From Deltaproteobacteria bacterium (lineage in GTDB: Bacteria > Myxococcota_A > Polyangia > Polyangiales > Houyiibacteriaceae), in assembly GCA_034670305.1 (NCBI GenBank), contig JAXMNT010000047.1, forward strand, positions 1 through 57,272: a stretch of DNA of 57,272 nucleotides, in the 5' to 3' direction. The position numbers and the translations under genes were made by a program. Below are positions 1 through 57,272 of the stretch, piece by piece (the first letter of the stretch is position 1; each line of letters opens with the position of its first letter). The notes beneath the pieces were generated by a model. The model saw only the letters and a list, made by a program, of their open reading frames with translations, did not search any database and was not told where the DNA came from.

Positions 1-48
1 CAGGTCGTCGCGATGCTCGTCGCGCTGATCAAGCGATCTGACCGCTGA
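1..48 (+). CDS. 3' end of a truncated CDS (QVVAMLVALIKRSDR*), possibly a four-helix-bundle (23S rRNA IVP/bAvd-like) protein
   Basis: Open frame from base 1 to TGA 46-48. The peptide resembles the typical '..IVAMLxxLI..' C-terminus of four-helix-bundle proteins and is followed by hexamer repeats. Only 15 codons are visible. Confidence 0.3.
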   Translation, partial: QVVAMLVALIKRSDR

Positions 49-50
49 TC

Positions 51-132
51 CGCGGGCAAGGGCAAAGGCAAGGGCAGGGGCAAGGGGCAGGCTGCGAGAA
101 CGCCCTGCGGGCGTTCTTCAGCAACCCGCTAG
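51..132 (-). repeat. REP/MITE-like element copy 1: CTAG + hairpin + (TTGCCC)n + CCCGCG
   Basis: GGGCAA-type hexamers at 54-90 and hairpin agaacgccc-tgc-gggcgttct at 97-117. The reverse complement aligns with 57148-57211. Confidence 0.7.
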
Positions 133-1631
133 AGCATGTCCTCTTCCGGGCCTTCCCAGTCTGGTTCGACTGGGTTGCCGTCCGCGTCCGCGCCGAGCTG
201 CCCGTCCTCGCCGAGCTGCACGTCGTCCAAGGGTTTGACCGGGTTGCCGTCCGCGTCCGCCCAGGTCGCCGTCGCGGCGGGGCACGCCAGCTGGAACACC
301 GTTCGTTTGATGTCTGAGGAGACGCGGTACCCAGGCGCGCGCATCTCGTAGACATCGCCCTGTTGGAACACCACTTCGACGAGCTCGTCCGAACCCGGTG
401 CTCGGCGCTGCTGTTCCGGCACCTCTGGAGGGCATTCCGATCCCAGACCCCGCGCTTCGGTCCAAGCGAGCGCGGTGCGCAGCATGGCCAAGTCGGTGTC
501 GGCCGCGACGAGCCTCCCGAGGTATCGGGGGTAGGTCTGCAGAAGCTCTTCCTGCGCCCATCGGAGCGTCGCCGCGCGTGCACCCCGGTGGCCAAGCACC
601 AGCATGCGCGCTTCGGAGGGCGGACCATCCGACAACGGCTCTCGGTTCATCAGACCTTCCAGACACGTCTCCACACCGGCGTCCTGAGGACACCAGGACA
701 GGTCCAGGCCGGACGCAGTCATCGTCAGTAGATCGGACGCCTCCGGATCGGGCTCGATCAGATCTGCGAACGTGTTGCGCTCTGCCCGCCATATCCAGTG
801 CGCTCCGATCGGTTCGGAGAGAATCGTTGCGAGGATCTCGTCGATCGCCGCGTATTCGGTGCGCGACAGGCCCGGGTCTGCGATCAAGAGCGAGACCGTG
901 TGCGCGACGAGAATCCCTTCGGCGGCCACCGAGACCATGGCGAGGATCAGGTTCGCAGGACCGCGCCGCACATCCCGCGCGAGCGCGATGGCGTTCGCGA
1001 GCAAACGCAGCCCTTCGAACGGGCGGTCCTCGCGGTAGGCGCGCCGGGCCTCAAGGGCCACGGCCTTGAAAAACCAGATCACTGGGACGAGATCGACCAC
1101 GTCGTCCCAGCCCGAGGCAGTCGGTCGCAGCGGGGTGCACAGATCGGTGCTCGCGACCAGCCGCTCGATCGTCTCGGCCAGCCCACCACATGCCGCCTCG
1201 GCGGCATCTACACAGTCGGAGCGCGCGGGTGGCGGGTACAGCCGTAGGTAGTTCGGATTCGCCACCTCGGGTGGGAGGTTCGCGCCGTCCCCGCGCTCGA
1301 GTTGCCAGTCGTAGTTGTGGCCCGCTTCGTTCCAGACCGCCTCGAACGTCTCCGCGGCCAGCCGCCGGCACTCCGCCCAGCGTTCGCCGAACACCGCGGC
1401 ATCGAATCCGTCCTGATCGGTGGGCGCGCCGTCTCCCATCCCGCTTCGGTTGCAGGTCAGCTGCAACAGCTCCTGTCGCTCGAGGTCCAACGCCGCCCGT
1501 GCGTCGGCCACCTCTTCCAGGTCGAACACTGGACGCGACCGTTGCCACACATAGGTCGCCACCAGGCCAAGGAGGGCCACAACCGCCACGATCCAGCCCT
1601 TCCGGCGGGGCGCGTTCCCGGCATCCGTCAC
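129..1631 (-). CDS. Hypothetical membrane-anchored protein
   Basis: Long ORF (track 129..1898). Probable GTG start at 1631, just before RRK + TM helix GWIVAVVALLGLVATYVW. The acidic C-terminus has a duplicated ADADGNPV (DNA repeat at 172-191 and 241-260). Start uncertain. Confidence 0.65.
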   Translation of the reverse strand: MTDAGNAPRRKGWIVAVVALLGLVATYVWQRSRPVFDLEEVADARAALDLERQELLQLTCNRSGMGDGAPTDQDGFDAAVFGERWAECRRLAAETFEAVWNEAGHNYDWQLERGDGANLPPEVANPNYLRLYPPPARSDCVDAAEAACGGLAETIERLVASTDLCTPLRPTASGWDDVVDLVPVIWFFKAVALEARRAYREDRPFEGLRLLANAIALARDVRRGPANLILAMVSVAAEGILVAHTVSLLIADPGLSRTEYAAIDEILATILSEPIGAHWIWRAERNTFADLIEPDPEASDLLTMTASGLDLSWCPQDAGVETCLEGLMNREPLSDGPPSEARMLVLGHRGARAATLRWAQEELLQTYPRYLGRLVAADTDLAMLRTALAWTEARGLGSECPPEVPEQQRRAPGSDELVEVVFQQGDVYEMRAPGYRVSSDIKRTVFQLACPAATATWADADGNPVKPLDDVQLGEDGQLGADADGNPVEPDWEGPEEDML

Positions 1632-1805
1632 CGAACGAGGGTGCTCTGGGCGCCCCTCGAAACACAAGCTTGATTCCCGGACCCAGTGCTGCAACACCGC
1701 GTCATCCTGGCGTTTTCTCACGGCTCCAAAGACCCGTAAGTCCCTGATTTCACGAGGGATCATGCCCATGACGCAGAGGGCCCAAACAAAAAGCGTGCCG
1801 AACGG

Positions 1806-1834
1806 TTGCGCTTCTCGGAATCCGATCGCATAAG
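1806..1834 (+). promoter_or_regulatory. Putative sigma70 promoter for tRNA-Trp/secE operon
   Basis: TTGCGC-N17-CATAAG followed by a GC-rich discriminator-like AGGCGGCCC, upstream of the tRNA. Confidence 0.4.
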
Positions 1835-1901
1835 AGGCGGCCCATCCACCAAGCGCAGACGTGCGCCCGGTGTCGGGTTTCGCGCGCACACCCCCCAACG
1901 A

Positions 1902-1977
1902 AGGCCAGTAGCTCCAACGGTAGAGCAGCGGATTCCAAATCCGCGGGTTGTGGGTTCGAATCCCTCCTGGCCTGCCA
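1902..1977 (+). tRNA. trnW: tRNA-Trp (CCA)
   Basis: 76-nt cloverleaf: AGGCCAG/CTGGCCT acceptor stem, anticodon arm GCGGA-TTCCAAA-TCCGC, GGTTCGAATCC T-arm, encoded CCA end. Canonical position before secE. Confidence 0.97.
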
Positions 1978-2051
1978 ACCCCACTTCAGTCCTTCGAACC
2001 GCGGATTCTTTTCCGCGAATCACCAGCACCCGAGTCCAAGACGAGAATCAC

Positions 2052-2459
2052 ATGGCGATGGATCCCGAAAGTCGACCCACCGGTACGCTCGGCATCGAGC
2101 GGTGGGTGCAATTCGCCTTCGTCGGCGGCACGATGATCGCGTTCTGGTTCTTCGATCACCTGTTCCAGGACGTCGCGGAGTTCGTGGCCCTCAAGGCCAA
2201 CATGTCGACGATCAACCCGTCGCTCGTCACGGCCGGCACCGCGATCTTCTCGATCCTGCTCATGGCCGGGCTGTACCGGAACAAGCGCATGCATGCGTTC
2301 TCGAACGAAGTCGCGTACGAGCTGGCGAACGTCACCTACCCGACGCGCAAAGAGACCTGGGCGCAGACCATCGTGGTCTTCGTGGTCTCGATCATCGCCG
2401 CCATCATTCTCGGTGTCTTCGACGCCGCCTGGTCCACCGTCACGGACCTCATCTACTGA
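2052..2459 (+). CDS. secE: Preprotein translocase subunit SecE
   Basis: ELANVTYPTRKETWAQTIVVFVVS...LGVFD matches the SecE motif; lies between tRNA-Trp and nusG. Confidence 0.93.
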   Translation: MAMDPESRPTGTLGIERWVQFAFVGGTMIAFWFFDHLFQDVAEFVALKANMSTINPSLVTAGTAIFSILLMAGLYRNKRMHAFSNEVAYELANVTYPTRKETWAQTIVVFVVSIIAAIILGVFDAAWSTVTDLIY

Positions 2460-3028
2460 TGAATGACTCTGCCATGAACGACCAAGCTGCGACCGAAGCC
2501 CCCATGAACTGGTACATCATCCAGGCGTACTCGGGGTACGAGAACCGGGTGAAGATGACGCTCGAAGAGCGCATCCGCCAAGAGGGCATGGAGTCCCTCT
2601 TCGGTGAGATCCTGATCCCGAAAGAATCGGTTCAAGAGAACCGCAGCGGTAAGAAGCGCGTCGTCACGAAGAACTTCTACCCGGGCTACATCTTCGTGCA
2701 GATGCACCTGACCGACGAGTCGTGGCATCTCGTGAAGGCCACCCCGAAGGTCTCCGGATTCATCGGCGGCCGTCACCCCTCGCCCGTGCCGCGCCGCGAG
2801 ATCGAAGTGATCGCGCACCAGGTCGCGCAGGGCACCGCGAAGCCGAAACCCCGCGTCACCTTCGAGCCGGGCGACCACGTCCGCGTGACCGAAGGCGCCT
2901 TCGCGAACTACACCGGCACCATCGAAGAAGTGAACCCCGAGAAGCACAAGGTTCGCGTCCTCATCAGCATCTTCGGGCGCGCCACGCCCGTGGAGCTCGA
3001 GTACTCCCAGGTCGAAAAGACCGTCTGA
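2459..3028 (+). CDS. nusG: Transcription termination/antitermination factor NusG
   Basis: [28 protein letters not shown] domain [36 protein letters not shown] overlaps the secE stop (TGATG). Confidence 0.97.
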
Positions 3029-3083
3029 GTCTCGCGCTTCCCATTCCCCTTTCCTTCCACCGTACGACGAACGCAGTAGAGCC

Positions 3084-3509
3084 ATGAAAAAGGTCATCGG
3101 AACCATCAAGCTCCAGCTTCAAGCTGGCAAGGCCAACCCCTCACCGCCCGTCGGCCCCGCTTTGGGTCAGCACGGCGTGAACATCATGGGCTTCTGCAAG
3201 GAGTTCAACGCCAAGACGCAAAAGGACGCGGGGCTCATCATTCCCGTCGTCATCACCGTCTACGGCGACCGAACGTTCTCGTTCATCACCAAGACTCCGC
3301 CGGTGCCGATCTTGATCAAGAAGGCGCTCGGTCTCGAGAGTGGTTCGCCCACGCCCAACAAGGTGAAGGTCGGGCAGCTCACGATGGAGCAGGTCAAAGC
3401 GATCGCGGAGCAGAAGATTCAGGACACGAACGCGGGTTCGGTCGAAGCGTGCATGCGCAGCGTGATGGGCACCGCCCGTTCGATGGGCGTGACGATCGCG
3501 AAGCCCTAA
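3084..3509 (+). CDS. rplK: 50S ribosomal protein L11
   Basis: [37 protein letters not shown]. Confidence 0.99.
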
Positions 3510-3679
3510 CGGGCACATAGACGTTCCGGGTCTTCGGACCCGGGGTTGATTGGGCGTTCCGGAATGGGCCGGGCGTCTCTCGCAACCACCCTTTCCCAGT
3601 CTCTGGGCAACCAGGATTCGGGCATCGCGGTGGGAGACAAGCCACGCCACTGGCGGCGGCAAGTCGATGAGGAGGATGA

Positions 3680-4381
3680 ATGAATACCGGTAAAAGGCGC
3701 GGACCTGCCCTCGAAAAGGTCCAACGCGGTCATCGGTACACCGTCGAAGAGGCGATCTCGCTCGTGAAAGAAGTTGCGTTCTGCAAGTTCGACGAGACGA
3801 TCGATCTCGCGGTGCGTTTGGGGGTCAACCCCAAGCACGCCGATCAGATGGTGCGAGGCGCACTGGTCTTGCCGCATGGCACAGGCTCGAACAAACGAGT
3901 CCTGGTCTTCGCCAAGGGCGAAAAGGTCATGGAAGCGCAGGCTGCAGGTGCAGACCACGTCGGTGGCGACGATTTCGTCGCCAAGATCACCGAGGGATGG
4001 CTCGAGTTCGACACCGTGATCGCCACCCCGGACATGATGGGGCAGGTCGGTCGACTCGGTAAGATTCTCGGACCGCGCGGGCTCATGCCCAACCCGAAGG
4101 TCGGCACCGTCACGTTCGACGTGACCAAGGCCGTGTCCGAAGCCAAAGCAGGCAAGATCGAGTTCCGCGTCGAGCGGGCTGGTGTCGTGCACGCACCGGT
4201 TGGCAAGTGCTCGTTCGAGCCGGCCAATCTCGCGGCCAACATCCGCGCGTTGCTCAACACGCTGACTCGTCTCAAGCCGGCCTCGGCCAAGGGCACCTAC
4301 ATGAAGAGCATCACCCTCTCGTCGACCATGGGTCCCGGTGTTCGCATCGACCCGAGCTCGATCGAAGTGGCGGAGGCCTGA
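3680..4381 (+). CDS. rplA: 50S ribosomal protein L1
   Basis: [57 protein letters not shown] upstream. Confidence 0.99.
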
Positions 4382-4382
4382 C

Positions 4383-4952
4383 ATGCCGATGAGTCCTGCA
4401 GAGAAGAAGGCACACGCGGAGTCACTCCGCGAGAACTTCCAGCGCGCGATCTCGACCGTCTTCGTGGATTTCCGCGGCGTCAACGTCGAGATGATCACGG
4501 AGCTGCGGGTTCGTTTCCGCAAGGCCGGGATCGAATACAAGGTCGTGAAGAACAACCTCATCCGGAAAGCCCTCGAAGGTACCGATGTTCCCGCTGCAGA
4601 GCTGGACGGGCACCTCAAAGGCATGACGGGCGTGGCGTGGTCGTACGAGGATCCCTCGACGGCGGCGAAGGTTCTCCGCGACTTCCGCAAAGAGCACAAA
4701 GAAGTGCTCGCCAAGAAGGACGAGCCCGAAAGGCTCGTGCCCAAGTGTGCGGTGCTCGACGGCACCGTCATGGACGGCAAAGCGGTCGACACGACGCTTG
4801 CGTCGATGCCCGGCAAGGACGAAGTGCGCAGCATGCTGCTCGCTCAGCTCCTCGCTCCGGCTCAGTCGCTTGTTCGGCAGCTCGCTGCACCGGCCCAGAA
4901 CCTCGCGTACGTCTTCGACGCGATCAAACGCAAACAAGAAGAGGGCGCCTAG
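4383..4952 (+). CDS. rplJ: 50S ribosomal protein L10
   Basis: VDFRGVNVEMITELR, YKVVKNNLIRKAL, LASMPGKDEVRSMLL; follows rplA. Confidence 0.96.
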   Translation: MPMSPAEKKAHAESLRENFQRAISTVFVDFRGVNVEMITELRVRFRKAGIEYKVVKNNLIRKALEGTDVPAAELDGHLKGMTGVAWSYEDPSTAAKVLRDFRKEHKEVLAKKDEPERLVPKCAVLDGTVMDGKAVDTTLASMPGKDEVRSMLLAQLLAPAQSLVRQLAAPAQNLAYVFDAIKRKQEEGA

Positions 4953-5093
4953 AGCTCCGCTCGCGGCCGCGACTGCGGCTCGGCCCCCTCCGACAACCAA
5001 CATTCAACCCCAACAACCAACAACCTTTCCGCATCGACTCAACTTCACGCAAATGCGTGACCCGATGCGGCAGCAGTATCCGGAGAATCTCAA

Positions 5094-5474
5094 ATGGCGA
5101 ACATGAACGTAGATCAGATGGTCGAAGAGCTCAGCACCTGGACCGTCATGGACGTGTCGACCCTGGTGAAGGCCCTTGAAGAGAAGTGGGGCGTCAGCGC
5201 CGCACCGGTCGCCGTCGCAGGCGGCGCGGTCGGTGGTGCAGCACCCGCAGCCGAAGAAGAGCAGACGGAGTTCGACGTCGAGCTCACGGACGCCGGTGGT
5301 CAGAAGATCAAGGTCATCAAGGCGATCCGCGAGATCACCCAGCTCGGCCTGGCCGACGCCAAGAACGTCGTCGAGGGCGCGCCGAAGGTCATCAAGGAGT
5401 CCATCTCCAAGGAAGAGGCCGAAGAGATCAAGAAGAAGCTCGAAGAGGCCGGCGCGAAGGTCACGCTCAAGTGA
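5094..5474 (+). CDS. rplL: 50S ribosomal protein L7/L12
   Basis: [49 protein letters not shown]. Confidence 0.99.
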
Positions 5475-5509
5475 GCGGCCTGTCCGTTCTTCGGAACGGC
5501 TAGCGAATC

Positions 5510-5540
5510 GACCGGGGTGGGCATCGGCCCACCCTCGGTC
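5510..5540 (+). terminator. Stem-loop between rplL and rpoB (attenuator/terminator-like)
   Basis: GACCGGGGTGGGC-ATCG-GCCCACCCTCGGTC followed by a weak pyrimidine tail. Confidence 0.45.
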
Positions 5541-5752
5541 CTTCGCTGTTTAATCTCTGCGCCCATCGAGGGCGCGCAGTTTCCCTGCGAACCTCGGTCG
5601 CCTGTCCGCGTCACAGACACAGCAGCTTTCTTTTCTCTCCTTCGATTTCCATCTACATCGCGGCACGACAGCACAGCGCTGACTTGCCGAACACGCAGCG
5701 GCAGCCCACTGCGCGATCTAGACCCACCCTGGCAAACACGGACGGCGACGAC

Positions 5753-9883
<4,131 letters not shown>

Positions 9884-9888
9884 TGAGA

Positions 9889-9906
9889 GGCGGCCTTCGG
9901 GCCGCC
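9889..9906 (+). other. cUUCGg hairpin between rpoB and rpoC
   Basis: GGCGGCC-TTCG-GGCCGCC with no U-tract; probably an mRNA stability or processing hairpin. Confidence 0.5.
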
Positions 9907-9980
9907 CGCACTCCGTTCTCTCCTCTCCCTACCGTTCCCCCCAAAGTGTCTGAGCCCCTGGCTCTCAAGGTGAAAGCGCG

Positions 9981-14141
<4,161 letters not shown>

Positions 14142-14168
14142 ACAAAAGCGCTCCCGCGCTGCGATGTG

Positions 14169-14190
14169 AGCCCGCTTCGGCGGGCTTTCG
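14169..14190 (+). terminator. Intrinsic terminator after rpoC
   Basis: AGCCCGC-TTCG-GCGGGCT followed by TTCGTCGTT. Confidence 0.75.
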
Positions 14191-14269
14191 TCGTTAAGCG
14201 TTCGGTGTAGACCCTGCGTTGGTGGGATCGGTGGAGGAGAGGCATGGTGGTTGCGTGTCGAGGTGGACG

Positions 14270-14503
14270 ATGACTCAGTTGTGCCAACGCGTGTCTCCTG
14301 CGCTCCTGTCGATGGTGCTGCTCGGCCCCATCGGGTGTGCCCAGTCCCACGTCGTCGAGGGCAGGGCGGTGGATGGCGGCTTGGACGCCGCGGTGGCTCG
14401 GGATTCGGGGCCGGATGCGGTGGTCGACTTTCCTGATGCGCCCCTCTTTCCAGATTCGGGGCTCGCAACCGGGGCAACTTTCTGTGCCTGGAGCATCGCG
14501 TGA
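14270..14503 (+). CDS. Lipoprotein N-terminal part (signal + DAG-type linker); probably frameshifted 5' half of the next ORF
   Basis: AGGTGG SD; LLSMVLLGPIGC lipobox-like signal; DGGLDAAVARDSGPDA linker; then an early stop. Confidence 0.55.
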   Translation: MTQLCQRVSPALLSMVLLGPIGCAQSHVVEGRAVDGGLDAAVARDSGPDAVVDFPDAPLFPDSGLATGATFCAWSIA

Positions 14504-15174
14504 TCGAAGCGGCCGAGCCGTTCGTGCTGCCGATTCAGTTCGATGGGTGCCTGTGTCCGGGCGCGCGGAGCTGCACGGTCAGCGTCGGGCGAAGCGGTGT
14601 GATCTCGCTCGAGACCGAACTGTGCGACTTCGAGTTGTGCGGGGAGTGCGAGCCGAACCCCATGGTCGAATGCGAAGTCGGCGGTCTGCCCGCCGGGACC
14701 TGGCGGCTGGAGGTGAATGGGGCACCGGCGGGCACGGTCGAGATCGGCGGCGCGGAAGGTCCGTTCCGGGAGCCGTGGTGTCTCGACTTCGCGGAGCCGG
14801 ACACGTGTGGTGCCTCCGTTCCCGCGCCGGGCATGCCGGATGGTTTCGACAGAGTGTGCGTGGAGCGTAGTTTTGGCGGCGCAGTGCTTCGGCTCGAGGA
14901 CGACTGCGCGGAGTGTCCGGCGTACGATGGATCCTGCACCGTCCGGTTCGAACCCCGCACCGATCGCGACGCGCCCCCCGGATTCGAGATCCACCTCGAT
15001 GCGCGGATCTTCTCTGGTGCGTGCGATGGCCCCTGCGAGCCAGTCTGCGACTTCGCCGAGCGCATCTGTCCGCTTCCACCATTGATCGAGGGGCAGTTCT
15101 ACCGAGTCTACGTCGAGGGAGAGACCGATGCGCGGCTCCAATTCTTCGGCGAAGAACTCGGCACCTGCGGCTGA
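14500..15174 (+). CDS. Cys-rich two-repeat extracytoplasmic domain protein (probable 3' half of split gene)
   Basis: Two related halves (..GCLCPGARSCTV.. / ..DCAECPAYDGSCTV..), many Cys, no signal peptide of its own. Confidence 0.65.
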   Translation: MIEAAEPFVLPIQFDGCLCPGARSCTVSVGRSGVISLETELCDFELCGECEPNPMVECEVGGLPAGTWRLEVNGAPAGTVEIGGAEGPFREPWCLDFAEPDTCGASVPAPGMPDGFDRVCVERSFGGAVLRLEDDCAECPAYDGSCTVRFEPRTDRDAPPGFEIHLDARIFSGACDGPCEPVCDFAERICPLPPLIEGQFYRVYVEGETDARLQFFGEELGTCG

Positions 15175-15313
15175 TTCTTCCCGGAAATGTCGGGGGGTGT
15201 GGGCAGTGGCCGACTCCCCACGTGAGCAAGCTCTTTGTGGGTCGCGCATAGATCCCCGACACCGAACGTCCAGTTCACGCGGCCACTTGTTGGTGCCGCC
15301 ACAGGAGGTCTCG

Positions 15314-15943
15314 ATGAGTGAAGTACTGAAGCAGGGTTCGAAGGGCGACGACGTCAAAGCGCTGCAGGCGAAGTTGGCCAAACTTGGATTCGCGGTGGAA
15401 GCGGATGGGCATTTCGGTCCGAAGACCGACTCCGTGGTGAAAGAGCTTCAGACGCTCTTCGGGTACGACGTGGACGGCAAGGTCGGTTCCGGCACGACCG
15501 GACTCATCGACAAGCAGATCGGCAACGCGTGGAAGGCGACCGATCCCAAATCCATCAAGCGCGCACTCGAAGGTCAGGGCAAGAAGACGGCGAAGGGCAA
15601 CCTCGCGGGCGTCGACGCCAAGCGCACCCTCAAGTCGGGCGACGAGGGCCCAGACGTGTCGGCGCTTCAGCGGCGGCTCAACGCGCTCGGCTACGCGATC
15701 GCCGTCAGCGGCGCGTTCGATGCGGGCACCGAGAAGGCGGTCAAGGATCTCCAGGCGAAGTTCGGCTACGACGTGGACGGCATCGTGGGGCCCGGCACGC
15801 ACACGCTTGTGAACGCCCAGATCGGACACGACTGGGACGTGACGAAGACGGGCACGAAAGGACGAGACGAGAAGGTCACCACGAAGCTCACCAAGGATGC
15901 GGCCGCCAAGGTCGTGAGTGCCGTCGAGCACGCCAAGAAGTAG
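15314..15943 (+). CDS. Protein with two peptidoglycan-binding (PG_binding_1) domains
   Basis: LKQGSKGDDVKALQAKL..DGHFGPKT..LQ..DGKVG and LKSGDEGPDVSALQRRL..GAFDAGT..LQ..DGIVGPGT; AGGAGG SD. Confidence 0.85.
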   Translation: MSEVLKQGSKGDDVKALQAKLAKLGFAVEADGHFGPKTDSVVKELQTLFGYDVDGKVGSGTTGLIDKQIGNAWKATDPKSIKRALEGQGKKTAKGNLAGVDAKRTLKSGDEGPDVSALQRRLNALGYAIAVSGAFDAGTEKAVKDLQAKFGYDVDGIVGPGTHTLVNAQIGHDWDVTKTGTKGRDEKVTTKLTKDAAAKVVSAVEHAKK

Positions 15944-15962
15944 GCGTTCAAGACATGGGTCG

Positions 15963-15998
15963 AAGAGCCCTGGTCGACGCGCCGACCAGGGCTCTTTG
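15963..15998 (+). terminator. Intrinsic terminator
   Basis: AAGAGCCCTGGTCG-ACGCGC-CGACCAGGGCTCTT followed by TG. Confidence 0.75.
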
Positions 15999-16150
15999 TG
16001 TCCAAGTTGCGGTGGCGCAGCCCGGCCACGGAAGAGTGACTCCCTGGACACACTTTCTGTCACATATCCGGCCGGCTGGTCGGAATTCGGGCATTGGAGC
16101 TGAAATGATTCAGCAATTCACGCTGGCATCCAGCTTGCTCTAGGGGAGCC

Positions 16151-16855
16151 ATGCAACGCTCACTACTGATTGTCTCTCTCCTCGCGCTCGGCCAGGCCTG
16201 CACCCCGCACGTGTTCTCGCCGCCAGGACGCACCATCGCACTCGAAGCACCGGCCACCGTCGGAGACGGTGAGACCGCCATCCAGGTCTCGGGCGGCGCC
16301 AGTGGAGAAGTGTTCGGCGAAGCCGTCGTGCACGGCGGCGCGCGGGTTCGGCACGGACTCACGGACGAACTCGAGCTCACCGTCGACGGGACCGCGATCT
16401 ACTTCACCAACCGCGACTCGCCCTTCGAGACCAGCGCCCACCAGGGCATCTACGGGGCCCGCCTGGGTGTGAAGCGCGCATACACCCGCCACTTCGCTCT
16501 GACCGCGGGCATGGCCGGTGGCGGCTCTGCGGCCGGAGGGTTCCTCAGCCCGGACGTCGGATTCGTCCTCGGCTACGACAACCCCTACTTCGTCCCCTTC
16601 TTCGGTGGCCGGGTCTTCCTCAGCCAGCCTCTCAACACCCACGAGATCGTGATCGTCGACAACGGGATGGACACCTTTCACACCGCACAGACCAGCTACG
16701 GCTTCGCCATCGAGACGGGCGGCCGGGTGCCCTTCGGTCCGCGCGAAGACCGGGCGGGCGCCATCACCGGCGGCATGGGCTTGACCCTTTTGGGAGACGG
16801 CGACGAACGCCGCGGCTTCTTCGGATTCGCGCTCGGGTTGGAGCTCAACCTCTGA
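16151..16855 (+). CDS. Hypothetical lipoprotein, beta-strand rich (possible outer-membrane barrel)
   Basis: Signal ..LLALGQAC; alternating hydrophobic strands ending FFGFALGLELNL; GGAG SD. Confidence 0.65.
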   Translation: MQRSLLIVSLLALGQACTPHVFSPPGRTIALEAPATVGDGETAIQVSGGASGEVFGEAVVHGGARVRHGLTDELELTVDGTAIYFTNRDSPFETSAHQGIYGARLGVKRAYTRHFALTAGMAGGGSAAGGFLSPDVGFVLGYDNPYFVPFFGGRVFLSQPLNTHEIVIVDNGMDTFHTAQTSYGFAIETGGRVPFGPREDRAGAITGGMGLTLLGDGDERRGFFGFALGLELNL

Positions 16856-16956
16856 GCACACGGGCTCCGCTCGCGCCTGGCGCGGTCCGCTCGGTGCCGC
16901 GCAACAAGCCCCTGGTTTGCGGTCGCAGGTTTGGAGTATCGTTCCGGCGAGTTCCA

Positions 16957-17856
16957 GTGGACGTAAAGAAGACCCTCGAGTTCCTCCGCCGGCCAGGCGA
17001 CCCGCTTGATGAATCGATTGATCCCGGTGCCGCGGCGACCATCGCAGGGCTGACCCACACCGGCTGTGTTCGGGAGCGCAACGAGGACCAGTTCGTCATC
17101 GCGCAGCTCGAGCGCGGCATCCAAATCCAGCAATGTGGGTACGCGGGCAACGATGGACTGCGACTCGTCGACAAGCCGACCGGCCGTTTGATGCTGGTCG
17201 CCGACGGAATGGGTGGCCAGGTCAGCGGCGACGTGGCGAGCGCGGTGCTTCTCGACGCGATGCTGGGCTACGCGTACTCGATGATGCCGTGGTTGCGCAT
17301 GACCACCGCGGCGGACGAGCGCGCACTGGCCGACGGTCTGACCACGGCGGTGCAACGCGCGCAGCAGCGCATGCAAGAGGTCGCAGAGCGGAAGGGGCTT
17401 CACGGCGACATGGGCAGCACGCTGACCATGGGCTACTTGAGTTGGCCGACGCTCTACCTGGTCCACGTGGGCGACAGCCGTGCGTACCTCATGCGCGACG
17501 GGGAACTCTTCCGGCTGACGCGCGACCACAACCTCGCCGAGGAGATGGTCCGCATGGGCGCGATGACGCCCGAGGAAGCGCGGCGGTCCCGGTTCGCGTC
17601 CGTCCTCACCAACTCGGTCAGCACCTCGGACCAAGAGATCCGCGTGGAGCTCCATCAGGTCGATGCGCGGCAGGGAGACTTGGTGCTGCTCTGCACAGAC
17701 GGGCTCTATGGAGAGGTGGACGACAAGTTCATCAAGAGCCGGCTGATGCATGTCGTCAGCCCGGACCTCGTCGAGCCGTGCTTGAGTGCGATGGTCAAGG
17801 CCGCGCTCGACAACGGCGGTCGAGACAACGTCACCGCGATCCTCGCCCGATTCTGA
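16957..17856 (+). CDS. PP2C-family Ser/Thr protein phosphatase
   Basis: THTGCVRERNEDQF, VADGMGG, HVGDSRAY, LTRDH, LLCTDGL, GGRDNVT. Start uncertain. Confidence 0.93.
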   Translation: MDVKKTLEFLRRPGDPLDESIDPGAAATIAGLTHTGCVRERNEDQFVIAQLERGIQIQQCGYAGNDGLRLVDKPTGRLMLVADGMGGQVSGDVASAVLLDAMLGYAYSMMPWLRMTTAADERALADGLTTAVQRAQQRMQEVAERKGLHGDMGSTLTMGYLSWPTLYLVHVGDSRAYLMRDGELFRLTRDHNLAEEMVRMGAMTPEEARRSRFASVLTNSVSTSDQEIRVELHQVDARQGDLVLLCTDGLYGEVDDKFIKSRLMHVVSPDLVEPCLSAMVKAALDNGGRDNVTAILARF

Positions 17857-17922
17857 AACTGCGCTGCTCGATCAACGCCGGTCCGACTCGACTCAGGCCG
17901 CGTGCGACGTACCATCTACCGC

Positions 17923-19074
17923 ATGAAGAAGCGCCGCTATCTCTTCGAGACCGAAGAACACGAGGCACTGCGTGAGCAGATGCGGGGTTGGGCACGCAAC
18001 GCGATCGCGCCGTTCGCCCACGAGTGGGAAGAGGCCGAAGAGTTTCCGCTGACACTCTACGGTCAGATGGCGGAGGCCGGGCTGCTCGGCCTCGGCTACG
18101 ACGAAACGCTGGGAGGCGGGGGGGGCGACCTCTCCCATGTGCTGGTCGCGGCCGAAGAGATGGTGCTCGCGGGCAAGTCCGTCGGCACCACGGTCGGACT
18201 CGGAAGTCACGGCATCGCGCTGCCGCCGATCGTGCGGTTCGGAACCGACGACCAGAAGAAGCGGTTCGTGCGCCCAGTGCTCGAGGGCAAGAAGGTGAGC
18301 GCGCTGGGCATCACCGAACCGGGCGGCGGCTCCGATGTGGCGTCTCTCCAAACGAAAGCCATCAAGGACGGAGACCATTACGTGGTGAACGGCGCGAAGA
18401 CGTTCATCACCTCCGGATGCCGTGCCGACTTCGTCACGACCGCGGTGCGCACCGGCGGCCCGGGCCACGGTGGCGTCAGCCTGCTCGTCATCGAGCGCGA
18501 CACGCCGGGCTTCCGCGTCAGCAAGAAGCTGCACAAGACCGGCTGGTGGGCGAGCGACACCGCGGAGCTCTCGTTCGAAGACTGCCGGGTTCCGGTGAAG
18601 AACCTGATCGGGATCGAGAACGCGGGGTTCCTCGCCATCATGACCAACTTCGTGACCGAACGGTTGATGCTTGCGGGGCAGTGCGTGGCGATCGCCGAGC
18701 TCGCCTACCGAGAGTCGGTGGCGTACGCGAAGGAACGGCGCGCGTTCGGCAAGACCCTCACCGGGTTCCAGGTCCAGCGCCACAAGCTCGCCGACATGTG
18801 CACCCGGCTCGCCGCTGCGCGGGCGCTCACCGGCGAGTGCGTGCAGCGGTTCTTGCGGGGCGACGAAGATCCAGGCCTGGCGGCGATGGCCAAGAACACG
18901 GCGACCGACATGTGCAGCTTCGTCTGCGACCAGGCGGTTCAGGTGCACGGTGGCTACGGGTACATGCGGGAGTACGTCGTCGAGCGACTCTACCGAGACG
19001 CGCGTCTGTACCCGATCGGCGGAGGCACGCGCGAGATCATGAACGAGATCATCAGCAAGACCGAGGGATACTGA
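17923..19074 (+). CDS. Acyl-CoA dehydrogenase
   Basis: ALGITEPGGGSDVA, NGAKTFITSG, ERRAFGK, QVHGGYGYMRE, YRDARLYPIGGGTREIM. Confidence 0.95.
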   Translation: MKKRRYLFETEEHEALREQMRGWARNAIAPFAHEWEEAEEFPLTLYGQMAEAGLLGLGYDETLGGGGGDLSHVLVAAEEMVLAGKSVGTTVGLGSHGIALPPIVRFGTDDQKKRFVRPVLEGKKVSALGITEPGGGSDVASLQTKAIKDGDHYVVNGAKTFITSGCRADFVTTAVRTGGPGHGGVSLLVIERDTPGFRVSKKLHKTGWWASDTAELSFEDCRVPVKNLIGIENAGFLAIMTNFVTERLMLAGQCVAIAELAYRESVAYAKERRAFGKTLTGFQVQRHKLADMCTRLAAARALTGECVQRFLRGDEDPGLAAMAKNTATDMCSFVCDQAVQVHGGYGYMREYVVERLYRDARLYPIGGGTREIMNEIISKTEGY

Positions 19075-19964
19075 TGGGCTGGGAGCCGTTTGACACCTGG
19101 CCGGGCGGGTCTTCTGAGGGAGGCGCGTTTCGAGGGCGCTCGGAGCCGATCGAAGCCGAGCGCCGAGGCTTGTCCGGACTCGAACGGCTGCAGCTCTTCT
19201 TTCAGTCGAGCCCCGACTTCCCGGACAAGCGGGTGGCTCGGCGTGCGGTGCTCACCCCCAATCACCTGTACGTGGCGCGCATGGACGGCACCGAAGCACG
19301 GGTCGCCCGGACGGCGCTGCGCGGGGTACGCCACATGGGGCGGCTCACGGTGCTCGGGGTGGTCGACGACGAGGACGTGCTCTTGCCTCGCCGGCTCGGG
19401 TGTCCGCTGCAGGACGCGCTCGTTCTGCAACTCGGTGAGCAGCCGCCGATCCACATTCCGTTCGCACGGGTGCTCGGTTTGATCATGACGCTCATCACGG
19501 GGCTCATCGCGGCGGCTGTCTTCTCTGAGTACAGCTACGCGACTTGGCGGCGGCACTGGGGCATGGGCCTGTCGACCTCGGAGTCCAGCCTTGGGTTCTA
19601 CGCCGGCGTCGGCGTGTGCCTGCTCGGGTTGCTGTTCTTTCTCTGGATCCCCACCCGTCTCGTGATCGATGAAACCGGCGTGACGCGTCGGCGGGGATTC
19701 ATCCCCTGGATGTCGTTTCACTATCCGCCAGAGAAGTTCTCTGGTGTCCGGGTCCTGCCCGTCTACGACCAACCCCGACGGGGCGGCCGAGTGCTGGCAG
19801 GTCACGGGGTCGTGCTGACCTTCCACAGCCCGATGCGTTTTGGCTCGATGTTGCCCGCAACCCGTACCCGCCTTCGCAACTTCGGGCTGAGCATGATGGG
19901 CACGTCGGAAGCCGAGATGTTTGCCCAACGGGTGGCGACGCTGCTCTCGGTACCGAGACAGTAA
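19074..19964 (+). CDS. Hypothetical membrane protein (two TM helices, PH-like C-terminal part)
   Basis: ATG overlaps the upstream stop (TGATG); TM segments VLGLIMTLITGLIAAAVF and FYAGVGVCLLGLLFFLWI. Confidence 0.65.
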   Translation: MGWEPFDTWPGGSSEGGAFRGRSEPIEAERRGLSGLERLQLFFQSSPDFPDKRVARRAVLTPNHLYVARMDGTEARVARTALRGVRHMGRLTVLGVVDDEDVLLPRRLGCPLQDALVLQLGEQPPIHIPFARVLGLIMTLITGLIAAAVFSEYSYATWRRHWGMGLSTSESSLGFYAGVGVCLLGLLFFLWIPTRLVIDETGVTRRRGFIPWMSFHYPPEKFSGVRVLPVYDQPRRGGRVLAGHGVVLTFHSPMRFGSMLPATRTRLRNFGLSMMGTSEAEMFAQRVATLLSVPRQ

Positions 19965-19971
19965 GGATTCG

Positions 19972-20154
19972 TTACTTCATCGGGTCGTCGTAGTCGGGCT
20001 CGGGCGGCTCTTCTTCGGCGGCCTCTTCGGAACCCGACGTCGTGTAGGTCTCGTCGGTTGGCGTGGTGGACGAACTCTCTTCGTCGCCACCGCCGCATGC
20101 GACGAACGTGAGGCCGAGGACGGAGATCAGGAGGAGGTGGAGCAATCGGGTCAT
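19972..20154 (-). CDS. Small acidic lipoprotein (60 aa), last gene of the MNIO operon
   Basis: MTRLLHLLLISVLGLTFVAC signal/lipobox then GGGDEESSSTT.. acidic tail; starts 13 nt after the upstream stop. Confidence 0.65.
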   Translation of the reverse strand: MTRLLHLLLISVLGLTFVACGGGDEESSSTTPTDETYTTSGSEEAAEEEPPEPDYDDPMK

Positions 20155-20167
20155 GCGTCTGCCAGGG

Positions 20168-20935
20168 TCAGGGTGAAGGAACAGAATCGGATCGGCTGCC
20201 GAGCACGATGCCGCGGCCGAGGTAGTCTTCCAAGAGCGTCGCGAGGGATTCGATGAACTTCGGACCGGTGCGGGTGTCGCGGCGCTTCGCCACCTCTTGG
20301 GTCAACGCCGCCAGCGTCTGGTCTGCGTTTGCCGGGTCGGTCCACGCCACGACCAAATCCCGGGCGAGCGGGTTCAAGAGCAGCGTGATCGCTTTGAACT
20401 CGGCCGAGCGGTACATCAGCAGGTGCAGCGGCTTCTTTTCGTACGCGTCGCGGTGCGGATCCGCATGTGGCTGTACGTCGTACCGGAGGTCGATCATCTC
20501 GAGCGCCGGGTTCATCACGATCGGTCGCTCGAACGAGAGGGGACCCACCGGCGGGACGTCCCGATCGTCGACGTGAAGGATGCGCCAGGCCATCAACTCG
20601 AAGCGGGCGAGCTCGCCGAGCCAGGGCGACTTCGTGTCGGCGTCGAACGCGCTCTGCTGCTGCGCCAGAAATCCCTCGGGTACGTGACGGAAATACCGCT
20701 CGGTGGGAGGCGCAGCCGCCAGCCACTCGGTGCAGGCGTGTTCGAACCGCTCGGTGCCGAGCGCCGCGACCAGGCGGGGCATGGCCGCGCCCACCACGCG
20801 CGTCAGCCGCGCGCGGACCATGCTGCGGTAGTCCCGCCAGCGTTCGACCGATCCGAGCAGTGCGAGGTCCTCGTCGGAGGGCACCGCGTCGAAGCAGACC
20901 CGAGCGGCGGCGCGCTCGCGTTCGCGGAGTGACAT
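20168..20935 (-). CDS. DUF2063-like MNIO partner protein (HvfC/BufC-like)
   Basis: WRDYRSMVRARL...MPRLVAALG..F..ACTEWLA..PP..Y, PWLGELARFE, NPAL..L.Y.V pattern; directly downstream of DUF692. Confidence 0.8.
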   Translation of the reverse strand: MSLRERERAAARVCFDAVPSDEDLALLGSVERWRDYRSMVRARLTRVVGAAMPRLVAALGTERFEHACTEWLAAAPPTERYFRHVPEGFLAQQQSAFDADTKSPWLGELARFELMAWRILHVDDRDVPPVGPLSFERPIVMNPALEMIDLRYDVQPHADPHRDAYEKKPLHLLMYRSAEFKAITLLLNPLARDLVVAWTDPANADQTLAALTQEVAKRRDTRTGPKFIESLATLLEDYLGRGIVLGSRSDSVPSP

Positions 20936-20937
20936 CG

Positions 20938-21813
20938 TCACGACCCTGCGCTTCCATCGGCGACCGACGGAACAGCCGCCGTCTGGTTTGTGGACGTGGC
21001 GCGCGCGTACACGACACCGAGTCGCTGCACTTCGTCGATGAGTTCCTGCAGTGGCGGCACGTTGTTGTCGCGCTCGAGCAGCACCGGCTTCGGTCCGGTG
21101 CGGCGGAGGGTGTACTCGAGCAAGTCGTACACCTCGTCGCAGACCGATTCTCCGTGGGTGTCGATGCGCAAGCCGTCCGGCCGCACCAGGTGACCGGCCA
21201 CGTGCATCTGCACGATGCGCTCGGGTGGAATCATGTCGATCCAGGACCGCGGATCGAAGCCGAAGTTCCGGCTGTTCACGAAGACGTTGTTCACGTCGAG
21301 CATGATCTTGGCGCCGGTGCGCTCCAGCACCTCGACGCAAAAGCGTGCTTCGTCGAGCCCGTCCTCGCCCTGCGGCGCGTAGTAGCTGACGTTCTCGAAC
21401 GCGATCTCGACGTCGAGCGCGTCCTGCGCCTGCCTTATCCGGTCGCTCACCGTCTGGACCGCTTCTTCATGAAACGGCAGCGGGAGGAGGTCGTGCACGA
21501 AGGCGCCGTCCGCGCCGCCGAAGCAGAGGTGGTCGCTGTGCCACGGCGCATCGACTTCCCGGAGGAACGACTTGAGTTCGGCGAGGAACTCCCGGTCGAA
21601 CGGGTCGGTGTGCCCGAAGCACATGGTGAGGCCGTGGGTCAGCAGCGGGTAGCGGTCCCGCACCTCGTTCAGATTTCGCCGGTAGAGTCCGCCGCGCTTT
21701 GCGTAGTTCTCCGGGTGCACCTCCACGAACTTCACGTCGCTCGGAAGCTGCGCGAGAAAGTCGGCGGCCATGTCGATGCGAAAGCCGAGACCGATGCCGT
21801 GGAGGGTGGTCAT
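20938..21813 (-). CDS. DUF692 family multinuclear non-heme iron oxidase (MNIO; MbnB/TglH/HvfB/BufB family)
   Basis: GIGLGFR, FVEVHPENY, THGL, WHSDHLCF, DLLPLPF, ENVSYY, LDVNNVFVN, HVAGH, IDTHG, LLERD. Confidence 0.95.
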   Translation of the reverse strand: MTTLHGIGLGFRIDMAADFLAQLPSDVKFVEVHPENYAKRGGLYRRNLNEVRDRYPLLTHGLTMCFGHTDPFDREFLAELKSFLREVDAPWHSDHLCFGGADGAFVHDLLPLPFHEEAVQTVSDRIRQAQDALDVEIAFENVSYYAPQGEDGLDEARFCVEVLERTGAKIMLDVNNVFVNSRNFGFDPRSWIDMIPPERIVQMHVAGHLVRPDGLRIDTHGESVCDEVYDLLEYTLRRTGPKPVLLERDNNVPPLQELIDEVQRLGVVYARATSTNQTAAVPSVADGSAGS

Positions 21814-21876
21814 TCAGTGCGGGGTGGGTTGGCGGACTGCACGCCGGAATTGTGGGGACCGGCGCCAGAAACGCAA

Positions 21877-21905
21877 ATGCCGCGGTGCAAAACGCACCGC
21901 GGCAT
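21877..21905 (-). terminator. Hairpin between precursor and MNIO gene
   Basis: Perfect 12-bp stem ATGCCGCGGTGC-AAAAC-GCACCGCGGCAT; followed on the minus strand by TTGCGTTTCT. Confidence 0.65.
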
Positions 21906-21930
21906 CGCGATCAACTCACAGGGCTGAGGT

Positions 21931-22212
21931 TCAGCCGCAGGAGCCCTCACCGCAGGAGGCTTCGCCACCTTCGGCTGCTGCGTCGTCGCCAGCAGCCGGG
22001 GCCGCCGCTTCGCCGCCACACGAGGCCTCGCCACCTTCCGGTGTCGCCTCACCACCACACGACGCTTCTCCGCCGCAGGAACCTTCGGTGGCTTCGCCGC
22101 CGCCCGTTCCTTCGCCGCCCGATGCCGCGCCGCCGTCGTCTCCACCGCCACAGCCCATTCCAAGAGCCGCCGTCGCCATCGCAACAAGGGTGTGCTTCAA
22201 AGCCGAGTTCAT
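21931..22212 (-). CDS. RiPP precursor peptide (93 aa): lipoprotein-type signal + five E[GA]SCG motifs
   Basis: GGAGG SD; MNSALKHTLVAMATAALGMGC then EGSCG, EASCG x3, EGSCG at the C-terminus; directly upstream of DUF692. Confidence 0.85.
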   Translation of the reverse strand: MNSALKHTLVAMATAALGMGCGGGDDGGAASGGEGTGGGEATEGSCGGEASCGGEATPEGGEASCGGEAAAPAAGDDAAAEGGEASCGEGSCG

Positions 22213-22282
22213 GTCCAACCTCCAAAAATCGGTTCCACTCACCGCATCGCTACAAAAAGCAACCATCCGTCGCGCGATGCGC

Positions 22283-22299
22283 CCGTACACTGTGTACGG
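22283..22299. promoter_or_regulatory. Perfect palindrome, candidate operator in divergent promoter region
   Basis: CCGTACAC-T-GTGTACGG between the precursor gene and the divergent peptidase. Confidence 0.45.
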
Positions 22300-22425
22300 A
22301 GAGATGATTCGGGGGACGCTACCCAAAGGCAGAAAGGACTTCAAGCCTTTCTGCTGAGATGGTCAGTGTCATCCGAACCCTGCGTATGCTGCAGTACGAG
22401 GGACGTTTCGCCCGAGATCGCATCC

Positions 22426-23907
22426 ATGTCCAATAAAATGCGCATTCCCCGTCAAAAGCAGGGTGAAACGGCGGAGTTATTTGTCCGTCTTGCCGCGGGA
22501 CGGTGGCTCGCGGGGTTCGGGGTGTTGGCGTTTTTCTGTGGCTGCGCGGCCGGTCAACATCCCGCCGAGGAGACGGGGCTGCTGGCAAACAGCCAGTTTC
22601 ACTATGAAATAACCTCCTCCCCTGGTTTCTCGCACCTCCAGGTTCGGGTGTGTTTCGAAGGGAACCCGCCTCGAAGGCTGGTCGCCATCCGCGATCGCGC
22701 GGCCGATCTGCTCGTTCAGGCCCATGGCCCAGGCGGCGAGCCGCTGACGATCGCGGGGTCGGCCATCGATCTCGGCCGCCTCACCCCGGGCAGCTGCATT
22801 CGGTACGCGGTGGATCTGGGCTTCGGTGGCTGGGGACGCGATCTGGTCCGCCACGACAACGATCTGCTCCTCTCTCACAACCTGCTGTTGTGGTGGCCTG
22901 AGGGCGCGGGTTCGGACGCGGAGATCGACGTTCGTTTCTCGTTGCCGGGCACGCACGCGAGCGCTCCGTGGATCCAAGGCGACGGTCCCCATACGCTGAC
23001 CGGCGCGGATCTGCAGCGGGCCGGCAACCTCGCGCTCACCGAGGCGCCGACGTTCTCGATGACGGAGGGCGAGACGACGGTGGAGGTGGCGGTGATGAAG
23101 GGTGCGCTCAGCGTCGACCGCGCCGGGCTGCAGCGCTGGCTCTCGAGCGCGGTGCAAGCGGTGTCGACGATCTCGGGTCGCTTTCCGCGCCCGCACCTGC
23201 ATCTGGTCGTGGTGCCGATCGGCGAGGGCAGCGCGCCGGTGGCGTTCGGGCTCGTGCGCCGAGGAGGCGGTCCCTCGGTCATGCTTCTCGTCCACGACAA
23301 CGCGACAGAAGAACGCCTCACGGCGGACTGGACCGCCATCCATGAGCTGACCCATCTCGCGATGCCCCAGATGTACAGCGAGGACCGCTGGCTCTCCGAG
23401 GGCTTTGCGACCTACTACCAGGAAGTGCTTCGGGTCCGAGCCGGGCTGCTCGAGGAGAAGGAAGCGTGGCGGCGGCTCGTCGACCGGATCGCGGGGGCCG
23501 GGGAACGGGGCGGCGGTCGGGACCTCTGGCAAACGTCTGCCGAGTTCTCCGACGTGCAGCGCATCTACTGGGGGGGCACGGCATTCATGCTCACCGCGGA
23601 CGTGGCCCTGCGCGAACACGGGAGTTCGCTCGACCGAGTGGTGACCGAGGCCCAGCCGGCGTGGCTCGAGACCGCCGACCGCACCTGGCACGGCCGGCAG
23701 TGCTTCGCGGAGCTCGATGCCGCGTTCGGCCAGCCACTCTTGTTGCCGCTGGTCGAACAGCACGGGCGACGGAGGTCGCTGCCACCGATGGACGCGCTCT
23801 TCGCGCGCCTCGGCGTGGTCCGAACCGAAGCCGGGATCGAGTTCGACGAACACGCGCCCCTCGCCCCCGTCCGTCGCGCGATCATGGCGCGTGCGGCCGC
23901 CCAGTAG
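22426..23907 (+). CDS. Gluzincin metallopeptidase (M61/M1-like), probable lipoprotein
   Basis: IHELTHL..WLSEGFATYY (HExxH..E), RIYWGG; LAFFCGC lipobox-like. Start uncertain. Confidence 0.8.
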   Translation: MSNKMRIPRQKQGETAELFVRLAAGRWLAGFGVLAFFCGCAAGQHPAEETGLLANSQFHYEITSSPGFSHLQVRVCFEGNPPRRLVAIRDRAADLLVQAHGPGGEPLTIAGSAIDLGRLTPGSCIRYAVDLGFGGWGRDLVRHDNDLLLSHNLLLWWPEGAGSDAEIDVRFSLPGTHASAPWIQGDGPHTLTGADLQRAGNLALTEAPTFSMTEGETTVEVAVMKGALSVDRAGLQRWLSSAVQAVSTISGRFPRPHLHLVVVPIGEGSAPVAFGLVRRGGGPSVMLLVHDNATEERLTADWTAIHELTHLAMPQMYSEDRWLSEGFATYYQEVLRVRAGLLEEKEAWRRLVDRIAGAGERGGGRDLWQTSAEFSDVQRIYWGGTAFMLTADVALREHGSSLDRVVTEAQPAWLETADRTWHGRQCFAELDAAFGQPLLLPLVEQHGRRRSLPPMDALFARLGVVRTEAGIEFDEHAPLAPVRRAIMARAAAQ

Positions 23908-23910
23908 AGC

Positions 23911-25776
23911 TCAGCCCAGCGCCAGCGCGCAGAGGCTGAGGGCGATCGTCATCACGCCTACGAAACCAACCGCCGCCGTCGCGAGGAAACGGTCGCGGGA
24001 CCAGGGCGGGCCCACCGTGGCCATCGCGAGTGCCTGGGTCTCTGGCCCGATCGCAGCTCGAGACGGCGCCCTCGCCTCGCCCGGGACGACCTTGGGGAAC
24101 GCGATCTGCCGCTGAGGCGGGGGATGCTGCGTCTGATGGTGTGAGAAGGAGCCGAGCAAAGCTGGCGTCGGGACAGGGGCTCTGCGCGTGAGGTGGGCGG
24201 GCGGCGGTGGCGGAGGCGGAGGCACCGCGCGGCCGGCGCCTCGGAGGGTCGGCTTGCGGGAACCGCGCTGCCGAATCGCGGCGCGTGTGGGCGGCGGTGG
24301 CGGCGCACTGGGCGTGCGTTCCGCAGCCCGCCTCGAGGGAAGGGCGGTGCGCGCTGGCGGCGGGGGCACGCGCGGCGACAACTTCGGAGGAGGCGGCGGG
24401 ACACTCGGTCGTGCCAGGTTCGGAGGAGGCGGCGGGACGCTCGGTCGTGCAAGCTTCGGAGGAGGCGGCGGGGCGCTCGATCGTGCCAGCTTCGGAGGAG
24501 GCGGCGGGGCGCTCGATCGTGCCAGCTTCGCGGAAGGCGGCGGGGCGCTCGATCGTGCCAGCTTCGCGGGAGGCGGCGGGGCGCTCGATCGTGCCAGCTT
24601 CGCGGGAGGCGGCGGGGCGCTCGATCGTGCCAGCTTGGGAGGGGGCGGAGGGATGCTCGACGCCCGTGCCCGCTTCGGCGGAGCAGGGAGCGCGATGGCG
24701 GCGCCGGTCATGATCGGCGCGGCCGAGGGCTGGGTGGGGTCGGCCGGTGCGCCCGCGAACTGGGCAGACGGTGCCGAACATGCGGCTCGGTGCGACACTC
24801 CGGACCGAGACCGCGCCGGCGGGACGACAGGCGACACCCGGGTGGAGATCCGAGCGCCGCGCCTGGCCGCGCGGCGACGACCCCGGCTCGTGCCAGGGGA
24901 GAAGACCGAGTCCTCGCAGAGCCGCTCGAGTTCCTCCCCGATCTCCGCGAGGTTCGGACGCAGCGCTGGGTTCACGTTCAAGGCGCGTTCGACGAGCCTG
25001 CCAAGCCGCGGGTCGCAGTCGGTGTGTGCGCGGTGCGGTCCGGGGTGGCCGCCTTCGAGCACGGCTGCGACGAGCTCCTTGGCCGACTCCGCGTCGGCGA
25101 AGGGACGGCGGCCGCTTCCCGCCACGAACATCACCATGCCCCAGCCGTAGACATCGGTCGCGGTCCGGGCTTCGGCCGAGCCGGCGCCGGTCAACTGCTC
25201 GGGCGCCATCATGCGCAACGTGCCGACAGGCCGCCCCGGTGTGGTGATCGACTCTCCTTCGGCCAGGCCCACGTTGGCCTCTCCCAGGAACCGGCAGATC
25301 CCGAAGTCGATCAGCCGGGCGCGCTCGACGGAGGAGGTTCCTTCGAATGCCGTCGGGAGCAGGACGTTGGCGGGTTTCACGTCGCGGTGGACGACGCCGG
25401 CGCGTCGGATGTCGCGCAGTGCTTGAAGCAGGTCGCGCGCGATGCGTACGAGGCTCGCTTGTCCAAGCGCTCCGTGGGTCCGCACCCAGTCGTGGAGCGT
25501 CTCGCCGGCGATGTATTCCATCGCCAAGAAGCGTCCGACGCGATCGTCGGTTCCGATCGCCAACGCGTGCGGTACATGGCTGCTCCGCACCAGCCGGGCC
25601 GCGCGGCATTCGCGTTCGAAGCGGCGCTCCGCATCGGTTCCGAGGAGGTGGGGGAGCACGTGTTTGACCGCCACCGGGGGACCTCCTCGGGTGTCGTGCG
25701 CGAGCACCACCCGGCCCATGCCACCCTTTGCGATCTCCCGCTCCACTCGAAACCGCCCGCCGATCGTCTCGTCCAT
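23911..25776 (-). CDS. Ser/Thr protein kinase (Hanks type) with Pro-rich repeats and C-terminal TM
   Basis: KGGMGRV, VAVK, HRDVKPAN, DFG, APEQ, TDVYGWG; terminal hydrophobic helix. Confidence 0.92.
   Translation of the reverse strand: MDETIGGRFRVEREIAKGGMGRVVLAHDTRGGPPVAVKHVLPHLLGTDAERRFERECRAARLVRSSHVPHALAIGTDDRVGRFLAMEYIAGETLHDWVRTHGALGQASLVRIARDLLQALRDIRRAGVVHRDVKPANVLLPTAFEGTSSVERARLIDFGICRFLGEANVGLAEGESITTPGRPVGTLRMMAPEQLTGAGSAEARTATDVYGWGMVMFVAGSGRRPFADAESAKELVAAVLEGGHPGPHRAHTDCDPRLGRLVERALNVNPALRPNLAEIGEELERLCEDSVFSPGTSRGRRRAARRGARISTRVSPVVPPARSRSGVSHRAACSAPSAQFAGAPADPTQPSAAPIMTGAAIALPAPPKRARASSIPPPPPKLARSSAPPPPAKLARSSAPPPPAKLARSSAPPPSAKLARSSAPPPPPKLARSSAPPPPPKLARPSVPPPPPNLARPSVPPPPPKLSPRVPPPPARTALPSRRAAERTPSAPPPPPTRAAIRQRGSRKPTLRGAGRAVPPPPPPPPAHLTRRAPVPTPALLGSFSHHQTQHPPPQRQIAFPKVVPGEARAPSRAAIGPETQALAMATVGPPWSRDRFLATAAVGFVGVMTIALSLCALALG
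24385..24636 (-). repeat. Seven 36-bp coding tandem repeats (KLARSSAPPPP[AP])
   Basis: Near-identical 36-nt units containing ggcggcggggcgctcgatcgtgccagctt. Confidence 0.9.
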
Positions 25777-25893
25777 GGGGCTCGAGTTTGCAACGTGTGT
25801 GCCGAGGGCATTCGGCGGCCCTTCGCTCGAGCGTGTGTCCGCCCAGACATCGGCCGCGCATTGCCGGGGGTCTGCTGTCTCCAGAGGCGCCCG

Positions 25894-26454
25894 CTACGCC
25901 GGGTGCCGGGCGATCAAGCGCGCGAGGTGGCGATCGCCGACCCAGCCCTCGCGGTAGTACAGCAGCTCGAGTCCACCCAGGTCGCGGACCAGCTCGTTCG
26001 TCTCACACAGCCAGCGGCGGGACGGTTGGGTTTGGCGCTCGAGGTTGCGCACCGTCGCGATCTCCGCGATCAACACGCCGCCTGGCGCGAGGTTCGCGAC
26101 GATGATCGGGAAGAGTGCCCGCTGTCGGTAGTGGAAACACGCCACCAAGGAGAAGGGGCCGTCGGGCAGGGGCTCGCGCTCCAGGTCGATCGTGCGCGTC
26201 TGGATCTTGACGTCTTCGTCGCTCGCGGCTTCGCGGGCGAGGGCGAGTCCGACCGGCGAGATGTCGATCGCCAGGACGTCGAGTCCCATCCGCGCGAGCC
26301 AGATCGACAGCCGGCCCGAGCCCGCGGCGACGTCGAGCGCGCGCCCGTCGCTGGGCAGGTCGTCCGAGAAGTGTTTCAGCCAGGTGGGATCCCCCTGCGG
26401 GTAGTCGCCCGTCCGGTAACGTTGGTCCCATTTCTCACGATCGGCATCGGCCAT
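25894..26454 (-). CDS. Class I SAM-dependent methyltransferase (TehB-like)
   Basis: MADADREKWDQRY, RALDVAAGSGR, VLAIDISPVGL, LAPGGVL. Confidence 0.85.
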   Translation of the reverse strand: MADADREKWDQRYRTGDYPQGDPTWLKHFSDDLPSDGRALDVAAGSGRLSIWLARMGLDVLAIDISPVGLALAREAASDEDVKIQTRTIDLEREPLPDGPFSLVACFHYRQRALFPIIVANLAPGGVLIAEIATVRNLERQTQPSRRWLCETNELVRDLGGLELLYYREGWVGDRHLARLIARHPA

Positions 26455-26691
26455 GGGGCAAAGACTGACGGCTCGGGCGCAACGAAGCCAGCGCTCGATC
26501 GGTGGTTCCTTCCTGTCCGGCTCTTCTGGATGGGCGCATCCCATTTCACTTTTTGCGGAACCATCACGGTTCCCTGGTGTCGATAGGGGGCACGACGGAT
26601 GCGGATGTGGGCCAGCAGAGGCAAACGTCTCCCGTGACCACGGAGCCCTTTTGCTCCCATGGCACCGCTCCGTCCTGGGAGGAGAAGGAAC

Positions 26692-28539
26692 ATGACTGCC
26701 ATTCAGGAGAGCGCCGCGATGAAGACGTTGGTATTCGAGATCTACGAGGGCGAGACGCTGCTCAGGGCCGAGCGGCTCAGCCGCGACGTGATCAAGATCG
26801 GTCGATTGCCGTCGAGCCATTTGCGCCTCGACGACGCGGATGTCTCCCGCATGCATGCGGTGATCGAGAGTTCGCCCGAAGGGGTCTTCGTCATCGACCT
26901 CGGGTCGGCGAGCGGAACGATCCTCAACGGCCAGAAGATCAACAAGGCGGAGCTGACCGACGGTGCGGAGCTGACCATCGGCGGTCTTCGCGTGCGCGTG
27001 TCGATCGAGACTTCGGTCGCTGCGATGCCGCCGCCCCCCGTGGCCGCGATGCCCAACCCGTTCGCGGCCCCGGTCGCGCCTCCGCCCATGGCTGCGGTCG
27101 CGTCGCCCACCGACATCGCCGGCGAACCAGAGGTTCGTTGGGGCGTGGTCGCCAGCGGTCCGCCCGTGAGCGCAGACGAAGTCGAGACCACGGAGGACAC
27201 CGTCGAGGTGCTCCTTCTCTGGGGCGACAACGTGCTTCACGTGGCCCACGTAGAGCCGACCGGCGACTTCGTGATCGGCGACGAGAAGGACGTGGACTTC
27301 TTGGTCGGTGCGGACCTGCTCGGAAGCACTCGGCTGGCTGTGGTCGACGGCGGACGCATCGTCGTGCCCGCGGGTGCCATCGTGGCGGGTGAAGACGTCG
27401 CCCGCACCAGCACGACCGCCGCTGCGACCGGCGAGGTCGAGTTCGCGATCGGCGAACTGCACCTGCGGGTGCGCAGCGTCCGCAAGGGCAAGCGCATCGC
27501 GGGTGGCACGACGATCGACCGCCGGCCCTTTGCGTACGTCGGCGGCGTCCTCGGCCTTGCGGCGGTGATGCTGACGCTCTTCTCGTTGCTCCCGCCGAAG
27601 AGCTCCGCGCTCTCGATGGAGAACATCAACCAGGACTCGCGGCTCGTCGCCTACCTCATGGAGCCGCCGGTGACCGAGTTCGACGAGCCGGAGATCGAGC
27701 CGACGGAGCCCGACGCGGCTTCGGGTGGCGAAGGCGAACGGCACGAAGGCGAGACCGGCGCGATGGGCGACCGGGAAGCACCGCAGGCGGATCGCCGCTA
27801 CGCCGTCCAGGGACCGCAGGACAACCAGGACCCGCACCTCGCGCAAGAGAACCGCGAAGAGATGGCGCAGACCGCGGGTGTGCTCGGCACGCTTCGCACC
27901 ATGGTCGGCACCTGGAACACGCCGACGTCTCCCTTCGGTCGCGAGTCCGCACTCGGACAGGACCCGATGAACGCGCTTGGCCACTTGATGGGTTCCGACA
28001 TCGGCGATGCGTTCGGCTTCGGCGGACTCGGGCCGGTCGGCACCGGGCGCGGCGCCGGCGGCACGGGCCAGGGCACCATCGGTCTCGACACGCTGGGCAA
28101 CACGCTCGGTCACGGCGGCGGATGCCGCAGTGGTGAACAGTGCCGCGAGGGCAGCGGCTACGGCCGCCTCGGTGGGGACAGCGGCTTGCGCAACCACCGC
28201 AGCCGCGTCCCGACCATCAGCCGGGGCACCATCGAGACCCGTGGCTCGCTCTCTCGCGAGGTCATTCAGCGGGTGGTTCGACGCCACCACAACGAGGTGC
28301 GGTTCTGTTACGAGCAGGCGCTCAACGCCCAGCCCAACTTGGCCGGGCGCGTGACCACCCGCTTCATCATCAGCTCCAGTGGCGCGGTGCAGACGGCGCT
28401 GGTCTCCAGCTCGACCTTGGGACACCAGACCACCGAACGCTGCATCACGAGCGCGGTCCAGCGCTGGGCCTTCCCCGCGCCGGATGGCGGTGGGGTCGTC
28501 AGTGTCACCTACCCGTTCGTCCTGCAGAGCACCAACTAG
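26692..28539 (+). CDS. GltG-like gliding motility protein: FHA + TM + Gly-rich linker + TonB-C (AgmX/PglI) domain
   Basis: FHA motifs IKIGR..VSRMHA..DLGSASGTILNG; TM; C-terminal LSREVIQRVVRRHHNEVRFCYE..GRV..F.I..CI...WAFPAPDGGGVVSVTYPF; strong SD. Confidence 0.85.
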   Translation: MTAIQESAAMKTLVFEIYEGETLLRAERLSRDVIKIGRLPSSHLRLDDADVSRMHAVIESSPEGVFVIDLGSASGTILNGQKINKAELTDGAELTIGGLRVRVSIETSVAAMPPPPVAAMPNPFAAPVAPPPMAAVASPTDIAGEPEVRWGVVASGPPVSADEVETTEDTVEVLLLWGDNVLHVAHVEPTGDFVIGDEKDVDFLVGADLLGSTRLAVVDGGRIVVPAGAIVAGEDVARTSTTAAATGEVEFAIGELHLRVRSVRKGKRIAGGTTIDRRPFAYVGGVLGLAAVMLTLFSLLPPKSSALSMENINQDSRLVAYLMEPPVTEFDEPEIEPTEPDAASGGEGERHEGETGAMGDREAPQADRRYAVQGPQDNQDPHLAQENREEMAQTAGVLGTLRTMVGTWNTPTSPFGRESALGQDPMNALGHLMGSDIGDAFGFGGLGPVGTGRGAGGTGQGTIGLDTLGNTLGHGGGCRSGEQCREGSGYGRLGGDSGLRNHRSRVPTISRGTIETRGSLSREVIQRVVRRHHNEVRFCYEQALNAQPNLAGRVTTRFIISSSGAVQTALVSSSTLGHQTTERCITSAVQRWAFPAPDGGGVVSVTYPFVLQSTN

Positions 28540-28554
28540 TCAGAACTCCGCGCG

Positions 28555-28585
28555 AAACCGCCGTCTCTTCGGAGGCGGCGTTTTT
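28555..28585 (+). terminator. Intrinsic terminator
   Basis: CGCCGTCTC-TTCG-GAGGCGGCG followed by TTTTT. Confidence 0.8.
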
Positions 28586-28709
28586 GCGTTTGGGACGGTG
28601 GGTCCGCGCGGGAACGACGCCTCTTGGTGGTGCGCTGCCCGCACTCGTGCGCGTGGTGCTCAACCCGAACGCGTACGACGGCGCGCGCTGAGGCGGCTCC
28701 TGCGCTTCG

Positions 28710-29990
28710 CTACTCGCGGACCAAGGGCCGAAGGGACGGAATGGCAGCCCCCGGCAGGAGGCCGACCCAGAAGAGGCTGCCGGAGTTCTCGGCACTCACC
28801 AAGTTGAGCGTGAAGCCGTGCGCTTCGCAAAGGCGTCGTGCGATGGCGAGGCCCAGCCCGCTCCCCTCGTGTGGACGCGACGGGGAGCTGTCCACCTGCT
28901 GGAACGTGTCGAACACCGCCCCTTGCGCTTCTTCCGCGATCCCGATGCCGTTGTCCTGAACTTCGATTCTGGCCGGTTCGCGAGATGCGCCGTCGGTGGT
29001 GACCCGGATGCACACGCAGCCACCGGCCGCGAACTTCACGGCGTTGCCGATGAGGTTCAACAAGACTTGGCGCAGACGCCGAACATCGGCTGGGATGGGC
29101 TGCAGGTGATCCGGACACGCCACCTGGATCTGGGTGCCCGTCGCGGCCGCCATCGCTTCGACTTCGGCCGCGACTTCGCGGACGAGCGCGCCGAGGTCGA
29201 CGTCGGCCCACTGCAGCTCGAGCTGGGCGGCTTCGATCTTGGAGAGATCGAGCACGTCCTGGATGACGGAGAGCAGGTGCACGCCACTCGTGCGCGCCCG
29301 TTCGAGGTACTCGAGCTGGGTCTTCGAGAGGTTGTGCTCCTTGTTCCTCGCCAGCAGTTTCGTGAACCCGAGGATCGAGTTCAACGGAGTCCGAAGCTCG
29401 TGACTCATCACGGCCAAGAACGCGCTCTTCGCGGCGTTTGCGCGTTCGGCCTCCTTGCGCGCGGCGTCGACTTCCGCGATGAGCTGGGACCTGCGCTGGA
29501 GCTCCCGGCGGAGTTCGAGCTGGCTCATGACCTGGCGTGCAAGCGCGTCCAGCATGCGCCGGTGCGCCTCCCCGAATTCACGCGGGCGATGATCGATCAC
29601 GCAGAGGGTACCGAGCATGAAGCCGTCCTCGGTGGTGATCGGAGATCCGGCGTAGAAGATGACGTGCGGGTCACCGACGACGATGGGGTTGTCTGCAAAA
29701 CGTTCGTCCAGCCGGGCGTCTTCGACGACCAGCGGACCGCCGGATTCGACGGCGTGTCCACAGAACGAGATCGACCGCGGGGTCTCCGTCGCGTCCAACC
29801 CGCACCGGGCCTTGAACCACTGTCGGTGTTCATCGATGAGGGAGACGAGCGCGATCGGGGTGCCGGCGATGTGCGCCGCGAGCGAGACCAAGTCGTCGTA
29901 GACCTGCTCTGGAAGCGTGTCCAAGATCTGGTACCGGTCCAGTGCGACGAGACGCTCGGCTTCGTTGGATGGCAGTCCCGGTTCGATCAC
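28710..29990 (-). CDS. GAF-domain sensor histidine kinase (no receiver domain)
   Basis: GAF ([32 protein letters not shown]), [31 protein letters not shown]. Confidence 0.93.
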
Positions 29991-30016
29991 CGAAGGACGA
30001 TATCACGGCCGTTGGA

Positions 30017-33171
<3,155 letters not shown>

Positions 33172-33418
33172 CGTCCTCGCTCGATCTCGATCTTTCGAAT
33201 AGTTCTTGGGGCACCGCCCCAAGCCCGTCCCGGTGACACCGCTGGCTCGCTTGGCGAGGCTGCACGCTGTCGAGTACTCGGTCCCCGTGCTGGCCGCGTC
33301 GAGGGTACCCTCCGTGGCCCCCCTCCGGTACCACTTCTGTACCGACGTGCACGGCCCATTCGCGCCAGGCTTCGCTTCGGCCGCTGCACCTTCGGCTTCG
33401 TCACCCGCGTGGAACGCT

Positions 33419-35095
33419 TCAGCCTCCGGCCAAGAGTGCCGCGTCCTCCCGATCGATCCAGAGAATCTGGTCGATGGGGGTCTGGGCAAATCGCACGCAG
33501 GCGGCGCGCGGGCGGCGATCGCCGGCTTTCAACCGGACCTGGGCATGCCGCACCAGGAGCGCCAACTCGAAGACCCGGCCGAGCGTCAGCGCAAACCGGC
33601 GCGCCCCCGCCTCGACCTCGTCGTTGCCACGCTTCTGGGCCGCCTCCAGCCACGCGAGCGCCGCGTCGAAGCCGCGCATGGCCTGCTCCCCGGCATTTTG
33701 CAGCCCCACGTCCTCCACGTCGCACCAGCCGAGCACCCGGGACCGGACGGCCCCGAGATCGACGCCACGCCCGATGGCCCGCAAGACGTCGAGCGAGAGC
33801 ACGTTGGTGGTGCCCTCCCAGATCGACAGCACCTGCGCGTCCCGCAAGAGGGCCGGCAAACCCGTGTCTTCGACGTAGCCTGCCCCCCCGAACGCTTCGA
33901 GCACCTCGCTCGCGAGCGCGACGGCTTGCTTCGCGGTGGTGAGTTTGGCGATCGGGGTCAAGAGGCGCAGCAGGTCGCGGCCCGGCGCGTCGAGGACTTC
34001 GTGCTCCGATGCGCCGAGCAACTCGACCACGTAGAACGCGAGCTGGAACGCACCCTCGAGCTCGGCCTGCATGGCGGCCAGGGTGTCGACGTGCAGCGGC
34101 TTCTCTGAGAGCGGGGCACCGAACGCGACCCGGCGGGTGGCGAAGTCGCGCGCGAGTGCGAGCCCGCGTCTCATCCCGGCGACCGCCGTCACGGCATTCC
34201 AGGTTCGGGTGACGTTGAGCATCGGCGTGATGTCCCGCACCCCACCGGTGGTGTTGCCGGTGACCAGGCGCGCGCGGGCGCCATCGAGGAACAGTTCCGC
34301 GGTCGGGAGTTTGCGGGTGCCGAGCTTGTCCTTGAGCCGGTGCACCCGGATGTCGCGCAGCTGTCCTTCGTCGTCCCGGGTCTCGAGGTAGAAGAGCGCG
34401 AGCCCGTGGCCGCCCGGCGGGTTGCCCTCCGGCCTCGCCAAGGTGAGTGCGATCTGGCTCGTCGCAGCGGAGGTGAACCACTTCCGTCCGTAGAGCCGGT
34501 ACACGTCGCCTTCTTCGTGCACCGCGACGGTCTCTGTCAGACCCACGTCGCTGCCGCCGGTCGACTCGGTCATCCACTGGCCGCTGGTCCAGAACGTCGC
34601 TGGGTCGCGGCTCGTCAGCCGCGGCACCGCCCGATCGATCAGTTCCTGATTGCCGCTTGCAAGGAGGGTCGCGGTCGCGCCGTCCGTCATCGCGAGTGGG
34701 CAGCCGTAGGTGTCTGTCGACGGCGTGAAGAGGTACGTGGAGACGAACTGGTGCACCCGCGCGAGCGGTCCGAGCTTCTTGTCGTACCCGGCTGCCACGA
34801 GCCCGTACTTCGCAGCGACGGGTTCGGCTTGCTTCCACACCTCGGTCAGTTCGATGTGGTCGATGCGCTCGCCCCACGCCGACCATTGGGTGAGGGCGGG
34901 CATCTCGAGCCGGGTCTGCATCGAGAGGGCCGCGAACTCGACCGCCAGGTCTCCCAGCGTGCGCAAGTCCGGCTCGATCGCCGCGAGGGTCTTGGCGTCG
35001 AACACCCGCTCGAGGTACCCGCGCAAAAGGGTGTCCTCTTCGTACTGGTTGCCGAGCTGGGGCGGGGGCTGGTTGAAGGGTTGGACGTCGACCAT
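33419..35095 (-). CDS. Acyl-CoA dehydrogenase, AidB/ACAD11-like
   Basis: CPLAMTDGA, SGQWMTESTGGSDV, GRKWFTS, RLKDKLGTR, GGAGYVED, RDAQVLSIWEGTTNVL. Confidence 0.93.
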   Translation of the reverse strand: MVDVQPFNQPPPQLGNQYEEDTLLRGYLERVFDAKTLAAIEPDLRTLGDLAVEFAALSMQTRLEMPALTQWSAWGERIDHIELTEVWKQAEPVAAKYGLVAAGYDKKLGPLARVHQFVSTYLFTPSTDTYGCPLAMTDGATATLLASGNQELIDRAVPRLTSRDPATFWTSGQWMTESTGGSDVGLTETVAVHEEGDVYRLYGRKWFTSAATSQIALTLARPEGNPPGGHGLALFYLETRDDEGQLRDIRVHRLKDKLGTRKLPTAELFLDGARARLVTGNTTGGVRDITPMLNVTRTWNAVTAVAGMRRGLALARDFATRRVAFGAPLSEKPLHVDTLAAMQAELEGAFQLAFYVVELLGASEHEVLDAPGRDLLRLLTPIAKLTTAKQAVALASEVLEAFGGAGYVEDTGLPALLRDAQVLSIWEGTTNVLSLDVLRAIGRGVDLGAVRSRVLGWCDVEDVGLQNAGEQAMRGFDAALAWLEAAQKRGNDEVEAGARRFALTLGRVFELALLVRHAQVRLKAGDRRPRAACVRFAQTPIDQILWIDREDAALLAGG

Positions 35096-35205
35096 GCCCG
35101 CATCGTACCCGGTGAACTCGGCGCCGGGGAGGCTTGCCGGTGCCATCGACCGGGTGCGCGGTGCCGGGGCTCGCTGTGGCCCGGGCGGTCCGCTATCTTC
35201 GAGCG

Positions 35206-36375
35206 GTGATTCGCGTCTTCGTCTTGTCGGTCGCCGGCCTCTCGCTGCTTGGTGCTTCGTGCGGGTCGGATCCCGCCGCGCCGGTGGATCCGCTGGATGC
35301 ATACGTGCTCGAGGAGATGGCGCTCGGCGGGTTGCCGGGTCTCGCGGCCGTGCTCGTCGTCGGTGGCGAAGTCGTGTGGGAAGGGCACTACGGGTTTGCG
35401 GACATCGAGAGCGGCCGGCCGGTCGACGCGCACTCGCTCTTTCCGGTGGCGAGCATCTCCAAGATCTTCACGGCCTTTCCGCTCTTGCTCGCGGCCGAAC
35501 GGGGAGACCTGGATCTCGACGCACCGATCGACCAGCTGGCGTTTCCGCTCACCCACCCGGACGCACCGGAAGCGGGGATCACGACGCGCATGCTCCTGAC
35601 GCACACGTCGGGGTACCGCGACGACTTCCTCAAACTCGGGCAGACCATTTACGACGGCGACCCGCCGATCGATCTGGAGACGTTCGCGCGCGGCTACACC
35701 CAGCCGGGCGGCGAGTGGTATGGCGCGAACAACTTCGGTCGGCCGCCGGGCACGGACTACGACTACTGCAACGCTGGGTTCGCCATCGCGGCCCACGTCG
35801 CCGAAGCGGTCTGGGACGAAGACTTCCGGTCGCTCACGCAACGTCTCGCGTTCGAGCCGCTCGGGTTCGAGGGGACCGGCTGGTTGCTCTCGGATGTCGA
35901 CGGCGATCAACTCGCGCTGCCGTACAGCTACAACTCGGGGCGCGACACCCAGACCGAACTCTCGAATCAGACCGGGGCCCACTACCCCGCGGGCGGGCTG
36001 CGTGCGAGCACCTCGGATCTCGTTCGGTTCGTGCAGATGTTTCTCGCGGACGGGGTCACCGCGGACGGAACGCGGGTGCTCTCGTCTGAGACGATCGCGG
36101 CGATGTCCACGCCGCAGGTGCCAGGCCTCAGTGGGCGTCAGGCGCTGGTGCTCTACGAACAGACCTACAACGGCCGCACGTACCTCGGCCACAGCGGTTC
36201 GACGTTCGGTGGTTCGGCGCGGCTCTTGATGCGGCCGTCCGAGGACTCCGCGTTGATCGTGTTGACCAACAGCGACGCCTACGTGCGCGACCGCTTCGGA
36301 CTGAGCGACGGCCGCGACGCGCTCGAGCGCATCATCGCGCGGCTCGAAGACGAGCTCATCGCGCGCACCCCTTGA
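35206..36375 (+). CDS. Serine hydrolase, beta-lactamase/PBP (class C-like) family lipoprotein
   Basis: SISK (SxxK), LLTHTSG, YCN (YxN), GHSG; LLGASC lipobox. Confidence 0.9.
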   Translation: MIRVFVLSVAGLSLLGASCGSDPAAPVDPLDAYVLEEMALGGLPGLAAVLVVGGEVVWEGHYGFADIESGRPVDAHSLFPVASISKIFTAFPLLLAAERGDLDLDAPIDQLAFPLTHPDAPEAGITTRMLLTHTSGYRDDFLKLGQTIYDGDPPIDLETFARGYTQPGGEWYGANNFGRPPGTDYDYCNAGFAIAAHVAEAVWDEDFRSLTQRLAFEPLGFEGTGWLLSDVDGDQLALPYSYNSGRDTQTELSNQTGAHYPAGGLRASTSDLVRFVQMFLADGVTADGTRVLSSETIAAMSTPQVPGLSGRQALVLYEQTYNGRTYLGHSGSTFGGSARLLMRPSEDSALIVLTNSDAYVRDRFGLSDGRDALERIIARLEDELIARTP

Positions 36376-36390
36376 TCGTTGGCGGAGTCT

Positions 36391-37419
36391 TCATGCGGGT
36401 CCGCGCACGCGCAGCGTCGCGATGGTGGCGGGCACGGTTGGGTCGTCCATGTCCGCGACCACGACGAACTCCATCTGACCGTCCACCTCGCGGACGAACT
36501 CGATGCCCTCGAGTTTGAGCAGGCTGCGCACGCCTTGTTCGTCGACGATGTCTGCGCACGCCAAAACCGCGCGGTCCGACATGAACCCGACGCGGCACCC
36601 GACCACCTCGCCATCCGCGTAGGTGTCGGGTGAGTCCTCCGCGCCGGCGACGAATGCGATTCGCCCGTCGGGCACGAGGGCGGCGTCGGTGAAGCCGAGC
36701 GGGACGCCACCGATCTCGCCGAGGTCGATCTTGGTCGCATGTTCGAGCATCGGGAGCGGCCCGCCATCGAGCCAGCGTACGAAGGCGAAGAGGGCCAGGT
36801 CGACGATGCCGTTCTGAGGTTCGATGCCGTTGCGCGGCGCCCCGTTGCCGCGCTGGAAGAGCCTCAGCCAGCCCGTCTCCACCGTGTCCAGGCAAACCGC
36901 CCCTTCGACGTTGAGTTCGGAACCGGAGAACGCGCGGCATTGGTGGAGGGTTTGGTAGAACGCGGTCGCGTCGACGACGCGCACGTCCATCGTCGGCTCC
37001 ACCACCACGATCCGTTCGCGCGCGGGTTTCGAACCGGAGCCGAAGACCACGAGCCGGCCGTCCGGCAACACCACGCTCGCTTCGAGATCCATCTTGTGCT
37101 GCTTGTTGCCGAGCGCCTCCCCAAACGTCCTGCGACCGTCGGCACCCGCCGGGAGCGCGAGGGGCCGCACCACGCCGCTCGGCTCCACGAACGCCAGCGC
37201 ATGGACATCGTCCTGGACGACGACCAGCCGGCCGCCCCATCGGCGCACGGCGGACCCGGCTTGCACATGCACCGGCACATCGCGGGGCAGGTCGCCCGGG
37301 TCGTTGTACCGCAATGGTCTGGCGCCCTCGAGCTGCGCAAAGAGGCTGCCCTCGGGTGCGGTTGGCGTTGGTCCCACCCCCTGTTCTCGCACACGGCCCC
37401 CTTTCTCGTCATCCACCAT
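36391..37419 (-). CDS. Conserved hypothetical beta-propeller-like protein (DUF6910/DUF6929-like)
   Basis: Repeated KMDLEA, ELNVEGA, LKLEGI motifs; FGSGS; FQRGNG. Confidence 0.65.
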   Translation of the reverse strand: MVDDEKGGRVREQGVGPTPTAPEGSLFAQLEGARPLRYNDPGDLPRDVPVHVQAGSAVRRWGGRLVVVQDDVHALAFVEPSGVVRPLALPAGADGRRTFGEALGNKQHKMDLEASVVLPDGRLVVFGSGSKPARERIVVVEPTMDVRVVDATAFYQTLHQCRAFSGSELNVEGAVCLDTVETGWLRLFQRGNGAPRNGIEPQNGIVDLALFAFVRWLDGGPLPMLEHATKIDLGEIGGVPLGFTDAALVPDGRIAFVAGAEDSPDTYADGEVVGCRVGFMSDRAVLACADIVDEQGVRSLLKLEGIEFVREVDGQMEFVVVADMDDPTVPATIATLRVRGPA

Positions 37420-37475
37420 CCCTATCCACCATCCCTATCCACCATCCCTATCCACCATCCCTATCCACCATCCCT
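37411..37475. repeat. Five exact copies of 13-mer ATCCACCATCCCT
   Basis: Read directly from the sequence; the copy at 37411-37423 contains the ATG of the minus-strand gene. Confidence 0.95.
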
Positions 37476-37518
37476 GGAGGGCTTGCCCTTGGCCGGCGTC
37501 CGTGGCTTCATCCGGGCG

Positions 37519-37779
37519 ATGTCGTTCCGCCTTCCCCTCGTGTCCTTTCTGGCCGCCCTTTTCCTCGTCGCTTGCGGCGCGGACACCCCGGTGCCGGACT
37601 ACCCCTTCCCGACCCAGCGCCCGCTCGAAGAGACGGAGTTCGCGCAGTACGTCGGTGCCGGTGATCCCGCCGAGGGCCCGGACGTGGAAGAAGAAGAGTG
37701 GGACGACGGTCTGAGCGACGAAGATCTGGAGATGCCCGCTGCCGACGACGCAGCGACTCCGCCGCCGCCCGCCGAGTGA
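37519..37779 (+). CDS. Small acidic lipoprotein
   Basis: MSFRLPLVSFLAALFLVAC signal/lipobox; acidic, Pro-rich tail; directly upstream of the GMC gene. Confidence 0.65.
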   Translation: MSFRLPLVSFLAALFLVACGADTPVPDYPFPTQRPLEETEFAQYVGAGDPAEGPDVEEEEWDDGLSDEDLEMPAADDAATPPPPAE

Positions 37780-37808
37780 CCCCTCCTGCACTCGACTAGG
37801 ACCACGTC

Positions 37809-39356
37809 ATGACACGCCACGCCTCCACCATCGTTGTTGGCGCAGGCTCCGCTGGCTCGGTCATCGCACGCCGACTCTCCGAGCGCTCGGACGGCGACGT
37901 CCTGCTCTTGGAAGCGGGCCCGGACTACCCGCCGAGCGAGGACCACGACGGCGCGTGGCCGGGCGACATCCAAGACGCGCACCGCAACTCCATGTTTCGG
38001 CACGACTGGGGATTGCGTCACAAGCCGCACCCAGATGTGTCTGCGTACCCGTTCCCCAGGGGCCGGGTGGTCGGCGGCTCGTCGGCGGTGAACACCGCGA
38101 TCGCACTGCGCGGACAGCCCTACGACTTCGACGAGTGGCAGCTTCCCGAGTGGACCTGGGACCAGTGCCTGCCGGCGTTCTGTCGACTCGAGACCGACCT
38201 GGATTTCGGCGACCGCCCCTACCACGGCAGCGACGGGCCGATCCCGATCCGCCGATACGAACGCGACGAACTCAGTCCGTGGCAGTCGGCGTTCTACGAT
38301 GCGTGCGCATCGCTCGGTTTCGAAGCGTGCGAGGACTCCAACGAACCAGGCAAGGTCGGCTACGGCTCCCACGCCAAGAACGAGATCGAGGGCGTGCGCA
38401 TGAACGTGGCGCGCTGCTACCTCACGACCGAAGTCCGCGGACGCGACAACTTCGCGCTGGAGGCCGGCGTGACGGTGCGGCGGGTGCTCTTCGAAGGCCG
38501 CCGCGCGATCGGCGTCGAGGTCGAACGAAGCGGTGGCGTCGTCGAGACGATTCACGCGGACCGAGTCGTGCTCTGCGCCGGCGCCATTCACACCCCGGGC
38601 ATCTTGGTACGCAGTGGGGTGGGTCCGCGGGCGGACATCGAGCGGCTCGGTGTCGAGCTCGTCTCGGATGTGCCTGCGGTGGGGCATGCGCTGCTCGATC
38701 ATCCGGGCGCCGCGGTGTTCCTGCTTCCCAATGCCCCGGGCATCTCGCGCGACGACGTGGCGGTGATCCAGACGGTGCTCCGGTTCCAGTCGAGCCGCGG
38801 GCGCGACGCGGACCTCCAGATGCAGCCGGGGTCGTTCATCCCGCTCCTCGGTGTGGAGCTGCCGCTCGTGAGCATGATGGTGCAGGTCGGCAAACCACGC
38901 GGTCGCGGACACATTCGGTTCGACTCGGTGAAACCCGACGCGCGGCCGTGGATCGACAGCCGGCTCTTGGCGGATCCGGACGACATGAACGCGGCGCTCG
39001 AGGCGATGGATCTGGTGTGGCTGCTCGTGACCGACCCGGCGCTGCGCGACCTCGCGCGCCTCTTCATGCCGACCGAGCGTGGCTTCGGCAGCAAGGCCGC
39101 GATGCGCGCGTGGATCTTGAACCAGACCGGTTCTGGCTACCATCCCTGCGGCACGGTGCCGATGGCGAGCCCGGTGCGGCGGGACCCGATCGGGCGCGCG
39201 GGCGCGACCGATTCGTACGGGCGGGTGCACGGCACCGAAGGGCTGATCGTCGCGGACGCGAGCCTGTTCCCAACGGTGCAGAGCTCGAACATCAACCTCC
39301 CGACGATCATGCTCGGCGAGCGGTTCGGCGAGTGGCTCCGTGATGGCGTGATCTAG
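37809..39356 (+). CDS. GMC family oxidoreductase (choline dehydrogenase-like)
   Basis: VVGAGSAG, LLLEAG, RGRVVGGSSAVN, GAIHTPGILVRSGVG, YHPCGTVPM, ADASLFP..NINLPTIMLGE. Confidence 0.93.
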   Translation: MTRHASTIVVGAGSAGSVIARRLSERSDGDVLLLEAGPDYPPSEDHDGAWPGDIQDAHRNSMFRHDWGLRHKPHPDVSAYPFPRGRVVGGSSAVNTAIALRGQPYDFDEWQLPEWTWDQCLPAFCRLETDLDFGDRPYHGSDGPIPIRRYERDELSPWQSAFYDACASLGFEACEDSNEPGKVGYGSHAKNEIEGVRMNVARCYLTTEVRGRDNFALEAGVTVRRVLFEGRRAIGVEVERSGGVVETIHADRVVLCAGAIHTPGILVRSGVGPRADIERLGVELVSDVPAVGHALLDHPGAAVFLLPNAPGISRDDVAVIQTVLRFQSSRGRDADLQMQPGSFIPLLGVELPLVSMMVQVGKPRGRGHIRFDSVKPDARPWIDSRLLADPDDMNAALEAMDLVWLLVTDPALRDLARLFMPTERGFGSKAAMRAWILNQTGSGYHPCGTVPMASPVRRDPIGRAGATDSYGRVHGTEGLIVADASLFPTVQSSNINLPTIMLGERFGEWLRDGVI

Positions 39357-39359
39357 GGC

Positions 39360-39400
39360 AAAAAGAAAGGGCGCGCTCCGTTCGGAGCACGCCCTCTCTT
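39360..39400. terminator. Bidirectional terminator between convergent genes
   Basis: A-run, AAGGGCGCGCTCCG-TTC-GGAGCACGCCCT, pyrimidine run. Confidence 0.7.
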
Positions 39401-39437
39401 CATGTGTCTCTCCGAGAGGAGAGACCTTGGCGTCAGG

Positions 39438-40493
39438 TCAGGGGACGACCGGGACGTTGCAGGTGTAGGACGCGAGGCCGGTGCCGACGTCGAGGGACTC
39501 GCAGAGGCCGCCCCACTTGGTGCCGTCGGTGGCGTCGGCGTTGATGTCGATGCTGTAGCTGTCCGAGGCGATGTCCGTGAAGTTGAGTCCGTTCACGCAC
39601 GCGATGCCGAACATCGAGTCGACCACGGTGACGCCGTCACCAGCGATGAGTTCGTAGCCGAAGATGTCGTCGACGCCGGAGCCTTCGCAGGTGTCGTAGA
39701 GGCCGGTGCCGAAGTCGGTCTCGAACATGAACGTGATGTCCAGCTCGGGGTCGGGCACGGTGATCTCGAAGTTGATCGGGCGCAGGCTCGCGTGGGTGCT
39801 CGTGGCGGTGTTGAACGCCTCGAGCGCGGACGAACCGATGGAGGCGCCGGTCGAGTCGAGCGCGTCCCAACCGGAGAAGTACATCGCCGGGGGAAGCGAC
39901 TCACCGGTGTCGCGGCCATCGAAGCCGCCGCTCTCACAGTTGAACGTGAAGTCGGTGTTGAGCGAGGAACCGGCGGCGTCGTTGTAGAAGCTCACGCGGA
40001 TCGCGTCGATGCCGTTGCCGAGGCAGTTGTCGACCGTGGGGGTCTCGCCGTTGATGGTCCAGACGCCGTCGATCGTGGTGTTGTCCTCGACGATGCCGCC
40101 CTCGAAGTCCGCGTCGGACACGATGGTGTCGCCCGGGTTCGCGGTGACGGTCGAGAAGGTGCTGCGGGCGACCTCGTTGACGCCGTTGTACGCAACCCAC
40201 TGCAGGCGGTAGGTGTCCGCGAGCAGGAACGGGCCGGTCGTGAACCGTCCGGCCGAGCACGGCTCACGCAGCGTGGCGTCCGTGTAGAAGTCGCTGCCGA
40301 TGGTCTCGTAGACCCGCAACTCGACGTCGGAGATCCCGGCCGCCGCGCAGTTCGCTGCGTTCGGCGTCGCGCCGTCGATCGTCCACTGTCCATCCACGCT
40401 GACGTCTCCGCCGAGCGGTTCGAACGTCACTTCCACGATGCAGCCGCTGGTCATCGCCAGCCCCAACATCAACTTTACAAAATTCGCCTTCAT
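39438..40493 (-). CDS. Acidic lipoprotein with three tandem disulfide-containing beta domains
   Basis: LMLGLAMTSGC signal; repeats WTIDGATPNAANCAAAGI / WTINGETPTVDNCLGNGI / YDTCEGSGV; GGAGG SD. Confidence 0.75.
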   Translation of the reverse strand: MKANFVKLMLGLAMTSGCIVEVTFEPLGGDVSVDGQWTIDGATPNAANCAAAGISDVELRVYETIGSDFYTDATLREPCSAGRFTTGPFLLADTYRLQWVAYNGVNEVARSTFSTVTANPGDTIVSDADFEGGIVEDNTTIDGVWTINGETPTVDNCLGNGIDAIRVSFYNDAAGSSLNTDFTFNCESGGFDGRDTGESLPPAMYFSGWDALDSTGASIGSSALEAFNTATSTHASLRPINFEITVPDPELDITFMFETDFGTGLYDTCEGSGVDDIFGYELIAGDGVTVVDSMFGIACVNGLNFTDIASDSYSIDINADATDGTKWGGLCESLDVGTGLASYTCNVPVVP

Positions 40494-40762
40494 GCGACCT
40501 CCCTGAGTCCAAGCATTCGTCGCTGCCACTGGTGACAGTCGTCCCGGTCCGGATCGACGAGGAAGGGAGCATCCCCATTCACCTCCGTCGTTTCCCCGGC
40601 CCGCTGGCGCAGTCTGGCAGCACAAAACGCATCCGGTCAACCAGCCGGTCCGCTCGGGGCCGGCGTGCCCGTAACCTCAAGGAATCGCGTGGCTTTCCTG
40701 GCGTCACGGTTCGCGGACGTGGGCCCTGATTCCTCTCCGGCAGATGTGCTACATCGAGAGAC

Positions 40763-41473
40763 GTGTTCCGTTTTCCTCCGCTGACTCCAGTCGTCCGCAT
40801 CTTCCTCGTGATCTTTCTCACGGCGTACGTGGGGTTGCTGATCACCGACAACTGGTTGGGGCTCGATCTGGTTCGCTTGTTGGCGCTCTCGACCTCAGGC
40901 GGGGCCTGGGTCGGGAACGTGTGGCAGGTCCTGACCTATCCGCTCGCTCAGGACTTGCGACCACAAGGCGTGATGTCGTTCATCGTCAGTGCGCTCTTCT
41001 TCTGGCTCGTGGTCGGTCCCTACGAGCAGAGTTTCGGGGGCAAACGCACGCTGCAGGTGCTCGGGTTCTCCCTCCTCGGTGGCTCGCTTCCGGCGCTGGG
41101 GGTGGGACTGTTCGTGCCGGGGGTGCTGTTTGGGTTCGGCACGTTGATCCTCGGGCCGTTCGTTGCTTGGGCGTGGGCGATGCACACGATGAAGCAGACC
41201 GCGAACTTCTTCGGCGTGATGACGATGAAGCCAACCACCATGATCTTGGCGGTGCTGGCGGTCAGCTTGCTCCACTTCCTCGCCTCGGGAAGCTTCATGA
41301 GCCTGGCCGGCGATCTCGGCGCGGCCGGCGCGGGGGTCCTCTTCACGGAGCTGCTCAGCCGACCGCCCAAAGGCAAGAAGCGGGAGCGCAAGGCCAGTGG
41401 TGGCCGGCGTCGCGGGCCAGCGCTCGAGGTGATCCCGGGCGGCAAAGACGACCCGCCCAAATGGCTCAACTGA
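40763..41473 (+). CDS. Rhomboid-like membrane protein, apparently catalytically inactive
   Basis: FPPLTPVVR, VWQVLTY, YEQSFG, about six TMs, C-terminal LEVIPGGKDD..WLN; GxSG and catalytic His absent. Confidence 0.7.
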   Translation: MFRFPPLTPVVRIFLVIFLTAYVGLLITDNWLGLDLVRLLALSTSGGAWVGNVWQVLTYPLAQDLRPQGVMSFIVSALFFWLVVGPYEQSFGGKRTLQVLGFSLLGGSLPALGVGLFVPGVLFGFGTLILGPFVAWAWAMHTMKQTANFFGVMTMKPTTMILAVLAVSLLHFLASGSFMSLAGDLGAAGAGVLFTELLSRPPKGKKRERKASGGRRRGPALEVIPGGKDDPPKWLN

Positions 41474-41671
41474 TCGCCGGCTGCGCACCGTGAGCTGAGC
41501 TGTGCCCGACCGTCGCGGATCGGGCGTGATGGGAATTTTGGACCGGACCTTGGTCGGGACACGCTACACTCGCAGGCTGGGGCTTGGCCGGCGCGAAGAT
41601 TGCGTACGGTCCTGGCGGACCGACCCTGGGAGGGTCGCTTGAGACCTGCGGGTCGGATGGGAAACATTGAG

Positions 41672-42025
41672 ATGAGAACACTTGGAATCTGCTTCGGCCT
41701 GATGATGGCCAGCGGCTGCATCGTGACAACGGGCTCGGACACCTACGAATCCTGCGACTTCGACTCGGACTGCAACGATCTCGTCGATTCGTGCGTCAGC
41801 GTGAGCGTCGACTCGGGCGGCGTGACGTTCAGTAACGCGATCTGCACGTCGGGTTGCACCGACGACCTGGCTTGCCCGGTCAGCAACAACGGCAACGCGG
41901 GCATCTGCGAGAACCTCGATCGCGGCTTCCTTTGCTACGAATCGTGCAGCTTCGACTTCGACTGCGATCCCGGATTCGCGTGCTACCCGCTCGATGTGGG
42001 CGGCAGCATCTGTCTGCCTGGCTGA
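41672..42025 (+). CDS. Small Cys-rich lipoprotein
   Basis: FGLMMASGC signal; three Cys-rich repeats (CDFDSDC, CTDDLAC, CSFDFDC..GFAC..ICLPG). Confidence 0.75.
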   Translation: MRTLGICFGLMMASGCIVTTGSDTYESCDFDSDCNDLVDSCVSVSVDSGGVTFSNAICTSGCTDDLACPVSNNGNAGICENLDRGFLCYESCSFDFDCDPGFACYPLDVGGSICLPG

Positions 42026-42100
42026 CCGCCAGACACATTCGTGCTGAGCAATCGGCGTGAACTTGGGTTCGCACCTGCGACTCCGAGTTCACGCCTTTGT

Positions 42101-44131
42101 TCATCCGTCTTGAGGACGTTCGGGCGCCTCGATGGGCGATTCGGGGGTCTCGACCGGTGCTTCAGGGACCGGTGCTTCAGGGTCCTCGATCGCATTGGGG
42201 TCTTCGATCGGTTCGGGCGTCTCTTCGATCGGGGGCCGTACACCCACTTCTGAATCGTCGACCTCGGAGTCCTCGGTGGACTCCTCGCCTGGGTAGAAGC
42301 GCACGAGGCCTCGGTGGAACGGGACGCGGGTCATGCGTTCGACGTAGAAGCGCGCGAGCCAGAGCTGGCGCGCTTCGACCTGGATCGTCGCGGCGTGCTC
42401 GAGCCGATCGTCCGGGAGCGGGTTCAGATCGAGCGCACGCCCGAGCACGAGCAGCGCGGAGTCGCGGTAGCCCTTGGCGATCATGTCCCCAGCGAGCGTG
42501 CGCAGGCCGTCGTACTCGTCGGCCACGCGCACGTAGCGGGCCGAGAGCTCGACCGCTTCGGCGGGCAGCTCGTACTCGGCTTCGTCCTGCATCGCGAGGG
42601 ATTGGAAGAGCGCTCCGTGTCCCAGCCGCAGTGCCGGCTCGGCGCCGACCGCCCGCCGGTACGCGCGCTCGGCCCCCGCCAGATCGCCCGCGTCCCGGCG
42701 CACCTCACCGAGCTTCATCCAGGCGTAGAAGGAGTCGGGGTGGGTGGTGCTGGCGTGGGACCACAGCGCGACATCGCTCTGCCAAGCGCCCTGGTACTGG
42801 AAGGTGCTGACTCCGAACAGGAGCGCCATCGCGACCGAGAGCACAGACGCCGGGAGTCCCAAGCGGCTCGGGAGCGCGATGCGTTCCAAGAGCACGCCGA
42901 ACAGGAACGCCAGCGGCAACAAAGGCAGCGAGAGGTAGCGGTCCTGCACTTCGAAGTAGAGCGGCACGACGTTGGAGACCGGCGCGAAGAAGAGCAGCAA
43001 CGCGGCCATGGCGAACCGCACCCGCGCGTTGCCGCGCCAGAGCAGCAAGACGACCAGGACCGCGCCGATCGCGTCGACGAGGGAGAAGTCTTCCATCACT
43101 CGGTGCAGCGCATACACGGGGCTGGTCCACAGCGGCATCGCGGCCGTGCCGAGGTGGTGGGTCAGGGTCGAGCCGACCAGCGCGATCCGGCCGAGGCCAG
43201 GTGGCGCGGGCCGGATCATCTCGTTGTCCTCCCAGATCCCGAGCACGACCTGCGAGAGCGCGAGACCGATCAGCAGCGAGGGCAGGTGGCTGACCACCGC
43301 GCGCTTCCAACCGTCTCTCCAGGACGCGGCGGACCAGAAGCTGCCGTTGCCCGAGAAGCGAACGGCGTCGGCCGCGAAGAGCACGAGCGGCAAGGGCAGG
43401 GCGGTGGTCTTGGCGAGCACCGCGCCGATGTAGGCCACGCGCGCCAACCACGCGTGGCGGTCCATCGGGCCACGCGATCTAGACGACGCGAGGATCGCTG
43501 CGCACACGAGCGCGAGCGCGACGATCTCTTTGCGCCCGGTCGCCCACGAGACCGCTTCGACCTGGATCGGATGCAGGCCATAGAGCAGCGCGCCGACGAA
43601 CGCCGCGCGCGCGCCGAGGCCCCACGCGATCAACACGCGCCGCACGAGCAGGAGCGTGCCGCCGAAGAGTAGGAGCGACACCGCGTGTTGCACCGGGCCG
43701 TTCGGTCCGGAGAACGGCACGTCCAGCCAGTAGCTCATCAGATGCAGCGGGTGGTACGCCTCGAAGTGCGGCTCGGACCAGATCGCCTTCAGCTCGGCGA
43801 ACCCGATCGAATGCACCGGTTCGAACTCCACGATGAACCGTTGGTCGTCCCAGCTGCGCAACAGAGCCGAGGGCACCCCGCGGGCGAACACCGCGACCGC
43901 TGCCAGAAAGAGCACCAGATCGGTGCGCCAGGAGTTCCAGAGCTTCTCGGACAACGGCGTCTGCGCCCTGTCCTCCGGCTCGACCGTTGTCGCGTTCGGT
44001 TCGGACTCGGTCGTCGCGTTCTGTTCGGACTCGGTCGACCTCGAATCGGTCGCGCTCGAATCGGTCGGCTGGGCCTGGTCGGTAGGCTTCTTCGCGGAAC
44101 GGCGCTTCTTCCGACGTTTGGGCTTGGCCAC
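42101..44131 (-). CDS. TMTC-like GT-C membrane glycosyltransferase with TPR tail
   Basis: WDDQRFI, YHPL..SYWLD, LHPIQVEAVSWATGRKE, LAKTTA, QDRYLSLP, WQSDVALW, then TPR-like helices. Confidence 0.8.
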   Translation of the reverse strand: MAKPKRRKKRRSAKKPTDQAQPTDSSATDSRSTESEQNATTESEPNATTVEPEDRAQTPLSEKLWNSWRTDLVLFLAAVAVFARGVPSALLRSWDDQRFIVEFEPVHSIGFAELKAIWSEPHFEAYHPLHLMSYWLDVPFSGPNGPVQHAVSLLLFGGTLLLVRRVLIAWGLGARAAFVGALLYGLHPIQVEAVSWATGRKEIVALALVCAAILASSRSRGPMDRHAWLARVAYIGAVLAKTTALPLPLVLFAADAVRFSGNGSFWSAASWRDGWKRAVVSHLPSLLIGLALSQVVLGIWEDNEMIRPAPPGLGRIALVGSTLTHHLGTAAMPLWTSPVYALHRVMEDFSLVDAIGAVLVVLLLWRGNARVRFAMAALLLFFAPVSNVVPLYFEVQDRYLSLPLLPLAFLFGVLLERIALPSRLGLPASVLSVAMALLFGVSTFQYQGAWQSDVALWSHASTTHPDSFYAWMKLGEVRRDAGDLAGAERAYRRAVGAEPALRLGHGALFQSLAMQDEAEYELPAEAVELSARYVRVADEYDGLRTLAGDMIAKGYRDSALLVLGRALDLNPLPDDRLEHAATIQVEARQLWLARFYVERMTRVPFHRGLVRFYPGEESTEDSEVDDSEVGVRPPIEETPEPIEDPNAIEDPEAPVPEAPVETPESPIEAPERPQDG

Positions 44132-44233
44132 GCGGGTTTCTACCCCTTGCGGCCCCGCACGTCGATCCGCGTGCGCTGTCTTCGGGAAACACCGCGTGCA
44201 CCCGGTGGTGCACGCAGGTTCACAAGACCCGGT

Positions 44234-46264
44234 TCAGAAGACCATCGCGAGGCGGGACTGCACCGTCCAGAGGAAGCTCTGGCTGAGCCCACCGAACTGA
44301 CCGAGAAGCGCGTCGCCGACCTTCATGAAGCCGAGCTCGGTGTCCCAGCGAAGCAGATCGTTCTCACCCCACTTGAACCGCAGCGCCAGGTCCACTTCGT
44401 AGCCGATGCGGCACTCGCCCTGGAACGGACCACAGCTCGTATCGGTGAAGTCGTCCCGTTCGTTCACGTAGACGGTCGCCAAGAGTTCATCTGCCCGCGC
44501 GGTCAGGAATGCTGCATGCAGCTCGATGCCGGGGACCACCGTGTAGCGGATCTGCGGGAACACATAGACCGAGTTCCACACGCCGCCGCGCGACCAGAGC
44601 GGCCGGATCTCAGGGCCGAGTCCGAGCGCGGTCATGGTCGAGAGACCGACCTGGTACATGAGCAGGCCCACGTGGTGATCGGGGTGGAGCGGCCGCACCG
44701 AGAGGTCTGGGTTGTTGAACAGGTTGCCGTCGCCGGACGAGAAACCCATCTCGAGCACCATCGCGTAGCGGTCCTCGCGGATGAACCCAGCCCGGAAGGC
44801 GCCGCCGAGCATGTTGGCGTTGGTCTGGCGGCAGATGCCGGTGTCGTCGTCGCAGCCGCCGGCGAGGGTCACCGTGTTGGTGCGCCCTCGGATGTGCACG
44901 ATCTCGCCTTCGGTGTAGAGGCTCGGCATGTTGCGGCCGAGGTTGTACTTGAGCTTCCAGTAGCCATCGAGGATGTGCACCCGCGAGGCTTGGGCATCGG
45001 TCGGCAGGTTGCGGATCGCGCCGCCGCGGCGCTGCCAGCGGTACACGTAGTACCCACCGACGGTGAGTTCGTCGCTCGCGTGGCGGCCGAAGTCTTCGTC
45101 GCGCCAGACCACCGCGTTGGCGAGCTGGTTCACGTCGTTGTCTTCGCCGACCCAAGCCTGGAACGGAATGGTGGAACGTTCGTCGGGCACGGTACCGAGC
45201 GGGCCGAGCGCGCCAATGCGAACCGTGTCCGGGTCAGGCGGGTCGGTGCCGGCGCGAATCGGGTCGTCGACGAGTTTGTCGAACGCGATCGCGTAGATGA
45301 GCGGGGTGGGCCGTGCGTCGCCGCGGGAGAGCGCGTTGAACACGGTGATCGGGCGGGTCGCGAAGAGCACCCGGTCGAAGCTCGTGCCGAACATCGGATC
45401 GCCCCATTCGCCGAGGCCGTTGCCGTCGTGGGCCAGTAGACCGAGCCCCCAGTTGGAGGGCATGCGCCCGAGCCGGATCTGGCCGACGGGGACCTTGACC
45501 TGCAGCCACGCGCGTTCGAGTCGGATCGAGTCCGCGATGTCGAAGCCTTCGTAGTCCGTGTAGCCGGGGTCGGCGGCGAACAGTGGCGTCCGCGTGATGC
45601 GTGCGTTGTCGCCGAAGACTGCGTTGTCGAGCGCGTCGATCTGCACGTAGAGCGCGGCGATCGGATCTTCGGGGTTGCCGTAGGTGACCTCGGGCGAGAG
45701 CCGCAGGCGCTGGAACGCGAAGTGTGCGTTGCCCGCGCCTTGGCGCGGTCCGACCGTCTCTTGGAGCGGCACGTTGCCGAACCAGGCGTAGCGCGCGCGG
45801 TAGTACCCGTGCAGGCCCACCGCGAGGGGAATGCCGGCGTCGGTGTCTTCGGCGGCCCGTGCGGCGCGGTCGGCGGCGGCGCGGGCCTCGGTGGCTTCGG
45901 CGCGCGCGGCGGCGACTTCTTCTTGGGCGGCTGCGAGTGCGGTTCGGATCTCCGCGTCGGTGAGCGGCGGCGGTCCGGCTTCGGCGGCAGCAGCTTCGGC
46001 GGCCGCAGCTTCAGCGGCGGCGGCTTCAGCGGCTGCGGCTTCGGCGGCGGCTTGGGCGGCGGCTTCGGCTTCGGCTTCGGCGGCTGGGTCCACCTCGGCC
46101 ACACCTTCGGTGGCTTCGGTGTCCGGTCCAGCGTCGGGCGACCCCAACTGTGCGTGCGCGGCCGATCCCGACAGGAGCAACGCGAGCAGCGTCACAACTC
46201 CCGAGCTGACCGCTGGCGCGGTTGCGGAGAACGAACGCACAGGTTGGAGTCGCCGCATGATCAA
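44234..46264 (-). CDS. Outer-membrane beta-barrel (alginate-export-like), paralog of 49044-50897
   Basis: Sec signal (AAHAQ), Ala/Glu coiled linker, GRMPSNWGLGLLAHDG, SSGDGN..LHPDHHVGLL, C-terminal Phe. Confidence 0.75.
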   Translation of the reverse strand: MIMRRLQPVRSFSATAPAVSSGVVTLLALLLSGSAAHAQLGSPDAGPDTEATEGVAEVDPAAEAEAEAAAQAAAEAAAAEAAAAEAAAAEAAAAEAGPPPLTDAEIRTALAAAQEEVAAARAEATEARAAADRAARAAEDTDAGIPLAVGLHGYYRARYAWFGNVPLQETVGPRQGAGNAHFAFQRLRLSPEVTYGNPEDPIAALYVQIDALDNAVFGDNARITRTPLFAADPGYTDYEGFDIADSIRLERAWLQVKVPVGQIRLGRMPSNWGLGLLAHDGNGLGEWGDPMFGTSFDRVLFATRPITVFNALSRGDARPTPLIYAIAFDKLVDDPIRAGTDPPDPDTVRIGALGPLGTVPDERSTIPFQAWVGEDNDVNQLANAVVWRDEDFGRHASDELTVGGYYVYRWQRRGGAIRNLPTDAQASRVHILDGYWKLKYNLGRNMPSLYTEGEIVHIRGRTNTVTLAGGCDDDTGICRQTNANMLGGAFRAGFIREDRYAMVLEMGFSSGDGNLFNNPDLSVRPLHPDHHVGLLMYQVGLSTMTALGLGPEIRPLWSRGGVWNSVYVFPQIRYTVVPGIELHAAFLTARADELLATVYVNERDDFTDTSCGPFQGECRIGYEVDLALRFKWGENDLLRWDTELGFMKVGDALLGQFGGLSQSFLWTVQSRLAMVF

Positions 46265-47286
46265 CGAAGTCCGGGGCAGCTGGGCGCGTCGGCGCGCAGC
46301 GGTCCGAGGTTCACGATCGAGATGGTGTCGGCGAAGATCGGCATGCGCTCACAGGCGATGACTTCTTCTTCTCCGCCGTCGGTGCGGCGGCCGATGAACT
46401 CCACGAATACGAACTCGCCGCCGGCATCGACCGGCAGGTTCGCGATCGCGAAGAGGCCGTCGGTGTGGCTCCAGGGCTGGTCGGCCTTCGGGAAGTCGTC
46501 GCCGTCGAAGTAGCGGTAGTGCGGGTCGGCGCTGCGGGTGCCTTCCGAGATGAGGGTTCCGTCTTCGCGGTAGATGCGCACGACGCCGCCGTAGAGCGGG
46601 TCTTCTTCGCAGTCCCACGCGGTTCCGGCGACGAGTGCGGTGCCGGGCACCTGCATGAAGCCGAGCACGGTCGGGATCAGATCGAGCGTCGCCTGCGAGA
46701 CGCTGTTGCCTTCGACAATCCGGGTGGCGTCCGGGGCCGCTTCGTTGATCTGGATCGAACCGGCGATCTGGAACGAGGGGGAAGGGTGGTCCTTCGGGAA
46801 CACGCGGTAGGCGTAGAAGCCGCCGGCGGCCGACGTGACTTCGACCCGCCCATCGGCGTCTGTGGTCAGGTCGGTGTCGGGGTCACAGGTGTCGGCCGGG
46901 TTCGGCATGTTGTCGTCGTAGAACTTCACGCAGAGCCCTTCGAGCGTGTCGTCGGTGCGGAACTCCTTGATCTCGATCTGGAAGGTGACGGCGTCGCCGC
47001 CGGCCGGGATGGTGCGCATGCCGAAGCAGCTCAACTCGGGCGCTTCCACGCCAGCGGGGTCCGGCTCGATGCCGGTCTCGCTGGCCGGGTCCGGCCCGTC
47101 GCCGTTCACCAGAGTGGGCAAGGGATCCATGCCGCCGCCCGCGTCGGTGCCGCCGGTGTCCGTGCCCGGGCCGGCGTCCACGCCACCCGCGTCGTCGTCG
47201 CCGCAGCCGAATGCACCCAGCATGGCCACCGAAAGAATCAGACCGAGCAGTCGCCCAGTCGCCGTGTTCCCCAAACGTTTCTTCAT
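46261..47286 (-). CDS. Lipoprotein with carboxypeptidase-regulatory-like beta-sandwich domains
   Basis: LGAFGC lipobox, DAG linker, TTDADGRV, SHTDGLFAIANLP; stop overlaps the next ATG (ATGA). Confidence 0.7.
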   Translation of the reverse strand: MKKRLGNTATGRLLGLILSVAMLGAFGCGDDDAGGVDAGPGTDTGGTDAGGGMDPLPTLVNGDGPDPASETGIEPDPAGVEAPELSCFGMRTIPAGGDAVTFQIEIKEFRTDDTLEGLCVKFYDDNMPNPADTCDPDTDLTTDADGRVEVTSAAGGFYAYRVFPKDHPSPSFQIAGSIQINEAAPDATRIVEGNSVSQATLDLIPTVLGFMQVPGTALVAGTAWDCEEDPLYGGVVRIYREDGTLISEGTRSADPHYRYFDGDDFPKADQPWSHTDGLFAIANLPVDAGGEFVFVEFIGRRTDGGEEEVIACERMPIFADTISIVNLGPLRADAPSCPGLR

Positions 47287-47326
47287 CGGTCTCTCCTCAT
47301 GCGCGCAGTGCACGCGTCGTTGTTGT

Positions 47327-49042
47327 TCATGGGCGCCACGCGAGCAGCGCCTCGGTCTCTTGTTGCAGCCGCGGCCAGGCATCCTTGCCCACGGAGTTGG
47401 TCTCTTCGTAGTGTTCTCCGGCCGCCTGCTCGATGTAGGGCTGGCGGCGATCGAGCACGAAGTTGAACTCGGGCAACAAGTACCCGATCTGGTCGTTGCC
47501 GAGGCTCACGAGCGCGACCCAGTCGGCGTCTTCGCGGGCGAGATCCCGTAGATAAGGAGCGGGCGGGGCCATGGCGAGCACCGGTGCGTTCTCGACCTCG
47601 GTGTCGACGATGACCGTGTCTTCCGGGGTGTAGCCACCATCGTAGCCCCCGACGAAGAGCGCAGGGTCGATCTCGCCCGGCATCCAGAGGATCTGCATGC
47701 GGCCGATGTCGATGATCGCGACTTCGGTTTCGACGTCCGGCTGGTTGCTGGGGGAGAGCACTTGCTCCGGGTCCCAGTCGTACGCTTGCCGAACGAAGAG
47801 GTCGTTCAAGATCGCGATGTGGAAACCCGCGTTCTGCACGTCGAGGAAGAGGCGGCGGTTGCGGAAACCGAGATCGGCGGTCTCGTCGGTCTCGGAGCCG
47901 CCGTCTTCGTCGAGCGCGTCGAGGACGAAGTAGGCCATCTGTTCGCCCACGGTCTGCATGGTCTCGAAGCCGTGTCGCTCGAGCGGTTCGCCGGCCCAGG
48001 TCTCCGGTGTGATCTCGCCGGGTCCGATCTGGGAACCGAGCGCGCCGGCGCAGAACGCCGCCATGCCGCCGACGCCTGGTTTGAGTTCTCCGTCGGGTCC
48101 GGCGATGCCGTTCTCGATGCCTTCGCGCAGGTAGTGCGGGAAGTCGCTCGACAGCTCGGTGTTGCGGCTGCCCCAGTACTCCGGGTGCGCCGCGAGGTTC
48201 ACCCAGGTGGCGATCGTGTCGCCCGAGTCCGCTTCGGTGAAGCGCAGGATGCGGACTTCGTCGTCGATGATCCGGGGGTGGCGTGCGTCGCTCACGTAGC
48301 GGCTCATGCCGCCCGGCTGATCGCGGAACCGGAAGGTCGCGTATTGAATGTGGGCGGGCTGCAGCGCGGCGATCGCTTCGCGCGCGGCGGCTGCACCTTC
48401 GGTGTGGATCCGATCCAGGTACGCCGGGTCGACGCCGCTGATCGTCTCGCCGAGGCCGTAGATGCCGAGCGTGTCGGTGCCCTGATGGGTGTGCGACGCG
48501 CAGGTCGCCACGTAGTCGACATCGTCGCCAGCCAGTTGTTCACGGATGGCATCGGTGTCGTCGATGAAGATGCTGAAGGTATCGGTCATCAGTAGGACGA
48601 TCGTGGTTTCGTTCTGACGCAGCGCGATGGCGCGCACCCACTGCGGGTCGTGCACGCCGCTCGCGGGGCGCGGGTTGCCGAAGCCGCCGATGAAGATCGG
48701 ATCGAAGTCACCGTTGCCGTTGCGGTCTTCGATCTCATCGCCGTCGGCCGGGTCCCAGACGCCGTTGCCGTTGACGTCGAGCGTCATGATGTCCGTCGTC
48801 TCGGTGATCACCGGCGTGATGTCGCGCTGCGCGGCACCGACGTAGAGCACGTCGTCGCCCACGTCTTCGCACCCTTCGGAACCCGGGCAGAAACTCTCCG
48901 GTGCGAAGGGCGGCGGGCCGGCGTCGGTCTCGACTTCGCTGTCGGGCGCGCCCGCGTCGACCGCGACGCCCGAATCGTCGTCGCCACACGCGTTGGACAA
49001 CGCGAGGAGCGAGACGAGGGCGCAGCGGACGGGGGCGCTCAT
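47327..49042 (-). CDS. Neutral/alkaline ceramidase-like lipoprotein hydrolase
   Basis: LSNAC lipobox; VGAAQRDITP, GVHDPQWVRAI, ASHTHQG, NLAAHPE, LSSDFP, PGE, DQIGY, HYEET; DxNGNG Ca-binding-like insert. Confidence 0.78.
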   Translation of the reverse strand: MSAPVRCALVSLLALSNACGDDDSGVAVDAGAPDSEVETDAGPPPFAPESFCPGSEGCEDVGDDVLYVGAAQRDITPVITETTDIMTLDVNGNGVWDPADGDEIEDRNGNGDFDPIFIGGFGNPRPASGVHDPQWVRAIALRQNETTIVLLMTDTFSIFIDDTDAIREQLAGDDVDYVATCASHTHQGTDTLGIYGLGETISGVDPAYLDRIHTEGAAAAREAIAALQPAHIQYATFRFRDQPGGMSRYVSDARHPRIIDDEVRILRFTEADSGDTIATWVNLAAHPEYWGSRNTELSSDFPHYLREGIENGIAGPDGELKPGVGGMAAFCAGALGSQIGPGEITPETWAGEPLERHGFETMQTVGEQMAYFVLDALDEDGGSETDETADLGFRNRRLFLDVQNAGFHIAILNDLFVRQAYDWDPEQVLSPSNQPDVETEVAIIDIGRMQILWMPGEIDPALFVGGYDGGYTPEDTVIVDTEVENAPVLAMAPPAPYLRDLAREDADWVALVSLGNDQIGYLLPEFNFVLDRRQPYIEQAAGEHYEETNSVGKDAWPRLQQETEALLAWRP

Positions 49043-49043
49043 C

Positions 49044-50897
<1,854 letters not shown>

Positions 50898-51057
50898 GTT
50901 CGGGGCGACCCTACCCTTCCGCGGGATCCCCGCCAACCACGAGTGCTTACAACTGAATCTCCCAACGCCTGGGTTTACGCACGGTGTCCGAAGGGAGAGG
51001 GGGCACTGGACGGGTCTCGGTGCAGTGCCCCAGGAAATACCGTGGTATGAGCAGGCG

Positions 51058-52698
51058 ATGCGCTTTGTCTGGCTTCCCCTCTGGATGTGTGCGCTCGTGG
51101 CGGGTGGCTTCGGCTGCGGCGACGAGGATCGGCGGGTGCCCTTCGGTCAGACGCCGCCGGACGAAGTCGAGGCCCCCGACCCGCCACCCAGCGAACAACC
51201 GTTCGAACCGGCCGAGGGGCAGTCGCTGCCGGCGGGCACGATGGGGGTTCGGGTCGAGGGTGCGGTCGTGGCCGAAGGGGCCGAGGTGCGTGCGCTCTTG
51301 CCGCTCGATCTGGACGACGACGGCGACCGAGACGTCATCGCGGTGCGCCACGACCCCAACACCGAGGTGCTCGGGGTGTGGGCGGGCACCCGCGACCGCA
51401 TGCAGTTCACCTCGCGCCTGCTCGGTTCCACCCAGGTCACCGGCTGCACCGTCGGGGAGGCGAGTCTCCGCACCCTGAGCCCCTACGCCCTGCAAGCCAC
51501 CGCCGAGGTGGTGTGCCCGGACGTCGTGGACGGACCGACCTCATGGACCGGGGTGTGGATCGTCTCGAGGGAGCGGCGCCCGCGATTGCGTGAGGCCATC
51601 GCCACCCGCGGCGGGGTCCGGGCCGACGTCGAGGTCGGCGATCTGGACGACGATCACCACGAAGATCTCCAAGTGACGATTCACGTGGGCGAGGTGGCGG
51701 TGCCGATTCGCTGGATGGACCGACCCGGCGGGCTCTCGCGCGATCGCGCGGAACCGACGGCGACCTTCGAACGGGCACCGGAAGCGCGGGCCGCGTTGGT
51801 CGCGGCGTTGTGTGGACCCTCGGCCAACGTGCGCATCGGGACCGCCCGCTGGGGCCTCGAGTGTCCGGAGGCGTTGGTGCGCGACGCGATGGTCGCGGGG
51901 CTCGACGCGCTCTTGGCCGAAGGCGAGCTCGTCCGCGCGCTCGGTGAGATCGTCGCGGGGGCGCAGGCCTCGCCCGAAGCCATTCAAGCGGCGGCCGCGC
52001 CCGGCGTGACGATGCGGCCCTGGTACACCGGCACGTTCCCCCCCGACGATCCCAACGTGCGCCACACCGCCTTGGCGTTCGACGGCGAGGATCTGCTGGT
52101 GCACGTCGGGGGCGCGACCCTGCGGGTGATGCCGACGGGCGAACAGAGCGTGGCGGAGAATGCGCGCCCGCCGATCCGCGACCCAGGCGGCACGACCTAC
52201 GTGGCGCAGGTGCGCCGGCGCTGCGAACGAGGGGAAGCGATTCTGCGGGCGATTCGCACGGGGGGTGGGAACACACCACTTCAACTGGGATCGATCCGCA
52301 TCGTCGAAGGCGCGCTGACCTGCCAAGAGACGGCGGACGACGATGGCGCGTGGCGGGTGCTCGGGTGGGCACCCCAGGGACTGCTCTCCGCCCACCTCGG
52401 CGCCCGCCGGGTCGTTCCGCTCACGGCGGAAGGCGAACCGGCCGGTGACGGGGTTGCGCTCGCCGCGGGCGAGCCGACGCCAGCCCCCTTGCTCGGCGGC
52501 CGCGTCACATCGGGCGGTGACGTCTACATCTTCGAGACGGCCGAAGGCGTGCTGCGCGTGGACCTCGACGGCGCCGAGTTGTGGCGCCCGGAGGGTTGGG
52601 CCGACATCGAAGAGGTGCCGCGCGCCGCGGCCCTGTCGGCCGACGGGAACACTGTGGCCGTGTTGCGCGGCGACATCGTCTACCGGCTGACGAAGTAG
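51058..52698 (+). CDS. Hypothetical lipoprotein with FG-GAP-like Ca-binding motifs
   Basis: AGGFGC lipobox; DLDDDGDRD and DLDDDHHED motifs. Confidence 0.7.
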
Positions 52699-52723
52699 AC
52701 GACGGCTGCCGCTTATCCGTGCG

Positions 52724-52848
52724 GTGCCCGTGCCCGTGCGCGGGGACGCTGCTGCTGATCGTGCGCGCCCGTGCCCGTGCCCGTGCCCGAGGACGCTGCT
52801 GCTGATCGTGCGCGCCCGTGCCCGTGCCCGTGCCCGTGCCCGTGCCCG
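52724..52848. repeat. Compound repeat: two 47-bp-period units with (GTGCCC)n
   Basis: ggacgctgctgctgatcgtgcgcgcccgtgcccgtgcccgtgcccg at 52744 and 52791, plus extra GTGCCC hexamers. Confidence 0.9.
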
Positions 52849-52860
52849 ATCCGGAACGAA

Positions 52861-53100
52861 GCCGAATCCGAATCCGAAGCCGAATCCGAAGCCGAAGCCG
52901 AATCCGAATCCGAAGCCGAAGCCGACGCCGAAGCCGACGCCGAATCCGACGCCGAATCCGAAGCCAAAGCCGAAGCCGACGCCGAAGCCGAATCCGACGC
53001 CGAAGCCGAATCCGAAGCCGAAGCCGAATCCGAAGCCGAATCCGAAGCCGAATCCGACGCCGAAGCCGAATCCGACGCCGACGCCGAGGCTGAAGCCGAC
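52861..53100. repeat. Intergenic degenerate hexamer tract ([GT]CCGA[AC])n, 40 units
   Basis: gccgaa/tccgaa/gccgac/tccgac units running up to the stop of the minus-strand gene at 53104. Confidence 0.9.
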
Positions 53101-53103
53101 GCT

Positions 53104-53445
53104 CTACTTCTTGGTTTCGTCGTCCGTCGAGATGCTGGAGCGGGGGGCTTGGATCGTGTCCGAGAAGGGGAGGACGCTGGGGCGTTCGTGTTCGCGGATG
53201 GCGGCGGAGAGTTGCACGGTGACTTCGAGGGGATCGTCGGTGTTGCGGCAGCGGTCGGCTTGAGGGAGTCCGAGTTCGTCTGCGTGTTCTTCCAGCAGGG
53301 GCACGACGACGCGGCGGAGCCGGCGCGCGTGCTCGTCGAGCCTCCGCAGCACGGCGCGTTCTCGTCCGCGTCCGAGACCCATGCCGAGACCCATGCCGAG
53401 CAGGAGACCGCCGAGTGCGGCAAGCACCGTCTCCCAGCCCCCCAT
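53104..53445 (-). CDS. Small membrane-anchored hypothetical protein
   Basis: N-terminal [23 protein letters not shown] followed by a charged helical region. Confidence 0.6.
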
Positions 53446-53497
53446 GCGGGCTAGCGACCGACGCCGCGGTGAAGGTTCGATCGGAGCCACACCGGAC

Positions 53498-54658
53498 TCA
53501 ATCGAAGCACAGGACCGCCTCTTCGCCGAACTCGTCGATGAGCGCGCCCACGTACGAGAGCAGCGTGCGGCGGCGTTCCATCACGCCTCCGATCTGTTCC
53601 GGGCCGAGCAGCGGGTCCTCCGCGTGGGTGGGCTCGGCGGAGAGGGCCGCATCAAGCGCCGCGCGGTCGAGGCGCTGGAGGCGTCCGACGAACGCGCGGG
53701 AGAACTTCTGCGCGTACCGCATGTGGGTCAGCAGGCGCTCGTGCACGTCTTCCGGAAGCGGCGACGGGAATGCGAGGTCGTGGTCGCGCAAGAAGAGCCG
53801 ATCGCCGCGCGGCCCTTCTCGATGGTCGTCGTCTCGAATGAGGCCCTGCATGTTGCCGCCGCTGAATCGGTCCCAGTTGGCGATGAGGTAGTCGAACAAC
53901 ATCATCGTGCTCAGGTCGCGCGCGATCGGGATTCGGTCCTCCGGGATCGCTTCGCCTTGGGTCAGCCAGCGCCGCCAGATCTCGAGGTTCTCTCCCCGTT
54001 CGAGCCGCTGGCTGTGCATGTCCGGCACCCAGTAGATCGCTGCGCCCGGCACGCCCTGACTGTCGCTGCGCATCGCTTGCCGAAGATCGTCGAAGGTCTG
54101 CTCGTCGTCGTAGCGCGGGTGCAGTCGGTCGCGGATCTCGCCGAGCGACACGCGCCGGATCACCGCCGGCGCGATGTTGTCGAGACCCAGCATCCACCCC
54201 ACGCGGTAGGCGGCCACCTCTTTGAGGTAGCCCGAGCTGTGTTGCCGGTTGCGGGGTTTGAACGCCGCGGTGTGATCGGAACGCATCTGCATCCGGAACA
54301 CCACCGAGGTCGTGCCGACCGGCTTGAATTGCCGCGGCGTGTCTCTCGCGACGGCGCGCAACAGCTCGTCGTGACCGAACGTGCCGGGCGGAAAGGTGAG
54401 GGTCGGGGGCTGAAGCGGCGGGCGGGGCTCGGGGGTCTCGTTCAGCAGCGCTTCGGGGTCGATGGGTGCGGGCTCGGTCTCGACCGGTTCGACTTCGGTC
54501 TGCGGATCCGGGTCGATGACGGGCTGGGTGCCGCCGTCGTGTTCCGCACTGCCACACGCCCACAGACACACCAGACCCACCGTCCCCAGCCGAGTGGCGA
54601 GGGAGAGACAGGAGATGGAACTCGAGACGGACGCCATCGGGGTGGGAGGGTACCGCAT
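53498..54658 (-). CDS. Lipoprotein with Fam20C/PI3-PI4-kinase-like atypical kinase domain
   Basis: LVCLWAC lipobox-like, Pro/Glu linker, AAFKP, KEVAAYRVGWMLGL..PAVIR, FDYLIANWDR, FLRDHDLAF. Start at 54658 or 54637. Confidence 0.72.
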   Translation of the reverse strand: MRYPPTPMASVSSSISCLSLATRLGTVGLVCLWACGSAEHDGGTQPVIDPDPQTEVEPVETEPAPIDPEALLNETPEPRPPLQPPTLTFPPGTFGHDELLRAVARDTPRQFKPVGTTSVVFRMQMRSDHTAAFKPRNRQHSSGYLKEVAAYRVGWMLGLDNIAPAVIRRVSLGEIRDRLHPRYDDEQTFDDLRQAMRSDSQGVPGAAIYWVPDMHSQRLERGENLEIWRRWLTQGEAIPEDRIPIARDLSTMMLFDYLIANWDRFSGGNMQGLIRDDDHREGPRGDRLFLRDHDLAFPSPLPEDVHERLLTHMRYAQKFSRAFVGRLQRLDRAALDAALSAEPTHAEDPLLGPEQIGGVMERRRTLLSYVGALIDEFGEEAVLCFD

Positions 54659-54710
54659 CAGGCGGGTTCGGCGGACTTCCGGGCCGGAACCGCCTGCGCA
54701 GGCCGGTGCC

Positions 54711-55856
54711 CTAGCGGTTGCCGGCCAACACGTGTTTGGCGATGACCATGCGCTGGATCTGCGACGTGCCTTCGTAAATCTGGAGGATCTTGGCGTCGCG
54801 CATCAGCTTCTCCACCGGATACTCCTTGATGTACCCGTTGCCGCCGAAGACCTGGACCGCGTCGGTGGCCGTTTGCATGGCGCTGTCGGCGCCGAAGGCC
54901 TTGCTGTAACTCGCGACGAGCGAGTTGCTTCCGCCCTGCTCGATTTGCCACGCGGCCTTGTGTACGAGCAGGCGCGTGGCTTCGTACTTGATCGCCATCT
55001 CCGCGATCATGTGCTGGACCATTTGGTGCTGGGCGATCGGCACGCCGAACGTCTTGCGCTCGTTGGCGTAGGCGACCGATTCGTCGAGGCAGCGCCGCAT
55101 CAGACCGCACGCGCCGGCGCCGATGTCGGGTCGGGTTCGGTCGAAGGTCTTCATCGCCACTTTGAAGCCTTGGCCGGCTTCCGCGATGACGTTGGCTTTG
55201 GGCACGACGACGTCGTCGAACGCGATGGTCGCGGTGTCTGAAGCGCGCTGTCCGAGTTTGTCTTCCTTCTTGCCGACGGTGAGCCCTTCGCTGTCGCGGT
55301 CGACCACGAAGGCCATGATGCCCTTGTGGCGCAGCGCCGGGTCGATTGTGGCGAACACGACGTACCAACTCGCCCACGAGCCGTTGGTGATGAAACACTT
55401 CTCGCCGCTCAGCACCCAGTCGTCGCCGACCTGTTTGGCGCGCATCTGGATGCCGGCCGCGTCGCTCCCGGCGGCGGGCTCGGTGATCGCGTAGGCGGCG
55501 TAGATCGGATCGGCCGTCAGCATGCCGATGTACTTCTTCTTCTGGTCCTCGGTGCCCGCGATCATCAGCGGCGTGGCCGCGAGGATGTTGGCCGTCATGG
55601 ACGTTTGGATGCCGGTGCAACCGTAGGCGAGCTCTTCGGTCAGCAGGACGTTGTCGAGCTCCGACAAACCGAGTCCGCCGTAGGCTTCGGGCAGCACCGG
55701 TCCCACGAGGCCGAGCTCCCACGCTTCTTTGAAGACGTCCGTCGGGAACTTCCCAGTCTGATCGCACTCGCCGGCGATCGGGATGATCTTCGCTTTGACG
55801 AACTCACGGGCACCATCGACGAGTCCCTGCTGGTGGGACGAGAGGTTGAAATCCAT
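54711..55856 (-). CDS. Acyl-CoA dehydrogenase (medium-chain type)
   Basis: AYAITEPAAGSD, GEKCFITNG, KLGQRASDT, ERKTFG, VFGGNGYIKEYPVEKLMRDAKILQIYEGTSQIQR. Confidence 0.96.
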   Translation of the reverse strand: MDFNLSSHQQGLVDGAREFVKAKIIPIAGECDQTGKFPTDVFKEAWELGLVGPVLPEAYGGLGLSELDNVLLTEELAYGCTGIQTSMTANILAATPLMIAGTEDQKKKYIGMLTADPIYAAYAITEPAAGSDAAGIQMRAKQVGDDWVLSGEKCFITNGSWASWYVVFATIDPALRHKGIMAFVVDRDSEGLTVGKKEDKLGQRASDTATIAFDDVVVPKANVIAEAGQGFKVAMKTFDRTRPDIGAGACGLMRRCLDESVAYANERKTFGVPIAQHQMVQHMIAEMAIKYEATRLLVHKAAWQIEQGGSNSLVASYSKAFGADSAMQTATDAVQVFGGNGYIKEYPVEKLMRDAKILQIYEGTSQIQRMVIAKHVLAGNR

Positions 55857-55949
55857 GGCGCCGACATAGCACAGACGGGCCGGCGATCGACGCGACGGTG
55901 CCCCTCCGCGGACACGGGCCCGTCACCGAGCGCGTGGTATCTTCCGGCC

Positions 55950-57137
55950 ATGATGTTTGCGCGTTCCTTCTCTTTGTCGCTTGCGATTCTGTTGACGGTG
56001 GGCGCCACAGCGTCCTCCACAGCCGGCGCCCAGCAGGTGCTCGACGACCCGGTCACCTACGACTTCTCCGCGTTCATGGGCGCCGGGTTCGCGCCGACGC
56101 CCGCGGCCGGCGCGCTCGATTCGGACGAGTGGATCGCGTTCGGCGCGAGCGATGGCGACATGATGTTCGGGGGGACCGAGACCAGCGGCGATTTCGCGCG
56201 TGGCGTGGCGGCCGGTGGCGTCACGACCGGCGGCGTGTACGCGTTCCGCGACATCGAGACGGGCGAAGTCGGCCGCATGTACAACGCGCTCGGCGTGCAG
56301 CCGTCCGGCAGCGACTTCAACCCGGGCGGCTTCGTCTTGCGGATGGTCAACGGGACCGGCGGCAACCTCGGTGTGATCGTCGTCAACTACGTGTACGTGT
56401 ACCGCAACGACGCGGGCCGCGCGCTGGATCACCACTTGGACGTGGCGCGGCTCGACGCGACCGGCGCGGTGGTGGACTCGTTCAGCCCCGCCTCGTTCAG
56501 TGTTCTCACGCCCGCCGACGCCGGCCCCGAGGTTTGGTCCGTCGAGCCGCTCGGCGGGGCGATCGACGTGAGCTCGCTCGGCATCGCCGCCGGCGAATCG
56601 CTGGGGCTCGTGTTCAACTTCATGGACGCGGGAGGTTCCGGTTCCCGCGACCAGGGCGGCATCGCCGCGCTCCGGGTCGCGCGCATGTTGCCCGATGGTG
56701 GACTCCCAGACGGGGCGGATGGGCGCTCGGATGCGGGACCCTCGGATGCGGGCGCTCCGATGGACGCGTCGGTGTTCGACGCGGGCGGCGACGCGGGCAT
56801 GATGGATGGACGAGACGGAGGCGGACCGGATGCGGGCGGCACCCCGGACGCGGGGGCGGATGCGGGCTCGGAGGATGCCGGGTCGGCCGCCGATGTCGGC
56901 GCTGGGGTGGATGCCGGACCGGGCGTCGATGCCGGACCGGGGGTGGACGCCGGACCGGGCGTCGACGGGGGTGGCACCGACGGCGGTGATGGGGTGGTGG
57001 ACGCGGGCTCCAGGGTCGACTCGGGGCCAGGTCCACGCGACGACGGCGGGTGCGGGTGCCGCACGTCCTCACCGTCTTCGGCGATGGGACTCGGCTGGCT
57101 GGTGCTCGGCTGGGTCGCGTTCCGACGCCGCCGCTAG
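55950..57137 (+). CDS. Secreted MYXO-CTERM surface protein
   Basis: Sec signal (AGAQ), globular beta domain, DAG-rich linker with GVDAGP x3 (56904-56957), C-terminus DDGGCGCRT..LGWLVLGWVAFRRRR. Confidence 0.85.
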   Translation: MMFARSFSLSLAILLTVGATASSTAGAQQVLDDPVTYDFSAFMGAGFAPTPAAGALDSDEWIAFGASDGDMMFGGTETSGDFARGVAAGGVTTGGVYAFRDIETGEVGRMYNALGVQPSGSDFNPGGFVLRMVNGTGGNLGVIVVNYVYVYRNDAGRALDHHLDVARLDATGAVVDSFSPASFSVLTPADAGPEVWSVEPLGGAIDVSSLGIAAGESLGLVFNFMDAGGSGSRDQGGIAALRVARMLPDGGLPDGADGRSDAGPSDAGAPMDASVFDAGGDAGMMDGRDGGGPDAGGTPDAGADAGSEDAGSAADVGAGVDAGPGVDAGPGVDAGPGVDGGGTDGGDGVVDAGSRVDSGPGPRDDGGCGCRTSSPSSAMGLGWLVLGWVAFRRRR

Positions 57138-57147
57138 CCGTCCCTGG

Positions 57148-57211
57148 CTAGCAGGTCGCTGAAAAGCGACCTGCTCCCTTGCCGTTGCCCTTGCCCGTGC
57201 CCTTGCCCGCG
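57148..57211 (+). repeat. REP/MITE-like element copy 2: CTAG + GAAA hairpin + (TTGCCC)n + CCCGCG
   Basis: AGCAGGTCGCT-GAAA-AGCGACCTGCT then CCCTTG CCGTTG CCCTTG CCCGTG CCCTTG CCCGCG; similar to the reverse complement of 51-132. Confidence 0.7.
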
Positions 57212-57272
57212 TCGTGGACGCCGTGTGTTTCGCGACGGCGAGGCGCGAATCGGAGCGCGATGCCCAGCGGAC

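Follow-up and report, generated by a model that had tools for sequence, protein, structure and literature searches.

A myxobacterial MNIO operon with a predicted lipid-anchored E[GA]SCG-repeat precursor

We found that a myxobacterial genome carries, on the minus strand, a real four-gene operon that encodes a precursor peptide, an MNIO enzyme, a DUF2063 partner and a small lipoprotein. From sequence comparison and analogy with characterised systems, we consider it probable that its product is a metal-binding peptide that is both post-translationally modified and lipid-anchored. Such a peptide would be a myxobacterial relative of oxazolin and fontiphorin made through the lipoprotein pathway, like NedA. 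Since peptides with such a lipid anchor were reported in 2026, we regard the operon as a divergent myxobacterial branch of a known system rather than a new principle. The operon lies in a stretch of 57,272 nucleotides, which we analysed as a whole and call the window. Its features are:

22316..22344, minus strand: promoter-like element, TTGAAG (22344..22339), a 17-nt spacer and TAGCGT (22321..22316), about 100 nt upstream of the ATG
22213..22315, minus strand: putative 5' leader, with the palindrome CCGTACAC-A-GTGTACGG (22299..22283), a GCATCGC...GCGATGC stem and GGAGG (22223..22219)
21931..22212, minus strand: precursor gene, 93 aa (open reading frame with GGAGG 6 nt before the ATG)
22153..22212, minus strand: signal of the precursor, residues 1-20
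22150..22152, minus strand: codon of the lipobox Cys21 of the precursor
22054..22086, minus strand: motifs 1 and 2 (EGSCG, 43-47; EASCG, 49-53), with one extra Gly between them
22015..22029, minus strand: motif 3 (EASCG, residues 62-66), isolated
21934..21963, minus strand: motifs 4 and 5 (EASCGEGSCG, residues 84-93), the C-terminal double repeat
21877..21905, minus strand: GC-rich hairpin in the precursor-MNIO spacer, with a 12-bp stem and a 5-nt loop, then TTGCGTTTCT
20938..21813, minus strand: MNIO enzyme (DUF692; PF05114), 291 aa
20168..20935, minus strand: DUF2063 partner (PME-type 1, HvfC/BufC-like), 255 aa, starting 2 nt after the MNIO stop
19972..20154, minus strand: fourth gene, a 60-aa acidic lipoprotein (open reading frame with a lipobox Cys)

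The operon, its promoter and its setting

The preliminary description had proposed four co-oriented genes, and indeed all four open reading frames are on the minus strand at the coordinates above. It had also described them as a RiPP operon of the oxazolin and bufferin kind, with an MNIO and a DUF2063 partner; homology and synteny support this, and both the DUF692 and the DUF2063 domains score above the Pfam cut-offs. In the whole genome (7.9 Mb) we found one MNIO and one precursor, which are adjacent to each other. In our survey of gene neighborhoods, a precursor of this family adjoins the MNIO in 23 of 29 loci, with the precursor-MNIO order kept, and in 22 of these 23 the partner is present too.

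The operon is flanked by genes for an M61-like peptidase, a 296-aa protein (which has no Pfam match), an acyl-CoA dehydrogenase, a PP2C phosphatase and a Ser/Thr kinase, and the locus is a conserved core region near rpoBC. There are no genes for DoxX, sigma factors or anti-sigma factors within the operon or its flanks, which agrees with the earlier remark that DoxX and ECF-sigma/anti-sigma genes are not adjacent, and inspection of the flanks found no copper gene near the operon. Both of the DoxX genes in the genome are on other contigs. (DoxX and ECF sigma/anti-sigma genes are frequent but not obligatory in bufferin and oxazolin clusters.)

Of 15 upstream regions, 11 contain the pattern TT[GT]NNN-N16-18-TA[GC]CGT ahead of the first precursor gene, a count that is partly circular because the pattern was derived from those same sequences; the 4 regions without it belong to second, tandem precursor copies. 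Across both strands of the whole window, the pattern occurs twice. A scan for the sigma-70 consensus gave no match, and from its sequence the promoter-like element looks housekeeping-like. The GCATCGC...GCGATGC stem of the putative leader is common to the nearest relatives only, and we found neither a consensus fold across 10 leader sequences nor an Rfam match. The spacer hairpin lies in a 141-nt region with a fold z of -3.78. A spacer hairpin with at least 10 uninterrupted pairs is present in 19 of 24 loci (the window included), and in 15 of the 24 the hairpin is followed by at least 4 T within 10 nt. It is probably a partial terminator or attenuator.

The precursor and its family

The precursor has Cys at positions 21, 46, 52, 65, 87 and 92. 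As had been claimed, it contains five E[GA]SCG motifs (residues 43-47, 49-53, 62-66, 84-88 and 89-93), the last of which is the C-terminus of the protein, and each has Ser where the classical motif has Lys. Counted from Cys21, the mature precursor has 73 aa (26 G, 15 A, 11 E, 6 S, 6 C, 4 D, 3 T and 2 P). It is acidic and rich in Gly and Ala, with a net charge of -15, and the residue count bears out the earlier statement that it has no K, R or H and no aromatic residue (F, W or Y).

These features are not due to chance, because a search with the precursor gave 74 database proteins at E <= 0.01, which share its signal, lipobox Cys and motifs. The family is present in 21 of the 22 other genomes that we searched from the window's own taxonomic family; in its own genome, the window precursor is the sole match to the family profile (66.4 bits). 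The best-conserved stretch of the family is the C-terminal double repeat (mean top-residue share 0.97), and E-x-S-C-[GSA] is the conserved motif of the MNIO-adjacent peptides. The signal peptide is almost invariant (MNSALKHT..AMATAAL). In BufA1, modification does not need the signal peptide.

The family is detectably homologous to the Buf_EGKCG/oxazolin precursor superfamily, by profile search and by hhalign. Its profile retrieved classical EGKCG proteins at E <= 1e-3 from 1.84 billion sequences, and hhalign matched the family (A1) to 18 classical EGKCG (HvfA/oxazolin) sequences at 97.6% (E 4.7e-12, 82 columns), results that have to be read with the biased composition of the precursor sequences in mind. 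Furthermore, the NCBI HvfA-family model accepts EGSCG forms and lipobox forms, 29 of 70 relatives pass its NCBIfam cut-off, and 3 relatives carry EGKCG or EAKCG alongside E[AG]SCG. The window precursor itself has no Pfam or NCBIfam match, and hmmscan did not report NF050137 (KCGExKCG_twice) even at E <= 10. That model gives 10.9 bits (cut-off 19.5) at the C-terminal double motif, which is its best place in the genome.

The signal of the precursor ends in LGMG-C-GGGDD, a style ("xG-C-G-D") that recurs in further lipoprotein-like N-termini of the window, as the preliminary description had noted. A regular expression for SPII-type signals (a Lys in the n-region, an h-region and [AGS]-C) matched the window precursor and 73 of 73 family members. 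In all 73, the first Cys is at position 21-25 and is preceded by Gly or Ala. The remaining Cys of the family are in a different context, almost all of them in E-x-S-C, and the 17 K-only (classical-type) profile matches have no lipobox-type Cys. The textbook lipobox is L-[AST]-[GA]-C, and the window departs from it with Gly at -3 and Met at -2. The genome has the lipoprotein machinery, with one match for LspA, three loci for Lgt and two matches for Lnt, all above cut-offs. Together, these signals suggest that Cys21 is lipidated. With a small residue before it and Gly after it, Cys21 also resembles a substrate dyad; its modification would block lipidation. In M. xanthus, Lys at +2 marks inner-membrane lipoproteins (PMC3222651); the +2 residue is Gly in the window precursor and Lys in most of its relatives.

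The MNIO enzyme, its partner and the fourth gene

The MNIO matches PF05114 (MbnB_TglH_ChrH) with 311.7 bits (cut-off 25) over profile positions 1-258 of 263. Its best NCBIfam models are by far HvfB (NF003818) and BufB (NF050167), with ApyH, ChrH and MbnB much lower, and its scores for these two equivalogs (298.3 and 276.6 bits) are under their cut-offs (360 and 310). The closest solved structure is 3BWW (E 1.4e-58). H60, H95, E140, N141, D173, N176, H204, H208, D218, H220, E247 and D249 are invariant in 60 relatives. Among these, H60, H95, E140, D173, H204, D218, H220 and E247, which we take to be the iron ligands, are identical in the 3BWW and MbnB chains, and 8HCI has the same identities at the metal-site positions except for D173 and D218. 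The catalytic base, from FonB-D249A, is Asp249 (PMC13097082).

Lys-Cys enzymes have an Arg-Arg pair close to the N-terminus, and their catalytic Asp is followed by Phe (R15, R16 and F250 in FonB; PMC13097082). 3BWW has YRRD and ERDF at these places, while the window MNIO has Arg12-Ile13 and Asp249-Asn250. None of the 79 related MNIOs with a readable site has Phe after the catalytic Asp (18 have Asn and 37 have Gln). Because Arg-Ile and Asp-Asn replace Arg-Arg and Asp-Phe, the specificity of the window MNIO, or even its product, could differ. HvfB-model scores are 273-285 bits for the relatives L060, L071 and L089, and 419-438 bits for the gammaproteobacterial MNIOs L040, L042 and L043, which adjoin EGSCG/EGKCG precursors. 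FonBC accepts Ala, Arg or Thr in place of the Lys, and either Gly or Ala following the Cys (PMC13097082). This tolerance, along with the gammaproteobacterial EGSCG precursors that adjoin HvfB-type enzymes, makes the chemistry plausible on the Ser motif. FonBC was active only on a substrate in which two repeats are adjacent; in the window, motif 3 is isolated and motifs 1 and 2 are one residue wider apart than the canonical pair.

The partner matches DUF2063 (34.0 bits, above the cut-off of 27.2), and its score for NGO1945_C, an RRE-type C-terminal domain, is 25.4 bits, under the cut-off of 27. It aligns to profile positions 25-236 of 237 of NCBIfam HvfC with 69.2 bits (cut-off 142), and a profile built from 44 orthologues matches 3DEE at E 3.7e-14. 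By these comparisons its homology to PME-type 1/HvfC proteins is clear, at a score under the HvfC equivalog cut-off. Thus, the precursor, the MNIO and the partner of the window are all under the NCBI curated cut-offs for HvfA, HvfB, BufB and HvfC.

The 60-aa lipoprotein is acidic, and its lipobox Cys is its single Cys. Among 121 genomes of the order, we found one convincing orthologue (in G235, E 1.4e-10), whose gene overlaps the stop of the partner gene by 4 nt. In L034 and L036, the matches to the partner and the acyl-CoA dehydrogenase lie less than 60 nt apart, which is too short for such a gene. On this comparison, the gene is lineage-specific.

The proposed product, its alternatives and known systems

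In the pathway that we propose, the precursor would be transcribed from the conserved sigma-70-like promoter, and the strong hairpin after its gene would let only part of the transcripts reach the enzyme genes. The tri-iron MNIO would act in the cytoplasm, where the DUF2063 partner would hold it on the peptide, and would oxidise the five core Cys by four electrons each. The expected product is 5-thiooxazole (earlier assigned as oxazolone/thioamide), with a mass change of -4 Da per site and -20 Da in total, and the ring would bear a Ser side chain where that of oxazolin bears Lys. Sec would then export the peptide, Lgt would add diacylglycerol to Cys21, LspA would cut before Cys21, and Lnt would acylate the new N-terminus, which would give a 73-residue triacylated polyanionic peptide. 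With Gly and not Lys at +2, this peptide would probably move from the inner to the outer membrane; most relatives, with Lys at +2, would remain in the inner membrane. The least certain step is that the peptide would bind Cu(I) in the envelope as a buffer. We infer the copper role by analogy only, with oxazolin, the bufferins and fontiphorin, and the heterocycle chemistry and metal of the window peptide are likewise predicted by analogy.

The same chemistry might instead yield an unlipidated peptide, if signal peptidase I cuts the precursor (for example after ALG or GMG) to give a soluble periplasmic or secreted product like oxazolin and the bufferins. HvfA and BufA are SPI substrates, and Gly and Met at -3 and -2, versus the textbook L-[AST], would suit this. 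We nevertheless consider it quite unlikely: all 73 members have a Cys where the h-region ends, preceded by Gly or Ala, the 17 classical K-only matches lack such a Cys, the "xG-C-G-D" style recurs in other lipoprotein-like N-termini of the window, and SPII signals have been reported in a subset of oxazolins (PMC13056109). It is also possible, though unlikely, that the peptide is modified and anchored but is no copper buffer, and functions in Ca, Zn or Fe binding, in envelope redox or thiol chemistry, or in surface or vesicle display. There is no adjacent copper, DoxX or stress-sigma gene, and the promoter looks housekeeping-like; the location of the locus in the conserved core near rpoBC and its presence in 21 of the 22 other own-family genomes also suggest a housekeeping role. 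The strong negative charge (-15) and the lack of basic residues, unlike in the Lys-rich classical forms, fit this view as well, and the metal specificity of 5-thiooxazole metallophores awaits fuller study (PMC13097082). However, all characterised MNIO-PME1 products bind copper, and K-free EGSCG forms adjoin canonical HvfB enzymes too.

That the MNIO performs another reaction, or none, on the motif Cys, and that the precursor is an unmodified or differently modified Cys-rich acidic lipoprotein, seems very improbable. MNIOs do catalyse many reaction types, and this one is outside the curated HvfB/BufB equivalogs, with Ile and Asn at two specificity positions. But its metal-site and catalytic-base residues are invariant, HvfB and BufB are far above ApyH, ChrH and MbnB in model scores, E-x-S-C-[GSA] is a conserved feature of the co-located peptide, and FonBC accepts small residues at the Lys position. 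Finally, a more speculative reading, which we think doubtful, has the operon in a third branch of MNIO-PME1 metallophores beside HvfB and BufB, with lipid anchoring as the rule. In such a branch, the MNSALKHT..AMATAAL signal would double as a recognition leader for the partner protein; the altered enzyme (Arg-x, Asp-Asn/Gln) and Ser heterocycles on a basic-free polyanion would lead to a metal preference or location unlike that of oxazolin; and the window's lineage could have the peptide in the outer membrane or vesicles, and the +2-Lys lineages in the inner membrane.

Our preferred reading, a lipid-anchored relative of oxazolin and fontiphorin, is not new in kind, contrary to the earlier claim. 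The PNAS 2026 "DAG-RiPPs" paper describes MNIO RiPP-lipoprotein hybrids, reports SPII signals in subsets of bufferins and oxazolins, and shows that the EGKCG peptide NedA is triacylated and modified in E. coli (-12 Da at three motifs; PMC13056109). Because NedA is both, sparing of the lipobox Cys has a precedent. As described there, NedABC from Neisseria dentiae resembles the window operon in its SPII precursor with repeated E-G-x-C-G motifs, in its MNIO and substrate-binding partner, and in cytoplasmic modification followed by export and lipidation with the lipobox Cys spared, which for the window is predicted (PMC13056109). Against three EGKCG motifs in NedA, the window precursor carries five of the E[GA]SCG type and lacks basic residues in its mature part; lipidation and the -12 Da shift were measured for NedA, whereas the modifications of the window peptide are predicted. 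The window MNIO and partner are also under the curated HvfB and HvfC cut-offs, with NedABC compared by its description.

HvfABC(X) from Haemophilus influenzae (oxazolin) and FonABC (fontiphorin) similarly combine an MNIO, a DUF2063/PME1 partner and a Sec-exported repeat peptide (PMC11252979, PMC13097082). The profile-profile match of the precursors (97.6%) and the retained catalytic Asp and metal-site residues link them to the window. Their precursors have SPI signals and are Lys-rich, while the window precursor has a lipobox, and the HvfA-type precursors that we collected have a conserved NPF...SGY stretch after the signal. Their enzymes have Arg-Arg, Asp-Phe and HvfB scores of >360 bits, versus Arg-Ile, Asp-Asn and 298 bits in the window, and their clusters often include DoxX, which is not adjacent here. 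(Oxazolin and fontiphorin belong to the Lys-Cys group of the "captophorins", 5-thiooxazole RiPPs defined by conversion of Cys to 5-thiooxazole, with -4 Da, ~302 nm and an alkylatable thiol.) The bufferins BufA1 and BufA2 of Caulobacter vibrioides, made with BufBC(D), share a Sec-signal precursor, an MNIO and a DUF2063 partner with the window; their Cys are converted to 5-thiooxazole and they buffer copper in the envelope (PMC11626156). The BufB score of the window MNIO (276.6 bits) nearly equals its HvfB score. Unlike the E-x-x-C-G repeats of the window, bufferins are small folded proteins (DUF2282 or 6/12-Cys), with SigF/NrsF regulation and frequent DoxX (PMC11626156).

The preliminary description was right that Ser replaces Lys on a polyanionic peptide, but this is not unique, as EGSCG precursors are found in Gammaproteobacteria (L040-L042 and L044, from Wenzhouxiangella sp. 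XN79A, a Halomonas MAG, a Pseudomonadota MAG and a Woeseiaceae MAG). These are also strongly acidic, the one from Woeseiaceae has no K, R or H after the signal, as in the window, and they pass the NCBIfam HvfA-family cut-off (P0131, 41.6 bits). Unlike the window precursor, they have SPI-type signals, NPFQ and aromatic residues, and the MNIOs that adjoin L040-L042 are of the canonical HvfB type, with Arg-Arg and Asp-Phe. (At L044, the pattern search flagged no MNIO.) The novelty of the precursor, which was to lapse if it belonged to a described lipoprotein precursor family, is therefore half gone, because the lipid-anchored kind has been described, although we found no description of this myxobacterial clade in the literature text that we searched.

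If our preferred reading holds, lipid-anchored thiooxazole metallophores, of which there were a few examples from Pseudomonadota and Bacteroidota, would also occur throughout a lineage of marine and soil Myxococcota. It would also offer natural experiments: the heterocycle would bear Ser in place of Lys, the enzyme clade lacks the Arg-Arg and Asp-Phe determinants, and the enzyme would still have to spare a lipobox Cys that is followed by Gly. The gain would be in breadth and detail and not in concept, because MNIO-modified, Sec-exported, SPII-lipidated copper peptides are already published. Lipobox precursors adjoin related MNIOs in other Myxococcota, for example in Labilithrix luteola DSM 27648 (L089) and in Nannocystaceae MAGs. 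In a quick tree, these MNIOs are in the same clade as that of the window, and none has Phe after the catalytic Asp. Their precursors have a lipobox-type Cys, as in the window, and differ in their motifs (G-E-G-G-C-G-A-H-K, ...GASCGAGTCSAKK and GEASCSGEKA) and in their long Ala/Pro/Lys-rich linkers with many basic residues.

The operon and its conservation

The preliminary description proposed that four co-oriented genes form an operon, and all four are indeed on the minus strand, tightly packed within 19972..22212. The genes of the operon and its immediate neighbors are as follows.

21931..22212, minus strand: precursor, 93 aa, with GGAGG 6 nt 5' of the ATG
20938..21813, minus strand: MNIO, 291 aa, matching PF05114 at 311.7 bits (Pfam)
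20168..20935, minus strand: DUF2063 partner, 255 aa, starting 2 nt past the MNIO stop; DUF2063 at 34.0 bits (Pfam cut-off 27.2)
19972..20154, minus strand: lipoprotein (the fourth gene), 60 aa
22426..23907, plus strand: M61-like peptidase, divergent to the operon, with PF05299 at 28.8 bits and a HELTH motif
19074..19964, plus strand: 296-aa ORF without a Pfam match, convergent with the fourth gene

These profile matches bear out the assignment of the second and third genes to DUF692 (PF05114) and DUF2063.

The precursor and the MNIO are linked across genomes. The window's genome (7.9 Mb, 96% complete) encodes one MNIO and one precursor, and they adjoin each other. Of 401 sampled genomes of the phylum, 39 match a profile of the precursor; they include the window's own genome and 21 of the 22 others in its taxonomic family. 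When we surveyed the neighborhoods for E[GA]SCG precursors beside MNIOs, as had been proposed, the MNIO was directly downstream of the precursor in 23 of 29 fetched loci, and the partner was also present in 22 of these 23. In the remaining loci, the precursor was alone (5 of 29) or there was no tblastn match (1 of 29).

We considered the fourth gene as a core component of the system and rejected this: in 121 genomes of the order, it has a single convincing orthologue (E = 1.4e-10, in genome G235, where it overlaps the stop codon of the partner), so it lies outside the conserved unit. In two loci (L034 and L036), the gap from the partner match to the acyl-CoA dehydrogenase match is too small for an equivalent of this gene.

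In the window, the 296-aa ORF occupies the gap from the acyl-CoA dehydrogenase gene to the operon, with 7 nt between its stop and that of the fourth gene. No DoxX or sigma factor gene adjoins the operon, in agreement with the preliminary description. Among five extended loci, synteny with the operon holds for the M61-like gene in three (L032, L033, and L034) and for the acyl-CoA dehydrogenase gene likewise in three; rplK, rplL, rpoB, and rpoC lie 8-19 kb from the operon. Therefore, the operon is in the conserved core chromosome and not in an island. The N-terminus of the M61-like peptidase ends in ...AFFCGCAAG, which may be a lipobox as well; the idea that this peptidase trims the lipopeptide at its Gly-rich N-terminus is wholly speculative. 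Elsewhere in the window, at about 42104..52695, there is a run of six long ORFs (373-676 aa, some on each strand) without a Pfam match at E ≤ 1e-5, and two of them (46261..47286 and 51058..52698) start with lipoprotein-like signals.

The precursor family and its relation to known systems

The window precursor has cysteines at positions 21, 46, 52, 65, 87, and 92. Its five E[GA]SCG motifs, the last of them C-terminal, were confirmed; motifs 4 and 5 form the C-terminal EASCGEGSCG. The mature part was said to contain no K/R/H or aromatic residues, and from Cys21 onwards we count only Gly (26), Ala (15), Glu (11), Ser (6), Cys (6), Asp (4), Thr (3), and Pro (2). The precursor also shares the "xG-C-G-(G/D)" style of the other lipoprotein-like N-termini in the window, as had been noticed.

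Among 5.8 billion clustered proteins, 74 match the precursor at E ≤ 0.01; the names they carry are Polyangiales, Sandaracinus, and Myxococcales MAGs, and they include R3B40_13630 (Polyangiales) and CMN30_19030 (Sandaracinus). A look-up in the ESM Atlas returned solely Myxococcota clusters. We excluded two truncated or frameshifted proteins (P0009 and P0070) and analyzed a family of 73 members, including the window's. In all 73, the first cysteine falls within positions 21-25 and is preceded by Gly or Ala, and the mature part lacks aromatic residues; K/R/H are entirely absent from 18 of them. The 306 Cys motifs of the family include 124 EGSCG, 122 EASCG, 19 EASCS, and 13 EGSCS, and merely 4 have Lys before Cys. 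The mean share of the top residue is 0.89 in the first 17 residues, 0.97 in the last 10, and 0.44 in the middle, with all of these values inflated because one genus dominates the sample.

Compared to the window, contigs of close relatives (from public runs) have in-frame indels within the repeat region (21966..22043 and 21973, 22039, 22128): a 76-nt stretch is swapped for 10 letters, and there are several 3-nt indels. Therefore, the number and spacing of the motifs vary among near-identical strains. At four loci (L065, L068, L069, and L118), a tandem pair of precursors lies upstream of a single MNIO.

The preliminary description had interpreted the operon as a new Lys-to-Ser, membrane-tethered version of the HvfA and bufferin systems. 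Its interpretation as a RiPP metal peptide is right in kind, but the main claim of novelty has been overtaken, both by the literature of 2026 and by the variation in K/S and in SPI/SPII that occurs naturally within the HvfA superfamily (SPI and SPII are signal peptidase I and lipoprotein signals).

As to the literature, HvfBC modifies six cysteines of HvfA, each with a mass change of -4 Da, and the resulting peptide binds Cu(I) (PMC11252979). Bufferins are exported by Sec, and BufB and BufC turn their cysteines into 5-thiooxazoles; this modification proceeds without the signal peptide, which is dispensable (PMC11626156). The 5-thiooxazole is also the reassigned structure of oxazolin, and the class is now named captophorins (PMC13097082). 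RiPP-lipoprotein hybrids ("DAG-RiPPs") are reported to be widespread across MNIO subfamilies, SPII signals occur in subsets of bufferins and oxazolins, and NedA from Neisseria dentiae was isolated in a triacylated form with -12 Da across three EGKCG motifs (PMC13056109). The survey of distribution in PMC13097082 covers Pseudomonadota reference genomes, and "Myxococc" and "lipoprotein" are absent from its text; PMC12452194 mentions "lipoprotein" a single time and "Myxococc" nowhere. A study of conserved Myxococcota gene clusters (PMC12766979) contains no MNIO terms. When full texts were searched for the EASCG, EGSCG, and C-terminal motifs, none of the matches listed concerned MNIOs, and in searches for captophorins, DAG-RiPPs, or RiPP-lipoproteins in Myxococcota or Polyangi, only PMC13056109 and its preprint were relevant among the matches listed.

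As to natural variation, the window precursor has no match in NCBIfam, and with the HvfA-family domain model it reaches at most 10.9 bits (cut-off 19.5), at the C-terminal double motif; 29 of 70 homologues of the precursor pass this cut-off. A profile of the family matched 105 of 1.84 billion sequences at E ≤ 1e-3, including classical EGKCG precursors, and hhalign aligned the family to 18 classical sequences over 82 columns (97.6% probability, E = 4.7e-12). Each of the four possible pairings of signal with motif type occurs among the 105 matches: with a lipobox, 47 have only Ser motifs, 3 have only Lys motifs, and 2 are mixed; without a lipobox, 17 have Lys, 7 have Ser, and 10 are mixed; and 19 have too few motifs. 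Furthermore, NCBI's HvfA-family model accepts EGSCG forms (P0131, at 41.6 bits), EGKCG forms with a lipobox (P0128, P0149, and P0166), and EGSCG forms with a lipobox (P0106, P0107, and P0115). EGSCG precursors with SPI-type signals adjoin MNIOs in Wenzhouxiangella sp. XN79A, a Halomonas MAG, and a Pseudomonadota MAG. These gammaproteobacterial systems have the Ser motif of the window, yet they combine it with SPI-type signals and canonical Arg-Arg/Asp-Phe enzymes (the canonical determinants are present in all three, and the two that were scanned score 438 and 419 bits for HvfB).

A divergent clade of enzymes

The best NCBIfam models for the window's MNIO are HvfB (298.3 bits, cut-off 360) and BufB (276.6 bits, cut-off 310), and the best model for the partner is HvfC (69.2 bits, cut-off 142); all of these scores are below the cut-offs. 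Four enzymes of the clade, including the window's, score 273-298 bits for HvfB and 256-285 bits for BufB, below both equivalog cut-offs.

The specificity of FonB is shaped by Arg15/Arg16, Asp249 (the catalytic base), and Phe250 (PMC13097082). The window's MNIO has Arg12-Ile13 and Asp249-Asn250 where the solved structure 3BWW has Arg-Arg and Asp-Phe. Of the 23 MNIOs that adjoin family precursors, 17 have Asn directly after the Asp and none has Phe; in 80 further related loci (79 readable), this position holds Gln in 37, Asn in 18, and Phe in none. The second Arg is present in 11 of 77 further related MNIOs, mostly from Obscuribacterales-type loci. It might be supposed that Phe-to-Asn in the enzyme co-varies with Lys-to-Ser in the substrate. 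We rejected this because the gammaproteobacterial EGSCG precursors are paired with Arg-Arg/Asp-Phe enzymes and because, at locus L020, an Asn-type enzyme is paired with an EAKCG/EGKCG precursor: the Asn-type residue does not track the Ser motif.

A quick MNIO tree, in which the deepest splits are weakly supported (78) and long branches join one another, separates four gammaproteobacterial HvfB-type enzymes, which share a long branch, from 53 rows, nearly all of them Myxococcota. The window's enzyme belongs to a group of 17 rows (SH-aLRT 92) whose labels read Sandaracinaceae or Polyangiaceae. Clade enzymes are also accompanied by lipobox-type precursors with other Cys motifs, for example in Nannocystaceae and in Labilithrix, among them the cultured L. 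luteola DSM 27648. A lipobox precursor is present in at least 36 of 80 related MNIO loci; this is a lower bound, as automatic precursor calling gave none in 27 of 80 and wrong starts in several (such as L089, the locus of L. luteola). The related MNIO of L. luteola (NZ_CP012333.1, 10242614-10245910) is from a cultured and fully sequenced myxobacterium, a possible experimental host, and its lipobox precursor terminates in ...GASCGAGTCSAKK. The loci analyzed include none from a cultured strain whose precursor is exactly of the E[AG]SCG type.

Related MNIOs are also found in MAGs of Obscuribacterales, which are non-photosynthetic relatives of cyanobacteria (L109, L113, L115, L116, L119, L123-L125, and L130). 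There, they lie beside very Lys-rich precursors with SPI-type signals and K-E-G-S-C-K-G repeats (that is, Lys after Cys), and the enzymes have Arg-Arg but Asp-Gln.

As far as the main texts searched extend, what is new is a coherent myxobacterial clade. It combines a divergent enzyme outside the HvfB and BufB equivalogs, with altered specificity residues, with a lipoprotein signal that is highly conserved, with Ser-Cys motifs, with peptides that are free of basic residues in the window's closest relatives, and with a conserved intercistronic hairpin. The myxobacterial operon is a modest variation on the already described theme of MNIO lipoprotein-RiPPs.

Possible expression signals and proposed maturation of the precursor

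Inverted repeats lie around the precursor gene.

21877..21905, minus strand: GC-rich hairpin with a 12-bp stem, in the precursor-MNIO spacer
22283..22299, minus strand: perfect palindrome CCGTACAC-A-GTGTACGG, in the putative 5' leader
within 22213..22315, minus strand: GCATCGC...GCGATGC stem, in the putative 5' leader

The 141-nt region that contains the spacer hairpin folds with a z of -3.78. In minimum-free-energy folds, 19 of 24 loci have a spacer hairpin with at least 10 uninterrupted pairs, versus 11 of 24 under a stricter perfect-stem criterion, and a T-rich tail follows in 15 of 24. Such a hairpin would be expected if the precursor mRNA exceeds the enzyme mRNA. The GCATCGC...GCGATGC stem is common to the window and its nearest relatives (L059, L061, L075, and L065); for the leader as a whole, 10 sequences gave no consensus fold, and there was no match in Rfam.

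A scan for consensus sigma-70 promoters found none. A promoter-like element, TT[GT]NNN-N16-18-TA[GC]CGT, lies 62-144 nt upstream of the first precursor's ATG in 11 of 15 upstream regions, and the second copies in the four tandem loci have no such element of their own. A single 392-nt metatranscriptome contig from a close relative (word depth 40.6) matches 21946-21966 and 22043-22365. Of the stretch searched, it touches only the precursor gene and the region upstream of it. This is a weak hint of transcription only, because the contig extends upstream of the proposed -35 and because contigs cannot show transcript ends.

In the best-supported reading of the operon, the MNIO and its partner would oxidize the five motif cysteines of the precursor in the cytoplasm; Sec would export the modified peptide; Lgt, LspA, and Lnt (all encoded in the window's genome) would acylate it at Cys21; and the resulting polyanionic metal-binding lipopeptide would be displayed in the envelope. 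By analogy, the metal might be copper. There is no copper signal in the genomic context.

Studies of FonBC bear on which cysteines would be modified. At the Lys position, FonBC accepts Ala, Arg, and Thr and not Phe or Glu; after the Cys, it takes only Gly or Ala and refuses a charged residue; and it acted on a substrate with two repeats and not on one with a single repeat (PMC13097082). In 41 of the 73 family members, the lipobox Cys is followed by Lys (at +2), and the window has Cys-Gly. Because a charged residue after the Cys blocks FonBC, the lipobox Cys of these 41 members would also be shielded from the enzyme; Cys21-Gly of the window is without this kind of shielding. In Myxococcus xanthus, 8 of 12 inner-membrane lipoproteins have Lys at +2 (PMC3222651). 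By this rule, the 41 members with Lys would stay in the inner membrane, and the Cys-Gly form of the window would go to the outer membrane.
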